From an uncultured Sphingobacteriales bacterium (lineage in GTDB: Bacteria > Bacteroidota > Bacteroidia > CAILMK01 > CAYYUA01): a stretch of DNA of 64,000 bases. Of the stretch, positions 1 to 64,000 are shown in pieces. How positions within the stretch are numbered: position 1 is the stretch's first letter; the number at the start of each line of letters is the position of its first letter. The stretch lies in the NCBI GenBank assembly GCA_964595485.1, contig CAZQQN010000006.1, forward strand, positions 7,633 through 71,632, given 5' to 3'. Below the pieces are notes generated by a model. That model did no database searches and was not told where the DNA came from. It saw only the letters and a list, made by a program, of their open reading frames with translations. A program made the position numbers and the translations under genes.

Positions 1-287
1 AAAAACGTGAAGTCAAAATGTTCAACATTTCAGATAGGCGTTAGCAATCCTTTCAAAGCATATTGGTAGTTTTATAACCTAAGAATCGCAATTAAAAAAG
101 CATTAAATGGAGAAAGCCAAATAAATCACTATCTTAAACGGTATTAAAATAATATTTAATCTTCATAAAATTTCGGTTATACAATAAATAAGATCATTTT
201 AAAATTTTGTTAAAGGTTAATTTTTTTAATCGTTTTTTCTTTTTAATCTAAATATTTGTACTTTCGTAAAATATCAATTAGGGTAAT

Positions 288-2276
288 ATGCATTTTTTGA
301 CCAAGTACCTCCATAGAAGCTATGCTCCCCGATGGTTAATTTTAGGAATTGATGCCTCCATAGCCGGCTTTTCTATTTTTGTTGCCTACCTGCTGAGGTT
401 CAATTTTGAACTTAATAATGAAGAATTTGAAGGGTTTGGCTGGATTTTAACTTTACTAATTACCATTAGGGTCTTATCCTTCCGGTTTTTCCGGACCTAC
501 TCCGGAATCGTTCGGTTTTCCTCACTGGAAGACGGAAAGCGCATGTTTTATGCAGCTGCCTCGGGTTCCTTGGTGCTTATTATAGTAAATCTGATTTTTT
601 ACAATCAAAACCATCAGTTTTTAGTGCCGCTATCCGTAGTCATTATTGACTTCTTGCTTACTATTTCCTTGATGAGTGGCTTCCGGATCATGGTAAAGAT
701 AATTTACAGCTATATTGGACGTAATTCAAAAGGTAAGGTACCCACAAAAAATGTGGTTATCTATGGTGCCGGGAAATCCGGACTGATTACCAAGCGGACC
801 ATCGATACAGATGGTGAGGTGGCCTACAACCTTATGGGCTTCCTTGATGATGATGAATCAAAAAGGAGTAAAACCCTCGAAGGTGTTCATATCTACAACA
901 CCAAGAAGGATTTTGAGAAGCTTATCGGGAATCACTCGATAGATCTTTTAATTTTCTCTATCCAGGAGATCGGCGTGAATCGAAAAAGAGAGATTATTGA
1001 GTGGTGCCTCAGTAATCAAATTAAGGTTAAATCCGTGCCTCCTGCCGATAAATGGATTAACGGAGAACTGAGTTTTAATCAGATCAAGAATGCCAAAATA
1101 GAGGATTTACTGGGCAGGGAACCTATTCACCTGGACCGGCAGGAAATATCTCAAGAGATCACTAATCAAGTCGTTTTGGTTACAGGCGCCAGTGGTTCGA
1201 TAGGTTCAGAGCTGGTAAGGCAGATCATTGCTTTTAAGCCGAAAAAAATTGTATTGTTTGATATTTCTGAAACCTCGCTTAATGACACAAAGCTTGAGCT
1301 ATGCGAAAAATGGGGATTCAATGATTTTGAAGCCATCGTTGGCGATATTCGAAATTTTAACCGCATAGAAAAGGTGGTTAATTATTTCAGGCCCCATGTC
1401 ATTTTTCATGCAGCGGCTTACAAACATGTTCCATTACTCGAATCAAATCCAGCAGAAGCTGTAACTGCGAACATTTATGGTACTAAAATATTAGCTGATG
1501 TTGCTGTCAAATATGATGTCGCAAAGTTTGTAATGGTTTCTACTGATAAAGCCGTTAACCCTACCAATGTAATGGGGGCCTCTAAAAGAATAGCAGAAAT
1601 TTATATACAAGCTTTCGATCGCTTTTTAAATAGTGTTGAAAATGATAAATTCACTCGTTTCATAACCACCCGATTTGGTAATGTACTGGGTTCCAATGGG
1701 TCAGTGATACCGCGCTTCAGGCAACAGATTGAAGATGGTGGGCCGGTTACTGTTACCCATCCGGATATTTCCCGGTACTTTATGACAATTCCGGAAGCCT
1801 GTCAATTAGTACTGGAAGCCGGTTTTATTGGGGAAGGGGGAGAAATTTTCCTTTTTGATATGGGCAGATCTGTCAAGATTTATGACCTGGCAAGAAAAAT
1901 GATCAAACTGTCAGGCTTTGAACCGCAAAAGGAAATTGAAATTGCATACACCGGACTTAGGCCGGGAGAAAAGATCAAAGAGGAAGTTCTTTCTCAGCGC
2001 GAGAATACTTTGCCAACTCACCACGAAAAAATTCTGATCGCATCTGTACAAGAGTACACCTTTGAAAAAGTATCCAGAAGGATTAATCATTTAATTGATC
2101 TAGCTTTTGATAACGAAAATGATGAGCAAATTGTGAAAACAATGAAGTTGATCCTTCCTGAATACAAAAGCCGAAACTCTGCTTATGAAAGGCTTGATGA
2201 GAATTTAGGTGAAAATGTTCAAAACCTTGAGGAGTCAAGTGAGAATGGATCATCAGGAAAGCGTATTTCTATTTAG
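288..2276 (+). CDS. Membrane-anchored NDP-sugar 4,6-dehydratase/epimerase of the CapD/WbpM/PglF family (polysaccharide biosynthesis)
   Basis: 662 aa. N-terminal hydrophobic segments (4 TM). Two Rossmann-like glycine motifs (VVIYGAGKSG and VLVTGASGSIGSEL). A YxxxK-type short-chain dehydrogenase core. The architecture is typical of Polysacc_synt_2 proteins. Confidence 0.85.
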   Translation: MHFLTKYLHRSYAPRWLILGIDASIAGFSIFVAYLLRFNFELNNEEFEGFGWILTLLITIRVLSFRFFRTYSGIVRFSSLEDGKRMFYAAASGSLVLIIVNLIFYNQNHQFLVPLSVVIIDFLLTISLMSGFRIMVKIIYSYIGRNSKGKVPTKNVVIYGAGKSGLITKRTIDTDGEVAYNLMGFLDDDESKRSKTLEGVHIYNTKKDFEKLIGNHSIDLLIFSIQEIGVNRKREIIEWCLSNQIKVKSVPPADKWINGELSFNQIKNAKIEDLLGREPIHLDRQEISQEITNQVVLVTGASGSIGSELVRQIIAFKPKKIVLFDISETSLNDTKLELCEKWGFNDFEAIVGDIRNFNRIEKVVNYFRPHVIFHAAAYKHVPLLESNPAEAVTANIYGTKILADVAVKYDVAKFVMVSTDKAVNPTNVMGASKRIAEIYIQAFDRFLNSVENDKFTRFITTRFGNVLGSNGSVIPRFRQQIEDGGPVTVTHPDISRYFMTIPEACQLVLEAGFIGEGGEIFLFDMGRSVKIYDLARKMIKLSGFEPQKEIEIAYTGLRPGEKIKEEVLSQRENTLPTHHEKILIASVQEYTFEKVSRRINHLIDLAFDNENDEQIVKTMKLILPEYKSRNSAYERLDENLGENVQNLEESSENGSSGKRISI

Positions 2277-2642
2277 TGCTTTTACTTTTTAAGGCATTCT
2301 CCTCCCATTTGTTTTAAGCAATACGATTGGAACTACTTATCAATATTTTCTTCAACCATTTAACCCTTGAGGCCTAGTTTTAATTACGCTGGTTTAGTTT
2401 AGTTTCATTATGGGATCGGTTAATCGGTACTAATCATTTGAATTTTTGCCCTTTGCCTGCTTTACGGTACCTTTGGAAGTTTAGAAAATGTATGACCATT
2501 CTGCAGGAGTTAAAGCAGTTTTTTCCGTCTTATGGGTTTTCAAAATTTTTGATTTGATAGTCTGGTATTTATGGCAATAAGAATTTTGGGTCTAAACGTT
2601 AGTTAATCCATAAAATGCTCAATCAATGAGTTCTTATAAGGT

Positions 2643-3626
2643 ATGAAAATTGGTTTGTTAGGCGCTGGTCACCTGGGCCAAATCCATATGAAGTTGTTAA
2701 AAACCATCTCCTATTTTGAATTAATTGGTTTTTACGATCCGGATAAAGCCAAATCCGAGCATGCTGAAGTAACCTACCAAATTCCCGCTTATCAAAGTAT
2801 TGAAAACTTGTTAGCAGATGTTGAAGTGGTTGATATTGTAACCCCTACTTTATCTCATTTTAAATGTGCAGAGCAAGCCATCCGAAAAGGAAAGCACGTT
2901 TTTATAGAAAAGCCCATGACCAATACAGCGGAGGAAGCTGAAATCCTTCTTAAGTTGGTTCAGGAAGCAGGCATTAAGGTACAGGTTGGTCATGTAGAGC
3001 GCTACAATCCGGCTTATCTTGCCGCCCTCGAATACGAACTAAAGCCCGTATTCATTGAATCCCATCGTTTGGCAAAATTTCAGCCCAGGGGTACGGATGT
3101 TTCTGTTATATTGGATTTGATGATTCACGATATTGATATTGCGCTTAACCTGGTAGGGTCAACCATCAAATACATCTCAGCCAGTGGAGTCGGTGTAGTA
3201 AGTGATAACCCTGACATTGCCTCGGTCAGGATTGAATTTGCCAATGGAGTAGTAGCCAACTTAACTGCAAGCCGTATTTCATTAAAGCAGGAGCGCAAAA
3301 TGCGAATTTTCCAAAAATCAGCTTACGTTACCATCGATTTCCAGGACAAAAAAGCCAATGTTTTCAAAATGCGGAATAAGTCTGAATTAGGTGAAAATCC
3401 CTACTACATGGAACTCAACACTGGAGATGGAAAATCTCCTAAGGTGATTAGTTACGAATCACCTGATTCACCGGAAGTCAATGCTATTCAGATGGAGTTG
3501 GAAAGTTTCGCTGAAGCCATAAAAGAGAATAGGGAACCCCAAGTTTCCGTTGAAGATGGGTATGAGGCCCTTATGGTGGCCCATAAGATCGTTGATAAGG
3601 TGAATGCCATAAAGGTGGATGAATAA
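2643..3626 (+). CDS. Gfo/Idh/MocA family NAD(P)-dependent oxidoreductase
   Basis: 327 aa. N-terminal MKIGLLGAGHLGQIH Rossmann motif, followed by EKP and a conserved C-terminal alpha/beta domain typical of Gfo/Idh/MocA sugar dehydrogenases. Confidence 0.85.
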   Translation: MKIGLLGAGHLGQIHMKLLKTISYFELIGFYDPDKAKSEHAEVTYQIPAYQSIENLLADVEVVDIVTPTLSHFKCAEQAIRKGKHVFIEKPMTNTAEEAEILLKLVQEAGIKVQVGHVERYNPAYLAALEYELKPVFIESHRLAKFQPRGTDVSVILDLMIHDIDIALNLVGSTIKYISASGVGVVSDNPDIASVRIEFANGVVANLTASRISLKQERKMRIFQKSAYVTIDFQDKKANVFKMRNKSELGENPYYMELNTGDGKSPKVISYESPDSPEVNAIQMELESFAEAIKENREPQVSVEDGYEALMVAHKIVDKVNAIKVDE

Positions 3627-4524
3627 TATGAGAAGCCGGCTTTTAATAGGATGCCTGTTAATGGCTATGATGTTTGGCCAGTTGGGATGTAATGTTGTAG
3701 ACACGGAAGAAAAAATCCCGGGTTATATTCATATAGACTCCATGGCAGTTCAAGCGCCTGAAGATTCGGATGAAAGTATGGTTTCGCATGATATTGTTGA
3801 TGTATGGGTTAAAGTGGACAATGATTTTATAGGGGTTTTTGAATTGCCGGCTACGTTTCCAGTTTTAAAAACAGGTGAGCAAAACATTACTTTAAGAGCC
3901 GGGGTTAAGAATAATGGTATTTCCAATACAAGAGGTCAGTACCCTTTTTACTCACCAATCGATACCACGTTATCCATTAAAGCAAAACAAACAGATTCTT
4001 TAGGAACGGTTGAGACGAAATACCGTCAGAATTTACAAATTTTATGGGAAGAAGATTTTGAAGATAAAGATGATCTTACGATTAAAAACAGCGATGAAGC
4101 CAATGTCGAATTTCAAATTACCCGACAGCCCTCAGAAGTATTTGAAGGGGATGCTTCAATGAAAGCTCACTTCAAAGACCAATCCAAAAACCAACTTTTT
4201 GAGATACAGAAATCAGAACCTGTCAATTCAAAAGACATATCGCTAAGTGCCTCTACTTACCTTGAGGTTGATTTTAAAACCAATATCGAGGTAAAAATGG
4301 GTTTGATTGCAATTCCGCCGGCTGCTAGCGATATTTCTGCCAATAAGCGTAGTAAGCTAATACTTAACGAAACAAAAGATTGGCAAAAGATATATATTAA
4401 TCTGAAATCCAATTTACAGGATTTTCCACCTGATTATAATTTTCGTTTCTTCTTCGGGGCTGCTAAAAACTCTGATGGAGAAGCGACTTTTCACCTTGAT
4501 AATGTTAAGTTGATTCATGATTAA
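3619..4524 (+). CDS. Hypothetical lipoprotein embedded in the polysaccharide locus
   Basis: 301 aa. Signal peptide ending in the lipobox-like LGC. No recognisable catalytic motif. Overlaps its neighbours by 8 nt on each side, suggesting an operon. Confidence 0.5.
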   Translation: MNNMRSRLLIGCLLMAMMFGQLGCNVVDTEEKIPGYIHIDSMAVQAPEDSDESMVSHDIVDVWVKVDNDFIGVFELPATFPVLKTGEQNITLRAGVKNNGISNTRGQYPFYSPIDTTLSIKAKQTDSLGTVETKYRQNLQILWEEDFEDKDDLTIKNSDEANVEFQITRQPSEVFEGDASMKAHFKDQSKNQLFEIQKSEPVNSKDISLSASTYLEVDFKTNIEVKMGLIAIPPAASDISANKRSKLILNETKDWQKIYINLKSNLQDFPPDYNFRFFFGAAKNSDGEATFHLDNVKLIHD

Positions 4525-5944
4525 CCCGCTCAACAGACGAAGAGAACGGATTAAGTATATTATAGGAGATGCCCTGGCTTCTGCCTTTGTATGGGCTGCT
4601 TTTTTTATTTACCGGAAGGAGTACATTGAGCCGGAAACCTTTGGTTATGATATACCGATTACTTTTGACTATAATTTTTATCTGGGCATTGTTTTAGTCC
4701 CCCTTTTCTGGATCATCTTCTATGGCATACTGGGTACTTACCGGTTTATTTACCGAAAATCCCGTATTAATGAGTTGGCTAAAACCTTATCGGTAACGTT
4801 TATTGGTACCATCATTCTCTTCTTTACATTGTTGCTGGATGACTGGGTTCCTTCTTACCAGGCTTACAGGTATACTTTTTTAACCCTGTTTGCCCTTCAA
4901 TTTACAGTGCTTTACCTCGTCCGGTTTATTCTACTTACCCGTTTGAAAAATAAGCTTAAAAACCGGGAAGTAGGCTTCAATACCTTAATGGTCGGGGGTA
5001 ATGAAAAGGCTTTATCCCTTTACCAGGAATTAGAAAATGAAAAATACTCGCAAGGCTATTACTTCCTGGGATTTGTATCAGTTGAAGAAAACCCTGAGGA
5101 TAAATTAGCGCCTTACCTACCCAAATTTGGTTCCTATAAAGAATTACCGCAACTGATCAGGGAAAAGGAAGTGGATGAGGTGATCATTGCCCTTGAAAGT
5201 TCCGAGCACGACCGCATAAAGAAGATCATTTCCCTGTTGGAAGATGAGCATGTAGTGGTGAAGGTTATCCCCGATATGTACGATATCATTACCGGTATGG
5301 TTAAAATGAATTACATTTTCGGTACTGCGCTAATAGAGATCACCCCCTGGATTATGCCACAATGGCAACGCAACTTTAAAAGAATATTAGATGTAGTGGT
5401 TTCTTTATTGGTTTTGGTACTGGCCTCGCCGCTTTTCCTCGTTATCATTATCGGGATTAAACTTACCTCTAAAGGGCCTATCTTTTTTAGGCAGGAACGA
5501 ATCGGACAACATGATAAGCCTTTTTACATTTTTAAGTTCAGGACAATGTATGAAGGTGCGGAACAATCCGGTCCCCAGCTTTCCAGCGATGATGATCCGC
5601 GAGTAACACCCTTTGGTCGTTTTTTAAGAAAATACCGGCTTGATGAGTTGCCTCAGTTTTTTAACGTGCTCAAGGATGAAATGGCGCTTGTTGGACCACG
5701 ACCTGAGCGTCAGTACTATATTGACCAAATAACGGAAGTAGCGCCGCATTATAAGCACCTACTGCGGGTTAAGCCAGGTATTACGTCATGGGGTCAGGTT
5801 AAATTTGGCTATGCTGAAAATGTTGATGAAATGTTAGAAAGGCTCAAATTTGATATCCTTTATATAGAGAATATGTCCCTTGCCATGGACCTGAAGATTT
5901 TGATCTACACGGTAATGATCATTTTCAAAGGCAGTGGTAAATAA
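4517..5944 (+). CDS. Polyprenyl-phosphate glycosylphosphotransferase (WbaP/WcaJ-like bacterial sugar transferase)
   Basis: 475 aa. N-terminal TM helices. C-terminal Bac_transf signature: ILDVVVSLLVL...PIFFRQERIG...FYIFKFRTM...DELPQFFNVLKDEMALVGPRPE. Confidence 0.85.
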   Translation: MINPLNRRRERIKYIIGDALASAFVWAAFFIYRKEYIEPETFGYDIPITFDYNFYLGIVLVPLFWIIFYGILGTYRFIYRKSRINELAKTLSVTFIGTIILFFTLLLDDWVPSYQAYRYTFLTLFALQFTVLYLVRFILLTRLKNKLKNREVGFNTLMVGGNEKALSLYQELENEKYSQGYYFLGFVSVEENPEDKLAPYLPKFGSYKELPQLIREKEVDEVIIALESSEHDRIKKIISLLEDEHVVVKVIPDMYDIITGMVKMNYIFGTALIEITPWIMPQWQRNFKRILDVVVSLLVLVLASPLFLVIIIGIKLTSKGPIFFRQERIGQHDKPFYIFKFRTMYEGAEQSGPQLSSDDDPRVTPFGRFLRKYRLDELPQFFNVLKDEMALVGPRPERQYYIDQITEVAPHYKHLLRVKPGITSWGQVKFGYAENVDEMLERLKFDILYIENMSLAMDLKILIYTVMIIFKGSGK

Positions 5945-5997
5945 CATCGTCACGAATATCCCCATTAAATTGATCATACCCGCCTTTTGTGGTTTAT

Positions 5998-7695
5998 TTA
6001 GCCTGGCCGGTTTTGATTGATGATTTCCTGTATTACATAACTTATGATCAATACCGAGATACAGCCAATGAAATTAAACCATAAATACCCAACATCGGTA
6101 AACTGGTAAAGGCTTAACACCAATAGTTCGGCTACTATGGCTGCTATGAAAGCTGAATTGGCTTTGATCTTTTTGATGAAAAATGCCGTGAGGAAAATGC
6201 CTAAAATGGTTCCGTAAAAAAGGGAGCCCAGGATATTAATAGCTTCAATGAGGTTTTCGAAAAGGGAAGCTACCATTGCAAACAGAATCGCCAGTCCTCC
6301 AAATAAAAGGGTGAAAACCCGCGATGCTTTTAGGAAATGTTGCTCACCTTTTTGGCTGCCAAAGTTTCTCCGGTAAATATCGACCGTGGTGGTAGATGCT
6401 AAGGCATTCAGTTCTGCTGCTGTGGAAGACATTGCTGCTGAAAAGATGACTGCTAGCAACAAACCAACTAAACCTTTGGGGAGGTTATTGACTATAAAAT
6501 TCAGAAAAACATAATCCATGTTTTCGGTTTTGGCCGCAGGATCAGCCTTCTTGATTAAACCGGCTACTTCCTTTTCTAAGGCTTCTTTTCTGGCCAGGTG
6601 TTCTTTTACGGCATCCTCTTTTTTTTGAATTATTGGTTTATCTGCGCCGTTTTTTAGGGCAGTAGCCAAATCAAGGATCTTTTGCTTTTTCTCACCAAAG
6701 TTTTTTTGGTGTTTGGTTGTAATTTCACTTAACTCATCATCGTACTGGGATTCCTTTACTTTTTCAAGAGAAGCTTGGTTAAAATACACAGGCGGCTGGT
6801 TTACCTGGTAAAACATGAATACCAAAACACCGACCAACAGGATAAAAAATTGCATTGGGATTTTTAGTAAAGCATTAAACATAAGGCCCATGCGGCTCTG
6901 CTTAATGTTTTGGCCTGATAAATAGCGCTGCACTTGTGATTGATCAGTGCCAAAGTAGGAAAGTTGCAGGAATAAGCCACCTAAAATTCCTGCCCAAATG
7001 TTGTAACGGGAATTCATATCAAAGGAGAGATCAACCACTTCCAGTTTATCAAGTTTGCCCGCGACTTGCAGGGTATTACCAAAGGACATGTAATCACCGA
7101 GGTAACTGATTAAAATCCCAAAGGCAATGAACATCCCCAGAAATATGACAAACATCTGCTGCTTGTGAGTCTGGCTAACGGCTTTGGTCCCACCCGAAAC
7201 TGTATAGATAATCACTAACCCTCCAATGATTAAGATGGTGGTGGTTAACCCAATATCCAGAATATGGGAGAGGATAATGGCCGGAGCGTAAATAGTTAAG
7301 CCTGCTGCCAGTCCTCGCTGGATAAGAAACAGGGAAGAGGTCAGGATCCGGAGCTTAAGGTCAAAGCGGTTCTCCAGGTATTCGTAAGCTGTATATACTT
7401 TTAGCTTGTAATAAAGCGGAATGAAAACAACTGAAATGATGACCATGGCCAGGGGTAGGCCAAAGTAAAACTGCACAAAGCCCATCCCATCCTCAAAGCC
7501 TTGGCCAGGGGTGGAAAGAAATGTGATAGCGCTGGCCTGGGTAGCCATTACAGACAACCCGATGGTCCACCAGTTCATGCTTTTATTACCAAGCAAGAAA
7601 CCTTCAATATTCTGGGTACCCCTGGTTTTCCAGATACCATAGCCAACGATCAACAGTAGAGTGGCAAAAAGAACGGTCCAATCCGTAGGTGTCAT
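5998..7695 (-). CDS. Sodium:solute symporter (SSS family) with an unusually long charged loop
   Basis: 565 aa with about 13 hydrophobic helices. The SSS-like N-terminal half contains GNKSMNWWTIGLSVMATQASAITFLSTPG. A roughly 100-aa K/E-rich hydrophilic insertion sits between TM helices. The start ATG overlaps the stop of the upstream micro-ORF (ATGA). Confidence 0.85.
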   Translation of the reverse strand: MTPTDWTVLFATLLLIVGYGIWKTRGTQNIEGFLLGNKSMNWWTIGLSVMATQASAITFLSTPGQGFEDGMGFVQFYFGLPLAMVIISVVFIPLYYKLKVYTAYEYLENRFDLKLRILTSSLFLIQRGLAAGLTIYAPAIILSHILDIGLTTTILIIGGLVIIYTVSGGTKAVSQTHKQQMFVIFLGMFIAFGILISYLGDYMSFGNTLQVAGKLDKLEVVDLSFDMNSRYNIWAGILGGLFLQLSYFGTDQSQVQRYLSGQNIKQSRMGLMFNALLKIPMQFFILLVGVLVFMFYQVNQPPVYFNQASLEKVKESQYDDELSEITTKHQKNFGEKKQKILDLATALKNGADKPIIQKKEDAVKEHLARKEALEKEVAGLIKKADPAAKTENMDYVFLNFIVNNLPKGLVGLLLAVIFSAAMSSTAAELNALASTTTVDIYRRNFGSQKGEQHFLKASRVFTLLFGGLAILFAMVASLFENLIEAINILGSLFYGTILGIFLTAFFIKKIKANSAFIAAIVAELLVLSLYQFTDVGYLWFNFIGCISVLIISYVIQEIINQNRPG

Positions 7696-7880
7696 TCAAA
7701 CCATTTTGTAAATAGGTAAAGCAGGATCACTAAGAAGGCAAAAAAACCCAAAATAAAACCGTATAGCCTATTCCAGGTTTTGAAAACAGGTGGCGGGCCT
7801 ACTTCCTTTTCTACCTTCTTACGGTCATAAGCCGCATATTCTCCTTCTACCTTATTGGTTCTATCTTCTTCAGTTTCCAT
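7692..7880 (-). CDS. Small single-pass membrane protein (62 aa), translationally coupled to the SSS symporter
   Basis: Internal ATG at 7878-7880 lies just downstream of the PIG-L stop. The C-terminal segment GFILGFFAFLVILLYLF is hydrophobic. Its stop overlaps the symporter start. The longer 95-aa form in the ORF track would overlap PIG-L by 110 nt, so the start is uncertain. Confidence 0.4.
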   Translation of the reverse strand: METEEDRTNKVEGEYAAYDRKKVEKEVGPPPVFKTWNRLYGFILGFFAFLVILLYLFTKWFE

Positions 7881-10374
7881 AGGAGACCAAATTGGTAAAT
7901 AGTTTATAAGCCCCGGGTATACCGGCCGGCAATTGCCTGAAAAAGGCATAGCCTGTGTAAATAAATGCACCCTCTCCATATTCGGTAAAAATCATGCCTC
8001 CCTTTTTAGGTTCCTCTCCGGGGTCATGACTGCTTAAAAGTGGCGTATAATTTTCATCCCACTCCCCTGGAAAATACAAGCCTCTCTCCTGAACCCAACC
8101 CTGAAAATCGGCCTTAGTAATGTTGTTAGGTTCATTCAAAATGGGATGGTCCGGTTTTAGGAATTTAACAGGTGCTTTTTCAACGGTAACCCGGTCATAG
8201 GCAATTTTAAAAGGATATGGACCTATGTCTTTTGTGACAAGGTTGCGGTCTTTATTGTATTGAACAACCATGGTGCCACCGCCTTTTACATAATTCATAA
8301 GGGCATCCCGCTTAAAGTTAAGCCATTCCTTGGTATTATAAGCCCTCACACCAATGACAATAGCGTCAAAATCGGCTAAGGTGTGATCATCAAAATTATC
8401 ATCATTGAGCATCGTGATATCGTAATTCATTTGACGAAGGGCTGTAGGGACATCATCCCCGGTTCCCATGATATAACCTATGTTATCCCCTTTTTTGTCA
8501 ACATTTTCCCTTAAGAGCTTAAGCTTGGCTTTCGGAAACAGCCGTTGGGTTGGGATATGATCGTATTGGATAGTGACTATATCCCGGCTGGTTTTACTAT
8601 TGTCATTTTTGAAGTAAGCTTTCATCTCACCGCCTGACCTTTTTTCAGGAGGAATTATTTTAAAACGCAGCTTTTTAATCTCACCTTTCCCATTGATGGT
8701 TACTGAACGGGTTTTTGGTTCGGATTGCCAGCCTTCGGGTAATTCAATGCCAACCATACCGTTAACCTGGTTTTTTCGGGCTTTAACTTTGAGCTCAATG
8801 GTTTTAGGCAATTGATTGGGAAAAATCTTTGCTTTGCCTTGTGGCGAGATGGTGGCTGGCGGGCCTATTTCAAAGGCATTGTAGCGCTCTCCCTCTACAC
8901 GGTCTTCCCAACGGTACCTAACCGGTTTCGGAACATGGAATTTGATACCATCCACTGATAAAGTATAGGTCACCTTCATTGGGGTGGGCGTTTCCGGCAG
9001 GCCAATACTGGATTGGTTTTTTACCTGGTACATTCCTTCACTGAGCTTAGGCTGCCTAAGCCAATAAGGGTGTGTAAAATTGGCACCTTTCGGAATTGTT
9101 ACCTCCTTTTGTTGCTCAAGAGGCTCGTATCGGGACAGGGATTTATTAACCGGTTTGGATTTGCCGAAAGGGTATTTTATCTGCTGAACGCTCATTTCAT
9201 AACCATTCCGCTGAAGTAATTCAGATTTGATGGTAACATCACTTCCGGGAACTCCGTAGTCTCTTGGAGCAGTGGCATCAAACCAACAACCGTTAGCTGC
9301 AAGGATCAGCCGTTTGATCTGTGCTTTTTTGACACCTTTCCAGTGGTCGCTTTCAAGCTTATCCAGTGCTTTGTAGGCATTAACCAAGTGTGGGATTATT
9401 TTTTGGGGAGCCTCCGCATCAAATTGCTGAAGGGCTTTATCCAGGTGCTTACCCACTTTCTGACCATTCTGTAAACGGGTCCAATCGGTATCAATGCCAG
9501 CCATGATGCCATTATTGTTTTTATCCCCGAGAACATGTTTCATGAACTCAAGCTTTCCTCCGCGTTCCGGTGCATCACCAAATCCCTGGCTTTTATGATG
9601 GCTACTGCTCAAAGCACCCATTTCTACATAAGAATGGCCTAGCAAAGGATTAAATTTTCCAACATTCTCAGACACTAAGCCGCTTGAATCCATAGATTTT
9701 TCACTACCCCGGTAGAAGAAGTAGGAAGTGTTGAACAGCACGCGCTTGGGTTGCCATGGGTCAACATGGGCCAGCTGATCTGTAAAACGGTTTTCATCAC
9801 CAGCAGCTTTTACTGCTTGTTTAGCCAACGTTGCTGAGGCAGTGTGATGACCATGGGCATTCTCATAACCAGCTTCTGGAAAGCGGTTAATGATGATATC
9901 AGGTTTTAAGTTACGAATTACCCAAACCACATCCGATAGGACCCGCTCTTCACCCCACATATTCAGGGTTTCTTCTGTAGTCTTCGAGTAACCAAAATCA
10001 TTAGCCCTTGTGAAAAATTGAAGGCCATTATCCACTGATCTGGCACCAAGCAATTCCTGGGTTCTTAAAACCCCCATGAATTTGCCCTTCTCAGAACCTA
10101 TTAAGTTTTGGCCGCCATCGCCACGGGTTAATGAAAGATAGGCTGTTCGAAGGTTCATTTCATTGGCCAGGTAAGCTATAAGTTCGGTATTTTCATCATC
10201 AGGATGTGCTGCCAGGTACAAAACTGTTCCTAAATTATCAGCCTTTTTTAAATTGGATTTGATTTCACCAGCCTCGAGGGGTTTATAGGACTTGTGATAC
10301 TGAGCATTCAATTCGCTGGATACAAGGATACCTGTTATAAAGTTGATTAAAAGAAACAGTGTAAAACATCTCAT
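7870..10374 (-). CDS. Large PIG-L (LmbE-like) family N-acetylglucosaminyl deacetylase with a C-terminal ThuA/GATase1-like domain
   Basis: Motif AHPDDENTELIAYLANE...SLTRGDGG is diagnostic of PIG-L/LmbE zinc deacetylases. The C-terminal part contains GYIMGTGDD...FDAIVIG. The likely start is the Met of the signal peptide MRCFTLFLLINFITGILVSS (10374) rather than 10470. Confidence 0.8.
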   Translation of the reverse strand: MRCFTLFLLINFITGILVSSELNAQYHKSYKPLEAGEIKSNLKKADNLGTVLYLAAHPDDENTELIAYLANEMNLRTAYLSLTRGDGGQNLIGSEKGKFMGVLRTQELLGARSVDNGLQFFTRANDFGYSKTTEETLNMWGEERVLSDVVWVIRNLKPDIIINRFPEAGYENAHGHHTASATLAKQAVKAAGDENRFTDQLAHVDPWQPKRVLFNTSYFFYRGSEKSMDSSGLVSENVGKFNPLLGHSYVEMGALSSSHHKSQGFGDAPERGGKLEFMKHVLGDKNNNGIMAGIDTDWTRLQNGQKVGKHLDKALQQFDAEAPQKIIPHLVNAYKALDKLESDHWKGVKKAQIKRLILAANGCWFDATAPRDYGVPGSDVTIKSELLQRNGYEMSVQQIKYPFGKSKPVNKSLSRYEPLEQQKEVTIPKGANFTHPYWLRQPKLSEGMYQVKNQSSIGLPETPTPMKVTYTLSVDGIKFHVPKPVRYRWEDRVEGERYNAFEIGPPATISPQGKAKIFPNQLPKTIELKVKARKNQVNGMVGIELPEGWQSEPKTRSVTINGKGEIKKLRFKIIPPEKRSGGEMKAYFKNDNSKTSRDIVTIQYDHIPTQRLFPKAKLKLLRENVDKKGDNIGYIMGTGDDVPTALRQMNYDITMLNDDNFDDHTLADFDAIVIGVRAYNTKEWLNFKRDALMNYVKGGGTMVVQYNKDRNLVTKDIGPYPFKIAYDRVTVEKAPVKFLKPDHPILNEPNNITKADFQGWVQERGLYFPGEWDENYTPLLSSHDPGEEPKKGGMIFTEYGEGAFIYTGYAFFRQLPAGIPGAYKLFTNLVSYGN

Positions 10375-10539
10375 AATAGGAACTTTTTGGCTGTTAGCCG
10401 TATTAATTAAGCGATCAAAAATAATGAGTAGGTGCCAATTCTGACAATAAATTGAAAGGAATATGGTCAATTAAGGCAGAATATTCTTACCAGGATTAAC
10501 CACTTTTTATGTTACAACATTGATGCTTACCTTTGCCTT

Positions 10540-11301
10540 ATGCATTCTGAATCCCATCAAGTTAATAAGCCCTGGTTTCAACAGTGGTTTGATTCTCATT
10601 ATTATCACTTGCTTTACCAGGATCGTGATAATGCAGAAGCTCGTTATTTTATCGATAACCTTTTAAGCTATTTGCCCATATCGAAGGGGGCGAGGTTATT
10701 GGACATGGCCTGCGGTATTGGTAGGCATGCTGAGTACCTGGCTGAATCAGGATATCAGGTGATAGGGTTTGATATTGCCGAGGATCAGATCAAGCAGGCA
10801 AAAAAGAAAGAAAATGATAACCTTTGCTTTTACCGGCATGATATGCGAAAACCCTTTAATCTGGGAAGCTTTGATACGATATTGAACCTTTTCACAAGTT
10901 TTGGTTATTTTGAGGAAGATAGCGACAATCACCATGTTCTTGTGAATGTTAACAATGCGTTAAAGGTTGGCGGGTTTCTTGTGCTGGACTTTATGAACTT
11001 GCATTACGTGCTCAATAATTTAAAACCACAGGAAACCCGGGAGTTTGATGGGGTCACTTTCCATCTTAATCGCTACTTGGAAAATGGTTTTGTTAAAAAG
11101 GATATAGTGGTTAATGACAAAGATCGAATTCACCATTTCAAGGAAAAAGTGCGAGCTCTGGACATTGATAATTTTGAAGGCTACATGAAAGATGCTAAAT
11201 TTACTATTCATAAAGTATTTGGTAACTACGACCTTGAGGTTTTCAATTCCAAAAGTTCTGAGCGACTTATCATCCTAGCTGAAAAACAAGGCCATGTTTG
11301 A
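10540..11301 (+). CDS. Class I SAM-dependent methyltransferase
   Basis: 253 aa. Motif I LLDMACGIGRHAEYLAESGYQVIGFDIAEDQI, plus post-I/II motifs (VLDFMNL). Confidence 0.8.
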   Translation: MHSESHQVNKPWFQQWFDSHYYHLLYQDRDNAEARYFIDNLLSYLPISKGARLLDMACGIGRHAEYLAESGYQVIGFDIAEDQIKQAKKKENDNLCFYRHDMRKPFNLGSFDTILNLFTSFGYFEEDSDNHHVLVNVNNALKVGGFLVLDFMNLHYVLNNLKPQETREFDGVTFHLNRYLENGFVKKDIVVNDKDRIHHFKEKVRALDIDNFEGYMKDAKFTIHKVFGNYDLEVFNSKSSERLIILAEKQGHV

Positions 11302-11860
11302 GACACTTCTTCAATGGGACCATGCCGTCTTTGATTTCATCAATCAGCAATTCACGAATGGATTTTTTGATTGGATCATGCCCTTATTAAGGGACAAACA
11401 CATTTGGGTTCCGCTATACATTTTTCTATTAGCTTTCCTTTGGATTAACTATAAAATGGAAGGGATCATTGTTTCACTATTTGTTATTCTGGCTATTGTT
11501 ATAAGTGATCAAACCAGTAGTACTTTTATAAAACATTTGGTTGAGCGGGTTAGGCCGTGTAATGATACGGCTTTCCAAGAGCAGGTACGTTTAATAGTGG
11601 ATTGCGGTCCAGGTTATAGCTTTACATCTTCCCATGCAACCAATCATTTTACGCTTGCTGCGATTCTTGCTACCCTTTTCGGGAGACGGTTTATTTGGGT
11701 CTCTATCGTTGCTTATCTCTGGGCGTTCTTAGTTTCTTATGCCCAGGTGTATGTTGGCGTTCATTACCCATTTGATATTTTAGGAGGAGCTCTTTTGGGA
11801 ATCCTCATTGGAAAGGTAATAGCTTTTCTTGCTTTGGTATTCACCGGTTTTAGGCCATAA
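11294..11860 (+). CDS. PAP2 superfamily membrane phosphatase (phosphatidic acid / undecaprenyl-PP phosphatase-like)
   Basis: 188 aa. The three PAP2 motifs are visible: KxxxxxxRP (VERVRPC), SFTSSH, and GVHYPFDILGGALLG. Multiple TM segments. Confidence 0.8.
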   Translation: MFETLLQWDHAVFDFINQQFTNGFFDWIMPLLRDKHIWVPLYIFLLAFLWINYKMEGIIVSLFVILAIVISDQTSSTFIKHLVERVRPCNDTAFQEQVRLIVDCGPGYSFTSSHATNHFTLAAILATLFGRRFIWVSIVAYLWAFLVSYAQVYVGVHYPFDILGGALLGILIGKVIAFLALVFTGFRP

Positions 11861-11907
11861 AAGAAAAGGCTTTCAACAGATTTGAAAATGGAATAGCATC
11901 CTTACAA

Positions 11908-12630
11908 ATGGAGTTTTTTTTAAGCCTTTTATTGCTTTTTCTTCTGACATTGGCTGGAAGTTTATTATTCTTTATGGTGCAGAAGCCCCTGCACCGTTTT
12001 ATTAATTTTTTTCTAACCTTTAGCGGTGCTTTTTTATTGGGGATTACGCTACTCAAATTGTTTCCGCATCTATTTGAAATGGCCGATCAACCTGGTTTAT
12101 ACATTTTGATCGGTTTTCTGTTACAATTGTTATTAGAAACACTTTCTAAAGGTGTGGAACATGGGCACCTGCATATAGCCAATCCGGGTCTGTTGTTCCC
12201 CTGGAGCATTACTTTGGGGCTTGCTATCCACGCCTTTATGGAAGGTATGCCGCTTTCTCATTCTTTCAGGATGGAGGAGGGGATGAATAGCGCCCTGTAC
12301 TTTGGCATTGTTCTTCACAAAATTCCCGCTGCATTTGTCTTGTTTACGGTGATAATGAATTATGGGCTCCCAAGATTTAAGGCCTTTTTAGTCCTACTGA
12401 TATTTGCCCTTATGACACCACTCGGTGCTTTGATCAGCGAATTATACTTAGGAGGTTCTGAGTTTGCCCACTCTTCCGTAGTTGAAGTTATTCTCGGTAT
12501 AGTGGTTGGGGCATTCCTTCACATAGGTACCACCATTATCCAGGAAGCACAATATAAACATAGTTTCGAGCTTTATCAGGCATTGGCATTGGTATTGGGA
12601 ATTTTAGTAAGTAGCATAAGCTTACTTTAG
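11908..12630 (+). CDS. ZIP family zinc/iron permease
   Basis: 240 aa, 8 TM-like segments. Conserved ZIP motifs GLAIHAFMEGMPL and HKIPAAF. Confidence 0.75.
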   Translation: MEFFLSLLLLFLLTLAGSLLFFMVQKPLHRFINFFLTFSGAFLLGITLLKLFPHLFEMADQPGLYILIGFLLQLLLETLSKGVEHGHLHIANPGLLFPWSITLGLAIHAFMEGMPLSHSFRMEEGMNSALYFGIVLHKIPAAFVLFTVIMNYGLPRFKAFLVLLIFALMTPLGALISELYLGGSEFAHSSVVEVILGIVVGAFLHIGTTIIQEAQYKHSFELYQALALVLGILVSSISLL

Positions 12631-12754
12631 GTTGAGGAAATAAGCCACTGATAATTAAGAAAATATTGAATTGATCAACTGTTTCTTGACAACTAACCGA
12701 ACCATTAAGGAATTTTTTGTAAAATTGCTGTGTAATTGAAATAAATTGTATCCT

Positions 12755-12922
12755 ATGAAAATAGGTTTTAAAGTTTTTGGGACCCTTCTTATTGCAGCTA
12801 CTATGCTATTTGGTGCTTGCAGCCAGGATTCTTGCCCTGGGGCTAAGTCAGCCGGTAAAGGTAAGCCATCAGGAAAAGGTGGAGAGCCAGATCAGAAGTT
12901 ATTTAACGAGGATATGCGATAA
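12755..12922 (+). CDS. Unannotated small lipoprotein sORF (55 aa), not in the supplied ORF track
   Basis: ATG at 12755. Translation MKIGFKVFGTLLIAATMLFGACSQDSCPGAKSAGKGKPSGKGGEPDQKLFNEDMR. It has a classic signal peptide and a lipobox (LFGAC) followed by a G/K-rich tail, then a TAA stop at 12920-12922. It lies in a different frame from track ORF 12777..12968. Confidence 0.4.
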   Translation: MKIGFKVFGTLLIAATMLFGACSQDSCPGAKSAGKGKPSGKGGEPDQKLFNEDMR

Positions 12923-12954
12923 GCTTTTTTTACCTTTAGTATCAATCCCTTGTT

Positions 12955-15528
12955 ATGAAGATTTCTAACAATGCGGTTGCCTTTATTATGGCAATTTTAT
13001 GGCTCGGTACCTGGACTTACGTCTCCATTGAGCCCACTCCTTTTTCTTCTTCCTTCAAGAATGATTCAGGCATAATTAGTCAGCATCCCGGCTGGTATGA
13101 CCAATACATGGCTATGAAAGCAAATGATGAAGGTAAAATCCCAAACGGTTTATTAAGTAAGTGGAAAAAGCAAGATGTAATAAGTTCTAAAAAGCCTGAT
13201 TCCACAGGCTTAACCGCCTTAAAAGAATTGGGGCCTTTTTCTGTGGGTGGTCGCACAAGGGCTATCCAGGTAGATCGGACAAACCAGGAACATGTTTTAG
13301 CCGGAGCGGTATCAGGAGGATTATGGCAATCTTATGATGGTGGTGAAAATTGGGAAGCTCAGAATGATATGGCAGATAACCTGAGTATAACGTCCCTGGC
13401 ACAAAGCCCACTCAACCCTGACCTTATCTATTACGGTACAGGAGAAGCGATTAGTAATTCGGCTGATGTACCGGGCGAAGGCATTTACCGGTCGCTTGAT
13501 GGCGGAGAATCCTTTGCTCCTTTACCCAATACCCTGAATGATCAATTTACAGCCGTATGGGAGATTAAGGCTGCCAGGAATCAAGCAGGCGTTTTTTATG
13601 TAAGTACCCGGCAAGGGTCTCTGTTCCGGTTTACAGATAGTGGCGCTTCTTTTAATGAGGTTTTTCAGGCGAGTGGTAATAATAGTTCAATTACGGATAT
13701 AGAGATCCTGCCTAATTCTACCGTATTCATTACGGTCTGGGGTGAAGGTATTTTTAAATCATCCGATGGCAAGGGAAATTTTACGAAAGTCAACCAAAGT
13801 TTTCCTTCCGGTAACTTCTCCCGGGTTGAAATGGCATATTGCCGGGAAAAGCCTAATGTCTTATACGCGGTTTTCTCCAGTGATCCAAGACGCACGGGTG
13901 CAAGAAATGGCTTAACTGGCGTTTGGAAGAGCGAAGATGGAGGGCAAAACTGGCAGGAGATAAGTAATCCAAGCAACCGCAACGATGTTAGCTACCGCCT
14001 ATCCAATTATGCATTGATGATAGGGGTGAAACCGAATGACCCAAATTCCTTGGTTATTGGTTCTGTTAATGCTGCTTTTTCCAGAACTGGAGGTAACGCT
14101 TGGTTTAGATTACGGGAATCCCATGTGGACTATCACAAAATAACGCATGGCCCTAATAGCAACAATGATTTCCTGGTTGGGAATGATGGGGGTGTTTATC
14201 GTTACAGCTGGACCAATTTAAATCCTGAAAACCTGAATCAGGGTTACCAGGTAACACAGTTTTACGGCGGTCATTATTACCCGGACAGTAATGAGGTAAT
14301 TGGCGGAACCCAGGATAACGGTACGCAAGGTTTTAATAGAGGATCGAGTAAAGAAGAGTTCATTCGGTATTTTGGTGGTGATGGATCCTTTTGCGCTGTT
14401 AGCCAGGAAAATCCTGACACTGGTTTTGTCTCGACACAAAGGGGCAGGATTCACAGAAGTACCGATATGACCTCAACTAAGCCTTCTTTTACAAGTGTTT
14501 ATGGTGATATGGATAAAAATAATGACGATGAAATAGACGATGACGTTTGGTTCATTAACCCATTTGAGATCAATGCTGCTGCTGAAAACCAAATATTTTT
14601 CACAACAAAAGATAAAGTTTGGCTAACCACTGATTGGGCAAACAACTGGAAGCCTTTAACTGAAAACCTTTTATGGGGTACTCCTTACAATACAGCTATT
14701 TCGGATCATGAAAATCCGATCGTTTTCATACACGGTGACAGGGGGTTGTTTTACAGAATGAATGATCCGCTAAATAGCGATGTTGGTGATGAAATCAATT
14801 TAAGGAATTCCTTACCGCAATCTGTTAGGCGTCATTTTTTGAGATCATTGAAAATTCATCCCGAAGATTCTTCTATTCTGTACGGAGGTTTCAGCAACCT
14901 TGAAGATGAACCTCGAATTTGGCGAATTACAGAAGCTATGTCCAATGAGCCACAATGGGAATCCATTCATGGGGACCTGCCAACCACCTTACCTGTCAAC
15001 TCTGTGGCTGTTCATCCTGCTATGCCGGATTCCTTTTTGATTGCCGGCACCGATTTTGGTCTGTACATTACCCGGGATCAGGGCCAACATTGGGTAAAAG
15101 AAGAGGAAATTCCCAATGTTTCTGTTCACCAGATTCGGGTTCGCCCCTCTGACAACCGCCTTTTTGTTTATACCCATGGCCGTGGTATATGGAAAGCTAA
15201 CCTGCCATCCCCTGTTTTAGACACTACTGAAAAAGAAAATGAAGAACAAAATCCTAAAGATAGTACGTCAGAAAACAATATAGAGGCATTTAAGGTTGGA
15301 CCGAACCCCACTGCCGGAGATATAAGGGTGAAGATCCCATTCGAAGATGATGACAATGAAAAGGCTCAGGCTTCCTTATATTCCATGGGGGGTAAAATCC
15401 TGCTGGAGAAAACTATAACCAATTCGCCGGATCCACAATTAAACCTCGCCACCTTAAGCAGTGGTTTTTACATACTTAAGGTCAGTACCCCCCAAAACGA
15501 TCATTTTGCCAAAATTTGGTTAAAGTGA
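12955..15528 (+). CDS. Secreted BNR/Asp-box repeat beta-propeller protein (sortilin/GH74-like) with a T9SS C-terminal sorting domain
   Basis: 857 aa. Signal peptide. Repeated SxDxGxxW Asp-box motifs (SYDGGENW, SLDGGESF, SSDGKGNF, SEDGGQNW). The C-terminal ~80 aa (GPNPTAGDIRVKIP...GFYILKVSTPQNDHFAKIWLK) matches the type IX secretion CTD. Confidence 0.75.
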   Translation: MKISNNAVAFIMAILWLGTWTYVSIEPTPFSSSFKNDSGIISQHPGWYDQYMAMKANDEGKIPNGLLSKWKKQDVISSKKPDSTGLTALKELGPFSVGGRTRAIQVDRTNQEHVLAGAVSGGLWQSYDGGENWEAQNDMADNLSITSLAQSPLNPDLIYYGTGEAISNSADVPGEGIYRSLDGGESFAPLPNTLNDQFTAVWEIKAARNQAGVFYVSTRQGSLFRFTDSGASFNEVFQASGNNSSITDIEILPNSTVFITVWGEGIFKSSDGKGNFTKVNQSFPSGNFSRVEMAYCREKPNVLYAVFSSDPRRTGARNGLTGVWKSEDGGQNWQEISNPSNRNDVSYRLSNYALMIGVKPNDPNSLVIGSVNAAFSRTGGNAWFRLRESHVDYHKITHGPNSNNDFLVGNDGGVYRYSWTNLNPENLNQGYQVTQFYGGHYYPDSNEVIGGTQDNGTQGFNRGSSKEEFIRYFGGDGSFCAVSQENPDTGFVSTQRGRIHRSTDMTSTKPSFTSVYGDMDKNNDDEIDDDVWFINPFEINAAAENQIFFTTKDKVWLTTDWANNWKPLTENLLWGTPYNTAISDHENPIVFIHGDRGLFYRMNDPLNSDVGDEINLRNSLPQSVRRHFLRSLKIHPEDSSILYGGFSNLEDEPRIWRITEAMSNEPQWESIHGDLPTTLPVNSVAVHPAMPDSFLIAGTDFGLYITRDQGQHWVKEEEIPNVSVHQIRVRPSDNRLFVYTHGRGIWKANLPSPVLDTTEKENEEQNPKDSTSENNIEAFKVGPNPTAGDIRVKIPFEDDDNEKAQASLYSMGGKILLEKTITNSPDPQLNLATLSSGFYILKVSTPQNDHFAKIWLK

Positions 15529-15780
15529 CCTGTTAAGTTTGTTAAAGCTTTTCGTTTTAAAAAGCGTAGTGGTTTACAGGAAGGCGAATTCCATTATTTC
15601 ATTTTTAAGGATAAAAACCGTTTAAATAGCCTCTCAAAGCATAAAAAATACTTAGGTTAAAGCCTATTTTGATAATTGATCAAATGAGGCTTGAAATTTG
15701 TAATGATAAGGTGGCAGGGGTTGCTTGAACCGCTGACCAAAAACCAACTACCAAATGGCTTTCTTTCCTTTAGGGCTTGT

Positions 15781-15788
15781 TATCTTTG
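15781..15788 (+). promoter_or_regulatory. Candidate Bacteroidota -7 promoter element (TAnnTTTG) upstream of secA
   Basis: TATCTTTG matches the Bacteroidetes sigma-A -7 consensus about 40 nt upstream of the secA start. No clean -33 TTG was seen at canonical spacing. Confidence 0.3.
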
Positions 15789-15827
15789 AGCCAATAAATA
15801 AAAAGTTTTAAAACTTAATCATATCAT

Positions 15828-18800
15828 ATGAGCAATTTCGTGACGAACATTATTGCTAAAATTTTCGGTAGTAAATCTGACCGGGATATAAAATCCATAA
15901 GACCTAAGGTAGCTCAAATCAATGAGGTATTTGAATCCTTGCAGGATCTTAGCAATGACGAGTTGAGGGCAAAAACAGATGAGTTTAAAAGTCGAATTAA
16001 CGAGTATTTAAGTAACATTGATGAAGAGATGAGGCAATACCGGGATCAAATGGAAAAGGACCCGGATATGCACCCTGAGGAAAAGGAAAAGATTTACGAT
16101 GAACTGGATAAACTTGAAAAAGACAGAGATAAATACCTCGAAGAAGTACTTGAGGAGCTGTTACCCGAAGCATTTGCAGTGGTAAAAGAGACAGCAAGGC
16201 GTTTTAAAGACAATAAACAAGTAGATGCAACGGCTAATGATTTAGACCGCAAACTTGCTACTGAATACGATCATATTAAAATCGATGGGGAAAAGGTTTA
16301 CTACGATACGGTCTGGGATGCAGCCGGTATTACCATAGATTGGGACATGGTTCATTTTGATGTCCAGTTAATAGGTGGGGTTGTTTTACATGAGGGTAAA
16401 ATTAGTGAAATGGCTACTGGTGAGGGTAAAACGCTGGTTTCAACACTGCCGGCTTACCTGAATGCCCTGAGTGGTCATTCTGTTCACATTGTTACTGTCA
16501 ATGATTTTCTGGCGCGCAGGGATAGCAAATGGAATGGTCCCCTTTACAACTTTCTTGGTATCACGGTCGATTGTATTGAGCATTTTTCAGCTCACTCACC
16601 GGGTAGGAAGCAAGCCTATCAGGCTGATATTGTGTATGGCACCAATAACGAGTTTGGCTTTGATTACCTCAGGGATAATATGGCGCGGTCAACCGATGAA
16701 ATTGTTCAGCGAAAACATCACTTTGCTATGATTGATGAGGTTGATTCTGTCCTTATCGATGATGCGCGTACGCCGCTCGTTATTTCTGGCCCGACAGACA
16801 CTTCAGATAAAGATCAGGAAAAATTCTATGAATTAAAGCCCCGAGTAGAGAAGCTTATCAGCAAGCAGAAGGATTATGTAAATAAAGCCTTGGCCAATGC
16901 AAAAAAAGGCATCAATGAGCATAAAATTGAAAACCTGAAGGAGTCTGATGAAACCTCTATGGAGCTTCTCAGGGCTTATAGGGGTTTGCCAAGGAATAAG
17001 GCCCTGATTAAGTACTTGAGTGAGCCCGGTGTTAAAGCTTTTATGCAGAGTGTGGAAAATCACTTTATGCAGGACCAGGCCAAAGAAATGCATAAGGTAG
17101 ATGAAAACCTGTACTTTACCATTGATGAAAAAAATAACAATGTCGAGCTGACAGATAAAGGCATTGAATTGATCTCTGAGGAGGTCGAGGAAAGTGATTT
17201 CTTTGTGATGCCAAATGTAGGGGAGCAAATTGCTGAAATTGAAAGAAGTGACCTGAGCGATGAAGAAAAAACGCGGCAGAAGGACGAATTGATGAAAGAC
17301 TTTGCGGTGAAATCTGAGCGGATTCACACCATTAATCAGCTTTTAAAAGCTTATACCCTTTTTGAGGTTGATGTGGATTACATTCTTTCTGAGGGCAAAG
17401 TTAAGATAGTGGATGAGCAGACCGGCCGTGTACTCGAGGGCAGACGCTACTCAGATGGCTTACACCAAGCCATTGAGGCTAAGGAAAATGTAAAAGTAGA
17501 AGCCTCTACCCAAACCTATGCAAGCGTCACGCTTCAGAATTACTTCAGGATGTACCACAAATTAGCTGGTATGACCGGAACGGCTGAAACAGAAGCTGGC
17601 GAGTTCATGGAGATCTATGGATTGGACGTAGTCGTTATACCTACCCACATGCCTGTTGTTCGGGATGATAAAGATGATATGGTCTATAAAACCAAGCGCG
17701 AAAAGTACAATGCCGTGGTGGATGAAGTAAAGCGTTTGATTAACCTGGGTAGACCTGTATTAGTTGGAACAACCTCGGTAGAAGTTTCAGAGTTGCTTAG
17801 CCGCATGCTTAAACGGGAAGGAGTTAAACACAATGTTTTGAATGCCAAACACCATCAGCGTGAAGCGGAAATAGTTTCAGAGGCAGGACAGTCAGGTGCT
17901 GTGACCATTGCAACCAATATGGCAGGGCGCGGGACGGATATCAAACTGGGTGAAGGGGTTGTGGAAGCAGGGGGTTTAGCCATTGTTGGTACTGAACGCC
18001 ACGAAGCCAGACGAGTTGATCGGCAATTGAGAGGTCGTGCCGGTCGTCAGGGTGATCCAGGCTCCTCACAGTTTTTTGTATCGCTTGAGGATAACCTTAT
18101 GCGTCTATTTGGCTCAGAGAAAATTGCCAAATACATGGACCGAATGGGCCTTGAAGAAGGTGAAGTAATACAGCACTCCTGGGTTTCAAGCTCTATTGAA
18201 AAGGCTCAGAAAAAAGTAGAACAGAACAATTTTGGTATACGGAAAAGACTACTTGAGTATGATGACGTGATCAATAATCAGCGGGAGGTTATCTACAAAA
18301 AACGTAAAAATGCCCTTTATGGCTCCAGGCTTGCAGTTGATCTCAACCATATGACAGAAGACTTGTGCGAGGAAATCATCGAGAATTACCAGCCATTTTC
18401 AGACTACGAGGGGCTGAAGATTGAGGTGCTAAGGGTTTTTGCCATGGAGCTACCTTTCACAGAACATGATATGCTAAACAGTAAGCAGGAAGACTTAAGT
18501 CAGCAACTTTACAGGCATGTCAGTGATACTTACCGTGAAAAAACAGAAAGGATACGCCAGAAAGCATTTCCTGTTATCAAAGATGTGTACGAGCAAAAGG
18601 GTAACCAGGTAACTAATATCCTGGTACCTTTTTCGGACGGAGAAAACCAAATAAAGGTTACAACTAACCTTGAACGGGCTTATAAGACAGAGGGAAGGGA
18701 GATAATCCTTGATTTTGAAAAGATGACAACGCTTTCCACAATTGATGATTCATGGAAAGAGCATCTCCGCGAAATTGATGAGTTAAAGCAATCGGTTCAG

Positions 18801-19172
18801 AATGCGGTTTATGAGCAAAAGGATCCTTTACTAGTTTATAAGTTTGAGTCCTTTAAGTTATTTCAGCAGAGTTTGGCTAAGGTGAACCGGGATGTGCTTT
18901 CATTATTGGCAAAAGCTGACATCGTTACGGATGATTCAGAAGATGTTCAGGAAGCTAAGGAAAGTTCGAAGCAAAGGAAGGGTATGGATAATTTACAAAC
19001 ATCCCGAACCAATGATTACCCGGATGCCGGAAACCAGCCACAAACGGCTACGAATGTGGAACAGGAGGCTAAGCAGGAACCGGTTAAAGTTGGGGAAAAA
19101 GTTGGTAGAAATGAGCCCTGCCCCTGTGGCAGTGGCAAAAAGTATAAACATTGTCACGGTAAAACCGAATAA
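15828..19172 (+). CDS. secA: Preprotein translocase ATPase SecA
   Basis: 1114 aa. DEAD-like motor motifs (MATGEGKT, DEVDSVLIDDARTPLVISG, TNMAGRGTDI). C-terminal zinc-binding tail CPCGSGKKYKHCHG. Confidence 0.97.
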   Translation: MSNFVTNIIAKIFGSKSDRDIKSIRPKVAQINEVFESLQDLSNDELRAKTDEFKSRINEYLSNIDEEMRQYRDQMEKDPDMHPEEKEKIYDELDKLEKDRDKYLEEVLEELLPEAFAVVKETARRFKDNKQVDATANDLDRKLATEYDHIKIDGEKVYYDTVWDAAGITIDWDMVHFDVQLIGGVVLHEGKISEMATGEGKTLVSTLPAYLNALSGHSVHIVTVNDFLARRDSKWNGPLYNFLGITVDCIEHFSAHSPGRKQAYQADIVYGTNNEFGFDYLRDNMARSTDEIVQRKHHFAMIDEVDSVLIDDARTPLVISGPTDTSDKDQEKFYELKPRVEKLISKQKDYVNKALANAKKGINEHKIENLKESDETSMELLRAYRGLPRNKALIKYLSEPGVKAFMQSVENHFMQDQAKEMHKVDENLYFTIDEKNNNVELTDKGIELISEEVEESDFFVMPNVGEQIAEIERSDLSDEEKTRQKDELMKDFAVKSERIHTINQLLKAYTLFEVDVDYILSEGKVKIVDEQTGRVLEGRRYSDGLHQAIEAKENVKVEASTQTYASVTLQNYFRMYHKLAGMTGTAETEAGEFMEIYGLDVVVIPTHMPVVRDDKDDMVYKTKREKYNAVVDEVKRLINLGRPVLVGTTSVEVSELLSRMLKREGVKHNVLNAKHHQREAEIVSEAGQSGAVTIATNMAGRGTDIKLGEGVVEAGGLAIVGTERHEARRVDRQLRGRAGRQGDPGSSQFFVSLEDNLMRLFGSEKIAKYMDRMGLEEGEVIQHSWVSSSIEKAQKKVEQNNFGIRKRLLEYDDVINNQREVIYKKRKNALYGSRLAVDLNHMTEDLCEEIIENYQPFSDYEGLKIEVLRVFAMELPFTEHDMLNSKQEDLSQQLYRHVSDTYREKTERIRQKAFPVIKDVYEQKGNQVTNILVPFSDGENQIKVTTNLERAYKTEGREIILDFEKMTTLSTIDDSWKEHLREIDELKQSVQNAVYEQKDPLLVYKFESFKLFQQSLAKVNRDVLSLLAKADIVTDDSEDVQEAKESSKQRKGMDNLQTSRTNDYPDAGNQPQTATNVEQEAKQEPVKVGEKVGRNEPCPCGSGKKYKHCHGKTE

Positions 19173-19174
19173 TC

Positions 19175-19834
19175 TTGCACCCTATTAACCATTATATTGA
19201 CCATACGCAATTAAGCCCGGATACACAAGCACAAACCATCGATAGGGTTTGTCAGGAAGCCCTGGATAATGATTTTGCAGGTATTTGTATACCGCCTTTT
19301 TATGCCAGGCAAGCTAAAGAATATTTAGGTTCCGCTAATGTAAACCTGGTGACGGTTATTGGCTTTCCTTTAGGCTATCATACGGCCAATGCTAAAATTA
19401 ACGAAGCTAAGCAAGCGCTTGATGACGGTGCGGATGAATTGGATATGGTAATGAACATTACTGCTTTTAAATCAGGTTTGGAGGCTACCGCAAAGGATGA
19501 TATAGAACGTGTGGTTAAATTAGCCCGAACGGATCATAAAACAGTGAAGGTTATCATAGAAACAGGTTTGTTGGAAGAGGAGGAGATTAGCAAGGCTTGC
19601 CGGTTATGCGCGGAAGCCGGGACTGATTATGTCAAAACCTGTACAGGTTTTTCAGGTGGTAAGGCAAATGTTGATGATATCAAGCTTATGAGGGATAGCC
19701 TGCCGGTTAATGTAAAAATTAAAGCTTCCGGAGGTATTAAAGATGCCAATAAAGCTAAATCCCTTATTGAAGCCGGTGCTGATCGTTTAGGAACATCCTC
19801 TGGGGTAAACATTATTGCTGATGCATTGGGTTAA
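19175..19834 (+). CDS. deoC: Deoxyribose-phosphate aldolase
   Basis: 219 aa. DeoC signature IDHTQL near the N-terminus. Catalytic lysines in the VKVIIETG and VKTCTGF context. Only 2 nt after secA. Confidence 0.9.
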   Translation: MHPINHYIDHTQLSPDTQAQTIDRVCQEALDNDFAGICIPPFYARQAKEYLGSANVNLVTVIGFPLGYHTANAKINEAKQALDDGADELDMVMNITAFKSGLEATAKDDIERVVKLARTDHKTVKVIIETGLLEEEEISKACRLCAEAGTDYVKTCTGFSGGKANVDDIKLMRDSLPVNVKIKASGGIKDANKAKSLIEAGADRLGTSSGVNIIADALG

Positions 19835-20267
19835 GTTTTTATTCATTATAACGGGATTTTGTTTTTTGGGACTAAACGGTCAGGCCCAGAAGACTATCTG
19901 TGGGAATCTATCTGATACGCTGCAAAAAGGGCAATTAACCATCAATGCCCCGGATAAACTTCAGCAGGTATTATCAGAAACCCGTAAGGAAAATAAAGAG
20001 GGCAAATCTTTTAAGGGCTATCGCATACAAATTTATTCGGGGAATGATCGCGAAAAAGCACAGGAAAGAAAGGCTAAGTTTTACAAAGAATTTCCTGAAA
20101 AAAATGCTTATTTAAATTATGAGCAGCCTAAATTTAAAGTCAGGGTTGGTGATTTCAGGAATAAGATTGAGGCCCAAAAGTTATATTATACCTTGAAAGA
20201 AAAATTTTCTACCGTTTTGATTGTCCCATCCAAAATTGAATATCCCGAACTTAAAGGGGATAATTAA
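19815..20267 (+). CDS. SPOR domain-containing secreted protein
   Basis: 150 aa. Signal peptide. The C-terminal ~75 aa (GYRIQIYSGNDREKAQERKAKF...FKVRVGDFRNKIEAQKLYYTLKEKF) resembles the SPOR peptidoglycan-binding fold pattern. Confidence 0.55.
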   Translation: MLMHWVKFLFIITGFCFLGLNGQAQKTICGNLSDTLQKGQLTINAPDKLQQVLSETRKENKEGKSFKGYRIQIYSGNDREKAQERKAKFYKEFPEKNAYLNYEQPKFKVRVGDFRNKIEAQKLYYTLKEKFSTVLIVPSKIEYPELKGDN

Positions 20268-20292
20268 TTAGTGTAATAAAAAAGCTTGAAAT

Positions 20293-21135
20293 ATGGAATT
20301 AGCGAGAAAAGAAACGAGAAAATGGTCTTTGGTTTTATTAAGTTTTTTTCTGGTATTCTGCTTATCGGCATGTGAAGACGATGAAAGTACACAGCCTGAT
20401 GATGATAAAAACGATGAACAAAAAGATGATGACAACAATAATGATGAAGACCCTAAGGCTGGTAATAAAAAAAGTACCGGGGCTTCAGCTAATGCCTTAC
20501 TCTCAGAGCAGGAGTATGATCAACTCAAGGTTGAGATTCAATATGTGAAAGGTTATAAACCCACTCAAAGGGCCTTGGATAGTTTCAAAAGCTTCTTAAA
20601 TGCTAACGTTCATAAATCAAACGGGATAGCATTTAAGAAGACCAAAATTTCGAACCCGGGGGATGATAACAAGTATGATGTAAGCGAGATCATTGATATT
20701 GAAGACCAAAACCGTTCCGTTTACAATGAAGGTAGCGAAATTGGCGTTTACTTCTTATTTGTGAATGGAAAGAATAAAGGCGATTCAGACAATGAAAAAA
20801 CATTGGGTATTGCTTACAGGAACACTTCTATGGTAATCTTTGAGGAAACCATTCAGGGTTTATCAGACGATATTGATGAGCCGGAAAGGCATAAACTTGA
20901 AAGGGCTGTTATCAATCATGAAATGGGCCATAATCTGGGATTAGTGGACAATGGTTCTCCCATGCAAACGGATCACCGGGATAAGGATAAAGGTAGTCAT
21001 TGCGATAACGATAACTGCTTGATGCATTGGACTGTTAAAACTGGTGATGTGGTTGATAAGATCTTAACAGGGGGAAACATCCCAAAACTTGATCAAAATT
21101 GCCAGGACGACCTGGAGGCCAATGGTGGTAAATAG
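20293..21135 (+). CDS. Lipoprotein with an archaemetzincin/metzincin-like zinc-binding motif (putative metalloprotease)
   Basis: 280 aa. Signal peptide plus lipobox LSAC. Acidic low-complexity linker (DDDKNDEQKDDDNNNDED). C-terminal HEMGHNLGLVD...HCDNDNCLMHW resembles HExxHxxGxx[H/D] followed by the CDNxxC-M element of peptidase M54 (archaemetzincin). Confidence 0.5.
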   Translation: MELARKETRKWSLVLLSFFLVFCLSACEDDESTQPDDDKNDEQKDDDNNNDEDPKAGNKKSTGASANALLSEQEYDQLKVEIQYVKGYKPTQRALDSFKSFLNANVHKSNGIAFKKTKISNPGDDNKYDVSEIIDIEDQNRSVYNEGSEIGVYFLFVNGKNKGDSDNEKTLGIAYRNTSMVIFEETIQGLSDDIDEPERHKLERAVINHEMGHNLGLVDNGSPMQTDHRDKDKGSHCDNDNCLMHWTVKTGDVVDKILTGGNIPKLDQNCQDDLEANGGK

Positions 21136-21154
21136 GCATAAATACCCTTAATGA

Positions 21155-22480
21155 ATGGTGTTAAATTCGAACCTGCTAATAAAAGGCGTTGATTGCAAGC
21201 GCTTAATTTTTCTTACCATTATTTTTTGCCAATGGTCACTGGTTGGTCTCGCTGAAGAGGAAGACAAAGTCTGGCGCAATCAAATTTACAAACCCGGCAT
21301 TCGGTCTGTGATGCTGAAGAAGAATGGTGTTGAAAACTCAATGCCGATTCTTAAATTAGACGGTGGAACCAAGATAAGCTTGTCTTTTGATCACCTGAGT
21401 AATGAAATCAAGGATTACCAATATACCATCCAGCACTGCACCCCCGATTGGCGTGCGAGTAATTTGAACACAGGGCAGTATATAAAGGGCATTTCCAATG
21501 GTATTATCCAGAATTACAACCATTCAATCAATACTTACCATGACTACGTTCGTTACACGGTTACTTTTCCTTCGAGGAGCATGAAGCCAAAGATAGCAGG
21601 AAACTATATTTTAAAGGTTTACGAGAAAGGTGATGAAGAAAACCTGGTTTTGACCAGGCGCTTTTTCGTTTTAAACGAAAAGGTTACTACCAAAGGGCAG
21701 GTGAAGCAAGCTACACTGGTGAAATACCGTGATTATAAGCATGAACTTGACTTTTCAGTAAATTACCAGAAACTGGCCAATGTTTCTAACCCGTTTGAGC
21801 AGATACAAATTGTGCTCAGGCAAAATCAGCGATGGGATAATGCTATATATGGCTTAGAACCAAGCTTTGTAGAAGGAAAGCGGTTAGTTTATGATCACCA
21901 GGAAGAAAATGTCTTTAATGCCGGCAACGAGTTTCGACCTTTTGATATCCGGTCAGTTCAATATACCCGGAGAGGGGTTCATACATTAAAACTTGACTCT
22001 TTTTACCATGCTCATTTACAAGTGGATGAAGACCGTTCTTACAAAAGCCACAATAGTTATTCTGATATTAATGGTAGCCGCATCATAACAAGAAAAGCTA
22101 GTAACAAGCCTAAGTTAGAATGTGATTATGTACAAGTCCATTTTTATCTGGATGCTAACCTTTCCCTGGGTAGTAATGAAGGTATTTACATTTTTGGTGG
22201 TCTTACGGACTGGCAGATCTGGGATCGGTTCAAAATGAAATACAATAAAGAAGAGGAGCTGTATTACAATTCCGTTTTGTTAAAGCAGGGGTATTATGAT
22301 TACAAATACGTGAAAGCCTCTAATTACGGAACAGATATAAGTGCAAAAGCAATTGAAGGTAGTCATTTTGAAACAGAAAATGATTACACGATATACGTCT
22401 ATTTTAAGTCTCCTTTTTTAAACACTTTTAAACTTGTCGGAATGAGCCGCTTGAACTCCGGCATCAATGAAGATGATTGA
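21155..22480 (+). CDS. Hypothetical secreted protein, Bacteroidota-type (possibly DUF5103 / T9SS plug-like; unverified)
   Basis: 441 aa. Hydrophobic signal-like segment LIFLTIIFCQWSLVGLA. No catalytic motifs. The start codon is uncertain. Confidence 0.45.
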   Translation: MVLNSNLLIKGVDCKRLIFLTIIFCQWSLVGLAEEEDKVWRNQIYKPGIRSVMLKKNGVENSMPILKLDGGTKISLSFDHLSNEIKDYQYTIQHCTPDWRASNLNTGQYIKGISNGIIQNYNHSINTYHDYVRYTVTFPSRSMKPKIAGNYILKVYEKGDEENLVLTRRFFVLNEKVTTKGQVKQATLVKYRDYKHELDFSVNYQKLANVSNPFEQIQIVLRQNQRWDNAIYGLEPSFVEGKRLVYDHQEENVFNAGNEFRPFDIRSVQYTRRGVHTLKLDSFYHAHLQVDEDRSYKSHNSYSDINGSRIITRKASNKPKLECDYVQVHFYLDANLSLGSNEGIYIFGGLTDWQIWDRFKMKYNKEEELYYNSVLLKQGYYDYKYVKASNYGTDISAKAIEGSHFETENDYTIYVYFKSPFLNTFKLVGMSRLNSGINEDD

Positions 22481-22627
22481 TAAGCTAACTTAAGCCAGGA
22501 TTTGTTAAAATCCTTTTGTAAATGACTCAGGGAGTAGCATTACCTATAGAATCTACTTGATAATGCCCCCTAAACCTCCAGCATTTGTGCCTTTTTCAAA
22601 ATGAGTCCATCCGGGTTTATAAACTGA

Positions 22628-23359
22628 CTACCTATTCGCAAACAGGTTTTGGGTAAGGGTAAAATCATGCTTTAAGTCCCTGTATCTCATAATTCTAACT
22701 TGCTTGCTAATCTCAACCTGGGTACAACTCAAGGTTTGAACCGGCGGCAAATTCCCATCCTCTGAGAAATCAGCTTCAAAACAACCCATAGCCATTTCTC
22801 TGTGTAAGTCCATAAGTTCTCCTGAATCAATAAAGGACTCCGTGGCTAAGTACTGGTGAAAGTATTGATTTCTTGCATCATGAGACTTTTGGCTATAAAG
22901 GCTTGCGGAAGTCCAGAGATATGGTTTATCAGGGTCCAATGTTTGATAGTGCTGGTAACGACCGTCCCATCGCAATTCAGCAAGTAAGTTTCCATTCCGG
23001 AAAGGTTCAAAACAAACCATTGTAAAAGGTTCAATACCCTCGAAGCTTGCTTGAAAGGAAAATCTTTCAAAACTCTCATAATCGAAAGCATCGAGTAAAA
23101 CAAGTCCCCTGCTTTTACGGTAAGGCGGGTTTGATTGGTGGGCCTCAAACGCTCCATTCATCAAGTTAACGACTTTTCCCGATGAAGTGCTCGCGATCCA
23201 GGTTCCACCCTTGTCGCCATCTTGGGGGTAAAATGCTGATTGGGATTCTTTTACCGCTTTAGCAGGAAAATCAGCGGATTTTCTTTCAGGACTCTCGTCC
23301 CGGTTCGCTGTTATGATCACTTGGTCCGGTGATCTGGGCAAATAAGTCAATACGCACAA
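22628..23359 (-). CDS. NRDE family protein (DUF833 / TANGO2-like)
   Basis: 243 aa. Begins MCVLTYL. Contains the eponymous ITANRDESPER motif at residues about 16-26. Confidence 0.85.
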   Translation of the reverse strand: MCVLTYLPRSPDQVIITANRDESPERKSADFPAKAVKESQSAFYPQDGDKGGTWIASTSSGKVVNLMNGAFEAHQSNPPYRKSRGLVLLDAFDYESFERFSFQASFEGIEPFTMVCFEPFRNGNLLAELRWDGRYQHYQTLDPDKPYLWTSASLYSQKSHDARNQYFHQYLATESFIDSGELMDLHREMAMGCFEADFSEDGNLPPVQTLSCTQVEISKQVRIMRYRDLKHDFTLTQNLFANR

Positions 23360-23511
23360 TTGAAGATAGCCTGGTTTTTCAAAATTTCAAGTCTAAATTA
23401 CTGAATCGGCAATAATTTGGCCATTAAAAAGCTGCAAAATTTAAAGCCTTTTTTAAAACCAAACCTTTGATCCATTCGTTTAAAAATTGAACTTTCTTAA
23501 GAAAATTCACT

Positions 23512-24624
23512 ATGATCGGTCATTTATTTACAGACTATATACCTGAAGAACAAAAGCCGGAAAAACAGTTTGAAGACTTACTAAATCTCTTTCTTCAAAT
23601 TATGACCTACAACTCGGGGGATGTGGATGAGGCCCTGAACTGGATGAGAACCCTCGATGATAAATACCAATTTACTTCTGAAGATTACTCGATGGATGAT
23701 TTTATTCAGGATCTGAAGGATAAAGGTTATATAACGGACGATCCAAAAGGCAATGGTGGTGGTGGTAAAATGGGTTTAACTGCTAAATCCGAACAAACCA
23801 TCAGGCAGCAATCCCTTGAAGAGATATTTGGTAAGCTGAAGAAAGGCGGTGCGGGCAATCATCGCACGCCTCACCAAGGAAATGGTGATGAGCCAACAAC
23901 AGATAGGCGCTCTTTCCAATTTGGTGATACACCTGAGAATATTGCTATGACCGATTCCATCCGTAATGCCCAGGTAAATCACGGCGTAGGCGATTTTCAC
24001 CTTACTGAAGACGACTTAGAAGTCACTGAGCGGGAATACAAGGCTCAAATGTCAACGGTTCTAATGATTGACATTTCCCACTCCATGATTCTTTATGGTG
24101 AAGACCGGATAACGCCGGCAAAAAAAACCGCCATGGCCTTATCAGAAATGATAACCCGAAAATACCCTAAAGACACTCTGGACATTATTGTTTTTGGTAA
24201 TGATGCATGGCAAATAAAAATAAAAGACCTACCTTATCTTGAAGTAGGCCCTTATCACACCAACACCATTGCAGGGCTGGAATTAGCCATGGATTTGCTG
24301 CGGCGGAAGAAAGAAGCCAATAAGCAGATATTTATGATTACAGATGGCAAGCCCACCTGCATGAAAGTTGGCTTGAAATATTACAACAACCCATTTGGGC
24401 TTGATACGGAGATTTTGAATAAAACACTTAACTTGGCCCGCCAGTGCAGAAAGCAGGATATTCTCATTAATACTTTCATGGTTGCCTCAGATCCCTACTT
24501 ACAACAATTTGTAAGAGAATTTACCGAGGCCAACAATGGAAAAGCTTTTTATACAAGCCTTGACGGCCTTGGTCAATTCATTTTTGAGGACTACGAAAGG
24601 AATCGTAGCAAGCGGGTTCGCTAA
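23512..24624 (+). CDS. von Willebrand factor A (vWA) domain protein with an N-terminal helical domain and a Gly-rich linker
   Basis: 370 aa. MIDAS motif DISHS (VLMIDISHSM). Downstream T (ITDGKPT) and D residues. Linker GNGGGGKMG. Confidence 0.8.
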   Translation: MIGHLFTDYIPEEQKPEKQFEDLLNLFLQIMTYNSGDVDEALNWMRTLDDKYQFTSEDYSMDDFIQDLKDKGYITDDPKGNGGGGKMGLTAKSEQTIRQQSLEEIFGKLKKGGAGNHRTPHQGNGDEPTTDRRSFQFGDTPENIAMTDSIRNAQVNHGVGDFHLTEDDLEVTEREYKAQMSTVLMIDISHSMILYGEDRITPAKKTAMALSEMITRKYPKDTLDIIVFGNDAWQIKIKDLPYLEVGPYHTNTIAGLELAMDLLRRKKEANKQIFMITDGKPTCMKVGLKYYNNPFGLDTEILNKTLNLARQCRKQDILINTFMVASDPYLQQFVREFTEANNGKAFYTSLDGLGQFIFEDYERNRSKRVR

Positions 24625-24694
24625 CAAACACTTTTTGCTTTTTTACTAAATACCCATTATCAAATAAAGCTTTACATCAAACACTTTTTTAACT

Positions 24695-26221
24695 ATGACC
24701 AAAGAATTTCTTCAGAACGTTGACCAAATCCATACGATAAAAGATCTCAAAGCTCACGGATACGAATTAAAGTCCGTGAAGCAAGAGTTGAGAGAAAACC
24801 TAATAGAAAGCATGCGTAATGATGAAAACCCCTTCAAAGGCGTACTGGGGTTTGACAGGACGGTTATACCGGATATTCAACGTGCTGTGCTTTCCAATCA
24901 TAACATGATCTTGCTGGGGTTAAGAGGCCAGGCCAAAACCAGAATAGCCCGGCTGTTAACCAATTTATTGGATGAGTACATCCCTATTGTAAAAGGTTCT
25001 GAATTAAATGATGATCCCTTTAATCCCCTATCCAAGGAAGCCAGGGATTTGGTAAATGATAAAGGCGATGAAACCCCCATAGAATGGGTTCACCGGGAAG
25101 ATCGCTTCACAGAAAAATTAGCAACACCGGATGTCACCGTTGCCGACTTAATCGGAGATGTGGACCCAATTAAAGCAGCTTCAATGAAGTTACCGTATTC
25201 AGATGAAAGGGTGATCCATTTTGGCCTTGTCCCAAGGTCCAATAGGGGCCTTTTTGTTATCAATGAGCTGCCTGACCTCCAAGCCAGGATTCAAGTAGCT
25301 TTGTTTAATATTCTTCAGGAAGGGGATATTCAAATAAGGGGATTTCGGTTAAGAATGCCCTTGGATATACAATTCATATTTACTGCCAATCCAGAGGATT
25401 ATACCAACCGTGGTACTATTGTGACGCCATTGAAAGACCGGATTGATAGTCAAATTTTAACCCACTATCCGAAATCGCTTGATACATCCAAAGCAATTAC
25501 CAAGCAGGAAGCCCGTAAACATGATCAACAAGAAGAGCTTGTAGAAATGCCTACGCTTGCTGAAGACCTGATAGAACAAGTGGCCTTTGAAGCCCGTAAC
25601 AGTGAATATGTAGATGAGCAGAGTGGTGTTTCCGCACGTTTGACGATTTCGGGGTATGAAAATGTTTTGAGTGCTGTGGAAAGGAGAACACTCCTCAATA
25701 AAGAGAAAAAGGGTTATGTACGAATTGCAGACTTTGTTGGGCTAATCCCTTCTATAACAGGAAAGATTGAACTTGTTTACGAAGGTGAGCAGGAAGGCCC
25801 GGCCAACGTTGCTCATATGTTAATTGGGAAAGCTATCAGGGAGCAATTTGTAAACTACTTTCCAGACCCTCAACAAATCAACAAAAAAGAAGGCACCAAT
25901 CCCTATAGTGACATTATTCAATGGTTTGGAAAAGGCGAGATGGTAGAATTGTTTCATGATATGACCGAAAAAGCGTATGCAGATACTTTGAATAATGTCA
26001 ATGGTTTAGCCAAATTAGTTGATCATCACTATCCCAAAGCCCGGAAACAACATAAGTTGTTGCTAATGGAATTTGTTCTTCATGGCTTGGCTGAATATTC
26101 ATTGCTAAGTAAGCACAGTATAGAAGAGGGGCAAACCTTCAAAGATCTGCTTAGCGGCATGATGGATTTTGGTGATGAAGAAAGTGGGTTTGAAGGTGAA
26201 GAAGGTGGTCAGTGGCTCTAA
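24695..26221 (+). CDS. AAA+ ATPase of the ChlI/MoxR-like clade with non-canonical Walker motifs
   Basis: 508 aa. P-loop-like GLRGQAKT. Walker B-like LFVINELPDL. Sensor-1 region IQFIFTANPEDY and PLKDRID arginine-finger context, like Mg-chelatase ChlI/MoxR. Immediately downstream of the vWA gene. Confidence 0.75.
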   Translation: MTKEFLQNVDQIHTIKDLKAHGYELKSVKQELRENLIESMRNDENPFKGVLGFDRTVIPDIQRAVLSNHNMILLGLRGQAKTRIARLLTNLLDEYIPIVKGSELNDDPFNPLSKEARDLVNDKGDETPIEWVHREDRFTEKLATPDVTVADLIGDVDPIKAASMKLPYSDERVIHFGLVPRSNRGLFVINELPDLQARIQVALFNILQEGDIQIRGFRLRMPLDIQFIFTANPEDYTNRGTIVTPLKDRIDSQILTHYPKSLDTSKAITKQEARKHDQQEELVEMPTLAEDLIEQVAFEARNSEYVDEQSGVSARLTISGYENVLSAVERRTLLNKEKKGYVRIADFVGLIPSITGKIELVYEGEQEGPANVAHMLIGKAIREQFVNYFPDPQQINKKEGTNPYSDIIQWFGKGEMVELFHDMTEKAYADTLNNVNGLAKLVDHHYPKARKQHKLLLMEFVLHGLAEYSLLSKHSIEEGQTFKDLLSGMMDFGDEESGFEGEEGGQWL

Positions 26222-26304
26222 AAGATTTTCTGCGGGCTTTACAAATTCACTAAAGTATTTAAACGCTAATTGAGGTTTTTATTTTGAAAACCGCGTTAGC
26301 CCTT

Positions 26305-27225
26305 TTAGCTCTGATACCATGGCTCCCATCCCTTACCTTTCATTCCGTAATCAAAATAGGAAGGATGAAGTATTTCTCCAAGAATTTTAAGTGATTCCAA
26401 TAGCCTTGGCCCTGATCGGTTGAAGTACTGATGGCCATCTGCTATATAAATTTCTTTATTTTTTACTGCATCAAGCTGCTGCCATCCTTTGTATTGTTCT
26501 AAGGTAGCCATTTCCGCTTTGGTTTGTGTCATATCAAAACCGCAGGGTGTTACGATAATCTTATCAGGATTAGCGCTGGCAAGGGCTTCAAAATCCTGAA
26601 TCGGTGAATGCTGGCCTTCCTTAGTGAAAAGGTTCAGGCCACCTGCATATTCCACTAACTTTGGAATCCAGTTACCACCAAACATCAGTGGGTCAATCCA
26701 TTCAATTATTGCTGTTCTTGGGTTAGCTACAATGTGAGAAGCTTTTTCAGCTATATCAGCCATTTCCCGCTCAATATTATCCTTTAACCGCTGGCTTGCA
26801 TTCGGGTCCCCGATGCCTTCACCGATCTTATCAAAATCTTCCCAAACCTCCTGCAGTGTATTGGGCATGAGGGTTACAATTTTAGGCTGATAATTTAAGT
26901 ATTGTTCAACGGCTACGTGTACGTCATCCGGACTGGCTGCACACAATTCACATTGCATTTGTGTAATGATAACATCCGGCTGAAGTTTTTGAAGTTGATC
27001 GCCATCCACTTCATAAACCGATAATCCCTGCTGTACCAAATTTTGAACATTGGCATCAATGGTTTTACTTGGCCCTTCAGGTAATACTTTGGATTTTGTG
27101 CAAGCTGGTAAATTAGCTATCCATGCTGGGTAATCACATTCATGGGAACAGCCAACTAAATGATCTCCATAGCCCATTGCGCAAACAATTTCTGTTGCAT
27201 TGGGAAGTAACGATACAATGTTCAT
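26305..27225 (-). CDS. Cytoplasmic BtuF/TroA-like (class III periplasmic-binding-protein fold) cobalamin/siderophore-binding-domain protein
   Basis: 306 aa. N-terminus MNIVSLLPNATEIVCAMGYGDHLVGCSHECDYP parallels the BtuF start (ITLSPANTELAFAAG...VGVS..SDYP). No signal peptide. Confidence 0.6.
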   Translation of the reverse strand: MNIVSLLPNATEIVCAMGYGDHLVGCSHECDYPAWIANLPACTKSKVLPEGPSKTIDANVQNLVQQGLSVYEVDGDQLQKLQPDVIITQMQCELCAASPDDVHVAVEQYLNYQPKIVTLMPNTLQEVWEDFDKIGEGIGDPNASQRLKDNIEREMADIAEKASHIVANPRTAIIEWIDPLMFGGNWIPKLVEYAGGLNLFTKEGQHSPIQDFEALASANPDKIIVTPCGFDMTQTKAEMATLEQYKGWQQLDAVKNKEIYIADGHQYFNRSGPRLLESLKILGEILHPSYFDYGMKGKGWEPWYQS

Positions 27226-27369
27226 AATGCTTCATTTCTGATTTTTTACATCCCCCTTATAAAATCAAGAACGGCAGTTAACGGAGTTTATTAGCGTAGA
27301 ATTTAGTTCATACGATCTGAATTTGAATTTGTTAGTTTATAAAGGTTTGTAATTTTTTATGCTTTGAAA

Positions 27370-27783
27370 CTATGCATTGTTAAAATAATTTTGATATAGA
27401 TTTTCTAACCTTTCTGGCGTCAAAGGCTTTATGATATAATCACTTACTTCTGGATACTGATTGGCTTTTTCAATGTCCTCTTCATAAACGGATGAGGATA
27501 GCATCAATAAAACAGGCTGCCTATCAAACTTATCAATCATTCTTTTATAAACTTCAAGAAATTCCCAACCATCCATAGATGGCATGTTAATATCCAGTAA
27601 TATCAAATCGGGAGCACTTGTGTCATGACTATTTTTAGCATTGTCCAGATAATCCAATCCTTCCTGCCCACTGAGAAAGGTCTTTACCTCATCTGCATAG
27701 CCGCTACGTGAAATAACTTTGGCACAGACAAAATTATTGATCTCATCATCGTCTATAACAAGCACTTTATTTAAATTAACCAT
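27370..27783 (-). CDS. Stand-alone response-regulator receiver domain protein (CheY-like)
   Basis: 137 aa. VLVIDDDE acidic pocket. Phospho-acceptor context DLILLDINMP. Conserved K near YIIKP. No output domain. Confidence 0.85.
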   Translation of the reverse strand: MVNLNKVLVIDDDEINNFVCAKVISRSGYADEVKTFLSGQEGLDYLDNAKNSHDTSAPDLILLDINMPSMDGWEFLEVYKRMIDKFDRQPVLLMLSSSVYEEDIEKANQYPEVSDYIIKPLTPERLENLYQNYFNNA

Positions 27784-27958
27784 TTTTTTTACCTTCTAAT
27801 ACTAAATGAGATACTCTCAACTAGAAAAATGTGATTATTCCATTGGATTCTCAAAGCTAATAAAATTAATGACTTTTATTTTTTTCAGACTAAAATATTT
27901 CTTTAAAAGCAAGGGAACCGACAAACAAATTTTTTATTTATTTTTTGATGCAAGCTAA

Positions 27959-27977
27959 CTTCAGTATGCTACTGAAG
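27959..27977. promoter_or_regulatory. Perfect 8-bp inverted repeat CTTCAGTA-tgc-TACTGAAG in the divergent promoter region
   Basis: Read directly from the sequence. It lies about 40 nt upstream of the NUDIX gene start (28019), in the intergenic region shared with the response-regulator gene on the opposite strand. Confidence 0.3.
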
Positions 27978-28018
27978 GGATAAATTCGTGTATTATAGCA
28001 AATCAGCTTGTTTTAACT

Positions 28019-28672
28019 ATGACCTTGACCAATTTTTTCGAGTTATTAAAGGTAAGGATTGAAAATTCAGGACTGCCCGGAGAGGCTGCTCAGTTTAAAA
28101 TGGCACCCGGAAATCGAGCCGCGGAGCCTTCAGATCAATCAAAGGTTAAAAATGGCGGGGTTTTGATATTATTATACCCTGGCAAGAGAAGTAATTGTCT
28201 TTTATTAACGCTTAGGGCTGAATATCCCGGTGTTCACAGTGGTCAGGTAAGCTTTCCGGGGGGTCGTATGGAGGAAAATGATAAAAATCTGGCAGAAACC
28301 GCACTCAGGGAAACTGAGGAAGAAACAGGGGTTTCAAAAAATGCCATATCGTTAATCGGGCGTTTGTCATCCTTGTACATTCCACCGAGTAACTTCATGG
28401 TTTATCCTTTCATAGGTTATGCCATTAAAAAACCTGACTTTGCCCATGATCCCAAAGAGGTCAGTTCCCTGATTGAAGTTCCGATAGAGCTATTAAAGTC
28501 CAAAAGCATTTGGAAACGAGGTAAAATACAGTTGGCCAACGGCGATTTTTTAACTTGCCCTTATTTTACAATATCGGATCACATAGTATGGGGCGCTACA
28601 GCAATGATTCTAAGTGAATTTATTGATTTAATCTGCAATCCCAACCCGATAAAATTTGACAACTATGCATGA
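28019..28672 (+). CDS. NUDIX hydrolase (CoA pyrophosphatase-like)
   Basis: 217 aa. Nudix box GGRMEENDKNLAETALRETEEETGV (Gx5Ex7REuxEExGu). Confidence 0.8.
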   Translation: MTLTNFFELLKVRIENSGLPGEAAQFKMAPGNRAAEPSDQSKVKNGGVLILLYPGKRSNCLLLTLRAEYPGVHSGQVSFPGGRMEENDKNLAETALRETEEETGVSKNAISLIGRLSSLYIPPSNFMVYPFIGYAIKKPDFAHDPKEVSSLIEVPIELLKSKSIWKRGKIQLANGDFLTCPYFTISDHIVWGATAMILSEFIDLICNPNPIKFDNYA

Positions 28673-29144
28673 TGAAGAAATCAAAGCCTTTTTAAGCCAG
28701 GCTATTGAATTGGCAAGGAAAAATATAACTCACAATAATGGCGGTCCATTTGGCGCTTTAGTAGTGAAAGATGGATCAGTGGTAGGATCAAGTGAAAATT
28801 TGGTAACATCAACACCGGATCCCACTGCCCATGCTGAGATAGTCGCCATCCGTAAGGCGAGTCAATATTTGAATACATTTGACCTTACCGGAAGTATTTT
28901 ATTTACTTCCTGTGAACCATGTCCCATGTGTTTGGGAGCTGTTTACTGGGCCAGGCTGAATCAAGTTTACTATGCTGCCCTGCATTCGGATGCCGCTAAG
29001 GTCGGTTTTGACGACAAGTTTATTTATGAGGAACTTAAGGCTCCCATTGACCAAAGGGCCATTCCATTTGAGCAGCTATTGCAGGAAGATGGAAAACAAG
29101 TTTTTAAGGAATGGGACGAAAAAACCGATAAAATCATGTATTAA
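28656..29144 (+). CDS. Nucleoside/nucleotide deaminase (CDA-fold, guanine-deaminase-like)
   Basis: 162 aa. Zinc-binding HAE (PTAHAEIVAI) and PCPMC motifs of the cytidine/dCMP deaminase superfamily. Overlaps the NUDIX gene by 17 nt. Confidence 0.8.
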   Translation: MTTMHDEEIKAFLSQAIELARKNITHNNGGPFGALVVKDGSVVGSSENLVTSTPDPTAHAEIVAIRKASQYLNTFDLTGSILFTSCEPCPMCLGAVYWARLNQVYYAALHSDAAKVGFDDKFIYEELKAPIDQRAIPFEQLLQEDGKQVFKEWDEKTDKIMY

Positions 29145-29187
29145 TAATCGAAATGTTTTAAAAGAAAAAGGAATAATAAGTAAAAAG

Positions 29188-29237
29188 CCCAGGAGGGTGG
29201 ACAAATGCGTTTGCCCACCCAGTGAAATGGCTTTTTT
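29188..29237. terminator. Bidirectional intrinsic terminator between the convergent deaminase and gapA genes
   Basis: Hairpin GGGTGGACAAA-tgcg-TTTGCCCACCC (11-bp stem with one mismatch) at 29195-29220. A T-run (ctttttt) follows on the + strand and an A-run (aaaaagccc; i.e. GGGCTTTTT on the - strand) precedes it. Confidence 0.55.
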
Positions 29238-29249
29238 CAGGAAAGCTCC

Positions 29250-30254
29250 CTAAACCAAATTTCCCAATTGATTGATTAAATCTGCTGTCCTTTGGGAATA
29301 GCCACTTTCGTTATCGTACCAGCCTACAATTTTGATTGAATCTCCGACCTTGTCGGTGAGCTGTGAGTCAAAAATACAGGAATGCTTATTGCCTAAAATA
29401 TCACTGGATACCAAAGGGTCTTCTGCATATTCAATGATACCTTTTAGGTTGTTTTGCGATGCTTCTTTGAATGCTTTGTTAATTTCCGTTTCGCTTACCT
29501 CCTTTTCCAGAGTGCATGAAAAATCTGTTAATGAGCCGGTAAGTACGGGTACGCGGTAAGCCAATGCAGATAGTTTCCCTTCGAGGTTAGGAATAACTTT
29601 GGTTGTAGCTTTAGCAGCGCCGGTAGAAGTGGGAATAATATTCTGAGCAGCAGCTCTTGCCCTTCTCATATCTTTATGCGGACCATCCTGAAGGTTTTGG
29701 TCAGCGGTGTAGGCATGGATTGTTGACATGAAACCCTCTTTGATACCTCCTATCTCGTCCAAAACTTTAACCATTGGTGCAAAGCAGTTAGTTGTGCAAG
29801 AGGCATTGGAAACAATGGAGATATCATGAGATAGCAATTCATCATTAACGCCCTTAACAAAAGTCGGGATCTCATCGCTCTTTGCAGGAGCCGATAAAAC
29901 AACCTTTTTTGCACCGGCATCTATGTGTTTTTGAGCATCTTCTGTTTTCAGGAATTTACCAGTTGCTTCCAACACGATATCTACTTCATATTCCTGCCAA
30001 GGTAATTCTGAAGGTTCCTTAATGGCCGTTGTCGCTATCGTTTTACCATCTACTTTTAAGCTCTTTTCAAAGGCTTCTGTAGGTTTTTCATAGCGTCCTG
30101 AGCCGGTATCGTATTTCAGGAGATGGGCTAAAGTCTCATTATCGGTGAGATCATTGATGGCTACAACCTGTACTTCCGGGTTATCCATCAAATACTTGAA
30201 AGTCAGCCTTCCGATGCGCCCGAAGCCATTAATTGCTACTTTTGTTTGCCCCAT
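29250..30254 (-). CDS. gap: Type I glyceraldehyde-3-phosphate dehydrogenase
   Basis: 334 aa. NGFGRIGR NAD-binding motif. Active-site SNASCTTNC. Confidence 0.95.
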   Translation of the reverse strand: MGQTKVAINGFGRIGRLTFKYLMDNPEVQVVAINDLTDNETLAHLLKYDTGSGRYEKPTEAFEKSLKVDGKTIATTAIKEPSELPWQEYEVDIVLEATGKFLKTEDAQKHIDAGAKKVVLSAPAKSDEIPTFVKGVNDELLSHDISIVSNASCTTNCFAPMVKVLDEIGGIKEGFMSTIHAYTADQNLQDGPHKDMRRARAAAQNIIPTSTGAAKATTKVIPNLEGKLSALAYRVPVLTGSLTDFSCTLEKEVSETEINKAFKEASQNNLKGIIEYAEDPLVSSDILGNKHSCIFDSQLTDKVGDSIKIVGWYDNESGYSQRTADLINQLGNLV

Positions 30255-30474
30255 TTTACTGGTTTTTAGGTGGTTTGTTACTGCAAAATTAATTAAACCT
30301 CAATAGTCAATTGAAGTTTTTTCGCTGAAACAATCATTATGTAAACTAACCAATTAAGTAGCCAAGCATAAAGGCCTGATATTCTTAGGTTTGATTATGA
30401 GTAAAAGGGTAGAAAAAACATTTCCATTAAACCTTAACCGTTAATTTAGCATTACAAATAAGTGTTTTACTATT

Positions 30475-30503
30475 TTGAAAATTCTGAAAGGGTGTTACCT
30501 TTG
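30475..30503 (+). promoter_or_regulatory. Candidate Bacteroidota sigma-A promoter (TTG-N18-TACCTTTG) for tRNA-Glu
   Basis: TTG at 30475-30477 and TACCTTTG at 30496-30503 match the -33/-7 consensus (TTG ... TAnnTTTG), about 55 nt upstream of the tRNA. Confidence 0.35.
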
Positions 30504-30557
30504 CACCCGTTTAATGGAAGGGACACATAAAAAGCTCTCTTTTTATTTTATCCATAT

Positions 30558-30629
30558 GGCCCGTTCGTCTAACGGTTAGGACGCCAGGTTTTCAACCTGG
30601 AAATAGGGGTTCAATTCCCCTACGGGCTA
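30558..30629 (+). tRNA. tRNA-Glu (anticodon UUC)
   Basis: Cloverleaf readable by eye. Acceptor GGCCCGT/ACGGGCT (G1-U72 wobble). Anticodon stem CCAGG/CCTGG with loop TT-TTC-AA. T-arm AGGGG-TTCAATT-CCCCT. CCA is not encoded. Confidence 0.8.
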
Positions 30630-30733
30630 CTTTCTTACCCGATCGCACCATTGTAGCAATTTCTCTTTATAAGGTGTCTACTGGAGTAGCTTGTTCAATC
30701 ATCTTAAGTTATTAGGAAAAAACCCTCATATTC

Positions 30734-31135
30734 CTACGATAGAAATCGATTTGCGATATCCGGAGTTGGTATCATACAAGCATCACGCTTTCCAAACCAT
30801 CGGTACCTGAATCGCGCAATGAAGTCATACACCAAGTCTCGTATTAGAGGCGGGACTAGAATGAAAATATAAAGTAATTTTCCCCAGTAACTTAGGTTTT
30901 TAGCAATTATTAAGGCAGCCGTAGATTTCAAATACACATTATCGCCTTCTAATAGAACAATGGAATCCACTGAATTGCTTATATAATCGAAAATTGTTGC
31001 TTTAGCATAATTTGAGCTCAAAGGGGCCAGTAAATATTGGCCTTTTTTGTCATTAGCAATAACCCATTGCACAGCGCTATTACATAAGTTGCAGTAACCG
31101 TCAAAAAAAATAACAGGTTGGTTTTTACGTTCCAT
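30734..31135 (-). CDS. Thiol-disulfide oxidoreductase DCC family protein (DUF393)
   Basis: N-terminal PVIFFDGYCNLCNSAVQWV motif typical of DUF393/DCC. The start is probably the internal Met (MERKNQ...); the track start at 31162 is also possible. Confidence 0.75.
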   Translation of the reverse strand: MERKNQPVIFFDGYCNLCNSAVQWVIANDKKGQYLLAPLSSNYAKATIFDYISNSVDSIVLLEGDNVYLKSTAALIIAKNLSYWGKLLYIFILVPPLIRDLVYDFIARFRYRWFGKRDACMIPTPDIANRFLS

Positions 31136-31225
31136 AGAAGTCATTAAACGATAGTTATTCAATTTTGTTAATATAGGTCTCGATTCAATTACTCACTAAA
31201 TTGATCAATAAATAAGTTTTCTTCA

Positions 31226-33577
31226 ATGTTAAGGAAAAACCTTTTTATCCTTTTTTTATGTCTTATTCCATACTCTCTCACTGCACAACAAAGCTATACA
31301 CTAAGTGGTTACATAAAGGACAAAGAAACCGGAGAGAATTTAACAGGTGCCAACATTATTGTTCAAAATACAGGGGAAGGGGCGGTTAGCAATGATTATG
31401 GTTTTTATTCCCTTAGCCTTGAATCCGGTGAATATGTAGCCGTTTTCCAATATGTTGGCTATGAGGTGAAGAGAAAAACTATTACCCTGGATGAAGATAA
31501 GCGCATTTCGGTTTCCCTTTCCCCAAAAGCCATTAATACAGAAACGGTTGAGATTAAGGGTGAAAGGCCTGACGCGAATATTGAAAATGTGGAGATAGGA
31601 AGTGAAGAAATGGATATCGAAAAAATCGAGAAAATGCCTGCCCTGATGGGTGAAGTAGATATCATGAAATCATTGCAGCTTTTACCCGGCGTTCAATCTT
31701 CAGGGGAAGGGAGTTCAGGCTTTAGGGTTAGAGGAGGTGGGCCGAATCAAAATCTGGTTCTCCTGGATGAAGCTGTTGTTTACAATACAGGTCACCTTTT
31801 TGGTTTTTTCTCTGTTTTTAATTCGGATGCCATCAATAATACTAAGCTATACAAAGGTGGCATTCCTGCCAGATATGGAGGGAGGCTTTCTTCCGTTGTG
31901 GATATTTCAATGAAAGAAGGTAACCGTAAGGAATTCAAAGCAGAGGGTGGTATTGGCTTAATATCCTCCAAGTTAACGATGGAAGGACCTATCGACTCGG
32001 GTAAAGGCTCCTTTATGGTTTCCGGCCGGCGTACTTACATAGATGTTCTGACTAAGCCCTTTATAGAAGGTACTGATCTTGAAGGCAATTCTTACTTCTT
32101 TTATGACTTGAATGCCAAAGCCAATTACCGGTTTTCTGACAAAGACAGGCTTTTTATAAGCGGTTACTTTGGCAGGGATGTTTTTAATTTTAACAGTAAC
32201 TCCGGAGATTTTGGCGTTAATATGCCTTGGGGTAACGCAACAGGCACCCTTCGCTGGAACCATCTATTCAATGATAAACTTTTCATGAATACCTCGCTCA
32301 TCTTCAATGATTACAATTTCGAAATCGGTATACAGCAGGAAAATTGGGACTTCGGGCTTTTATCCGGAATAAGGGATTGGAATGCTAAGACGGATTTTTC
32401 CTGGTATCCAAACGCCAAGCACACGGTCAAGTTTGGTTTTGATTATACTTACCATACTTTCATTCCCAGCACAGCATCCGGTGAGTCCAGTGATGGTGTT
32501 GAAATTCAAACAGATGATGTGCGAAAAAAATATGCTCATGAAGGTAGTATTTATATTCAAGATGAATGGGAATTGAACAACAAATGGCGCTTTAATGGTG
32601 GTTTAAGACTATCAGGTTTTCACCAGATCGGGCCTTATGATTACTATGATAACCAAGCGGATACCCTGATCAAAAGTTACGGAGAAAATGAAGGTGTTAC
32701 CACTTTTTATGGGCTTGAACCCAGGCTTAAAGCTCGTTATAAAATCAACCAAAAGTCTTCTCTGAAAGCTTCTTATACCAGGACTCTGCAATATATACAC
32801 TTGGTTTCTAATTCCGGTACTACCTTACCAACTGATGTATGGGTGCCGAGTACGAAAAATGTTAAGCCGGAAAGGGCTAACCAGATTGCTGGTGGCTATT
32901 TCAGGAATTTCAATGACAATATGTTCGAAACTTCCCTGCAGCTATATTACCGGAATATGGATAATCAAATAGAATACGACAATGGTTACCAACCTCAGTT
33001 AGACCGTCAGCTGGAGCGAGATTTCGTTTATGGTAGAAGCGAATCATTCGGGGCTGAAATTTATATTAAGAAGCGAAAAGGGGATTTTACAGGCTGGATT
33101 AGTTATACTTTGTCCAAGACTACCCGATATTTTGATGATTTGCGAACCGAGGTTTTTCCATCTAAGTATGATAGGCGACATGATTTATCTGTTGTTGGAA
33201 ATTATGAGCTTGGTGACCGCTGGACTATTAGCTCCACTTTTGTGTATGGAACAGGCCAGGCTACCACTTTACCGGCCAGGCGTACTTTGATAGAGGGTGC
33301 GGTGCATAACGTCTATGGTGAGCGGAATGGTTATCGACTGCAACCCTACCATAGGTTAGATCTATCTGTTACGCTAGGCCCGAAGAACCCAGAAAAAAAG
33401 GATTTTCATTCCTCCTGGGTTTTTTCTGTTTACAACATATACAACAGGCAAAACCCATTTTTCATTTACTTTGAAAACCAAGGGAGCTTGCTGTCCGGTT
33501 CGCTTGAAACTCAGGCCAAAAAAGTTTCCCTTTTTCCCATTTTGCCCTCTATTCGGTGGAATTTTAAATTCAACTAA
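31226..33577 (+). CDS. TonB-dependent outer-membrane receptor with an N-terminal carboxypeptidase-regulatory-like domain
   Basis: 783 aa. Signal peptide. CarbopepD_reg-like YTLSGYIKDKETGENLTGANIIV. Plug region, then a beta-barrel with aromatic-rich C-terminal strands ending ...WNFKFN. Confidence 0.85.
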   Translation: MLRKNLFILFLCLIPYSLTAQQSYTLSGYIKDKETGENLTGANIIVQNTGEGAVSNDYGFYSLSLESGEYVAVFQYVGYEVKRKTITLDEDKRISVSLSPKAINTETVEIKGERPDANIENVEIGSEEMDIEKIEKMPALMGEVDIMKSLQLLPGVQSSGEGSSGFRVRGGGPNQNLVLLDEAVVYNTGHLFGFFSVFNSDAINNTKLYKGGIPARYGGRLSSVVDISMKEGNRKEFKAEGGIGLISSKLTMEGPIDSGKGSFMVSGRRTYIDVLTKPFIEGTDLEGNSYFFYDLNAKANYRFSDKDRLFISGYFGRDVFNFNSNSGDFGVNMPWGNATGTLRWNHLFNDKLFMNTSLIFNDYNFEIGIQQENWDFGLLSGIRDWNAKTDFSWYPNAKHTVKFGFDYTYHTFIPSTASGESSDGVEIQTDDVRKKYAHEGSIYIQDEWELNNKWRFNGGLRLSGFHQIGPYDYYDNQADTLIKSYGENEGVTTFYGLEPRLKARYKINQKSSLKASYTRTLQYIHLVSNSGTTLPTDVWVPSTKNVKPERANQIAGGYFRNFNDNMFETSLQLYYRNMDNQIEYDNGYQPQLDRQLERDFVYGRSESFGAEIYIKKRKGDFTGWISYTLSKTTRYFDDLRTEVFPSKYDRRHDLSVVGNYELGDRWTISSTFVYGTGQATTLPARRTLIEGAVHNVYGERNGYRLQPYHRLDLSVTLGPKNPEKKDFHSSWVFSVYNIYNRQNPFFIYFENQGSLLSGSLETQAKKVSLFPILPSIRWNFKFN

Positions 33578-33586
33578 CCTTTACCA

Positions 33587-34573
33587 ATGAAGATACTTGA
33601 ACAACTCAAAAGCAGCCTTAATTATACCCTTTCCTCTAAGTACTTTCTTGCTGTAAGCTGCCTTGCCCTGATTTTAAATGGTTGTGAGGAAAACATTGAT
33701 GTGGATCTGCCCGAAAAAGAAGAAAGCCTTGTAATCGAGAGTCATATAGAAAACGGTTTGCCCCCCTATGCGATATTAACCAAAGATCAGCCCTATTTTG
33801 AAGAAATAAATGAAGAAGCTCTTAATGATGTTTTTGTGGAAAACATTGACACCTGCTGGGTTACTAATTTTAAGGATACAATGGCTTTGCAAAAGGTAAA
33901 CCCGCGTAATCTACCGTCCGAATTAAGGGAGATATTCATTGAAGTTTTTCGGGTGGAGGAATCTGATTTCCGGGAAGGTCTGGAACTGGTTATTTATTTA
34001 CCCGATTTCAGGAGTGATAATTTTTTCACTGGAAAACCGGGTGGCAATTACAAAATGTACGTTAAAACGCCCAATCATGAAGCGACTGCGACAACCACTA
34101 TAACCAAACAAGCCAATCTGGACTCACTCTACTACGAAATAGAGGGACCCAATGATGACTATGCCCAAGCTTTTATCAAAGTGGATGATCCGAAAGGTGA
34201 ACCCTATTATTACCGATATTTAACAAAAAGGAATGATGAACCATTTTATGCACCGGTTGCGGGTTCAGTAGCAAGCGATGAGGCGGTGGATGGTACTACT
34301 TTCAAGTTCCCTATTAACAGGGCTTATCCCAGGGCCGGCGCCAATCCTTCAGATGAAACATTTGGGCTCTTTAAAGTGAGAGACACCGTCATAGTCAAAT
34401 TCTGCGCGATCGATGAGGAGCATTATAATTACTGGAGCACGCTTGAAGAGGATTTAAGAAACCAGGGGAATCCCTTTGGGTCACCTACCATTATCCAAAG
34501 CAATGTCAATGGTGGCTTAGGTATATTCGGGGGCTATTCTTGTGACTATGATACGGTGGTAATAAGTAAATAA
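33587..34573 (+). CDS. DUF4249-type lipoprotein paired with the TonB-dependent receptor
   Basis: 328 aa. Lipobox LNGC. The position immediately downstream of a CarbopepD-type TonB receptor is the usual context of DUF4249 in Bacteroidota. Assignment is by context and size only. Confidence 0.5.
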   Translation: MKILEQLKSSLNYTLSSKYFLAVSCLALILNGCEENIDVDLPEKEESLVIESHIENGLPPYAILTKDQPYFEEINEEALNDVFVENIDTCWVTNFKDTMALQKVNPRNLPSELREIFIEVFRVEESDFREGLELVIYLPDFRSDNFFTGKPGGNYKMYVKTPNHEATATTTITKQANLDSLYYEIEGPNDDYAQAFIKVDDPKGEPYYYRYLTKRNDEPFYAPVAGSVASDEAVDGTTFKFPINRAYPRAGANPSDETFGLFKVRDTVIVKFCAIDEEHYNYWSTLEEDLRNQGNPFGSPTIIQSNVNGGLGIFGGYSCDYDTVVISK

Positions 34574-34581
34574 AGGAAAAT

Positions 34582-35049
34582 TTAACGCTTTTCCCTGAAA
34601 AATTCCTGAATGAACGAACGGCATTCTTCCTCCTCTACACCGGGTGTTATTTGCGTATTGGGATGAAGGATGTTAGGCTCATATTTTGTGAATCCCTTTT
34701 TATCATCGTGAGCACCAAAAATTAAGCCTTCTATATGGGCCCATGCCAAGGCCCCTGCACACATTGGACAAGGCTCAACCGTTACGTACACCCGGCATTC
34801 ATTCAAATACTTACTACCTAAATATTCAGTCGCAGATGTTAGTGCAATCATCTCTGCATGGGCTGTCACATCCTGTAATTGCTCAGTCATATTGTGGCCT
34901 TTGGCAATTATTTGACGATTACTAACAACAACGGCTCCGATTGGAATCTCACCTTTATCTTCAGCTATTTGAGCCTGTTTCAGGGCTTCCTTCATGTAGT
35001 GCTCATCTGAAAATACACTAAAGGTCATTTTTGCCTTAAATTTGGCCAA
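34582..35049 (-). CDS. tadA: tRNA-specific adenosine deaminase
   Basis: 155 aa. HAEMIAL and VTVEPCPMCAGAL zinc motifs. EALKQAQIAEDKGEIPIGAVVV N-terminus typical of TadA. Confidence 0.85.
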   Translation of the reverse strand: MAKFKAKMTFSVFSDEHYMKEALKQAQIAEDKGEIPIGAVVVSNRQIIAKGHNMTEQLQDVTAHAEMIALTSATEYLGSKYLNECRVYVTVEPCPMCAGALAWAHIEGLIFGAHDDKKGFTKYEPNILHPNTQITPGVEEEECRSFIQEFFREKR

Positions 35050-35190
35050 AATTTAAATTAGTTTTTGAGATAATTGTGTTTTAAGCCTTCAAATTCTATA
35101 TTTCAGGCATGATTTTTTCAAAGTTAAGCTTGATCGGTATGATTTAGTTTTAAATGGCCCCAAAAACGGGTAATTTGTGAATTTTGTTTA

Positions 35191-37644
35191 GTGCCAGGTA
35201 AAAAAAGCTTCTTTATGTTAAAGCGGATACTTCTCCCATTTATAGCTTTATGGATAGTTGGAATCGAGCCAGCATCTTCTCAAATCCTGGAACCTGTTAA
35301 ATGGGAATACAATGTAGCCAAAAAAGGTGATAAGGTCTACGAACTTAAGCTTGTAGCCAATATTGATTCAGGTTGGCATATTTATGGGCAGGAAATTGAT
35401 GGGGAAGGCCCAGTACCTACTTCATTTAAATTTCAAGATGATGAGGAATATAAGTTGCTTGGAGAAGTTGAACCTCGTGAAGAAGGCACCGTGAAGCAGG
35501 ATGAGATGTTCGGAGCCGAATTCACCACATTTCATGGAAAAACCGTTTTTGTACAAAAGGTGAGAATAAAAGATGGGGCTGATGTTGATCGCATAAGTGG
35601 AGAGCTGGAATTTATGACCTGCACGGAAGGCAAGTGCCTGCCGCCTACTAACAAAAATTTCACCTTTCAATTAAAAGGGAATTCCCCGGATAAAAATAAA
35701 GCGAAAAACAAACAATCTAAAGAAGAATCCAGCAGTTGGGAATCTGATAATGGAAAGGAAAATGATAAAAAGACTTCCAATAAAGAGAGTGGAAACAGCA
35801 AAGATCTTTTAGATCCGGTTGACTGGGATTATAAGCTGGAAAAACTAGAAGGGAATCTATTTAAACTCACCATCAAAGCTGACATTCAAGATGGATGGCG
35901 TATTTACGGGCAAGATATTGATGAAGGCGGGCCAGAGGCAACCAGTTTCAATATGCACGCCGATGAGCAACCCATAACGACTCAGGGTAATATCCAGCCG
36001 GTTAAAGATCCAGTAAGCAAGTATGACTCCGTGTTTGGGATGAAATTGACCTATTTCAAAAATTCGGCCCGGTTCATTCAAAGGCTCAAACTGGAGAAGA
36101 AGATCAAAAATTTTGATGCTGAGGTCCGGTATATGACCTGTGATAATAGCCGTTGCCTTCCTCCTGAAGAAGAAACCCTAAATATAGAATTAACGAAAGA
36201 AGAATTAGCCGGTGTCAAAGAGCTCAAATCAACAAACAGTAGTGATAATGATACCCCAAAAACGATGTGGGGAATTTTCATTGCTGGTTTTGCGGGCGGA
36301 TTCGTAGCCCTGCTAACCCCTTGCGTATTTCCCATGATTCCTTTAACGGTAAGCTTTTTTACAAAGAGTAGTGCCAATAAGACCAGGGGTATCATTAATG
36401 CTTTGATATATGGACTTTCTATCGTTATCATTTATGTAGGCCTTGGGTTTTTGGTTACTAAATTATTTGGCCCAAGCGCATTGAATGAAATGGCAAGTAA
36501 TATTTGGTTTAACCTGGCTTTTTTCGTGATTTTCCTGACGTTTGCCATTTCACTCTTTGGAGCTTTTGAGCTTACATTACCTTCATCCTGGGCTAATAAA
36601 GCAGATCAAATGTCCGATAAGGGAGGCCTAATCGGAATATTTTTCATGGCTTTTACACTTGCGGTGGTATCATTCTCTTGCACCGGGCCGATTATAGGCC
36701 CTTTGTTAGTGCAATCCGCTGTTATGGGCGGTAATATCGGACCAATAATGGGAATGGGTGGGTTCTCATTGGCCCTTGCATTGCCATTCACCCTTTTTGC
36801 AGTATTCCCCGGTTGGCTCAATACCCTTCCAAAGTCCGGGGGTTGGATGAATACCGTTAAAGTGACGCTTGGATTCCTGGAATTGGGACTTGCCCTGAAA
36901 TTTCTTTCAAACGTTGATATGGCTTACAGTTGGGGTATCCTGCCCCGTGAAATATTCCTTGGTCTTTGGATGCTTATTGCTCTGGCTCTTGCATTATACT
37001 TATTCGGTATTTACAAGTTTCCTCATGATAGCCCAGGTAAAAGGTTTTCCATACCAAGTGCGGTTTTCGGACTCTTCTTTTTGGCTTTTGCAGGATATGC
37101 AGGGAGCGGTATTGCCGGCAACACGCTCCATTATTTGAGTGGATTTCCACCGCCAAGCTTTTACTCGGTATGGGAAAGTAAAGATTGCCCCCAGAATTTT
37201 AACTGCTTTCATGATTATGATAAAGCTTTGACCCATGCTAAGCAGGTTAATAAGCCACTCATGCTTGATTTTACCGGCTGGTCATGCGTAAATTGCCGTA
37301 AAATGGAAGAAAATGTTTGGATTAAACCTGATATTAAGCAATTAATAAGTGAAGAATACATTTTAGTGTCACTATATGTAGATGAAAAAAAGAAATTGCC
37401 AAAGGATGAGCGCTATGTATCTGATTTCAGTGATCAGAAAATAACCACAGTTGGCAATAAGTGGAGTGATTTCCAGGCAAGCCGCTTCGGAGCTAATTCT
37501 CAACCATATTACGTACTTCTTGACCAGGATGGAGAGAAATTAATAGACCCCAAAGGATATACGCCTAATCCTGAAGCCTACGAAGCTTTTCTGAAAAAAG
37601 GTCTGAAAGCTTTCAACAAGAACCAAAAGGAGGTTTCTCGCTAA
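35191..37644 (+). CDS. dsbD: Thiol:disulfide interchange protein DsbD with two tandem DsbD-alpha-like domains and a C-terminal thioredoxin domain
   Basis: 817 aa. Two repeats of the SGWHIYGQ...MTCxxxxCLPP pattern (DsbD-alpha-like). A central 8-TM DsbD-beta core with a conserved Cys. C-terminal thioredoxin WSCVNCRKM. Confidence 0.9.
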   Translation: MPGKKSFFMLKRILLPFIALWIVGIEPASSQILEPVKWEYNVAKKGDKVYELKLVANIDSGWHIYGQEIDGEGPVPTSFKFQDDEEYKLLGEVEPREEGTVKQDEMFGAEFTTFHGKTVFVQKVRIKDGADVDRISGELEFMTCTEGKCLPPTNKNFTFQLKGNSPDKNKAKNKQSKEESSSWESDNGKENDKKTSNKESGNSKDLLDPVDWDYKLEKLEGNLFKLTIKADIQDGWRIYGQDIDEGGPEATSFNMHADEQPITTQGNIQPVKDPVSKYDSVFGMKLTYFKNSARFIQRLKLEKKIKNFDAEVRYMTCDNSRCLPPEEETLNIELTKEELAGVKELKSTNSSDNDTPKTMWGIFIAGFAGGFVALLTPCVFPMIPLTVSFFTKSSANKTRGIINALIYGLSIVIIYVGLGFLVTKLFGPSALNEMASNIWFNLAFFVIFLTFAISLFGAFELTLPSSWANKADQMSDKGGLIGIFFMAFTLAVVSFSCTGPIIGPLLVQSAVMGGNIGPIMGMGGFSLALALPFTLFAVFPGWLNTLPKSGGWMNTVKVTLGFLELGLALKFLSNVDMAYSWGILPREIFLGLWMLIALALALYLFGIYKFPHDSPGKRFSIPSAVFGLFFLAFAGYAGSGIAGNTLHYLSGFPPPSFYSVWESKDCPQNFNCFHDYDKALTHAKQVNKPLMLDFTGWSCVNCRKMEENVWIKPDIKQLISEEYILVSLYVDEKKKLPKDERYVSDFSDQKITTVGNKWSDFQASRFGANSQPYYVLLDQDGEKLIDPKGYTPNPEAYEAFLKKGLKAFNKNQKEVSR

Positions 37645-37666
37645 TCAATTTGTAAACTGCCTTTAA

Positions 37667-38254
37667 ATGGATTTAACTCGCAAACACTTAGAAGAAGCCC
37701 AGGACGTTTTGAATTGGTTCTTGGCTGATGATCAGAATATCCGGCAAGTTGAAAAAGGTGGTGAGCTTTTAGCCAAGGTACTTGAAAATGGCAATAAGGT
37801 ACTATCATGCGGAAATGGTGGATCTATGAGTGATTCGATGCATTTTGCTGAAGAACTTGTGGGTAAATTCCGCGATGAAAGAAGAGCGCTTCCGGCAATA
37901 GCCCTTGGTGCTGATCCTTCTTTCACAAGCTGTACGTCAAATGATTTCGGGTATGAATATGTGTTTGAAAGAGGTTTGGCGGCTTTCGCGCATGAAGGAG
38001 ATGTCCTACTCGGTATTTCCACAAGCGGTAATTCAGGCAATGTGGTAAAGGCGGTTGATTTAGCCCGAAATAAGGGATTGAATGTGATTTGTTTAACAGG
38101 GAAAGATGGCGGTGAATTAGCCGGAAAATGTGACGTGGAAGTCAGAGTACCTCATTTTGGCTACGCTGATCGGATTCAGGAAATCCACATCAAGGTCATT
38201 CATACTTTTATTGATATGGTGGAAAAGCGGTTAGGTATCTCTCAATCTGGGTAG
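37667..38254 (+). CDS. gmhA: SIS-domain phosphoheptose isomerase (GmhA/DiaA family)
   Basis: 195 aa. [19 protein letters not shown] and [16 protein letters not shown] motifs. Confidence 0.75.
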
Positions 38255-38282
38255 GCTTAAAATCTTCATCATCTAACCGCAT

Positions 38283-38900
38283 TTAATCATCAAATTTTTT
38301 CTCACCAGCTCTGATAACGGCGTCAAGCCTGTTATCTTCCGGAGGAATTGGGCAAGTAAACTCGCCATTATAAGTACAATAGGGATTGTAAGCCTGGTTG
38401 AAATCCAGTATAGTGGTATCACCTCCACCAAGTTTTTTCTTATCTAAGTACCGTCCACCTTCATAAGTGCTGTGACCATTGGTCCGGTCATAGAAAGGAA
38501 TGAAAATGGTGTTCTTGTTACCATCTTTAGACTCAAGGTTTTTATAAGCAAACAGGGAAAGGGATTGATCATGCAAATCGAACTTAAGCTTAGCATATTG
38601 GCTATAAAGCTTTTTCTCCCCATTGGTATAAGCCATTTTAATGGTATCAGGTTTGCCAACCTTCTGGACATCGGCTATTACCCGGTATTTTTTCTTAACG
38701 GGGAAGTAATTAAGGCTCCTGAAACCCATCTGTTGTTGTTCTCTTAGGGGAGAAGCATCTGCATACTTGAAATGTTTGTCTTTTTCAAAACGCTTTCTTT
38801 TGACCTTAGCCTTATAACTTAACTCATCCTGAGAGCATTGCCATATAAAAGGGGTTAAGGTGATAACTATTAGAAGCAGAATGAAGCTGTTTTTCCTCAT
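38283..38900 (-). CDS. Hypothetical secreted/lipoprotein (DUF1684-like)
   Basis: 205 aa. N-terminal signal/lipobox (IWQCSQ). C-terminal YCTYNGEFTCPIPPEDN Cys-containing motif. Last gene of a three-gene minus-strand cluster. Confidence 0.45.
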   Translation of the reverse strand: MRKNSFILLLIVITLTPFIWQCSQDELSYKAKVKRKRFEKDKHFKYADASPLREQQQMGFRSLNYFPVKKKYRVIADVQKVGKPDTIKMAYTNGEKKLYSQYAKLKFDLHDQSLSLFAYKNLESKDGNKNTIFIPFYDRTNGHSTYEGGRYLDKKKLGGGDTTILDFNQAYNPYCTYNGEFTCPIPPEDNRLDAVIRAGEKKFDD

Positions 38901-38903
38901 TGA

Positions 38904-39878
38904 CTAAAGGCCTGTTTTTTGTACTTGTAAAATTGTATGTTTGGGTTGTGACCTGTGAACAAAGGCTACAGCATTAAGGTTTTCCAGCTTCCAATTATCC
39001 TCAACAGTAAAGCGGAAACCTTTGCTGATAACGGTTCGAGCTTCCGGATTTTCCGAAATTCTTTCACCGAGGTAAGGGGTTAAAATTTTCCGCAACACAT
39101 AATCATGCTCGTAATCGGGTACTTTTTTCTGGGGGGTAAGCTGGTAATCAATAATATTGTCTTCCGTAACAGCAACAGTGAGGTTGACCTGCTCGCTTAG
39201 CGCCTTGTGGAAATAAACCTTGATATTCAGTGTTACCTTGTTATCCTTCACAAACTTCTTCATATAGATATTGGCCTTAACTTTATTAAAACGTTCGGGG
39301 CCTTTACTTTCCCATTTCTGATAATCCAGTATTGGCCCATCTTCACCCTGAAACTTGAATCGATCTATCATGCCAGCCGGCTGCGGCGGTTTGCCGAATT
39401 CCTCGTAAAGCGATTGACCCTTCTCGATCCTGTAGTTTTCCTTGCTTTCATCATATGGCCTGGAAAAATTAACGTTTGAATGGATACCGAGGGCTATCAC
39501 TCTATCCCCGTAATCTTTTTTCAGGGATTTGATATTATCAGTAGCTTTAGGACAATTGTTGCAACGAACGCCTGTAAAATCCTCAATGAGAATATTTTTT
39601 TCCTGCCTTGAACTATCAGTTGATGCTTTGTATGTTGTGTCTGTCAATAAAGATTGAATGATAGAATCCGATCTACTTAATGAATCATTTCCTTGTGTGG
39701 AATCATTTCCTTGTGTGGAATCATTTTGGCTTATTTCTTCATTTTCAGGTGGTTCCAGTTGAATATCCGGGCCTTCTTCTTCGCATGAGGTTAAAAAAAA
39801 GATTAACCCTGGAAAAACCAGGAAAACAGTAACGGCTTTTAGTGCCTTTAATGAAAATCCCCTTAAACGAAGTGCCAT
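38904..39878 (-). CDS. Lipoprotein with a thioredoxin-like CxxC motif (Omp28-related-like)
   Basis: 324 aa. Lipobox LTSC. Tandem QGNDSTQGNDS repeat. FTGVRCNNCPKA CxxC element. Confidence 0.45.
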   Translation of the reverse strand: MALRLRGFSLKALKAVTVFLVFPGLIFFLTSCEEEGPDIQLEPPENEEISQNDSTQGNDSTQGNDSLSRSDSIIQSLLTDTTYKASTDSSRQEKNILIEDFTGVRCNNCPKATDNIKSLKKDYGDRVIALGIHSNVNFSRPYDESKENYRIEKGQSLYEEFGKPPQPAGMIDRFKFQGEDGPILDYQKWESKGPERFNKVKANIYMKKFVKDNKVTLNIKVYFHKALSEQVNLTVAVTEDNIIDYQLTPQKKVPDYEHDYVLRKILTPYLGERISENPEARTVISKGFRFTVEDNWKLENLNAVAFVHRSQPKHTILQVQKTGL

Positions 39879-39895
39879 AATTTGTTCTTTTCAGG

Positions 39896-41566
39896 TTAAA
39901 AATTGGTAGTGATGCCAAACTGAGCACCGCTAAAAGCTGGCTCTACACGGCAAACACCACCGGTGCAAACAATACCTTGCACTCGTTTGATATAACCCAA
40001 GGTAAACCGGGTTTGGTTCGCAGTGTACGTCCCTAATACACTGTAATAATGAACCCATGATTGATCATCTAATAGGGCACCATCTCTCCTTGGTTGCGTA
40101 TTGATCATATCTGTAACGGCAAGGGTGTAGTGAGGTGCCAGGCTGAATTCCAGTAAGCCAAAAAAGAAATCTCCCTGATCTTCATCCGTTTTAAGGTATT
40201 GAATTTCAGACCTTAAAGATGCATCGCGGGAAAAATTATACGATACTTCAGCATAAGGAGTTATGGTCCGTACCATGTTAGCACTTGGTTTATTCTGGTA
40301 TACCGTTCGGTCATAATCAACTTGCTGAACACCAATGGTTGTTTTGAAATCGCGACTCCAACGTCTAAAGTAATCAAAATTGATTTCTTTGTAGAGTTTA
40401 TTGCCTGGGTTGTAAACATTTTCGTTCCCTGTCAGTCGCTGGAAACCCACTGTGGGAGCTGATAAAAGTCTTTTATCTTCTCCATCTTTAATGTAAGAGA
40501 GGTTAAGGTTAAAAGTGTTCCCTAAGCTTGGAGAATACTTGATATCAGCTTGGTACCCCTCCTCTCCGAAAAATAAAGTCTGCGGAGCATAACGGCCGGT
40601 TAACCTGCGCTTATGTTGCTTAGCAACAGGTGGCATGTAATTAATACGGCCGCGGAATTGCTGCGCATAAGGCGTGGTCTTTAAAACGTAGGTGCGGTTT
40701 TTACGGTATTGGAAATTTATACCGAAGCCGCTAAGGCTATAATCAATAGTGCTGTAAAGCGTGTAGCCATCACGATTGATAAACTTGTCACCGGCTTTAT
40801 TACGAATAGCCTCCTTGGTTTTACCAGCATATTCAAAGAACCAGGAAAGGTTTTTGAAGTTAAGGGTGTTATAAACACTGTAAGCATATACATTATACTT
40901 CGGGATAAACCGGTCATCGTAATTGCTATAATTCCTGATTTCATTGGCTATATCATCAATGGTCTGGCGGCCGTGGGTCCGGTTAATGAAAGCTGCCCCT
41001 GAAAAAAGCGATAGTTCATCACCAATGTAAAAATCTTTTTCTATGTTGGCACCTGTTAAGACTGACTTGTAATCATCGAAACGTTGCTTTTGCCTGCCGC
41101 TAAAAGCAGTAACCCTGAATTGGTCAGAAAAGTCATATTTTAACCTAACTCCCTGTACTGCATTGTCAATGCCAAGTAAACGGTCCTCATAAGCCCTGAA
41201 AATAATCCCACTTCCAAATTGGTCATAGAAATACCCCCCTGTTATGTTAAGGTCCTCTATATCTTTTGAGATTGAGTAAAAACCAAGCCCTTGTCTATTG
41301 TAAGCTTCCTGGGGATTGAAAACGGGTGAATTGTGGAAAGCGTCTAATCGTGTTGTGAACTTAAATCCTTCCACCCGGTAATTTAGGAGCAACCAACCTT
41401 CTGCGGAAGACAACTGTCTTTTATAATGAGTAGTATTGGTTCCGATTCTTGGATCAGGGTCGTATAAATTACTATTGAATTGAAGATTTCCTGATAATTC
41501 ACCTTGCCCAGCGCTCCAAAAAGGTGTTAGCAATATCAATGCACTTGAAAGTAAAAAAATCCGCAT
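39896..41566 (-). CDS. Outer-membrane beta-barrel protein of unknown function
   Basis: 556 aa. Signal peptide. Alternating hydrophobic/aromatic beta-strand pattern throughout. C-terminal ...GITTNF with terminal Phe, typical of BAM-dependent OMPs. Confidence 0.5.
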   Translation of the reverse strand: MRIFLLSSALILLTPFWSAGQGELSGNLQFNSNLYDPDPRIGTNTTHYKRQLSSAEGWLLLNYRVEGFKFTTRLDAFHNSPVFNPQEAYNRQGLGFYSISKDIEDLNITGGYFYDQFGSGIIFRAYEDRLLGIDNAVQGVRLKYDFSDQFRVTAFSGRQKQRFDDYKSVLTGANIEKDFYIGDELSLFSGAAFINRTHGRQTIDDIANEIRNYSNYDDRFIPKYNVYAYSVYNTLNFKNLSWFFEYAGKTKEAIRNKAGDKFINRDGYTLYSTIDYSLSGFGINFQYRKNRTYVLKTTPYAQQFRGRINYMPPVAKQHKRRLTGRYAPQTLFFGEEGYQADIKYSPSLGNTFNLNLSYIKDGEDKRLLSAPTVGFQRLTGNENVYNPGNKLYKEINFDYFRRWSRDFKTTIGVQQVDYDRTVYQNKPSANMVRTITPYAEVSYNFSRDASLRSEIQYLKTDEDQGDFFFGLLEFSLAPHYTLAVTDMINTQPRRDGALLDDQSWVHYYSVLGTYTANQTRFTLGYIKRVQGIVCTGGVCRVEPAFSGAQFGITTNF

Positions 41567-41656
41567 ATCAAATATGCTTTTTTGAGGCTACATTAACCAC
41601 AGACAGATGGATTTTTTCAAAGGAAAGGCATTTTTCGTAAAATTGGTTGGGATTAG

Positions 41657-42364
41657 TTAAATCAATCCTTCATCGTTAAAACTGAAATAGCTACCGCCAG
41701 CAAATATCAGGTGGTCAAGCACTTTAATTTCCATGTTTTCACCGGCTTGTTTGAGCTTATTGGTAAGCTCCTTATCAGCTTCACTAGGTTTGTTGGTGCC
41801 TGATGGATGGTTATGACAAAGAATAATGGATGATGCTAACTCCTCTAAGGCTATTTTGAATACAATCTTGGGATCAACAACGGTACCCGAAACGCCGCCC
41901 TTACTGATGTTTTCTTTTTTAATAAGATTGTTTCCCCTGTCTAGTAATAAAATGTAGAATCGTTCATCTGATTTATCAGCTAAGTAAGGGTATATTGTTT
42001 CGTACACTTTGTTGCTGCTATCAATTTTAATTTTATCTTCTCCTGCTTCATTTTTCCGCCTTCTACCCAACTCAAGGGCTGCAGCAATGCTTATGGCCTT
42101 AGCCTTGCCAATTCCCGGGATTTCTGTAAGCTGATTGATTGAGAATTTTCCTACCTTTTGGAGGTTACCATCGGCTTTATTTAAAAGTGTTTTAGCTACT
42201 TCAACAGCCGATTTATTTTTAGTGCCGGAGCCAATTAAAATGGCTAACAATTCGGCTTTTGTCAAAGCTTGATAGCCATTGAGCATCAATTTTTCCCTTG
42301 GACGGTCTTCTTCAGACCAATCCTTGATGCCTAAATTTTTGTCATATGCTTGGCCAGCCACCAA
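41657..42364 (-). CDS. radC: RadC-family JAB/MPN domain protein
   Basis: 235 aa. N-terminal helix-hairpin-helix. JAMM motif ILCHNHPSGTNKPSEAD. Confidence 0.85.
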   Translation of the reverse strand: MVAGQAYDKNLGIKDWSEEDRPREKLMLNGYQALTKAELLAILIGSGTKNKSAVEVAKTLLNKADGNLQKVGKFSINQLTEIPGIGKAKAISIAAALELGRRRKNEAGEDKIKIDSSNKVYETIYPYLADKSDERFYILLLDRGNNLIKKENISKGGVSGTVVDPKIVFKIALEELASSIILCHNHPSGTNKPSEADKELTNKLKQAGENMEIKVLDHLIFAGGSYFSFNDEGLI

Positions 42365-42373
42365 GTTTTCATT

Positions 42374-42628
42374 TTAAGAAAGGTTATTTACTTGCTTCCT
42401 GAGCTTGGATTTCAGGTTATTGGCTTTGTTCTTATGGATTATGTTCCGTTTAGCTAACCGGTCTAAACGCGAAGCTACCGTATTAAACCACTTTTCAGCT
42501 TCTTTTTTATCAGTCATAACACGCAATTTTTTGACAGAGTTACGAGCTGTTTTTTTGTAATAATGGTTATGACTTTTCTTTTTCACATTTTCTCTTAATC
42601 TCTTCTCTGCTGATGGATAATTCGGCAT
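42374..42628 (-). CDS. rpsT: 30S ribosomal protein S20
   Basis: Basic alpha-helical 84-aa protein. The AEKRLR...KKTARNSVKKLR...LDRLAKRNIIHKNKANNLKSKL pattern matches S20. The start is taken at the internal Met (MPNYPSAEKR). Confidence 0.75.
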   Translation of the reverse strand: MPNYPSAEKRLRENVKKKSHNHYYKKTARNSVKKLRVMTDKKEAEKWFNTVASRLDRLAKRNIIHKNKANNLKSKLRKQVNNLS

Positions 42629-42866
42629 ATCGCTATATTTAGGTTTTTGTACCACTGCAAAATTAAGGGTTTTAAATGAAATACTAAAATTACCCCATTT
42701 AACCCTTTATAAGCCAAAAAGAAACTTGGTCAAAATATGACGATAGAAAATCCAATGTTAACCTTGCCATCTTTGAGAACCCATTAGCTTTTAGTGTGGC
42801 TAATAAATAGACCTGCTATTTCACTCATACTAAATCTGGGAAAAAGATTACTTACCAGAAAGCTTT

Positions 42867-43394
42867 TTATTTTCCACCTTCATTTTTCAAGGCTTTAATC
42901 TTATCTTTTAGTTTGTACTCATCCCCTTCTTTGTACCCGGAATGTTTGTAAACAATTTTTCCTTCTTTGTCGATAAGCATAGAGTAAGGGACAGCAGCAA
43001 AATTTAACTCCCGTTTAGTCTTATTATTAACATCAAGTAAAACATCAAACTTCCAGCGTTCACCTTTTACAAAAGATTCTACTTTCCTTGATGTCCTCGA
43101 GTCGTCAAGTGAAACAGCAACAACCTCCACGTCAAAATTTTTTTTCCAGTCCGGCAACAGGTATTTCAAATTACTAAGCTCTTTTTTGCAGGGTTTACAC
43201 CAGGTAGCCCAAAAGGATACGATGGTAAACTTATCATTCTTAGCATAAGCGTTTAGGTTTTTGGATTCTCCATCAAGGGTTTTTAGATCTATTGAAGGCA
43301 TTTGGCTTTTATCGTTTTTTTCCTTCTCCTGTTCCTGGGCTAACGCAGCTATGGATAGAAGTGCTAAGCATAAAAAGCTAATCAAGTTTTTCAT
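42867..43394 (-). CDS. TlpA-like periplasmic thiol:disulfide oxidoreductase (redoxin family)
   Basis: 175 aa. Signal peptide. WATWCKPCKKE thioredoxin active site. Confidence 0.85.
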   Translation of the reverse strand: MKNLISFLCLALLSIAALAQEQEKEKNDKSQMPSIDLKTLDGESKNLNAYAKNDKFTIVSFWATWCKPCKKELSNLKYLLPDWKKNFDVEVVAVSLDDSRTSRKVESFVKGERWKFDVLLDVNNKTKRELNFAAVPYSMLIDKEGKIVYKHSGYKEGDEYKLKDKIKALKNEGGK

Positions 43395-43497
43395 GTTTTA
43401 AACATTTTTTCGAAGTGATTAAAAAGATACCATATTAGTAGGCCCGCTGGATAGCGGGTTTTACTTTTTTCACAAAGCTTAAACAAAATAAATGAAG

Positions 43498-44619
43498 CTA
43501 AAGATTACCTCGCTTTTGCTGCTCACGCTCAATGGCTTCAAAAAGGGCTTTAAAATTACCTTTCCCAAAAGATTTGGCTCCTTTTCGTTGGATGACCTCA
43601 AAGAACAACGTTGGGCGAGGTTCTATTGGCAGAGTGAAAATTTGCAGCATATAGCCTTCATCATCCCTGTCGACAAGGATGCCCTCTTTTTTAAGATCTT
43701 CAACCCTTTCATCGATATGGCCAACACGGTCTAACAGGTCATCGTAATAGGTGTCCGGGACGCGGATAAATTCAATTCCTCTCTTTTTCATTTCCTTTAC
43801 AGTGCTCAGTATATCGTCTGTAGCAAGTGCGATATGTTGTACGCCCGGGCCGTTGTTATATTCGAGAAATTCCTCAATCTGGGATTTTTTCTTTCCTTCA
43901 GCGGGTTCATTAATAGGGAATTTAACAAAACCATTCCCGTTAGTCATCACCTTACTCATCAAAGCAGAGTATTCGGTTGAAATATCCTGATCATCAAACG
44001 AGAGTAAGTTTGTGAAACCCATCACATCAGCATAAAAATCGACCCATTTATCCATATGGCCAAGCGGGACGTTACCAACGCAATGGTCAACGTGTTTGAA
44101 ACCAACCTCTTCTGGCTTATAAATGGTGTTCCATTCTTTGAATCCTGGCATGAAAGTGCCATTGTATTCGTTCCGCTCAACAAAAACGTGAACCACATCT
44201 CCGTACGTATGAATACCTGATAATCTTACTTTTCCGTTATCATCATCAATGGTAGTCGGTTCCATGTAGGGTTCACCGCCCCTTTTAGTGGTTTCATTAA
44301 AGGAATATTCGGCATCATCCACTAACATTCCATAAGCTTTTACAGCATCACCGTGTTCCTTTATAAAATCTGATATTTCACTGTCTTTTTCAAGAGGGGA
44401 TGTGAGAATAAGTTTAACTTTACTTTGTTTAACAACATAGGAAACCCTATCATGAACACCTGTTTCAGGCCCGGAGTATGCAAGTGGTTGAAAGCCAAAG
44501 GCGGTTTGGTAAAAATGGGCTGCTTGCTTACAGTTACTGACATAAAATTCAATGTAATCTGTTCCCTGTATAGGCAAGAAGTCTACATCCTGTCCTTCTT
44601 TTGCTACTAATTGTTCCAT
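43498..44619 (-). CDS. hppD: 4-hydroxyphenylpyruvate dioxygenase
   Basis: 373 aa. Two VOC/glyoxalase-like modules. The ...FFEVIQRKGAKSFGKGNFKALFEAIEREQ C-terminus is typical of HPPD. Confidence 0.9.
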   Translation of the reverse strand: MEQLVAKEGQDVDFLPIQGTDYIEFYVSNCKQAAHFYQTAFGFQPLAYSGPETGVHDRVSYVVKQSKVKLILTSPLEKDSEISDFIKEHGDAVKAYGMLVDDAEYSFNETTKRGGEPYMEPTTIDDDNGKVRLSGIHTYGDVVHVFVERNEYNGTFMPGFKEWNTIYKPEEVGFKHVDHCVGNVPLGHMDKWVDFYADVMGFTNLLSFDDQDISTEYSALMSKVMTNGNGFVKFPINEPAEGKKKSQIEEFLEYNNGPGVQHIALATDDILSTVKEMKKRGIEFIRVPDTYYDDLLDRVGHIDERVEDLKKEGILVDRDDEGYMLQIFTLPIEPRPTLFFEVIQRKGAKSFGKGNFKALFEAIEREQQKRGNL

Positions 44620-44652
44620 AATCCAATATTTTTTTGTTAATCAAATTTTTAA

Positions 44653-45828
44653 TTACTGACTCTTTTTATTTTCCTCAGCAAGCCAGCTTTGGTAATATTC
44701 CTTGAATTCAGTAGTTAAAGCCTCCTCAGTAATCCAAAGCGGCCTGAAAGTATCCACCATGACCGCTAATTCCTCGGTAGCTTCCTTCCCTATGCTTGCT
44801 TCAGCACTTCCCGGATGTGGTCCATGAGGAATGCCTTGCGGATGTAAACTAATCATCCCTTTTTCTACGTGTTTACGACTCATGAAATTCCCTGCCACAT
44901 AATAAAGGACTTCATCCGAATCCACGTTGCTGTGGGTGTAAGGTGCCGGTATAGCTTCCGGATGATAATCGAACATACGGGGACAGAAGGAGCAAATAAC
45001 GTAATTATTGGCTTCAAAAGTTTGGTGAACGGGGGGTGGCTGGTGAATCCTACCAGTGATAGGCTCAAAATCATGAATAGAAAAGCCGTAAGGATAGGCG
45101 TATCCATCCCAACCTACTACATCAAATGGATGCGTTGCGTAAACATAGGGATAGATTTCATCGTATTTTTTTATCCTGATCTCAAAATCACCAACTTCAT
45201 CATAAGTTTCGAGATCTCTAGGTTTTTTGATATCCCGCTCACAATAGGGTGAGTGCTCCATAAACTGCCCGAATTCATTCAAATACTTTTTGGGTGGACG
45301 CACATGAGTTGCTGATTCAAGGTATAGAATGCGGTTCTCTTCGTCATTGAATTCAAGCTGATAAATGGTACCCCTTGGAATTACTAAGTAATCGCCATAT
45401 TCAAACGGGATCCGGCCAAACATGGTCTTGAGATTGCCTTCCCCTTGGTGGATGAATAAGACCTCATCACAATTGGCATTTTTGTAAAAATAATCCTTCA
45501 TGGATTTTTTAGGCGCTGCCACTCCTAATTTGACATCATTGTTAAGCAAAAGGGTTTTACGGCTGTCCAAAAAATCATCCACTGGGTCTACCTGAAAACT
45601 CATGAAGGCCCGGTGTTGCATATTATTTTTCAAAGCAATATTGGGGCTAACGTCCACCGGATCATATACTTCCCGAACCTGCGTGGGCCTTTGAACATGA
45701 TAGGTCAATGAACTTATATTAGAAAATCCTTCTGTTGAAATCAACTGCTCAGGGTAAAGCTCTCCATTGGGTTGTCTGAAAACAGTATGTCGCTTATGGG
45801 GTATTTTTCCTAATGTGTAGTAATGCAT
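44653..45828 (-). CDS. hmgA: Homogentisate 1,2-dioxygenase
   Basis: 391 aa cupin-fold protein with HGD-like conserved His/Glu. Adjacent to hppD, forming a tyrosine catabolic pair. Confidence 0.85.
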   Translation of the reverse strand: MHYYTLGKIPHKRHTVFRQPNGELYPEQLISTEGFSNISSLTYHVQRPTQVREVYDPVDVSPNIALKNNMQHRAFMSFQVDPVDDFLDSRKTLLLNNDVKLGVAAPKKSMKDYFYKNANCDEVLFIHQGEGNLKTMFGRIPFEYGDYLVIPRGTIYQLEFNDEENRILYLESATHVRPPKKYLNEFGQFMEHSPYCERDIKKPRDLETYDEVGDFEIRIKKYDEIYPYVYATHPFDVVGWDGYAYPYGFSIHDFEPITGRIHQPPPVHQTFEANNYVICSFCPRMFDYHPEAIPAPYTHSNVDSDEVLYYVAGNFMSRKHVEKGMISLHPQGIPHGPHPGSAEASIGKEATEELAVMVDTFRPLWITEEALTTEFKEYYQSWLAEENKKSQ

Positions 45829-45915
45829 ATTTCGTTATTTTTTATTGTCGCAATCTAATTTTCTAATTTACAAAGGCTCAGCTAAATAGCCAAGGTTAAA
45901 AAACATAAGGTTTCC

Positions 45916-48135
45916 CTAAAACTGGATATCCTCACTTTCTTGATCTTCATTTTTTTCAAATTTTTTGCAATCAATTTCAACAGGAAGTTCTTTTTGTGGT
46001 TCCTCGAACTTTTGTTTAGAAACATCCAGCCCATCGTCTGCATAACATTTCTTCATAAATTTAGCCCATAAAGGTAGGGCCATGTTAGCACCCTGGCCAA
46101 GTTTTATACTTCTGAAACTGATGCTCCTGTTAGTTCCGCCAACCCAAACGCCACTCGTCAGGTTAGGTACGGAACCAAGGAACCACCCGTCAGATTGGTT
46201 TTGAGTGGTTCCGGTTTTTCCAGCTATTGGATTTTTAAAGTTGTATTTATAGCGTAAGCGAACAGCTGTCCCATTATTAACAACATGTTTGAGCATATCC
46301 AGCATAATGTAATTAGTTACCTCCTTCAAGACTTCCCTATTTTTCCCTATAAACTTCTCAAGGACATTACCATTTTTGTCCTCAATCTTGGTTAAATAGT
46401 TAGGTTCACGCCAAACTCCTTTGTTGGCATAGGTGTTAAAAGCTGATACCATCTCAAATACAGAAATGTCTGTTGTTCCTAAAGCTATCGAAGGGTATGC
46501 TTTCATGGGGCTCTCAATCCCCATGTCTCTTGCGATATTAACAACCGATTCAGGCGAAACGCGCTTGATAAGGCGGGCAGTCAAGCAATTGATCGATTTA
46601 CCCAAACCATCTTTAATCGGAATCATACCGCCATATTCACCTGTAGCATTTTTAGGGGACCAATTATCATAATTTTCGAAGACTATGGGTGTGTTGGGTA
46701 TCTCCATACAAGGAGAAAAACCCTCATCAACAGCTTTCGTATAGACGAAAGGTTTGAATGTTGAGCCGACCTGTCTTTTGGCTCCTTTATGGACATGGTC
46801 ATATTTGAAATGCTTGAAATTGACACCGCCTACCCAAGCTTTCACTTTTCCGTTAGAAGGCCTCATAGCCATAAAACCTGCATGCAGGAAGTATTTATAA
46901 TATTTTATTGAGTCAATGGGGGACATAACAGTATCCTTTGGCCCATCGTAGGAAAAGACCGTCATTTTCTGAGGCTTTTTAAAAACTGCCATGATAGAAT
47001 CATTGGATAGTCCTTTTTCCTTCAGCTTTTTGTATCGATCTGATTTCTTAACAGCCTCACCAATTATATCGGAGTCTTTACCCCACGGAGACCCGTGTCC
47101 TTCCCAGTGACTGAAGAACTTATCTTGAAGTTGGCTCATATGTTCCCGAGTGGCTTGCTGAGCATACTTTTGCATTTTACTGTTAATGGTTGTATGGATC
47201 TTTAAGCCATCGGTGTAAAGGTTGTACCCATTTTGCTTACACCACTTGTCCAATTCTTGCCTGAGGTGCGATCGGAAATATCGAGCATCTCCCCTGGTAT
47301 GGCTTTCAACATTGTATTTAAGCTTTATTTCTTGGGCTTTAAGCGAATCGTATTGCTCCTTGGTAAGATAATTGTGCTTAACCATTTGATGTAAAACCAC
47401 ATTGCGCCTCTTTTTTGAATTTTTCGGGTTATAAACAGGTGAATAAAGCCGCGTAGCTTTAAGTGCCCCTACTAAAACTGATGCTTCTTCTGGTTTTAGT
47501 GCTTTTGGGCTTTTATTGAAAAAAGTGTTTGAAGCCGCTTGGATGCCATACGTATTACTACCAAATGAAACGGTATTGAAGTACATTTGGATGATTTCTT
47601 CCTTGGTATAATATCGTTCCAGACGTGCTGCTATAATCCATTCCTTACTTTTACGAACGATGATTTCAGACCATGTACTGAAATCTTGCCTCGGAAAAAG
47701 GTTTTTAGCCAATTGTTGGGTAATTGTACTACCCCCGCCTGCGCCCTCCTGGCCCAGTAAAATTCGGTAGAAAAACACCCTGAAAAGCGCAATGAAATCA
47801 ATACCGGGATGCTTGTAAAAACGAGCATCTTCCGTGGCAATCAAAGCATTCACTAAGTGGGGGCTTAGATCGTCAAAAGCAACATTGGATCTATTTTGGG
47901 TGAAGTATTTTCCCAGTAGTTCACCATCCTGGGAATAAACCTTAGATGCTAAGTTGGTCTCAGGGTTTTCCAATTGTTGGGTTGAAGGTAAATCCCCAAA
48001 CCATTCATTAGCAATTCCTACCAGGAAAAGCACTAAACTAAAGAAAATGACTAGTAAGAAGGTCCATAAATAAAGCGTATACTTTTTAAAGGAGATGCTG
48101 TTTTTCTTAAGTTGCTGTTTTTTTGATTGAACCAT
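45916..48135 (-). CDS. mrcA: Class A penicillin-binding protein 1A (glycosyltransferase + transpeptidase)
   Basis: 739 aa. N-terminal TM anchor. GT51 motifs (EDARFYKHPGID, GGSTITQQL). Transpeptidase SxxK (STFKP), SxN and KTG (KTGTT). Confidence 0.9.
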   Translation of the reverse strand: MVQSKKQQLKKNSISFKKYTLYLWTFLLVIFFSLVLFLVGIANEWFGDLPSTQQLENPETNLASKVYSQDGELLGKYFTQNRSNVAFDDLSPHLVNALIATEDARFYKHPGIDFIALFRVFFYRILLGQEGAGGGSTITQQLAKNLFPRQDFSTWSEIIVRKSKEWIIAARLERYYTKEEIIQMYFNTVSFGSNTYGIQAASNTFFNKSPKALKPEEASVLVGALKATRLYSPVYNPKNSKKRRNVVLHQMVKHNYLTKEQYDSLKAQEIKLKYNVESHTRGDARYFRSHLRQELDKWCKQNGYNLYTDGLKIHTTINSKMQKYAQQATREHMSQLQDKFFSHWEGHGSPWGKDSDIIGEAVKKSDRYKKLKEKGLSNDSIMAVFKKPQKMTVFSYDGPKDTVMSPIDSIKYYKYFLHAGFMAMRPSNGKVKAWVGGVNFKHFKYDHVHKGAKRQVGSTFKPFVYTKAVDEGFSPCMEIPNTPIVFENYDNWSPKNATGEYGGMIPIKDGLGKSINCLTARLIKRVSPESVVNIARDMGIESPMKAYPSIALGTTDISVFEMVSAFNTYANKGVWREPNYLTKIEDKNGNVLEKFIGKNREVLKEVTNYIMLDMLKHVVNNGTAVRLRYKYNFKNPIAGKTGTTQNQSDGWFLGSVPNLTSGVWVGGTNRSISFRSIKLGQGANMALPLWAKFMKKCYADDGLDVSKQKFEEPQKELPVEIDCKKFEKNEDQESEDIQF

Positions 48136-48146
48136 TAAGCCGGGGC

Positions 48147-48746
48147 TTATCTTTTTGCTTCCAGGTATTCTTGTTTGAAAAACTCCTCGTAAAGGGGCAG
48201 TTTTTTATTCTTAATCACCTTTTTGTAATTATTGATATTAGCAACGAAGTGGTTTGGTGAATTAATACCCAGTTTTTTAATCAGCTTGTCATCGTTGCCA
48301 ACGCTTTCCAGGTAGTTAAGGGCTTGTGTTTTGTTTTTAAAATCCCTTATTATAATCATACGCTTTGTCTCTCCGTACATCAGAGTTGTAATATTCAAAT
48401 TTAAGAACTTGTAATATTCAGCGTTGTAATCTGAGAACTCCTCTTGAATCTTTCGGGTGTTATTGTTCTTCAAAGAAACAACAATGAAATAAAGGTGTGG
48501 CTTTTCAGCTTTTTGACTAAAAGGGAAATCTTTTTCTTCACCGCCAGTGGACACCTTTTCCCCTTTATTAGCAACTAGAAAGTTGTAGACATTCTGAGCA
48601 TGGTTTACCGTTTGTTTTTTATTGGGATAGGCTTCTATGAATTCCTTTAGTTTTTGTTTGAAAGCCTTTTTGGTATCTTGATTCTTCCCTTCGCATAAAA
48701 TGGTAAGGTATTCAAATTTGTGTTTTAAGTAGTTCGCTTCAAACAT
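48147..48746 (-). CDS. Hypothetical cytoplasmic protein (no recognisable domain)
   Basis: About 199 aa from the internal Met (MFEANYL...), which avoids overlapping the upstream TPR gene. Downstream of the TPR lipoprotein gene and upstream of PBP1A on the same strand. Confidence 0.4.
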   Translation of the reverse strand: MFEANYLKHKFEYLTILCEGKNQDTKKAFKQKLKEFIEAYPNKKQTVNHAQNVYNFLVANKGEKVSTGGEEKDFPFSQKAEKPHLYFIVVSLKNNNTRKIQEEFSDYNAEYYKFLNLNITTLMYGETKRMIIIRDFKNKTQALNYLESVGNDDKLIKKLGINSPNHFVANINNYKKVIKNKKLPLYEEFFKQEYLEAKR

Positions 48747-48759
48747 TGAGTCTGCTTTT

Positions 48760-50811
48760 TCATGCCTGGCAATTACCCTCTTGGTAATACTGGTACGTAT
48801 TTTTGTAAAATTTCTCAAGTTTTGGATTACTTTTTTGAGCTTGTTGACGTAATTGCTCAGGGTTCTGTATTAAAGTGGCATATTTGCTTTTTGGATACTT
48901 AGTAGCAAGCTTTCGTTTATACTTTTCAGCATTTGTTTTTTTCCCCTCATCCTTGTTTAGCTTGTAAAGGTAGTAGTAAGCCTTTGGCTCATATTTGCTA
49001 CCGGGATAGTTCTCGTTAAGCTTATTAAGATAATTTCTGGCTTTATCAATATCCTGAAGGTCTTGGTAATAAATGACACCGGTATTGAAAAGTGCTCGCT
49101 TTATGGCTTTTTGGGATGAGGTTAATTTATTACTATCGAACGGAATTTTGGCGTAAAATTGCTTTTCTCTGTCGGGTAGTTTGTTAAAATTTTCTGGAAT
49201 GACGTTGTACCTTTTATTTAAAGGTTTCTTACCTTTTTTGGTTTGAGCTAACTTATCTTCCTTGTCAGGTTCTTCCTTGTCAGGTTCTTCTTCGTTTCGC
49301 CGAACTTTATCCGTTTCAGTACGCCAGTTATCCCTTAAAGGTCTGTTACCCCATTGCCTTTTAAATGCCGGTTTCCCTTTACTTTTAGCCGACTCATTGT
49401 AAAAATACCAAGTCCCCGAGTTCTGATTACCCATTAAGTCCTGTTGCTGATTTTGGTTAAGATTTCTTTGTTGTTTCCGCTTTAATTGCTTTAGTTGCCG
49501 TTGGTTTCTTTGCTGTTGCTTTTTCTTTTTCTTTTTTTCTTTTTCTTTTCTAACAATTTTCTTGAATTGGGCACGAAACTGCCCTTTATCCCATGATCTC
49601 ATTGCTTGCAAACTATCCTGGAGCTTTAGGGTCTTTTTATGGCTTACCAAGTCATCCAGCACAGCTTTTTTGTTTTTCAATTGCTCATAATTTTCATTTT
49701 CTGGGGTAATGAGGGCAAAAGTACTATCAAAATAGGCTTTCGCTCTATCGTAATTGTCCTTTTTAAAATGATACTGGGCTAAATTCTGATAAGCTGTAGC
49801 TTTTTGTTCTGAAGTAGCTTTTTTTGCTTTTAATGCTTTATTTAAGTAGTTGATAAAAGCTTCCCGGTTATTATTTTTCTTTGCCAATTGGGCTAATTCA
49901 TAATAAATACGGCTTTTGTAATCAACATTTTTGTCATCCTTTAGCATTCTTTTCAAGTCTTCCTGCAATTTACTTATATTTCTTCCGCCTTTCTTTAAAT
50001 AGCATGAAGCTTTATTAATCTTAGCATGGAAAGCTGTCTCATAAACGGGTCGATTGGATAAGACCTTGTTATATTCAAATATTGCTTTAGAAAAATTCTT
50101 TTCTTCCTGGTAAAGTTGCCCAAGGATAAAGTGCAAACGAGTCTTAAAGTCTTTATTGCTCACTTTAGGTAGGGTTTCTTTAATCTTTTTAGAGGCTGTG
50201 TTATACTGGTTACTCTGGATGGCTACTGATGCTTCTGTCAGGTTTAGAGCTTTATTAAGCTCCTCATTTTCAGGGAAGTTTTTATCACTTTTGATGTTGG
50301 TTATCAAAGCCCTGGCTTGATTGACATCATCTTGTTTAAGGTGTGTCCGAACAACCCAAATGGACGCCTTATAGGCTTCGTTGCTGCCTTTGTACTTACT
50401 TTTAACGTAGCGGAATCTTTGTTTAGCTGAGACATAATCTCCCTTGTAAAATATGGCTTTTCCCATTAGCAGGTAACAATTATCCGTCCATTTGCTTGAC
50501 TCATGCTTTTGGATTACCCTTGTACACTTTTCTACAATTTTGTCGGATTTACTTGCATTACCTTTTGCCATTTCTTTAGGTGGATAACGGTATATTGGCA
50601 GTATTTCATTATAATCATCCGGGAATTGTTCATTGTTTGTTTTAACCATCTCCCGCATGAGCTCCCTGGCATTGAAATAGCCGTTGTATTTGGCTGTGAT
50701 ATTGTGATAAATTTGCGCTATCTTCGTCCCTTCAAGGGACTTACAGCCTTTCAGCCCGAGAATGAGAATAAGCAAGGCAAAAAAGAAAACCGCTGGCTTT
50801 ATTTGTTTCAA
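48760..50811 (-). CDS. Tetratricopeptide-repeat (TPR) lipoprotein with a K/Q-rich low-complexity linker
   Basis: 683 aa. Signal peptide plus Cys (LKGCKS). Multiple TPR-like helical repeats. Central KEKEKKKKKKQQQRNQRQLKQLKRKQQ and EEPDKEEPDKE repeats. C-terminal TPR-like region. Confidence 0.75.
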   Translation of the reverse strand: MKQIKPAVFFFALLILILGLKGCKSLEGTKIAQIYHNITAKYNGYFNARELMREMVKTNNEQFPDDYNEILPIYRYPPKEMAKGNASKSDKIVEKCTRVIQKHESSKWTDNCYLLMGKAIFYKGDYVSAKQRFRYVKSKYKGSNEAYKASIWVVRTHLKQDDVNQARALITNIKSDKNFPENEELNKALNLTEASVAIQSNQYNTASKKIKETLPKVSNKDFKTRLHFILGQLYQEEKNFSKAIFEYNKVLSNRPVYETAFHAKINKASCYLKKGGRNISKLQEDLKRMLKDDKNVDYKSRIYYELAQLAKKNNNREAFINYLNKALKAKKATSEQKATAYQNLAQYHFKKDNYDRAKAYFDSTFALITPENENYEQLKNKKAVLDDLVSHKKTLKLQDSLQAMRSWDKGQFRAQFKKIVRKEKEKKKKKKQQQRNQRQLKQLKRKQQRNLNQNQQQDLMGNQNSGTWYFYNESAKSKGKPAFKRQWGNRPLRDNWRTETDKVRRNEEEPDKEEPDKEDKLAQTKKGKKPLNKRYNVIPENFNKLPDREKQFYAKIPFDSNKLTSSQKAIKRALFNTGVIYYQDLQDIDKARNYLNKLNENYPGSKYEPKAYYYLYKLNKDEGKKTNAEKYKRKLATKYPKSKYATLIQNPEQLRQQAQKSNPKLEKFYKNTYQYYQEGNCQA

Positions 50812-51118
50812 AATTTCGATACCATTTTATTCATTTCAAAGAAATAACTCGGAACAGGCAAAAATATTTTAAAAAGGCCAATGGTAAAGATTTTATTTAA
50901 CCTTAATTACTTATTCAATGGTTTTAAAATGTCTTCCGTTCAGTAATTACTTATTTTGAACCATATTAATGAAAAAAAGCAAATTTAAAGATTTTTGAAA
51001 TCTCTTAACGTTGGTATTGTAATATTAAGCTAATTGAGAATGCATTAGGAATACGTAGAGGTATTTTTCTTGTAGTAATTTACAGAAAATCATTTCATAA
51101 AAAAATTGAATTAAGCGT

Positions 51119-51970
51119 TTGAAAAGGTTAAAAAATAAATACAGACTGGTAATACTTAATGAGACGGATTTCGAGGAGAAAGCTTCTATTTCCATAAAGC
51201 TGCTCAATGTTCTGGCGTTTTTTAGCGTTATTTTCATTACCATGTTTTTTATTTTCTATTTATTATTCGGATTTACCCCTATGAAAGCTTTCTTACCGGT
51301 TACGGGGTATTCAGCTGAGCAGAAAAAAGTTGCAAGAATGGCTTATAAAGTAGATTCCTTAAAACATGTTGTGAACAGGAGGGAAAGTTACCTAAGCAAT
51401 ATCAAGTCAATCCTCACCGGGGAGGTAGGTGATTCAGCAAGACCCAAACGCGAACAATCTAAGGATTTGAAAGTAAAAAGTGAAGAAATTAATCTTCAGG
51501 ATACTTCAAGTGTTGACTCCGTATTCAAGGAAAGGTTCCGGTCTCAAGATCCATACAGACTTAGCTTATCATCTTCTCAATCGACTTCCGACAACCTTGC
51601 TAAATATGCTTTTTTCCCGCCTTTAAAAGGTATGATCACTTCTGAATATAATGAAGGGCTTGGTCATTATGCCGTGGATGTGGTCGGACCAAAAGATATT
51701 GGTATTAAGGCTGTCTTAAGCGGTACAGTAATATTTTCAGAATGGTCCGCATCCACTGGTTATGTTATTATGATTCAGCATCCTAATAATATCGTTTCAG
51801 TTTACAAACACAATTCGCAATTGTTAAAAAAAGTTGGTAAATTTGTGGAAGCTGGAGAAGTTATAGCGATTATTGGGGAATCCGGTGAGCTAAGTACAGG
51901 CCCGCATCTGCATTTTGAGCTATGGCATAATGGTAACCCAATTAATCCTCAAAAGTACATTGCTTTTTAA
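51119..51970 (+). CDS. Membrane-anchored M23 (LytM-type) metallopeptidase
   Basis: 283 aa. Short cytoplasmic N-terminus, one TM (LLNVLAFFSVIFITMFFIFYLLF), periplasmic coiled region. M23 motifs HYAVDV...HLHFELWHNGNPINP. The track start is a TTG. Confidence 0.8.
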   Translation: MKRLKNKYRLVILNETDFEEKASISIKLLNVLAFFSVIFITMFFIFYLLFGFTPMKAFLPVTGYSAEQKKVARMAYKVDSLKHVVNRRESYLSNIKSILTGEVGDSARPKREQSKDLKVKSEEINLQDTSSVDSVFKERFRSQDPYRLSLSSSQSTSDNLAKYAFFPPLKGMITSEYNEGLGHYAVDVVGPKDIGIKAVLSGTVIFSEWSASTGYVIMIQHPNNIVSVYKHNSQLLKKVGKFVEAGEVIAIIGESGELSTGPHLHFELWHNGNPINPQKYIAF

Positions 51971-52068
51971 CTTTAATTCAAACTTATTTGTCTATTACCT
52001 GTTAGTTATATAATGCATAAAATAATATGAAACCTTCTTTTTAAATAGCCTTAACCAAACTAAACATT

Positions 52069-52596
52069 ATGTTTAAAAAGAATAAAGCTTTTAATGAAAA
52101 AGGTAAAGATGAATTGAATGGAAATTCAATTAATTTAGTTGGTGATTCCACTAAAATTGTTGGGGATGTGGAAACCGAAACCGATATTCGGGTGGACGGC
52201 ACAGTTGAAGGCAATATCGTTACAAAAGGTAAACTTGTTTTAGGAGAAAGTGCAGCGATTAAAGGTAATTGTTACTGCCATGCCGGGGATTTTTCCGGGA
52301 GAATTAATGGTAATATTTATTGTAAAGACCAATTATTATTAAAGTCAACTGCCCAGGTCCATGGGGATATCTTTACAAAACGTTTCGTTGTTGAGAAAGA
52401 TGCGAATTTCAATGGTCAATGTGAAATGAGGGAAGAAATAAATTTCCCCAGTGATAAAAACACTTCTCGTGATGCTAATGGTGCTAAAGTACAAAACGGC
52501 TCCTCAGCTCCAGAAGATAACCAAAATACAAAACCTCGTAGTGGAAAAGAAGCAGAAAAAAGAGCGCAAGAAGGACAAAAAGCCTCCTCTGTATAA
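52069..52596 (+). CDS. Bactofilin (polymer-forming cytoskeletal protein, DUF583)
   Basis: 175 aa. Repetitive beta-helical bactofilin core (VGDVETETDIRVDGTVEGNIVTKGKLVLGESAAIKGN...). Disordered K/E/Q-rich tail. Confidence 0.85.
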   Translation: MFKKNKAFNEKGKDELNGNSINLVGDSTKIVGDVETETDIRVDGTVEGNIVTKGKLVLGESAAIKGNCYCHAGDFSGRINGNIYCKDQLLLKSTAQVHGDIFTKRFVVEKDANFNGQCEMREEINFPSDKNTSRDANGAKVQNGSSAPEDNQNTKPRSGKEAEKRAQEGQKASSV

Positions 52597-52771
52597 ATAT
52601 GCCCACTACCTTGGCATTGGTTTCAGGATCATGGGAACTGTTCTTGCTGGCGTTGTAATAGGTTACCTTGTTGACTATTACATGGGCAATCAAACCAATT
52701 ATTTTACGTTAATATTCTCCCTCGCGGCTTTAATCATTATGCTATACCAGCTTATCAAAGAATTTTCGTAA
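52541..52771 (+). CDS. AtpZ/AtpI-family small membrane protein preceding the F-ATPase operon
   Basis: Basic N-terminus followed by two hydrophobic helices (YAHYLGIGFRIMGTVLAGVVIGYLV...). The start is uncertain: GTG at 52541 (76 aa) or ATG at 52631 (46 aa). The track ORF from 52451 overlaps the bactofilin gene by 145 nt. Confidence 0.55.
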   Translation: MEKKQKKERKKDKKPPLYKYAHYLGIGFRIMGTVLAGVVIGYLVDYYMGNQTNYFTLIFSLAALIIMLYQLIKEFS

Positions 52772-52772
52772 A

Positions 52773-53186
52773 ATGGCAAGAAATAACATTGGCGGGTTCT
52801 CAAAACCTTTTTTGGTTTTAGGCCTGATTACGATTGGTTTGTTGCTTATCACTAAGCCAATATGGAAGGACGGTATATTAATGCTACTGCTTTACAATAA
52901 CCTTTTCTTATTTACGATTACTTATTTGTCAGGGGTGGCAATGGTTTACACCCTAATGGATAACCATACAAGGTTTATGTTTGCGATGGCAGGTAGTACC
53001 ATAGGCAAACTTTTGCTGTCTTTTATTTACATAGCCTTATTAGTTTATTACAATGAAGACCAGGCATTTACAATTGTTGCCTCTTTTTTCTTCTTTTACA
53101 TATTGTTTACCGGATTTGAAGTTTTTCAATTATTTCATAAATTGCGCCCGCATTTAAAAAAGGAAAACAAAAGTGAAAATCACTAA
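52773..53186 (+). CDS. Hypothetical 4-TM membrane protein in the atp operon leader (AtpI-like position)
   Basis: 137 aa, four hydrophobic helices. Located between AtpZ and atpB, overlapping atpB by 14 nt. Confidence 0.5.
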   Translation: MARNNIGGFSKPFLVLGLITIGLLLITKPIWKDGILMLLLYNNLFLFTITYLSGVAMVYTLMDNHTRFMFAMAGSTIGKLLLSFIYIALLVYYNEDQAFTIVASFFFFYILFTGFEVFQLFHKLRPHLKKENKSENH

Positions 53187-54288
53187 ATCTCCCGCCATAC
53201 GTTGGATATTCCTTCTAAGCTTTCTTTCATTCTTTTTAAGTTTTTCAAGTAAAGCCCTGGCATCCAGCGAAAAAAGTGAAGAGTCAGATAAAAGTCACTC
53301 AAAAGAGAGTTTTGAGCCAGGTGAAATGATCCTTCATCATATTAAGGATGAATACAAATGGCACTTCTTTACCATTGGCGATTTTCACGCTACAATTTAT
53401 TTCCCTGTTATTCTTTACACATCTGATAAAGGTCTTGTTTCTTTTAGCTCTAAACACCTCTACAAAAGTGAGGAAAATAAGTACCGGGGTTTTAAACTTT
53501 CCCACAGAGAAATAAAAGCTACTTCTGGCGCTAAAGTATATGATTTTTCCGTCACGAAAAACGTTGCTTCGATGCTACTTAGCGCTTTGATTATGCTGTG
53601 GATCTTTCTTGTGGTAGCAAGGCGTTACAGTAGACAGCCAAAGCAACCACCAAAAGGGATTCAATCATTGTTAGAGCCTGTTATTGTATTTATGCGGGAT
53701 GAGGTCGTGAAACCTGCCATAGGAAAGGACTGGCCTAAATACTTCCCTTACGTTATCAGCGTTTTCTTTTTCATATGGATTAATAACCTGTTGGGACTTA
53801 TCCCCGGAGCAGCCAATGTTACTGGTAATATAGCTGTAACCCTTTGCTTAGCAATCATATCATTTTTGATCATTTTATTTAGTGCCAGAAAGGATTATTG
53901 GCAGCATATTTTTAACACACCAGGTGTTCCTTGGTGGTTAAAATTTCCTGTGCCTCTAATGCCATTTGTTGAAACACTTGGAATGTTCACAAAGCCTTTT
54001 GCCCTCACTGTCCGTCTTTTTGCTAACATTGCTGCAGGCCATATCCTCATTTTAAGTGTAATTTCTTTGATTTTTATTTTCGGCGCTAAAAGCCCTACAT
54101 TAGGCTTTAGTGTTGTAACCCCTATATCTCTGGCCTTTACCCTGTTTTTATATTTTCTTGAGCTACTGGTGGCTGCAGTGCAAGCATACATTTTTGCCAT
54201 GCTGTCAGCAGTTTTCATAGGTGAGGCCGTGGCTGAACACCATGAGGATGAAGAAGTTGAAGAGGCTATAAGTGAAGAAGCCAGTTGA
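53173..54288 (+). CDS. atpB: F0F1 ATP synthase subunit a (long Bacteroidota form)
   Basis: 371 aa. N-terminal extension with a signal-like segment. Conserved a-subunit motif LTVRLFANIAAGHIL with the essential Arg. Confidence 0.9.
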   Translation: MKITKSPAIRWIFLLSFLSFFLSFSSKALASSEKSEESDKSHSKESFEPGEMILHHIKDEYKWHFFTIGDFHATIYFPVILYTSDKGLVSFSSKHLYKSEENKYRGFKLSHREIKATSGAKVYDFSVTKNVASMLLSALIMLWIFLVVARRYSRQPKQPPKGIQSLLEPVIVFMRDEVVKPAIGKDWPKYFPYVISVFFFIWINNLLGLIPGAANVTGNIAVTLCLAIISFLIILFSARKDYWQHIFNTPGVPWWLKFPVPLMPFVETLGMFTKPFALTVRLFANIAAGHILILSVISLIFIFGAKSPTLGFSVVTPISLAFTLFLYFLELLVAAVQAYIFAMLSAVFIGEAVAEHHEDEEVEEAISEEAS

Positions 54289-54321
54289 AAGTAAGATTTT
54301 TTGAATTGATGAATTTTTTAA

Positions 54322-54591
<270 letters not shown>

Positions 54592-54606
54592 AATGCAGAA
54601 AAATTT

Positions 54607-54660
54607 CAGGTTTTGTTTTCCGGCGGTTGGCCGGAAGCAAAACCTGTTCTTGATTTTTTA
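54607..54660 (+). terminator. Stem-loop plus T-tract after atpE (intra-operon attenuator/partial terminator)
   Basis: CAGGTTTTGTTTTCCGGC-ggttg-GCCGGAAGCAAAACCTG, a roughly 17-bp imperfect hairpin, followed by ttcttgatttttta. It lies between atpE and atpF. Confidence 0.45.
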
Positions 54661-54680
54661 ATCTAAGAAAATTTTAAAAT

Positions 54681-55175
54681 ATGGATTTATTAATTCCCGA
54701 TTTAGGCTTATTTGTTTGGACATTGGTTGTTTTCCTTATCGTACTTTTTATTCTCGCTAAAAAAGCATGGTCTCCCATAGCCAATGCACTGCAAAACAGA
54801 GAACAGTCTATTGAAAATGCCCTTAATGAAGCAAGCAAAGCAAGGGAGGAAATTGATAACCTGAAAGCTGAGAATGATAAACTTATTCAAGATGCTAAAG
54901 TGGAAAGGGATAAAATCCTTAAAGAGGCAAGGGAAACCAAAGAAAAAATGATAGAGGATGCCAAGGAAGAGGCCCGGAAGGAAAGCCAGAAAATAAAAGA
55001 AGAGGCCAATAAAGAGATTCAAAAGGAAAGGGATAAAGCCTTCCAGAGTTTAAAAGGTGAGGTTGCTGACATTGCAATGGATATCGCTTCTAAAGTCCTT
55101 CGCGAAGAATTAGAAAAAGAGGGTAAGCAGGAAAATCTTGTAGAAAAGTATATTGAAGAATCCCAGGTAAATTAG
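54681..55175 (+). CDS. atpF: F0F1 ATP synthase subunit b
   Basis: 164 aa. One N-terminal TM, then a long charged coiled coil (K/E-rich). Confidence 0.85.
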   Translation: MDLLIPDLGLFVWTLVVFLIVLFILAKKAWSPIANALQNREQSIENALNEASKAREEIDNLKAENDKLIQDAKVERDKILKEARETKEKMIEDAKEEARKESQKIKEEANKEIQKERDKAFQSLKGEVADIAMDIASKVLREELEKEGKQENLVEKYIEESQVN

Positions 55176-55181
55176 CATTTC

Positions 55182-55727
55182 ATGTCAGAAATAAGGGTTG
55201 CCAACCGGTATGCTAAGGCTTTAATTGCTCTTGCTGAAGAGCAAGGGTCTATTGAAGAGGTTTATGAAAATGCCGAGAAGTTCTTGAATATTTGTAAAGA
55301 GAACAGGGACTTTGAAACTATTTTGGGTAATCCAATCATTCCCCAGGAAAAGAAAGTCTCAATCGTTAAGAAACTTTTTTCTGATCAACTTTCTGAACAA
55401 ACCTTAAACTTTATTATTCTTATAATACGAAAGGGCAGGGGTGCCTTATTAGTACCCACTTTCGAACAGTTAAAGGAATCATACAAACGGATAAAAGGAA
55501 TTGCTTCGGCTAAGGTTTATTCACCAATTAAGCTTTCCGATAATGCCCTCAAAAAATTAAAAGAGATCGTTGAAAAAGGTTCAGAATGGGAAGTTAATGA
55601 GGTGGAACTCAATAATGAAGTTGATGATACCCTATTGGGCGGCTTTTTGCTTCAGTTTGATGATAAACTTTTAGACAAAAGTGTAAATACCCAGCTTAAG
55701 GAGCTGCGCAGGACATTTAAAAATTAA
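55182..55727 (+). CDS. atpH: F0F1 ATP synthase subunit delta (OSCP)
   Basis: 181 aa. OSCP-like pattern [12 protein letters not shown]...LLGGF. Confidence 0.85.
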
Positions 55728-55749
55728 TCAAAAATTAAATCAGGTTATA

Positions 55750-57333
55750 ATGGCAGACGTAAAACCTAACGAAGTATCAGAAATACTGAGAAACGAACTT
55801 TCTGGCTACAAAACTGAAGAAGATCTTCAAGAAGTTGGAACGGTACTCCAGGTAGGAGATGGCATCGCTCGTATTTATGGGCTGAATGCTGTTAAATCCG
55901 GTGAACTTATTGAATTTGATAATGGTACCCAAGGCATTGTCCTGAATCTTGAAGAAGACAATGTTGGTGGTGTACTTTTAGGTAGTGATGAAGGTATTAA
56001 AGAAGGTTCCAACGTAAAAAGAACGGGCCGAATTGCATCTGTTAATGTTGGAGAGGGTATGCTTGGGCGTGTAGTGAATACATTGGGTGAGCCCATTGAT
56101 GGTAAAGGTCCTATTGAAGGTGAGCTTTATGAAATGCCTATCGAAAGGAAAGCACCTGGTGTCATTTACAGAGAGCCAGTAGAAGAGCCTCTTCAGACCG
56201 GTATCAAATCAGTGGATTCAATAATTCCGATTGGTCGCGGGCAGCGCGAATTGATCATTGGTGATCGCCAAACCGGAAAGAGCACGATTGGTATTGATAC
56301 CATTATCAACCAAAGGAAAAATTATGAAAATGGCGAGCCTGTTTTCTGTGTATATGTTGCTACAGGCCAGAAAAACTCGACCATTGCCCAAACAGTCCGT
56401 ACCCTGGAAGAGCATGGCGCTATGGATTACACAGTAGTTGTCGCGGCTAGTGCAGCTTACCCTGCTCCGCTTCAGTTTTACGCACCTTTTACTGGTTGTG
56501 CTATTGGGGAATTCTTCCGGGATACAGGCCGCTCTGCGCTTTTAGTTTATGATGACCTTTCCAAACAGGCTGTGGCATACCGGGAAGTATCACTGCTTCT
56601 AAGGCGCCCACCCGGGCGAGAGGCTTATCCCGGTGATGTTTTTTACCTTCACTCCAGGCTATTAGAAAGAGCTTGTAAGGTCATTAACGTTGATAGCCTT
56701 GTTCAGAATATGAACGATCTTCCGGAGTCTATCCAGGATCAAGCAAAAGGTGGGGGCTCCCTTACAGCATTACCTATTATTGAAACTCAGGCTGGTGACG
56801 TTTCAGCTTATATCCCGACTAACGTTATCTCCATTACAGATGGTCAAATATTCCTGGAAACTGAGTTGTTTAATTCCGGTGTAAGGCCCGCAATTAATGT
56901 TGGTATTTCAGTTTCGCGGGTAGGTGGCAGTGCCCAGATTAAGCCAATGAAGAAAACAGCTGGTACTCTAAAGCTCGACTTGGCCCAATACAGGGAATTA
57001 GAAGCCTTTGCAAAGTTCGGCTCGGACTTGGATCCCACTACCAAGCAAGTACTTGACAAAGGTGCCAGGAACGTGGAAATCCTTAAGCAAGGGGAAAATA
57101 TGCCAGTACCGGTTGAAAAACAAGTTGCCATTATTCACTGTGGTACGCAAGGTTTATTGACTGACATTCCTGTGGAAAAAGTTACGGTGTTTGAAAATGA
57201 ATTATTGGAGATGCTCGAAGCCAAACATCGGGATATACTTGACCAGATAAGGGAAGGTACCTGGAATGATGATATCCAGAATAAAATTGAGGAATTAGCA
57301 AAAGATCTGAAATCTACTTACATTGCTCAGTAA
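55750..57333 (+). CDS. atpA: F0F1 ATP synthase subunit alpha
   Basis: 527 aa. Walker [10 protein letters not shown]. The IYVAIGQK-like region ([11 protein letters not shown]). Walker [17 protein letters not shown]. Confidence 0.97.
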
Positions 57334-57414
57334 CAATAAAACCAATTAATAAAAGGATAGGGGAACCCGTTCGAAAATCCCCTTTCTTTATTAATCCCTA
57401 AAATCGGACATTGA

Positions 57415-58344
57415 ATGGGTAGTTTAAAAGAAATAAGGAACAGGATTGGTTCTGTCCAGAATACGCAGCAGATTACAAAAGCCATGAAAATGGTTGCCGC
57501 TGCTAAATTAAGGAAAGCTCAGGATGCTATTCAAAAAATGAGGCCTTATGCAAGTAAACTGAATGACATAACAGCCCATGTATCCGATAGTCTGGAGGAA
57601 TCAAATTCTTACCATAAATATTTTCAGCAGCGAGAGATGAACCGCGTTCTTTTGATTCCAATGACCGCTGATAAAGGGCTGTGTGGTGCATTCAATAATA
57701 ATATCCAGAAATTAACGAATCAGGTTATCAGAGAACGGTACCCGGAGATGTTCCAACAGGGCAAGCTTGATCTCTTATGTATTGGTAAAAAAGGCTATGA
57801 GTTCTTTAAAAAACAAGAACACAACGTGGTTGATGGTTATACCGATTTTTTCAATAAGCCTACTTATGAAAAAACTATGGAAATCGTTGAGAAAGTAGTA
57901 GGCTGGTACGATTACCACCAATATGACCGCATTGAGATCATTTATAATTCGTTTAAAAATGCGGTTACTTATTACCCTACCGCCCACCAATTTTTACCTA
58001 TTAGGAGTTTAAGTGATATAGAAAGCCAGACTCGTGCTAATGAAGCTTCGGATAGTAGCAGTGCAGAATCTGACAGAAAGTATGACTACCTTTTCGAGCC
58101 TTCTAAGCAAGAAATTATAGAAGAATTAGTCCCGAAAAGTTTAAAGATTATGTTTTACAAGGATGTTTTGGATTCCAGCGCAGCCGAGCATGGTTCCAGG
58201 ATGACCGCTATGGATAATGCCACTGACAATGCCGAGGAATTAATCAGTGACTTGAAGCTTCAATATAATAAAGCCCGCCAGGCAGCTATCACGAAAGAAA
58301 TCAGTGAAATAGTTGGTGGTGCTGAAGCGCTCTCAAATGGCTAG
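57415..58344 (+). CDS. atpG: F0F1 ATP synthase subunit gamma
   Basis: 309 aa. N-terminal MGSLKEIRNRIGSVQNTQQITKAMKMVAAAKLRKAQ. C-terminal ...ITKEISEIVGGAEAL, typical of gamma. Confidence 0.93.
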   Translation: MGSLKEIRNRIGSVQNTQQITKAMKMVAAAKLRKAQDAIQKMRPYASKLNDITAHVSDSLEESNSYHKYFQQREMNRVLLIPMTADKGLCGAFNNNIQKLTNQVIRERYPEMFQQGKLDLLCIGKKGYEFFKKQEHNVVDGYTDFFNKPTYEKTMEIVEKVVGWYDYHQYDRIEIIYNSFKNAVTYYPTAHQFLPIRSLSDIESQTRANEASDSSSAESDRKYDYLFEPSKQEIIEELVPKSLKIMFYKDVLDSSAAEHGSRMTAMDNATDNAEELISDLKLQYNKARQAAITKEISEIVGGAEALSNG

Positions 58345-58401
58345 GTATTTCAAAAGAGTTCATTTTACTGAAAAAGATGACAAGCTTAGCCATCCCATTT
58401 A

Positions 58402-58968
58402 TTAGCCTGTGATTTTTGGATAAATGCGATGCATGGGTAGTCCCATCACATTAAAATAAGAACCTTCAATAGAATCAATGCCGATCAGGCCGATCCATTC
58501 CTGTATAGCATAGGCTCCTGCCTTATCATAAGGCTCATAATGGGTTATGTAATAATCAATGTCTGATTCGTGTAATTTCCGGAAGTGAACCTTTGTTAAA
58601 TCATAAAAGCTTTCTTCCCCCTCTTCTGTTAACAAGCATACACCAGTTATAACTTCGTGCGTCTTTCCTGACAGTTCCTTCAAATAATACTTAGCATCCT
58701 TGTAGTTCAATGGTTTATTTAGGATGGTTTCCCCAAGTTTGACGATGGTATCAGCTGTTAAAACTATTTTACCGCTCACTTTTTCCTTGAAACTCCGTGC
58801 TTTTTTCTCAGCCAAATAAACCGGTACTTCTTTCGTTTTGAATTGCTCAGGGTAATTCTCATCAATCTCAGTAGGTTGAACTGAAAAATCAAAGCCCGCT
58901 TCGGTTAAAATGATTTTCCTCCGAGGTGAGCCTGAAGCAAGGATCAGATTTTTTTTTCGTTGAAGCAT
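58402..58968 (-). CDS. maf: Maf-family nucleoside triphosphate pyrophosphatase
   Basis: 188 aa. N-terminal LILASGSPRRKIIL. Conserved acidic/Lys residues of Maf/Ham1. Confidence 0.85.
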   Translation of the reverse strand: MLQRKKNLILASGSPRRKIILTEAGFDFSVQPTEIDENYPEQFKTKEVPVYLAEKKARSFKEKVSGKIVLTADTIVKLGETILNKPLNYKDAKYYLKELSGKTHEVITGVCLLTEEGEESFYDLTKVHFRKLHESDIDYYITHYEPYDKAGAYAIQEWIGLIGIDSIEGSYFNVMGLPMHRIYPKITG

Positions 58969-59088
58969 TTTAGAGGGGTTTTATTCCTAAAAAATAGCCC
59001 TATTCAACTTTCAAATTTGAGATTTCAATTTCTCCAAAAAAACTGTATGATTAAAATAAGTTGATATGAAAAATATTTTTAGTTTTTT

Positions 59089-59706
59089 TTAAAAATCCTC
59101 TATATTTAAGATGGCATCACATCTATCATAATAATCTTCCGAATTATTGGAAGAAATAATTAAACACCTGTTGTCGCTATATTCGTTGATTAGGGTTTTA
59201 TACCAGTCAATGCCCTCCCGGTCCAGGTGACTTGTCGGCTCATCCAGGAGCAAAATTGGGCTTTCAAAAAATATCGCAAGGGCCAGTCTTAGACGCTGAA
59301 CCATACCTGAGGAAAAGTATTTAATTGTTTTATGGCGGTGCTTATACAATCCGGTTAGGTCAAGGATGCTTTCAATAGTAATGTTCGGTTTTAATGCCTT
59401 AAATTGAGCCTGAAATGCCAGGTGTTCTTTAAGGGTAAATTCCGGTAATAAATCCAAGTGGGGTGTTACCATTGATTGATGGTAGTGTAAATACTCAACG
59501 TCAACAGGTTCATTATTAATAAGATAAGTGATTTCACCTTTGCTTGGTGACAAAAACCCGCTAATAAGTTGAAGTAATGTCGACTTACCGGAACCATTAT
59601 TTCCTGTAATAGCGTAAATTTTATTGCTTTCAAACTGGTATGTAAGGTTTTTGAATACCCAGGTATAATGAAAGTGTTTGCCTATATTCTCTAAATGAAT
59701 TGCCAT
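59089..59706 (-). CDS. Short ABC-transporter ATP-binding protein lacking the H-loop histidine
   Basis: 205 aa. Walker A GNNGSGKST. Q-loop HQSM. Signature FSSGMVQR. Walker B ILLLDEPTSHLD (D-loop SHLD). No His in the expected H-loop segment (CLIISSNN). No TMD gene adjacent. Confidence 0.7.
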   Translation of the reverse strand: MAIHLENIGKHFHYTWVFKNLTYQFESNKIYAITGNNGSGKSTLLQLISGFLSPSKGEITYLINNEPVDVEYLHYHQSMVTPHLDLLPEFTLKEHLAFQAQFKALKPNITIESILDLTGLYKHRHKTIKYFSSGMVQRLRLALAIFFESPILLLDEPTSHLDREGIDWYKTLINEYSDNRCLIISSNNSEDYYDRCDAILNIEDF

Positions 59707-59738
59707 TATGATATCCTCAGGTTTTGTTATCAGGGAGC

Positions 59739-60518
59739 TTAAGGCCTGTAACCACGCATAATCCCTCTTTCTGAGGCCATTATAAAACTGACGATCTCAT
59801 CCCTTTCCTGGGTAGCCGGGAGTTCCTTTTCCACTATTTCGAGCGCTTGGCTAATATTATTTCCTTTGAGATAAATGTGGCGATAAATCTCCTGAATTTC
59901 TTTAATCTTTTCAGGATCCATTCCGCGTCTTCTCATTCCTATTGAATTTATACCAACATAGGAGAGCGGTTCACGAGCAGCTTTGGTATAAGGAGGGACA
60001 TCTTTTCGAACCAAGGAACCTCCGGACACCATTACAAATTCACCAACTTTGACAAACTGTTGAACAGCCGTTAAGCCCCCAATTAAAGCGTAATCTTGCA
60101 AAGTAACATGACCGGCAATATTGACTGAATTTGCAATTATGCAGTTTTCTCCTATTAAGCAATCATGGGCAATATGCGTATAAGCCATTAGCAGGGAATT
60201 TTCGCCAATGGTTGTTTTATATTTATCGGATGTACCCCGGTTGATGGTAGCATATTCTCGAATGACAACCCCATCATTGATCAAAACCAGGGATTCTTCC
60301 CCTTGATATTTGAGGTCTTGGGGGATGGCAGAGATAACGCTACCGGGGAATATTTTGACATTTTTCCCGATTCTCGCCCCTTCCATAATAGTTACGTGGG
60401 GGCCAATCCAAGTGCCTTCATCAATCTCAACGTTACTATGGATGGTTACGAATGGTTCTATAACGACATTTTGAGCTATTTTAGCTTCTGGATGGACGTA
60501 AGCCAGGGGCTGGTGCAT
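59739..60518 (-). CDS. lpxA: Acyl-ACP--UDP-N-acetylglucosamine O-acyltransferase
   Basis: 259 aa. Left-handed beta-helix hexapeptide repeats. Catalytic His in the HIAHDC context. C-terminal helical domain. Confidence 0.93.
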   Translation of the reverse strand: MHQPLAYVHPEAKIAQNVVIEPFVTIHSNVEIDEGTWIGPHVTIMEGARIGKNVKIFPGSVISAIPQDLKYQGEESLVLINDGVVIREYATINRGTSDKYKTTIGENSLLMAYTHIAHDCLIGENCIIANSVNIAGHVTLQDYALIGGLTAVQQFVKVGEFVMVSGGSLVRKDVPPYTKAAREPLSYVGINSIGMRRRGMDPEKIKEIQEIYRHIYLKGNNISQALEIVEKELPATQERDEIVSFIMASERGIMRGYRP

Positions 60519-60524
60519 GCTGCT

Positions 60525-61922
60525 TTAATTGTTTTTAATGATTTGGGCCATGAGTTCTGCTTCTGTAACTAGCTTATTACCTACAAATGCTTGTCCTTTC
60601 ATATTACAAACGCCTCGCCGGATGGGAGAAAGCAGCTCCATCCTGACAATCAACTGGTCACCTGGAAGTACTTTTTCTCTGAATTTAGCATTCTCTATTT
60701 TCATGAAATAGGTTGAGTAATCAGAAGGGTTATCAATTTGACTTAGTATCATCACCCCGCCAACCTGTGACATAGCCTCGATCTGAAGGACGCCGGGCAT
60801 TACAGGATTCTGTGGAAAGTGACCCTCAAAGAAAGGCTCTGTCATTGTAACGTTTTTAACACCAACTATGTGTTTATCAGAAAGTTCAATGATTTTGTCT
60901 ACGTAAATGAAAGGATGCTCATGGGGTAAAAAATTTGAAACCTCTTTTGCATCATAAATGGGCTTACGGTTTGGGTTAATTTCAGGGGAATCCTGCTTTT
61001 TCTTCATTTTCTTCATGAAGTGTTTGATCTTTTTAGCGAACTCAATATTCGCTGCATGGCCCGGCCTTGCTGCCATTACCTGCGCTTTTATCGGGGTTCC
61101 GATTAAAGCAAGGTCTCCTATTAGATCAAGTAATTTATGACGAGCCGGCTCATTTTGATAACGAAGATCAATATTGTTTAAAATGCCTTCCGTTTTTACA
61201 TTGATATCTTCTTTGTTAAATAACTCGGCTAGGTTACTCATTTCATCCTTAGAAACCTGCTTATCTACAATAACGATTGCATTGTTTAGGTCTCCCCCTT
61301 GTATTAAGTTATTATTGACAAGCTCCTCTAATTCATGCAGGAAACAAAAAGTACGGCTGCTTGCTATCTCTTTGTTAAATTCCTGAAGCTCGGAGATAGA
61401 GGCATGTTGGCTCCCCAAAACCTGGGAATTGTAATCCACCATTACTGTTGAGCGATACCCATCTAAGGGCATCGCTATCATTTCCACATTTCGCTCTTCT
61501 TCAGAGTAGTGAATATTAAATGGGACTTCGAAATACTCTCGATTAGCATTTTGCTCCTTAATGCCAGCTTCCATTAGAGCATTAATAAAGGGTTGCGCAC
61601 TTCCATCCATAATAGGTGTTTCCGGGGCGTCCAACTCAACCATTATATTATCAACCTCCATCCCTGCCAGCGCAGCCATCACATGCTCCACTGTGGCGAT
61701 CATTAAGTCACCATTTAAACCAAGTGATGTTCCCCGAGAAGTATCCACCACATTTTCAATCTCAGCATCAATGATAGGTTCGTCTTCTAGATCCTTTCTT
61801 TTAAACTTGATGCCGTGGTTTTCAGGAGCAGGTTTAAACCCCATATTGACTTCCTTACCAGTATGAAGACCAACCCCTGAAACAATGGATGGCTTATCTA
61901 TGGTTGATTGTTTCGTTTTCAT
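60525..61922 (-). CDS. lpxC/fabZ: Bifunctional UDP-3-O-acyl-GlcNAc deacetylase / 3-hydroxyacyl-ACP dehydratase (LpxC-FabZ fusion)
   Basis: 465 aa. The N-terminal ~300 aa are LpxC-like ([20 protein letters not shown] zinc-ligand context). The C-terminal ~150 aa form a FabZ hotdog ([21 protein letters not shown]). Confidence 0.93.
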
Positions 61923-62971
61923 TTCTTTTTATCCTTAGCTTTTGACCCTTTAAGCTTTATTTCGATTGCTTTCAAACGTTCATAAATTTCAGGAAGTTGC
62001 TTGTAAAGAATGCTGGCCTTAAGGCCCTCTTTAACGGATGAAACAGGAGATCCAAACCATTTTTGGTTCGGTTCTTTTATGGAATTTGAAACCCCACTTT
62101 GGGCTCCTATTTGTGAACCGTCAGCTATTGTAATGTGGCCGGATATACCGACTTGTCCACCTATTACACAATTTTTTCCTATCTTGGAACTACCAGAAAT
62201 ACCTGTTTGCGCTGCGATGGCTGTGTTTTCACCAATTTCAACATTATGGGCTACCTGTATAAGGTTGTCCAATTTCACACCGCTTCTAATAATTGTTGAA
62301 CGCATAGTGGCGCGATCAATAGTGGTGTTTGATCCGATTTCTACATTATCTTCAATAACGACATTTCCTGTTTGTGGCATTTTCTTGAAAGCGCCACTCT
62401 TTTGAGGTGCAAATCCAAAGCCATCAGAACCTATGATTGACCCGGCGTGAATGATGCACTGCTTACCAATTTTTGTATTGTTATACAAGTGAACTGAAGA
62501 GTAGATTATTGAATTATCCCCGATTTCGCAACCATTATTGATTATTACGTGGGGATAGATTTTAACATTATTACCGATTTTAACATCCTTACCAATATAA
62601 CTAAAAGCTCCAATGAATACATTGTTTCCGTATTCAACGGATTCTGCAATGTGAACAGGGCTTTCTATGCCTTGCTTACCATGGCCATTTGTCTGGAATT
62701 GCTCCATTAGTAGGGATAAACTAGAGTAAACATCGTTTACATAGATCAAAGTTGGGCCATCTATATTATAATCGGGCACAAGGTCCTCATTCACCAAAAT
62801 AGCTGTAGCCTCGGTATTGTAAATATAGTGGGCATATTTTGGATTAGAGAGAAAAGTTATGGAGCCCTGAGTTGCTTCTTCAATAGGCGAAAATCCCTCT
62901 ATCAAGGCATCTTTGTTGCCTTCTATAGTGCCTTTTATGTATTGGTTTAACTCCTCGACCGTTATTTCCAT
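61919..62971 (-). CDS. lpxD: UDP-3-O-(3-hydroxyacyl)glucosamine N-acyltransferase
   Basis: 350 aa. N-terminal UDP-binding domain followed by hexapeptide-repeat beta-helix. Overlaps lpxC/fabZ by 4 nt. Confidence 0.93.
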
Positions 62972-62991
62972 CTGACTGCAAATTTATAGAA

Positions 62992-64000
62992 CTATTCTAA
63001 ATTTAATACACCTAACTCCCTTGGGTAACATAAAAAATGTTTTTCAACGGGTTTAGAAAGGGCTGAGATATTGTACTGATCAGAAGCTTCAGCAATATCC
63101 TTTACCTTTCCATTTTTGAACAAAATGTTGATATTGATACCCTCCTCCGGTTCATAGGCAGCATTGGTAATAGTGCTGTTAAAAACCAAGTAGTTTGTTT
63201 CTTCTTCAGTAATATTATAAAGATGAGCAACTTGCCTTTTTAGTTGCATTACTCGATCTTCTTCTATGGGATCATCCGTTATAATTGTCTTAAAAAGATT
63301 TCTCTTCAGCAAATTCTTACAAAGTGTTGATAAAATTTTATCGGAATGCGTACACCAGGTTTTAATGGAAGCCATGATATCATGGTCGTCTAAATCTGAG
63401 AAAGTAGCTAAAACATTTGAGTTTCTCTGGAAGTCGGAACTTTTTATATTGTTATAAAGGAAAAGTTGCAATGAAGGCGTGGCAAAAAGTTCTTCTCCTC
63501 TACGGGCTAAATAGATGGCCCTTTCTAATATTTTGACAAGTAATTGCTCAGCTGCTAAAACTGTCTTGTGTAAGTAAACCTGCCAATACATCAAACGCCT
63601 TGAAATAAGGAATTTCTCTACGGAATAAATGCCTTTATGCTCTACTGTTAGCCGCCCATCAGCTACATTGATCATCTTAATGATCCTTTCTACTCCTATG
63701 ACGCCTTCCGAAACACCCGTGTAGAAACTATCCCTTGCCAAGTAGTCCAGCCTGTCTAAATCAAGCTGGCTGGAGACCAACTCATGAAGAAATTTTTTAC
63801 TGGCATTGGTTTTGCTATCAAATATTTCGATGGCTTTGTCCAAATGCCCATTTTGGTCTTCATTTAATTGATCAATGAGCATGCTTGATATCTTTTCATG
63901 AGTCACATCACTGACTAAAGTTTGTTCTAAGGCATGAGAAAATGGGCCATGCCCTATATCATGCAATAAAATAGCATTTTCAGCTGAATGCTTTTCATCA
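62992..64000 (-). CDS. HD-domain metal-dependent phosphohydrolase (N-terminus beyond window edge)
   Basis: The track ORF begins at a TTG. Reading upstream in frame to the window end gives ...DEKHSAENAILLHDIGHGPFSH, the canonical HD motif. The true start is therefore beyond position 64000 and the feature is partial. Confidence 0.8.
   Translation of the reverse strand, partial: DEKHSAENAILLHDIGHGPFSHALEQTLVSDVTHEKISSMLIDQLNEDQNGHLDKAIEIFDSKTNASKKFLHELVSSQLDLDRLDYLARDSFYTGVSEGVIGVERIIKMINVADGRLTVEHKGIYSVEKFLISRRLMYWQVYLHKTVLAAEQLLVKILERAIYLARRGEELFATPSLQLFLYNNIKSSDFQRNSNVLATFSDLDDHDIMASIKTWCTHSDKILSTLCKNLLKRNLFKTIITDDPIEEDRVMQLKRQVAHLYNITEEETNYLVFNSTITNAAYEPEEGININILFKNGKVKDIAEASDQYNISALSKPVEKHFLCYPRELGVLNLE

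Follow-up and report, generated by a model that had tools for sequence, protein, structure and literature searches.

We identify two adjacent genes in a 64,000-nucleotide stretch of DNA from an uncultured Sphingobacteriales bacterium (hereafter the window) as the Bacteroidota form of the Rv0958 (ATPase)/Rv0959 (vWA) family; we draw the connection to Rv0958 from Pfam domain names, gene adjacency and annotation. The preliminary description of the pair holds up in that it forms a ChlI/MoxR-like AAA+/vWA branch of its own, and its Walker B motif is non-canonical. Judged from sequence, the Asn at the Walker B Asp position is the defining trait of the whole family, and the nucleotide site of the ATPase appears non-canonical rather than decayed, since all its other catalytic residues are invariant. 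By analogy with other AAA+/vWA pairs, we favor a motor-adaptor machine as the probable function of the two proteins.

The gene pair and its locus

Both open reading frames lie where they were first placed, on the same strand and with the same short gap between them (Table 1), and at least 8000 homologues for each establish them as genuine genes. The terminator scan found no terminator-like site in the spacer, so the two genes are probably co-transcribed; in the promoter and terminator scan as a whole, counts were not above those in shuffled sequence, and Bacteroidota promoters lie outside the coverage of that scan. In 64 of the 80 related loci the two genes likewise sit side by side on one strand, separated by −15 to 232 nt. 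We considered the neighboring NRDE/TANGO2 and BtuF-like genes as pathway context but rejected them: of the 80 loci compared, the closest relative (L001) is the only one that also has them. This agrees with the original view that they suggest no clear pathway. The L001 locus is itself from an uncultured Sphingobacteriales MAG.

Table 1. Features of the vWA/ATPase gene pair, with positions in the window and residue numbers of the encoded protein.
Feature	Position	Strand	Remarks
vWA/MIDAS protein (putative adaptor), 370 aa	23512..24624	+	short form of Rv0959-type partner
Conserved pre-vWA segment, residues 90-146	23779..23949	+	candidate ATPase-engaging linker or "shaft"
MIDAS DxSxS (DISHS), residues 187-191	24070..24084	+	
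MIDAS residue T250	within 24256-24267	+	
MIDAS residue D278	within 24337-24354	+	
Intergenic spacer, 70 nt	24625..24694	none	vWA gene to ATPase gene
ChlI/BchI-like AAA+ ATPase, 508 aa	24695..26221	+	putative motor, Rv0958-type
Walker A GLRGQAKT, residues 75-82	24917..24940	+	Ala at K-1; HMMER alignment to ChlI GDRGTGKS
Helix-2-insert hairpin and following loop, residues 128-162	25076..25180	+	from model and conservation; candidate pore/partner-contact element
Walker B LFVINELPDL, residues 186-195	25250..25279	+	HMMER register and modelled strand 185-190
N190 codon, Asn at Walker B Asp position	25262-25264	+	within LFVINELPDL
Sensor-1 region FTANPEDY, residues 229-236	25379..25402	+	contains N232; alignment to ChlI/BchI GNPEE
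Arginine-finger region PLKDRI, residues 245-250	25427..25444	+	contains R249; alignment to ChlI/BchI LLDRF
Putative sensor-2 region GVSARL	25625..25642	+	contains R315; by position only, outside every sequence alignment
Family-specific C-terminal extension, residues ~340-490	25712..26164	+	past the AAA+ lid

When the ORFs from 80 loci were clustered all against all, the vWA gene emerged as the sole conserved neighbor of the ATPase gene (62 to 64 of the 80 loci). Every other gene cluster was confined to at most 9 loci, and this clustering revealed neither a conserved third gene nor a client gene. The contexts in Actinomycetota, Thermomicrobium and elsewhere likewise had no further gene in common. 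Since a vWA gene is missing right beside the ATPase gene in 11 of 75 non-truncated Bacteroidota loci and in Microlunatus, strict coupling of the two genes is not proven; besides Microlunatus, Saprospiraceae are a group in which the genes are unlinked. As for their order, the vWA-first arrangement that had been highlighted as unusual occurs at 64 of 80 Bacteroidota/Ignavibacteria loci, but the ATPase gene comes first in Lapillicoccus, Tsukamurella, Thermomicrobium and a prefoldin-linked contig that is probably archaeal. In these loci (L081, L083, L084 and L089) the two genes are again adjacent, and their order is reversed outside Bacteroidota and Ignavibacteria. The vWA-first order is lineage-specific and not a property of the family.

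The nucleotide site and fold of the ATPase

All four ATPase motifs reported at the outset (GLRGQAKT, LFVINELPDL, FTANPEDY and PLKDRI) are present, and the register in which they were read is correct: HMMER pairs FVINE with LYVDE of ChlI and LYIDE of BchI, the family profile aligns the Walker B motif to LFIDEI of LonB, and in the AlphaFold monomer model (pLDDT 84.6) N190 is the last residue of the Walker B strand (residues 185-190). A canonical GxxGxGKT or hhhhDE, which would have pointed to a misalignment, occurs at no other place in the alignments. Instead of the Asp of hhhhDE, the ATPase has N190, and this holds family-wide. The signature NE[LIV]PDL is found in 240/240 full-length matches (120 Bacteroidota-type and 120 actinobacterial) and in most 50%-identity representatives; ANPEDY is found in 239 and PLKDR in all 240 of the matches of these two types. 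A few lineages differ at the Asn position: P0217 and P0515 retain Asp, and P0146 has Gln.

The Ala that precedes the Walker A Lys, also pointed out early on, is real in the window ATPase but is not a trait of the family as a whole. It is Bacteroidota-type: GLRGQAKT is invariant across 78/78 Bacteroidota-type loci, and all 120 Bacteroidota-type matches have AK[TS], whereas all 120 actinobacterial matches keep Gly in GK[TS]. The wording "degenerate Walker motifs" is misleading. Across two phyla (Bacteroidota and Actinomycetota), K81, N190, E191, N232, R249 and R315 show no variation, and T82 of Walker A shows little, being kept in at least 90% of sequences. The catalytic Glu is retained as E191, and D194 of NELPDL is also invariant. 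Furthermore, the Walker A Lys and Thr/Ser, the catalytic Glu, sensor-1 and the arginine finger all match the corresponding residues of ChlI/BchI. In the GVSARL region, G311, S313, A314 and R315 are invariant in two phyla and lie just ahead of a modelled helix (residues 316-334); from this position, R315 is the probable sensor-2 Arg. In the monomer model, residues 240-256, around the arginine finger, have pLDDT values under 50.

The ATPase has a ChlI/BchI-type AAA+ fold with a helix-2 insert and a pre-sensor-1 hairpin. Structure comparison places it nearer to BchI than to MoxR members, and the Pfam AAA_3 (MoxR, PF07726) profile scores 16.4 bits, below its cutoff of 27. The model forms the helix-2-insert hairpin from β-strands 128-133 and 138-142, and apart from the nucleotide site no stretch is as well conserved as this hairpin together with the loop that follows (residues 128-162): within residues 131-162, 16 of 32 positions are invariant across two phyla, compared with 104 of 508 for the whole ATPase. 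Since the H2 inserts of CobS encircle the CobT shaft (10.64898/2026.07.21.739949), this stretch is, by analogy, a candidate pore or partner-contact element.

Family range and the vWA partner

The family ranges over Bacteroidota, Ignavibacteria, Actinomycetota, Thermomicrobium and one probable archaeon, and it is common in Chryseobacterium, Flavobacterium, Kaistella and Mycobacteriales. The identity of the ATPase is still about 65% at rank 120 of the matches, and the window ATPase is 39-42% identical to actinobacterial members over the full length. The pair is already catalogued, through the Pfam names "Rv0959_3rd" and "Mb0984_helical", but has no established function, so membership of a known family does not undo its description as a distinct branch. 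Our literature search found no paper on the function of the family or on its Walker B Asn. The mycobacterial genes are mentioned incidentally, as a ClpC1 interactor, in the list of an RNA-polymerase-targeted pull-down without DNA association, and for lower dye uptake on knockdown; these experimental hints converge on no single direction.

In M. tuberculosis, Rv0958 is annotated as a "possible magnesium chelatase" and Rv0959 is a vWA protein; their actinobacterial orthologues include MSMEG_5512 and MMAR_4541. The window pair shares with this type the ATPase signatures GxRGQ[AG]K[ST], NE[LIV]PDL, ANPEDY and PLKDR, a vWA partner with the MIDAS motif DxSxS and Pfam Rv0959_3rd, and the adjacency of the two genes. 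The differences lie in the gene order (ATPase to vWA in Actinomycetota, vWA to ATPase in the window), in the Walker A motif, canonical GK[TS] in Actinomycetota but with Ala in the window ATPase, and in the partner, which has about 660-700 aa and an extra N-terminal Mb0984_helical domain (PF27532) in Actinomycetota but only 370 aa here.

The vWA protein was first described as having an intact MIDAS, and D187, S189, S191, T250 and D278 are indeed invariant among 67 sequences; DxSxS is also retained by the actinobacterial and Thermomicrobium partners. The window protein matches the Microlunatus partner over residues 60-368 (BLASTP E 2e-35). Relatives with identities of up to 97% carry PF27098 (Rv0959_3rd) as a precomputed annotation, and our local Pfam copy did not report it for the window protein itself. 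Its length of 370 aa, its alignment solely to the C-terminal ~315 aa of 671-aa partners and the annotations of its relatives, which do not list PF27532, mark the window protein as a short-form variant. Another short partner, of 369 aa, is encoded in L089. Ahead of the vWA domain, the segment of residues 90-146 has invariant or near-invariant positions (E94, I97, R98, L102, F106, G107, K108, G115, H117, G123, E127 and D139), and it aligns to actinobacterial partners as well as to the part of the NCBIfam cobaltochelatase model TIGR02442 that precedes the vWA domain. Its mean pLDDT is 29-62, in a model of moderate overall confidence (pLDDT 66.5). By analogy with the CobT shaft, this segment is a candidate for an ATPase-engaging linker or "shaft."

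Proposed function and alternative explanations

Based on these findings, we consider it fairly probable, by analogy, that the pair is a chromosomal, self-contained, housekeeping AAA+/vWA motor-adaptor remodelling machine that acts on a putative client; a housekeeping role fits the very high conservation, at about 65% identity at rank 120 and about 40% between phyla. The window pair has the two-gene motor-adaptor logic in common with CobS-CobT, NorQ-NorD, CbbQ-CbbO, RavA-ViaA and CoxD-CoxE. For MoxR-class pairs, clients or effectors are known (CobN, NorB and Rubisco), and their ATPases differ from the window ATPase with its Walker B Asn. A motor-adaptor-effector model with a shaft-in-pore geometry was proposed for related pairs in a preprint on CobSTN (10.64898/2026.07.21.739949). 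Following CobS-CobT, NorQ-NorD, CbbQ-CbbO and BchI-BchD, the ATPase would form a hexameric ring, on which the vWA protein would dock, possibly with its flexible conserved segment in the pore that the helix-2 inserts would line. Through its MIDAS metal, the vWA protein would then capture an acidic residue of a putative conserved cellular client, and this client would be remodelled under nucleotide control, perhaps to receive a cofactor or metal or to be built into a complex. The Walker B Asn would make the nucleotide cycle slow or partner-gated without abolishing hydrolysis; a slow or gated cycle, rather than none, is suggested by the strong purifying selection on the other catalytic residues.

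It is also possible, though rather unlikely, that the Asn does abolish hydrolysis and that the ring, instead of being a motor, senses ATP and serves the vWA protein as a scaffold, as has been proposed for very slow AAA+ proteins such as torsinA or DnaC. A survey of P-loop NTPases describes the Walker B Asp as almost strictly conserved, replaced by Glu alone and mechanistically central to catalysis, so that an Asn could mean zero hydrolysis; it also describes torsinA and DnaC as having non-canonical site residues and very low activity (10.1101/2022.06.23.497301). The universal Asn of the family is in line with this explanation, as is the additional Walker A Ala of the Bacteroidota members. However, if hydrolysis did not matter, the invariance of E191, N232, R249 and R315 across two phyla would be difficult to account for; the Walker A motif of actinobacterial members is fully canonical, and the invariant D194, four residues past the Asn, might compensate for the missing Asp. 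The likeness to torsinA and DnaC lies in a conserved departure from canonical P-loop/Walker B chemistry, for which they have been considered slow ATPases or switches. The substitutions themselves differ: torsinA and DnaC replace the Walker A Ser/Thr (K+1), and torsinA also the catalytic Glu (D+1), whereas the window ATPase keeps the K+1 Thr and the D+1 Glu and replaces the Walker B Asp itself. We regard it as unlikely that this widespread housekeeping family hydrolyzes ATP without the otherwise near-universal Walker B Asp on behalf of a conserved client, through Asn190 together with D194 or through a residue or metal supplied by the vWA/MIDAS protein. If true, this would be a distinct catalytic solution among P-loop NTPases.

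It is very improbable that the ATPase is a genuine class I chelatase motor of the Mg- or Co-chelatase I/D type, as the database name "magnesium chelatase subunit I" of family members implies. ChlI, BchI and BchD are the closest solved structures and profiles, with BchI/ChlI-BchD/ChlD the best PDB sequence matches to the ATPase, and a BtuF-like binding-protein gene adjoins the pair. Yet the curated cutoffs of the chelatase families are missed more than tenfold: the scores are 19.1 bits against 466.95 for NCBIfam BchI-ChlI (TIGR02030) and 38.8 against 499.55 for BchD-ChlD (TIGR02031), and the cobaltochelatase model TIGR02442 gives 23.4 bits for the ATPase and 28.4 for the vWA protein against 779.45. 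ChlI and BchI keep GxxGxGKS and hhhhDE, and the window ATPase departs from both; it also carries an extra C-terminal domain of ~150 aa. BchD is an AAA+ domain fused to vWA, but the vWA partner here lacks that N-terminal AAA+ domain. Magnesium chelatase has an H subunit and none accompanies the window pair: apart from SecA, its largest ORF, the 64-kb window contains no ORF of BchH/ChlH/CobN size (~1200 aa), and a BchH/CobN-sized gene recurs nowhere in the 80 related loci. The BtuF-like neighbor is kept solely in the closest relative, and Chryseobacterium, Flavobacterium, Kaistella and Mycobacteriales, which carry the family, are not known to be phototrophic.

The idea, raised at the start, that the pair is a MoxR-vWA biological-conflict (anti-phage) module whose ATPase chemistry is attenuated is contradicted by our results and seems barely credible. 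AAA+/vWA pairs do occur in some conflict systems, and the two-gene architecture in variable genomic neighborhoods resembles them. However, neither protein matched any PADLOC model or any phage record, and only 4 of 72,556 plasmid records matched, all of them non-mobilizable and between 0.4 and 11.8 Mb in size; the 80 loci have no nuclease, protease or comparable effector gene as a conserved neighbor, and the sequence conservation is far above that usual for defense genes.

Least of all do we credit a σ54-dependent activator (enhancer-binding protein), although NCBI names relatives "sigma 54-interacting transcriptional regulator," Pfam Sigma54_activat scores 25.0 bits on the ATPase (cutoff 20.2) and M. 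smegmatis MSMEG_5512 is on the high-confidence list of the RNA-polymerase-targeted pull-down: the profile match spans only 58 of 168 positions, the generic core from Walker B to sensor-1, the GAFTGA loop G[AS]F[TS]G[AG] is absent from the window ATPase and from 64/64 aligned members, the ATPase has no match to HTH_8 or another DNA-binding Pfam family at E ≤ 0.01, tagged MSMEG_5512 recovered no DNA, and the family is abundant in Actinomycetota, a phylum that is not known to have σ54. For contrast, a genuine activator in the L085 locus combines Response_reg, Sigma54_activat and HTH_8.

Cofactor insertion and enzyme repair repeatedly rely on AAA+/vWA pairs, as in the Mg and Co chelatases, NorQD and CbbQO, and the present family, which includes genes of M. 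tuberculosis, is among the largest unstudied pairs of this kind. Databases mislabel it as "magnesium chelatase," "σ54 regulator" or "Ca-activated chloride channel homolog"; a correct annotation would halt the spread of the chelatase and σ54 labels through thousands of genomes. Comparison of the short, vWA-first Bacteroidota form with the long, ATPase-first actinobacterial form offers a way to map the motor-adaptor interface, and a family with Asn in Walker B lends itself readily to testing how P-loop catalysis is modelled.

Catalytic motifs of the ATPase

Both open reading frames lie where the preliminary description had placed them (see table), and no terminator-like site was found in the spacer between them. 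In a domain search the ATPase gave only weak, partial matches to Mg_chelatase, AAA_5 and Sigma54_activat, and it fell far under the NCBIfam cutoffs for BchI, BchD and cobaltochelatase. The register read earlier for its Walker motifs is correct: phmmer paired GLRGQAKT with GDRGTGKS of ChlI, and FVINE with LYVDE of ChlI and LYIDE of BchI; a profile of 64 family members gave the same register, with LFIDEI of LonB also falling on the Asn; and a confident AlphaFold model (pLDDT 84.6, pTM 0.86) has the Walker B strand at residues 185-190, with N190 at its end.

Features of the window and of related loci
Feature	Record	Position	Strand	Remark
vWA gene	window	23512-24624	+	370 aa
vWA-ATPase spacer	window			70 nt
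ATPase gene	window	24695-26221	+	508 aa
BtuF/IsdE-like Peripla_BP_2 gene	window	26305-27225	-	convergent with ATPase gene, 83 nt between stop codons
tRNA-Glu (TTC)	window	30558-30630	+	no other RNA gene from Rfam or ARAGORN in the 64-kb window
Split ATPase gene	L064, Saprospiraceae MAG	5986-7465		ORFs of 370 and 139 aa
Secretion-E-like gene	L083, Thermomicrobium roseum	5069-5977		about 300 aa
ATPase with Walker B Asp	L085, metagenome contig Ga0394879_0000009	6001-7395		proteins P0515/P0217
Variant with Walker B Gln	L089, ENA scaffold_4962	5001-7461		proteins P0511/P0146

The motifs were tallied in 120 Bacteroidota-type and 120 Actinomycetota-type matches. Among these listed matches, Walker B NE[LIV]PDL and the Arg finger PLKDR occurred in 120/120 of either type and sensor-1 ANPEDY in 120/120 and 119/120, respectively, while the residue preceding the Walker A Lys was Ala in all 120 of the former and the canonical Gly in all 120 of the latter. 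Across 80 Bacteroidota-type loci GLRGQAKT was invariant (78/78), as was the Walker B Asn, and the Thermomicrobium ATPase also has Ala in the Walker A position. Among full-length 50%-identity representatives the Asn is nearly universal; one (P0217) has Asp and another (P0146) has Gln. K81, N190, E191, D194, N232, R249 and R315 are invariant in both Bacteroidota and Actinomycetota, and T82 is kept in at least 90% of sequences across the two phyla. Taking these counts and invariant residues together, the sequence comparison indicates that the Walker B Asn defines the Rv0958-type ATPase family (after the Mycobacterium tuberculosis gene) and is under purifying selection, that the Walker A Ala characterises a lineage, and that the remaining catalytic apparatus is intact. 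The initial reading of both motifs as non-canonical therefore stands family-wide for the Asn but not for the Ala, and "degenerate" is a less apt word than "non-canonical" for an ATPase whose K81, E191, N232, R249 and R315 are invariant. Since P-loop NTPases almost invariably retain the Walker B Asp (10.1101/2022.06.23.497301), this family is a notable exception.

The L085 ATPase belongs to a sister lineage with the canonical Asp (IDELPDL), which may represent the condition that preceded the switch from Asp to Asn. Its gene lies just downstream of one for a PAS/GAF histidine kinase and one for a genuine σ54 activator, with a 1242-aa unannotated protein near; no vWA partner was found within 6 kb. 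The L089 ATPase reads IQELPDL.

Gene order and neighbours

The vWA-first order noted at the outset is real here and in 64 of 80 related loci, with 5 more ending at a contig edge, but it is bound to a lineage. Lapillicoccus, Tsukamurella and Thermomicrobium have the ATPase first, as does the L089 contig, where a short 369-aa vWA partner and then a prefoldin gene follow; since it encodes prefoldin, that contig is probably archaeal. The vWA-first order is thus peculiar to the Bacteroidota/Ignavibacteria lineage and independent of the short partner form. The Microlunatus partner is found 3 kb downstream of the ATPase, past a RecQ gene. The remaining 11 loci, mostly Saprospiraceae, have unrelated genes upstream of the ATPase and no adjacent vWA gene (L006, L008, L010, L012, L015, L018, L020, L022, L023, L025 and L028); in L015, L018, L022 and L025 a conserved pair of ORFs (about 765 and 590 aa) follows the ATPase.

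When all ORFs of the 80 loci were clustered, the vWA gene was the only conserved neighbour (62 loci versus 9 for the next cluster). The NRDE/TANGO2 and BtuF-like neighbours recur only in the closest relative (L001), in keeping with the earlier view that these flanks offer no pathway context. The BtuF/IsdE-like protein begins directly with MNIVSLLPNATEIV and lacks an obvious signal peptide, so its description as cytoplasmic looks right. In Thermomicrobium roseum the ATPase-vWA pair is preceded on the same strand, with 27 nt between, by a gene annotated as type II secretion system protein E, which may be a third component peculiar to that lineage or may be there by chance.

Family membership and rejected labels

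The homologues number at least 8000 for each protein, and even at rank 120 about 65-70% of residues are identical. Searched exhaustively, the 50%-identity representatives gave 3241 clusters at E <= 1e-3, of which 616 also passed E <= 1e-30. Among reference genomes the loci belong to Cytophagales, Chitinophagales, Saprospiraceae, Flavobacteriales (Flavobacterium, Chryseobacterium, Kaistella) and Ignavibacteria; the ATPase family also includes a divergent actinobacterial branch (Lapillicoccus, Microlunatus, Nocardioidaceae) and members in Thermomicrobium roseum, Tsukamurella, Nocardia and Nonomuraea. One actinobacterial-type member (P0423, 683 aa) has an extra region that matches PF20030 and would be a longer fusion form of the ATPase. 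The L064 gene is split by a frameshift or an assembly error, or is a pseudogene.

In Lapillicoccus a 671-aa protein with the Pfam domains Mb0984_helical, VWA_2 and Rv0959_3rd is encoded 3 nt after the ATPase. The last of these (PF27098) is precomputed on close relatives of the window vWA protein, whose residues 60-368 align to the C-terminal ~315 aa of actinobacterial partners (E 2e-35 and 8e-30) and share DxSxS with them. Judged by these similarities, the window pair is the short Bacteroidota form of the M. tuberculosis Rv0958/Rv0959 type, and an ordinary member of the Bacteroidota subgroup. We infer the link to Rv0958 itself from the Pfam domain names, gene adjacency, the presence of purN-purH some 3 kb upstream of the Tsukamurella pair, and mycobacterial "magnesium chelatase" genes that match in annotation and length.

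As a function, magnesium chelatase was rejected because the curated cutoffs were missed by more than 10-fold, no H/N-sized subunit is present in the window or related loci, and the ATPase family is common among non-phototrophs. The conflict module once suggested found no PADLOC or phage match, and the family matched only 4 of 72,556 plasmid records, all non-mobilizable replicons of 0.4-11.8 Mb.

Proposed mechanism and significance

The pair is best classed, as a variant, among AAA+/vWA motor-adaptor pairs, and we propose a scheme drawn from CobS-CobT, NorQ-NorD and CbbQ-CbbO. The ATPase, a ChlI-like AAA+ protein with both hallmark hairpins, would form a hexameric ring. Its MIDAS-competent vWA partner may dock into the pore via residues ~90-146, which are conserved and flexibly modelled (pLDDT 29-62). 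The pore would be lined by the helix-2-insert region (residues 131-162), where 16/32 positions are invariant across phyla versus 104/508 overall. The MIDAS would bind an acidic residue of a client. By the same analogy, the Walker B Asn probably slows hydrolysis or makes it depend on the partner; D194 of NELPDL, itself invariant, is a candidate that might compensate for it.

The Rv0958/Rv0959-type family is already catalogued under Pfam domain names and generic annotations, and our literature search turned up no publication that deals with its function or the Walker B Asn. Among incidental findings, the mycobacterial counterpart is a ClpC1 interactor and was listed with high confidence in an RNA-polymerase-targeted pull-down. 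A screen for B12 resistance yielded an insertion 49 bp upstream of mmar_4541, and knockdown by CRISPRi lowered ethidium bromide uptake. An anomaly in the catalytic site of so huge and conserved a family, with M. tuberculosis genes among its members, is surprising and easily testable.

Follow-up and report, generated by a model that had tools for sequence, protein, structure and literature searches.

A bactofilin gene overlaps atpZ at the head of the ATP synthase operon in a gene block conserved in several orders of Bacteroidota

In the stretch of 64,000 nucleotides from an uncultured Sphingobacteriales bacterium analysed here (the window), genes for an M23 peptidase, a bactofilin, AtpZ, a 4-TM protein and atpBEFHAG follow one another on the + strand, and this arrangement is conserved among Bacteroidota and not a product of chance. 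Its tightest link is the one between bactofilin and atpZ, not the one between the M23 peptidase and bactofilin. The explanation that we favour, and hold with moderate confidence, is that an ancestral operon couples the expression of a wall-remodelling module resembling LmdC/BacA to that of the atp genes, the bactofilin not being required in the ATP synthase. The pairing of M23 peptidases with bactofilins is already known, and pairs from Bacteroidota have been catalogued within a conserved morphogenetic module, among them pairs of equal gene sizes from Cyclobacterium, Echinicola and Pseudopedobacter (PMC10945521). No earlier description of a conserved bactofilin-atp linkage was found in the literature, nor any experimental study of a Bacteroidota bactofilin, and AtpZ and DUF6168 proteins are without established function in this phylum.

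The M23-bactofilin pair

All the elements that the initial annotation had placed in this region were recovered at their positions by the ORF listing and Pfam matches. The first encodes a bitopic, LmdC-like M23 (LytM-type) endopeptidase of 283 aa with a TTG start (51119..51970, + strand; PF01551, E=4e-27). It has a single hydrophobic segment (residues 31-49), and its AF2 model contains a TM helix at 28-52 (pLDDT ~92), a periplasmic helix at 64-100 and the M23 domain at 165-283 (pLDDT ~93). The residues H183, D187, H231, H263 and H265 (HxxxD, the catalytic His and HxH) are invariant across 82 M23 orthologues, the comparison of which also revealed a conserved motif, K-Y-R-L-V-I-L-N-(D/E)-x-T-F-E-E-K. 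The co-oriented bactofilin gene (52069..52596, + strand; 175 aa; PF04519, E=1.5e-26) follows after 98 nt, the corresponding gap in relatives being 6-124 nt. Its beta-helix domain occupies residues 23-119 (profile positions 2-98 of 98) and is succeeded by a C-terminal K/E/Q-rich tail of 54 aa. The N-terminus MFKKNKAF qualifies as a membrane-targeting motif by its resemblance to the consensus MFSKKKK (PMC12448750), and the proteins P0004, P0010 and P0022 also start with MFKK(N/D).

With its bitopic architecture, intact catalytic residues and membrane-targeting motif on the bactofilin, the pair is rightly likened, as it was in the initial annotation, to the LmdC/BacA type of module. In Hyphomonas neptunium and Rhodospirillum rubrum, the M23 gene likewise lies adjacent and co-oriented 5' of the bactofilin gene, and LmdC likewise has a short cytoplasmic tail and one TM helix, then a periplasmic helix and, at the C-terminal end, an M23 domain whose catalytic residues are intact (Pohl et al., 2024; PMC10945521). 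However, the cytoplasmic beta-hairpin by which LmdC binds BacA was not recovered in the AF2 model of the window's M23 protein, in which residues 1-27 form coil with pLDDT ~50. Unlike the LmdC-BacA pairs, the pair described here runs directly on into atpZ and the atp operon, the bactofilin gene overlaps atpZ, and the M23 gene is dispensable for the arrangement; moreover, carriers of the block are not known as stalked or spiral. Bactofilin is also associated with M23 peptidases in Helicobacter pylori (Csd1/Csd2-CcmA; PMC9507126).

The 4-TM protein and the atp genes

The gene for a 4-TM protein in the AtpI position (52773..53186, + strand; 137 aa, four hydrophobic segments) begins 1 nt beyond the stop codon of atpZ and shares its last 14 nt with atpB. 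The window protein has no Pfam match, and neither it nor eight relatives match PF19665 (DUF6168) even at E<=10. Its Olleya-like counterpart in locus L003 matches PF19665 at 2.3e-17, and hhalign aligns the 4-TM protein with the DUF6168 group over 83 columns (E=4.9e-5, probability 68%). Both kinds occupy a common slot between atpZ and atpB, and by this profile comparison the protein is probably a divergent DUF6168. An iterated HMM detects the 4-TM family in 66 loci.

The F1Fo subunit genes (a, c, b, delta, alpha and gamma) extend over 53173..58344 on the + strand. Pfam matches identify atpB (53173-54288), atpE (54340-54591), atpF (54681-55175) and atpH (55182-55727), and atpA (55750-57333) and atpG (57415-58344) follow as ORFs; the same atpBEFHAG order is repeated in L002 (Pfam labels). 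Neither atpD nor atpC lies 3' of atpG, where a Maf-like gene is found on the minus strand instead.

A comparable series is known from Bacillus pseudofirmus OF4, whose atpZ-atpI-atpBEFHAGDC operon likewise encodes a small hydrophobic AtpZ and then a 4-TM protein in the AtpI position before subunit a (Hicks 2003; PMC4453477). The Bacillus operon, however, contains no bactofilin, no M23 gene and no overlap; furthermore, the 4-TM protein of Bacteroidota resembles DUF6168 and is not demonstrably AtpI, and atpD and atpC are encoded elsewhere, as seen in F. psychrophilum. A role of AtpZ in Mg2+ acquisition and support of the ATP synthase is known only from the genetics of B. pseudofirmus OF4 (PMC4453477).

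The bactofilin/AtpZ overlap

AtpZ (PF09527) is a small 2-TM protein whose frame is open over 52451-52771 and scores 37.4 bits against a cut-off of 26.6 bits (ORF residues 50-103). From the most family-typical start, GTG 52541, the product has 76 aa (52541..52771, + strand), with hydrophobic segments at 26-44 and 54-72. The other candidate starts are GTG 52481, ATG 52478, ATG 52472, GTG 52469 and GTG 52451, and every ATG, GTG or TTG start 5' of the conserved AtpZ core in the window falls within the bactofilin ORF. The bactofilin tail (frame 0) and the AtpZ N-terminus (frame +1) therefore share at least 52541..52596 on the + strand, possibly from 52451, depending on which candidate start is used; the resulting overlap of 56 nt to 146 nt agrees within 1 nt with the 56-145 nt given by the initial annotation. 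Gene callers sometimes shorten AtpZ (to 53 aa in L002), because they avoid the overlap.

Typical bacterial gene overlaps measure 1 or 4 nt. By contrast, the dual-coding overlaps found here measure 11-77 nt (at least 56 nt in the window), with a stop position conserved across orders; as in other long out-of-frame overlaps and translationally coupled genes, the overlap on one strand holds two cistrons on one mRNA. The AtpZ frame is +1 relative to bactofilin in 31/31 and 65/66 loci (96/97 in total), and the nearest AtpZ start lies within bactofilin in 31/31 and 63/65 loci. In most loci, the bactofilin stop is located +28/+31 nt from position 1 of the AtpZ profile, a fixed position inside a conserved N-terminal motif of AtpZ, N-x-Y-x-K-Y-S-G, which is also kept where bactofilin is absent. 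In 95/97 loci, the sequence at the junction is rich in A.

So constant a frame and so fixed a stop might be taken as signs of programmed +1 frameshifting that yields a membrane-anchored bactofilin-AtpZ fusion protein, a reading to which we give hardly any credence. Common ancestry explains the constant frame, the AtpZ N-terminal extensions have their own start codons in every locus, and no shared slippery motif is evident by eye in the printed junction sequences. RNA structure at the junction is not significant (z=-0.16), no natural in-frame fusion protein occurs among 120 AtpZ and 58 bactofilin relatives, and in L165 the two genes are adjacent but non-overlapping. Under the preferred explanation, AtpZ would instead be initiated de novo in the A-rich bactofilin tail without a Shine-Dalgarno sequence, and Shine-Dalgarno initiation is not used in Bacteroidota (PMC6847099).

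Conservation across Bacteroidota

The initial annotation had suggested a comparison of synteny, in which a lack of conservation would have counted against it; the outcome is decisively the opposite, the adjacency being conserved in Cytophagales, Sphingobacteriales, Flavobacteriales, Bacteroidales and one lineage of 61% GC. In the set anchored on atp, bactofilin lies directly 5' of atpZ/atpB in 28/75 informative Bacteroidota genomes, and M23 is present too in 14/28. In the metagenome set anchored on bactofilin, AtpZ comes next in 55/56 loci and atpB in 41/41, whereas M23 precedes bactofilin in 33/43 loci and is absent in 10/43, so that the M23-bactofilin module of the initial annotation exists as a pair, but its junction is not the tightest. 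In many lineages, the slot 5' of bactofilin is taken by porW/sprE or a FabH-like gene, and members of this bactofilin subfamily are almost never found away from atpZ. The block can also be parted from the structural genes: in F. psychrophilum the bactofilin-atpZ-4TM block is intact but cut off from atpB by an inserted gene, in L050 the block is likewise intact though apart from atpB, and in L063 atpZ has been lost while bactofilin is still at atpB. At least 22 sampled genomes (Hymenobacter, Pedobacter, Pontibacter and others) have porW-atpZ-4TM-atp without M23 and bactofilin, and Chitinophagales have atp without atpZ or 4TM.

The conserved block also includes porW/sprE, a gene for a T9SS periplasmic TPR lipoprotein that the initial annotation, otherwise correct in the genes it listed, had missed. 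The window's copy runs divergently to the M23 gene (48147..50811, - strand; NCBIfam NF052312) and is split by a frameshift into the ORFs 48760-50811 and 48147-48818, which correspond in an alignment with the unbroken homologue from L002 to its residues 3-683 and 682-893, respectively; the former ORF scores 512 bits with the equivalog profile NF052312 against a 250-bit cut-off. PorW is a neighbour in 65/72 distinct bactofilin loci. The M23-bactofilin module could accordingly belong with T9SS and gliding through PorW/SprE, atp being merely the next conserved operon, and PorW is indeed divergent from M23 in 49/50 loci with M23, co-directional with and abutting bactofilin in 16 loci without it, and inverted together with M23 in L051 and L071. 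We nevertheless regard this as very unlikely, since PorW stands beside atpZ in the 22 genomes without M23 and bactofilin and its adjacency is therefore independent of both. Furthermore, six bactofilin loci of Bacteroidales MAGs have no PorW nearby, and PorW is on the opposite strand in most loci, which excludes a shared transcript there.

Transcription of the block

The initial annotation had described the M23-bactofilin pair as welded to the atp operon. In the window the join is tight: no terminator-like site was found on the + strand in 51119-53376 and no Rfam match within 50000-59000, the 98-nt M23-bactofilin spacer folds no better than shuffled sequence (z=0.36), and neither a terminator nor a Bacteroidota -7 box (TAnnTTTG, the motif used for the promoter scan) separates bactofilin from atpZ. 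Elsewhere, how firmly the structural genes are attached depends on the lineage, given a further -7 box before atpB in 30/71 other bactofilin loci and the insertion in F. psychrophilum.

Matches to TAnnTTTG peak in three places: 5' of M23, at 110-150 nt 5' of the bactofilin ATG, and ahead of atpB. From the bactofilin start to AtpZ they do not rise above background (3 matches in 49 loci). The divergent porW/M23 intergenic region (50812..51118) is presumed to be the M23 promoter region from the boxes in relatives, an exact box being found just 5' of M23 in 30/41 of their loci; in the window it holds only boxes with 1 mismatch (50951, 50990 and 51062). A candidate sigma-A -7 box, TAAATTTG, lies within the M23 codons G240-K-F-V243 (51838..51845, + strand), and an exact box recurs at the homologous codons in 33/49 loci with M23. 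A conserved G-x-F-V peptide is encoded at the position of this box, and part of the box's recurrence is therefore coding constraint. GGT, however, is the Gly codon in 33/39 sequences, its share being 15-41% at ten other columns of conserved Gly, and TTT encodes the Phe in 34/35; this codon usage shows synonymous-site constraint on the candidate box in the 3' coding region of M23. Given the place of this box inside the 3' end of M23, the bactofilin-atp unit probably has a promoter of its own besides read-through from M23, and motif and codon statistics point to the embedded box as that promoter.

Some of these features might suggest that unrelated genes were juxtaposed by chance or in single lineages and share no transcript: the window lacks an exact -7 box 5' of M23 and has one inside the 4-TM gene (52976), and several lineages carry the extra box before atpB. 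Such a juxtaposition is extremely improbable, being contradicted by a gene order and out-of-frame overlap common to ~100 distinct loci from several orders, by the coding overlap itself and by the fact that no terminator or promoter motif separates bactofilin from atpZ.

A proposed operon of wall remodelling and ATP synthesis

The initial annotation had suggested that envelope remodelling may be co-regulated with energy supply, or that bactofilin may help to localise the ATP synthase. According to the preferred explanation, the locus would be a single instance of a block of ancient origin in Bacteroidota, passed on by vertical descent and reaching from porW/sprE through atpBEFHAG. Bactofilin and atpZ would be obligatorily co-transcribed, in the window's lineage together with the 4-TM gene and atpBEFHAG, from the candidate -7 box within the final 130 nt of the M23 CDS and by read-through from the M23 promoter. 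A membrane-bound bactofilin polymer and a bitopic, catalytically competent M23 peptidase would together form a module that remodels peptidoglycan in the manner of LmdC/BacA and whose attachment to atp would provide mainly constitutive, growth-coupled expression and would have been frozen by the gene overlap. Several lineages keep porW-atpZ-atp but have lost M23 and bactofilin; therefore, the ATP synthase does not need either, which speaks against bactofilin being obligatory for its function.

Alternatively, the operon may reflect a physical complex, in which bactofilin has AtpZ and the 4-TM protein as its direct partners. These small membrane proteins would be receptors or clients of bactofilin and would connect it to F1Fo, and the bactofilin polymer would scaffold the assembly or placement of the ATP synthase. 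The persistence of the link (55/56 loci, the intact blocks of F. psychrophilum and L050, and bactofilin retained at atpB without AtpZ in L063), together with the conserved overlap, fits this idea, and what F. psychrophilum, L063 and the 55/56 loci display exceeds the prediction of an overlap lock and hints at a functional tie of bactofilin to its neighbours. AtpI-type proteins help the stability and assembly of ATP synthase (PMC4453477). The H. pylori protein Csd5 has both the bactofilin CcmA and the ATP synthase as binding partners (PMC9507126, citing Blair 2018), the only published bactofilin-ATP-synthase connection found in the literature. However, the tie of Csd5 to the ATP synthase is described there as a CcmA-independent protein interaction and not a gene linkage, and no Csd5-like SH3 protein was seen at the window locus. 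We know of no placement of ccmA at the atp operon in H. pylori. Since atpZ-4TM-atp occurs without bactofilin in the genomes mentioned above, Chitinophagales dispense with atpZ and 4TM, other phyla have AtpZ at atp operons with no bactofilin (PMC4453477) and fusion proteins are missing among the relatives, we consider a physical complex unlikely, though worth serious attention. Decidedly doubtful is the broader proposal that bactofilin is more than a cell-shape factor, namely a cytoskeletal organiser of pmf-powered envelope machines that places or assembles F1Fo with AtpZ and the DUF6168-like protein, possibly also PorW/T9SS; if it were true, the organiser role would explain why the bactofilin gene has remained joined to atpZ from a time earlier than the divergence of the orders within the phylum.

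Perspectives

For genetic work, bactofilin knockouts in carriers of the block would be polar on atpZ and atp unless their design respects both the overlap and the embedded candidate promoter. More broadly, this phylum-wide block, in which a cytoskeletal protein and a wall hydrolase appear to be placed on the ATP synthase transcript with a conserved dual-coding junction, offers an entry point to several questions: whether envelope remodelling is coupled in expression to energy metabolism, whether bactofilin contacts AtpZ or the ATP synthase, and how a Shine-Dalgarno-independent ribosome starts one gene inside another.

Gene content of the locus

The plus-strand genes from the M23 peptidase through atpG are all separated by small gaps or overlaps in the ORF list. 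The peptidase gene (51119-51970, 283 aa, TTG start; PF01551 Peptidase_M23, 4e-27) is followed by a 175-aa bactofilin gene (52069-52596; PF04519 Bactofilin, 1.5e-26), by an AtpZ reading frame open from 52451 to 52771 (PF09527 ATPase_gene1/AtpZ, 37.4 bits against a cut-off of 26.6), by a 137-aa gene without a Pfam match (52773-53186) and by atpB (53173-54288), after which come atpE, atpF, atpH, atpA and atpG, ending at 58344; Pfam also gives ATP-synt_A, ATP-synt_C, ATP-synt_B and OSCP in these atp genes. Hydropathy assigns one membrane segment to M23, none to bactofilin, two to AtpZ and four to the 137-aa protein (the 4-TM protein), whose gene and atpB share 14 nt both in the window and in its closest relatives. 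A pattern scan of the plus strand from 51119 to 53376 found no terminator-like sites, folding was no better than that of shuffles in either the 98-nt M23-bactofilin spacer (z = 0.36) or the bactofilin/AtpZ junction (z = -0.16), and an Rfam search of the locus gave no match. The initial annotation had described an M23-bactofilin module physically fused to the leader of the ATP-synthase operon, and the ORFs, Pfam matches, hydropathy, start codons and terminator scan bear out its gene content, order and overlap in every particular.

Two further features of the region may be recorded. Subunit a carries an N-terminal extension of ~130 aa (53173-53560) ahead of the ATP-synt_A domain, which starts with a hydrophobic, signal-like segment and whose homologues are labelled PF28541 DUF8433. 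Downstream, the minus strand (58402-62971) holds a putative Maf-like gene, a putative ABC ATPase and, by eye, lookalikes of lpxA, a fused lpxC-fabZ and lpxD, which would be a usual set of lipid A genes for Bacteroidota.

The encoded proteins

The M23 protein belongs to a large family of full-length orthologues of ~290 aa, and since H183/D187 (HxxxD), H231 and H263/H265 (HxH) do not vary among 82 of these, the window protein should be a catalytically active LytM-type peptidase. In its AF2 model (mean pLDDT 75) a TM helix (28-52) is followed by a long helix in the periplasm (64-100), a linker without order and an M23 domain modelled with confidence; this predicted layout is the architecture of LmdC (PMC10945521). 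The BacA-binding beta-hairpin, the defining feature of LmdC recruitment, was not recovered by AF2, which renders the cytoplasmic tail as coil at pLDDT ~50, so that a hairpin may or may not be present; the tail carries the conserved motif K-Y-R-L-V-I-L-N-(D/E)-x-T-F-E-E-K. The bactofilin N-terminus, MFKKNKAF, matches the membrane-targeting consensus MFSKKKK, which has been reported for Bacteroidota too (PMC12448750). No Pfam or NCBIfam family was found for the 4-TM protein; its family aligns (hhalign E = 4.9e-5, probability 68%) to the DUF6168 group, whose members take this position in Flavobacteriaceae, and it is probably a divergent DUF6168 protein in the AtpI position.

Conservation of the gene order

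The M23-bactofilin-AtpZ-atpB synteny, for which the initial annotation had called for a comparison across Bacteroidota, is conserved. In an atp-anchored survey, a subunit a alignment was scanned over one genome per species, and the resulting 80 Bacteroidota loci, 75 of them with enough upstream DNA, were annotated with HMMs iterated from the window proteins. M23, bactofilin, AtpZ, 4-TM gene and atpB occur in that order in 14 of the 75 (Sphingobacteriales-like, Catalimonadaceae, Roseivirgaceae, Cytophagales and Pelobium), and another 14, among them Bacteroidales and Flavobacteriales MAGs, have bactofilin ahead of atpB without an adjacent co-oriented M23, all except locus L063 also having AtpZ. 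The remainder have only AtpZ-4TM-atpB (Hymenobacter, Pedobacter, Pontibacter, Siphonobacter, Albibacterium), only 4TM-atpB (Aquirufa, Raineya, Spirosoma) or neither gene (Chitinophagales), and M23-bactofilin is dispensable for atp operons in many lineages.

A bactofilin-anchored survey, in which metagenomes were scanned with an alignment of four bactofilins, yielded 80 loci, of which 69 are distinct. AtpZ lies 3' of bactofilin in 55 of the 56 loci that extend 650 nt or more downstream, atpB in all 41 that extend 1.5 kb or more, and a co-oriented M23 lies 5' in 33 of the 43 with 1 kb or more upstream. The survey samples one subfamily, with search patterns that came from atp-linked members, and this subfamily is essentially always atp-linked, a claim that does not extend to all Bacteroidota bactofilins. 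The sole AtpZ-less exception, L103 (760-2064), has a more divergent bactofilin adjoining a Ddl-like gene; this gene, whose product resembles D-Ala-D-Ala ligase by eye, begins 22 nt past bactofilin and would be another cell-wall link. Among individual homologues, the same order is found on an Olleya aquimaris-like contig and in Mesoflavibacter, and a lineage of 61% GC (L165) has S20 on the minus strand, then M23, bactofilin, AtpZ, an 84-aa ORF and atpBEFHA.

The bactofilin/AtpZ overlap

All ATG, GTG and TTG starts 5' of the AtpZ core in the window fall within the bactofilin ORF, the nearest being the GTG at 52541, with a 56-nt overlap. The same holds for the nearest possible AtpZ start in 31/31 genome-set and 63/65 metagenome loci, and AtpZ lies in the +1 frame relative to bactofilin in 31/31 and 65/66 loci, respectively. 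Across loci the overlap ranges from 8 to 77 nt, with an ATG at -47 recurrent in several orders, and in most, counted from position 1 of the AtpZ profile, the bactofilin stop codon ends at +28 or +31 nt; the TAA of the window is formed from the codons TAT-AAA (Y-K) of the AtpZ L-Y-K-Y motif. Because the AtpZ motif N-x-Y-x-K-Y-S-G is also kept in genomes without bactofilin, the shared stretch truly encodes AtpZ. Dual coding at this junction is ancient; the 61% GC lineage has the two genes side by side with no overlap.

The AtpZ gene was called as only 53 aa in the relative L002 (6524-6685), with a start within the Pfam core, and was left uncalled on L001, a Logan contig. Gene callers set against long overlaps truncate it, and its annotations across these genomes are likely too short or absent as a rule. 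A natural bactofilin-AtpZ fusion, the Rosetta-stone idea, was rejected, as no in-frame fusion occurs in 58 bactofilin or 120 AtpZ relatives: the long bactofilin matches are N-terminal mis-starts, and the AtpZ relatives are all 62-87 aa (n = 120). As for translation, Shine-Dalgarno pairing is not used by Bacteroidia ribosomes (PMC6847099, PMC9976891). In a 90-nt stretch around the AtpZ start the A content is 42%, versus 33% in the bactofilin domain, and the stretch is A-richer in 95 of 97 loci (47% A in the window); such an A-rich, weakly structured region fits de novo initiation, as supportive evidence only, and would also be expected from a Lys-rich AtpZ N-terminus.

Candidate promoters and the probable transcript unit

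A scan for sigma-70 promoters did not rise above shuffled expectation, and that model is not appropriate for Bacteroidota, whose sigma-A -7 consensus is TAnnTTTG, at -12 to -5 (PMC9723704). Exact TAnnTTTG boxes were mapped instead, relative to the bactofilin domain start, in 49 M23-containing and 23 M23-less loci, against a background of ~0.02-0.05 boxes per 50 nt. A box lies just 5' of the M23 start in 30 of 41 loci; 33 of the 49 M23-containing loci have one at -200 to -150, and 16 of the 23 M23-less loci at -150 to -50. Between the bactofilin start and AtpZ there are only 3 boxes over 400 nt in each of 49 loci, so that no promoter specific to AtpZ is recognisable.

The -200 peak falls within the M23 gene, 132 nt ahead of its stop, where the codons GGT-Ann-TTT-GTn encode a conserved G-[NST]-F-V, and part of the recurrence of the box is therefore coding constraint. 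For the Gly codon that supplies the first T, GGT is used in 33 of 39 cases (85%), compared with 15-41% at ten other conserved M23 Gly columns, and the Phe codon is TTT in 34 of 35. This strong synonymous-site constraint is selection at the nucleotide level, as expected for an embedded promoter, and the segment appears to serve as both coding and promoter sequence. In the window, the candidate embedded -7 box, TAAATTTG (51838-51845), is an exact match 231 nt 5' of the bactofilin ATG.

Ahead of atpB, an exact box is found in ~15 of 44 M23-containing and ~12 of 21 M23-less loci; of 71 bactofilin loci, 30 have it between the 4-TM stop and atpB, in every case with a gap of at least ~60 nt. No box exists at this place in the window and its closest relatives, where these genes overlap, and we infer from this that the unit in the window lineage would span bactofilin through atpG, with possible read-through from M23. 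Bactofilin and the atp genes would then be co-transcribed from the candidate promoter embedded in M23.

The porW/sprE neighbour and the history of the block

The TPR lipoprotein gene divergent from M23 is the T9SS gene porW/sprE (NF052312, 512 bits against a 250-bit cut-off). In the window it lies on the minus strand as two overlapping ORFs (48147-50811): against the intact homologue in L002, residues 1-682 of one align to 3-683 and residues 12-223 of the other to 682-893. The reading frame changes near 48760-48800, close to a short A-run; either the assembly has an indel there or this core T9SS component is a real pseudogene. Of 50 distinct M23-containing loci, 49 have PorW divergent from M23, and in 16 M23-less loci it is co-directional and abuts bactofilin; in two loci (L051, L071) an M23 orthologue lies on its far side on the other strand, as an inverted PorW-M23 pair. 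PorW is absent from six M23-less loci, which have FabH-like or rhomboid genes upstream instead; in five Bacteroidales MAGs (L018, L021, L023, L044, L066) a conserved 332-aa FabH-like (KAS III) gene replaces M23/PorW directly 5' of bactofilin-atpZ. Across Bacteroidota porW/sprE adjoins the head of the atp operon, including 22 genomes without M23 and bactofilin in which it is divergent from atpZ, a T9SS-ATP-synthase synteny of which no description was found. The simplest history would be an ancestral block of divergent porW, M23, bactofilin, atpZ, 4TM and atpBEFHAG, from which M23-bactofilin was later excised in some lineages and in which the PorW-M23 pair was inverted in Flavobacteriales.

Meaning of the linkage

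Bactofilin almost never leaves atpZ, whereas atpZ often occurs without bactofilin, an asymmetry that fits an overlap which makes relocation of bactofilin costly and still permits its loss. The main rival to expression coupling is a direct functional tie of bactofilin to AtpZ or the ATP synthase, which is kept alive by cases in which parts of the block have come apart. In L063, AtpZ has been lost and bactofilin stays, directly 5' of the 4-TM gene and atpB; in L050, ~1.1 kb is inserted between AtpZ and the 4-TM gene, and M23-bactofilin-AtpZ stay together. Gene numbering in Flavobacterium psychrophilum places sprE (FP2467) a few genes from atpH/atpA (FP2459/FP2458), and in strain THCO2-90 (2754975-2761805) an opposite-strand RCC1-repeat gene, THC0290_2385, separates atpB from the 132-aa membrane-protein (4-TM) gene THC0290_2386, whose expression (log2 ~8.6) is ~60-fold lower than that of atpD (~14.6; PMC9723704 supplement). 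The 3' extension of THC0290_2385 is antisense to the 4-TM gene. Numbering and spacing suggest that bactofilin and atpZ lie between the 4-TM gene and sprE; in this species the bactofilin-atpZ-4TM block would then no longer be coupled to the structural genes, and bactofilin would persist in a block cut from atpB. The tie is likewise kept alive by H. pylori Csd5, which is reported to link the bactofilin CcmA and the ATP synthase (PMC9507126).

The M23-bactofilin pairing is known and has been catalogued for four Bacteroidota species (PMC10945521 Figure 7 source data), as are the atpZ-atpI-atp operons of Bacillus (PMC4453477). In the literature readable without subscription on bactofilin with AtpZ, atpI, the atp operon, ATP synthase, Bacteroidota or Flavobacterium, neither their union nor the overlap nor the PorW association was found described. 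The comparative signal is strong and the hypotheses that follow are directly testable; as to function, we infer that M23-bactofilin would act in LmdC/BacA-like wall remodelling, and that the main meaning of its linkage to the atp genes would be the coupling of their expression.
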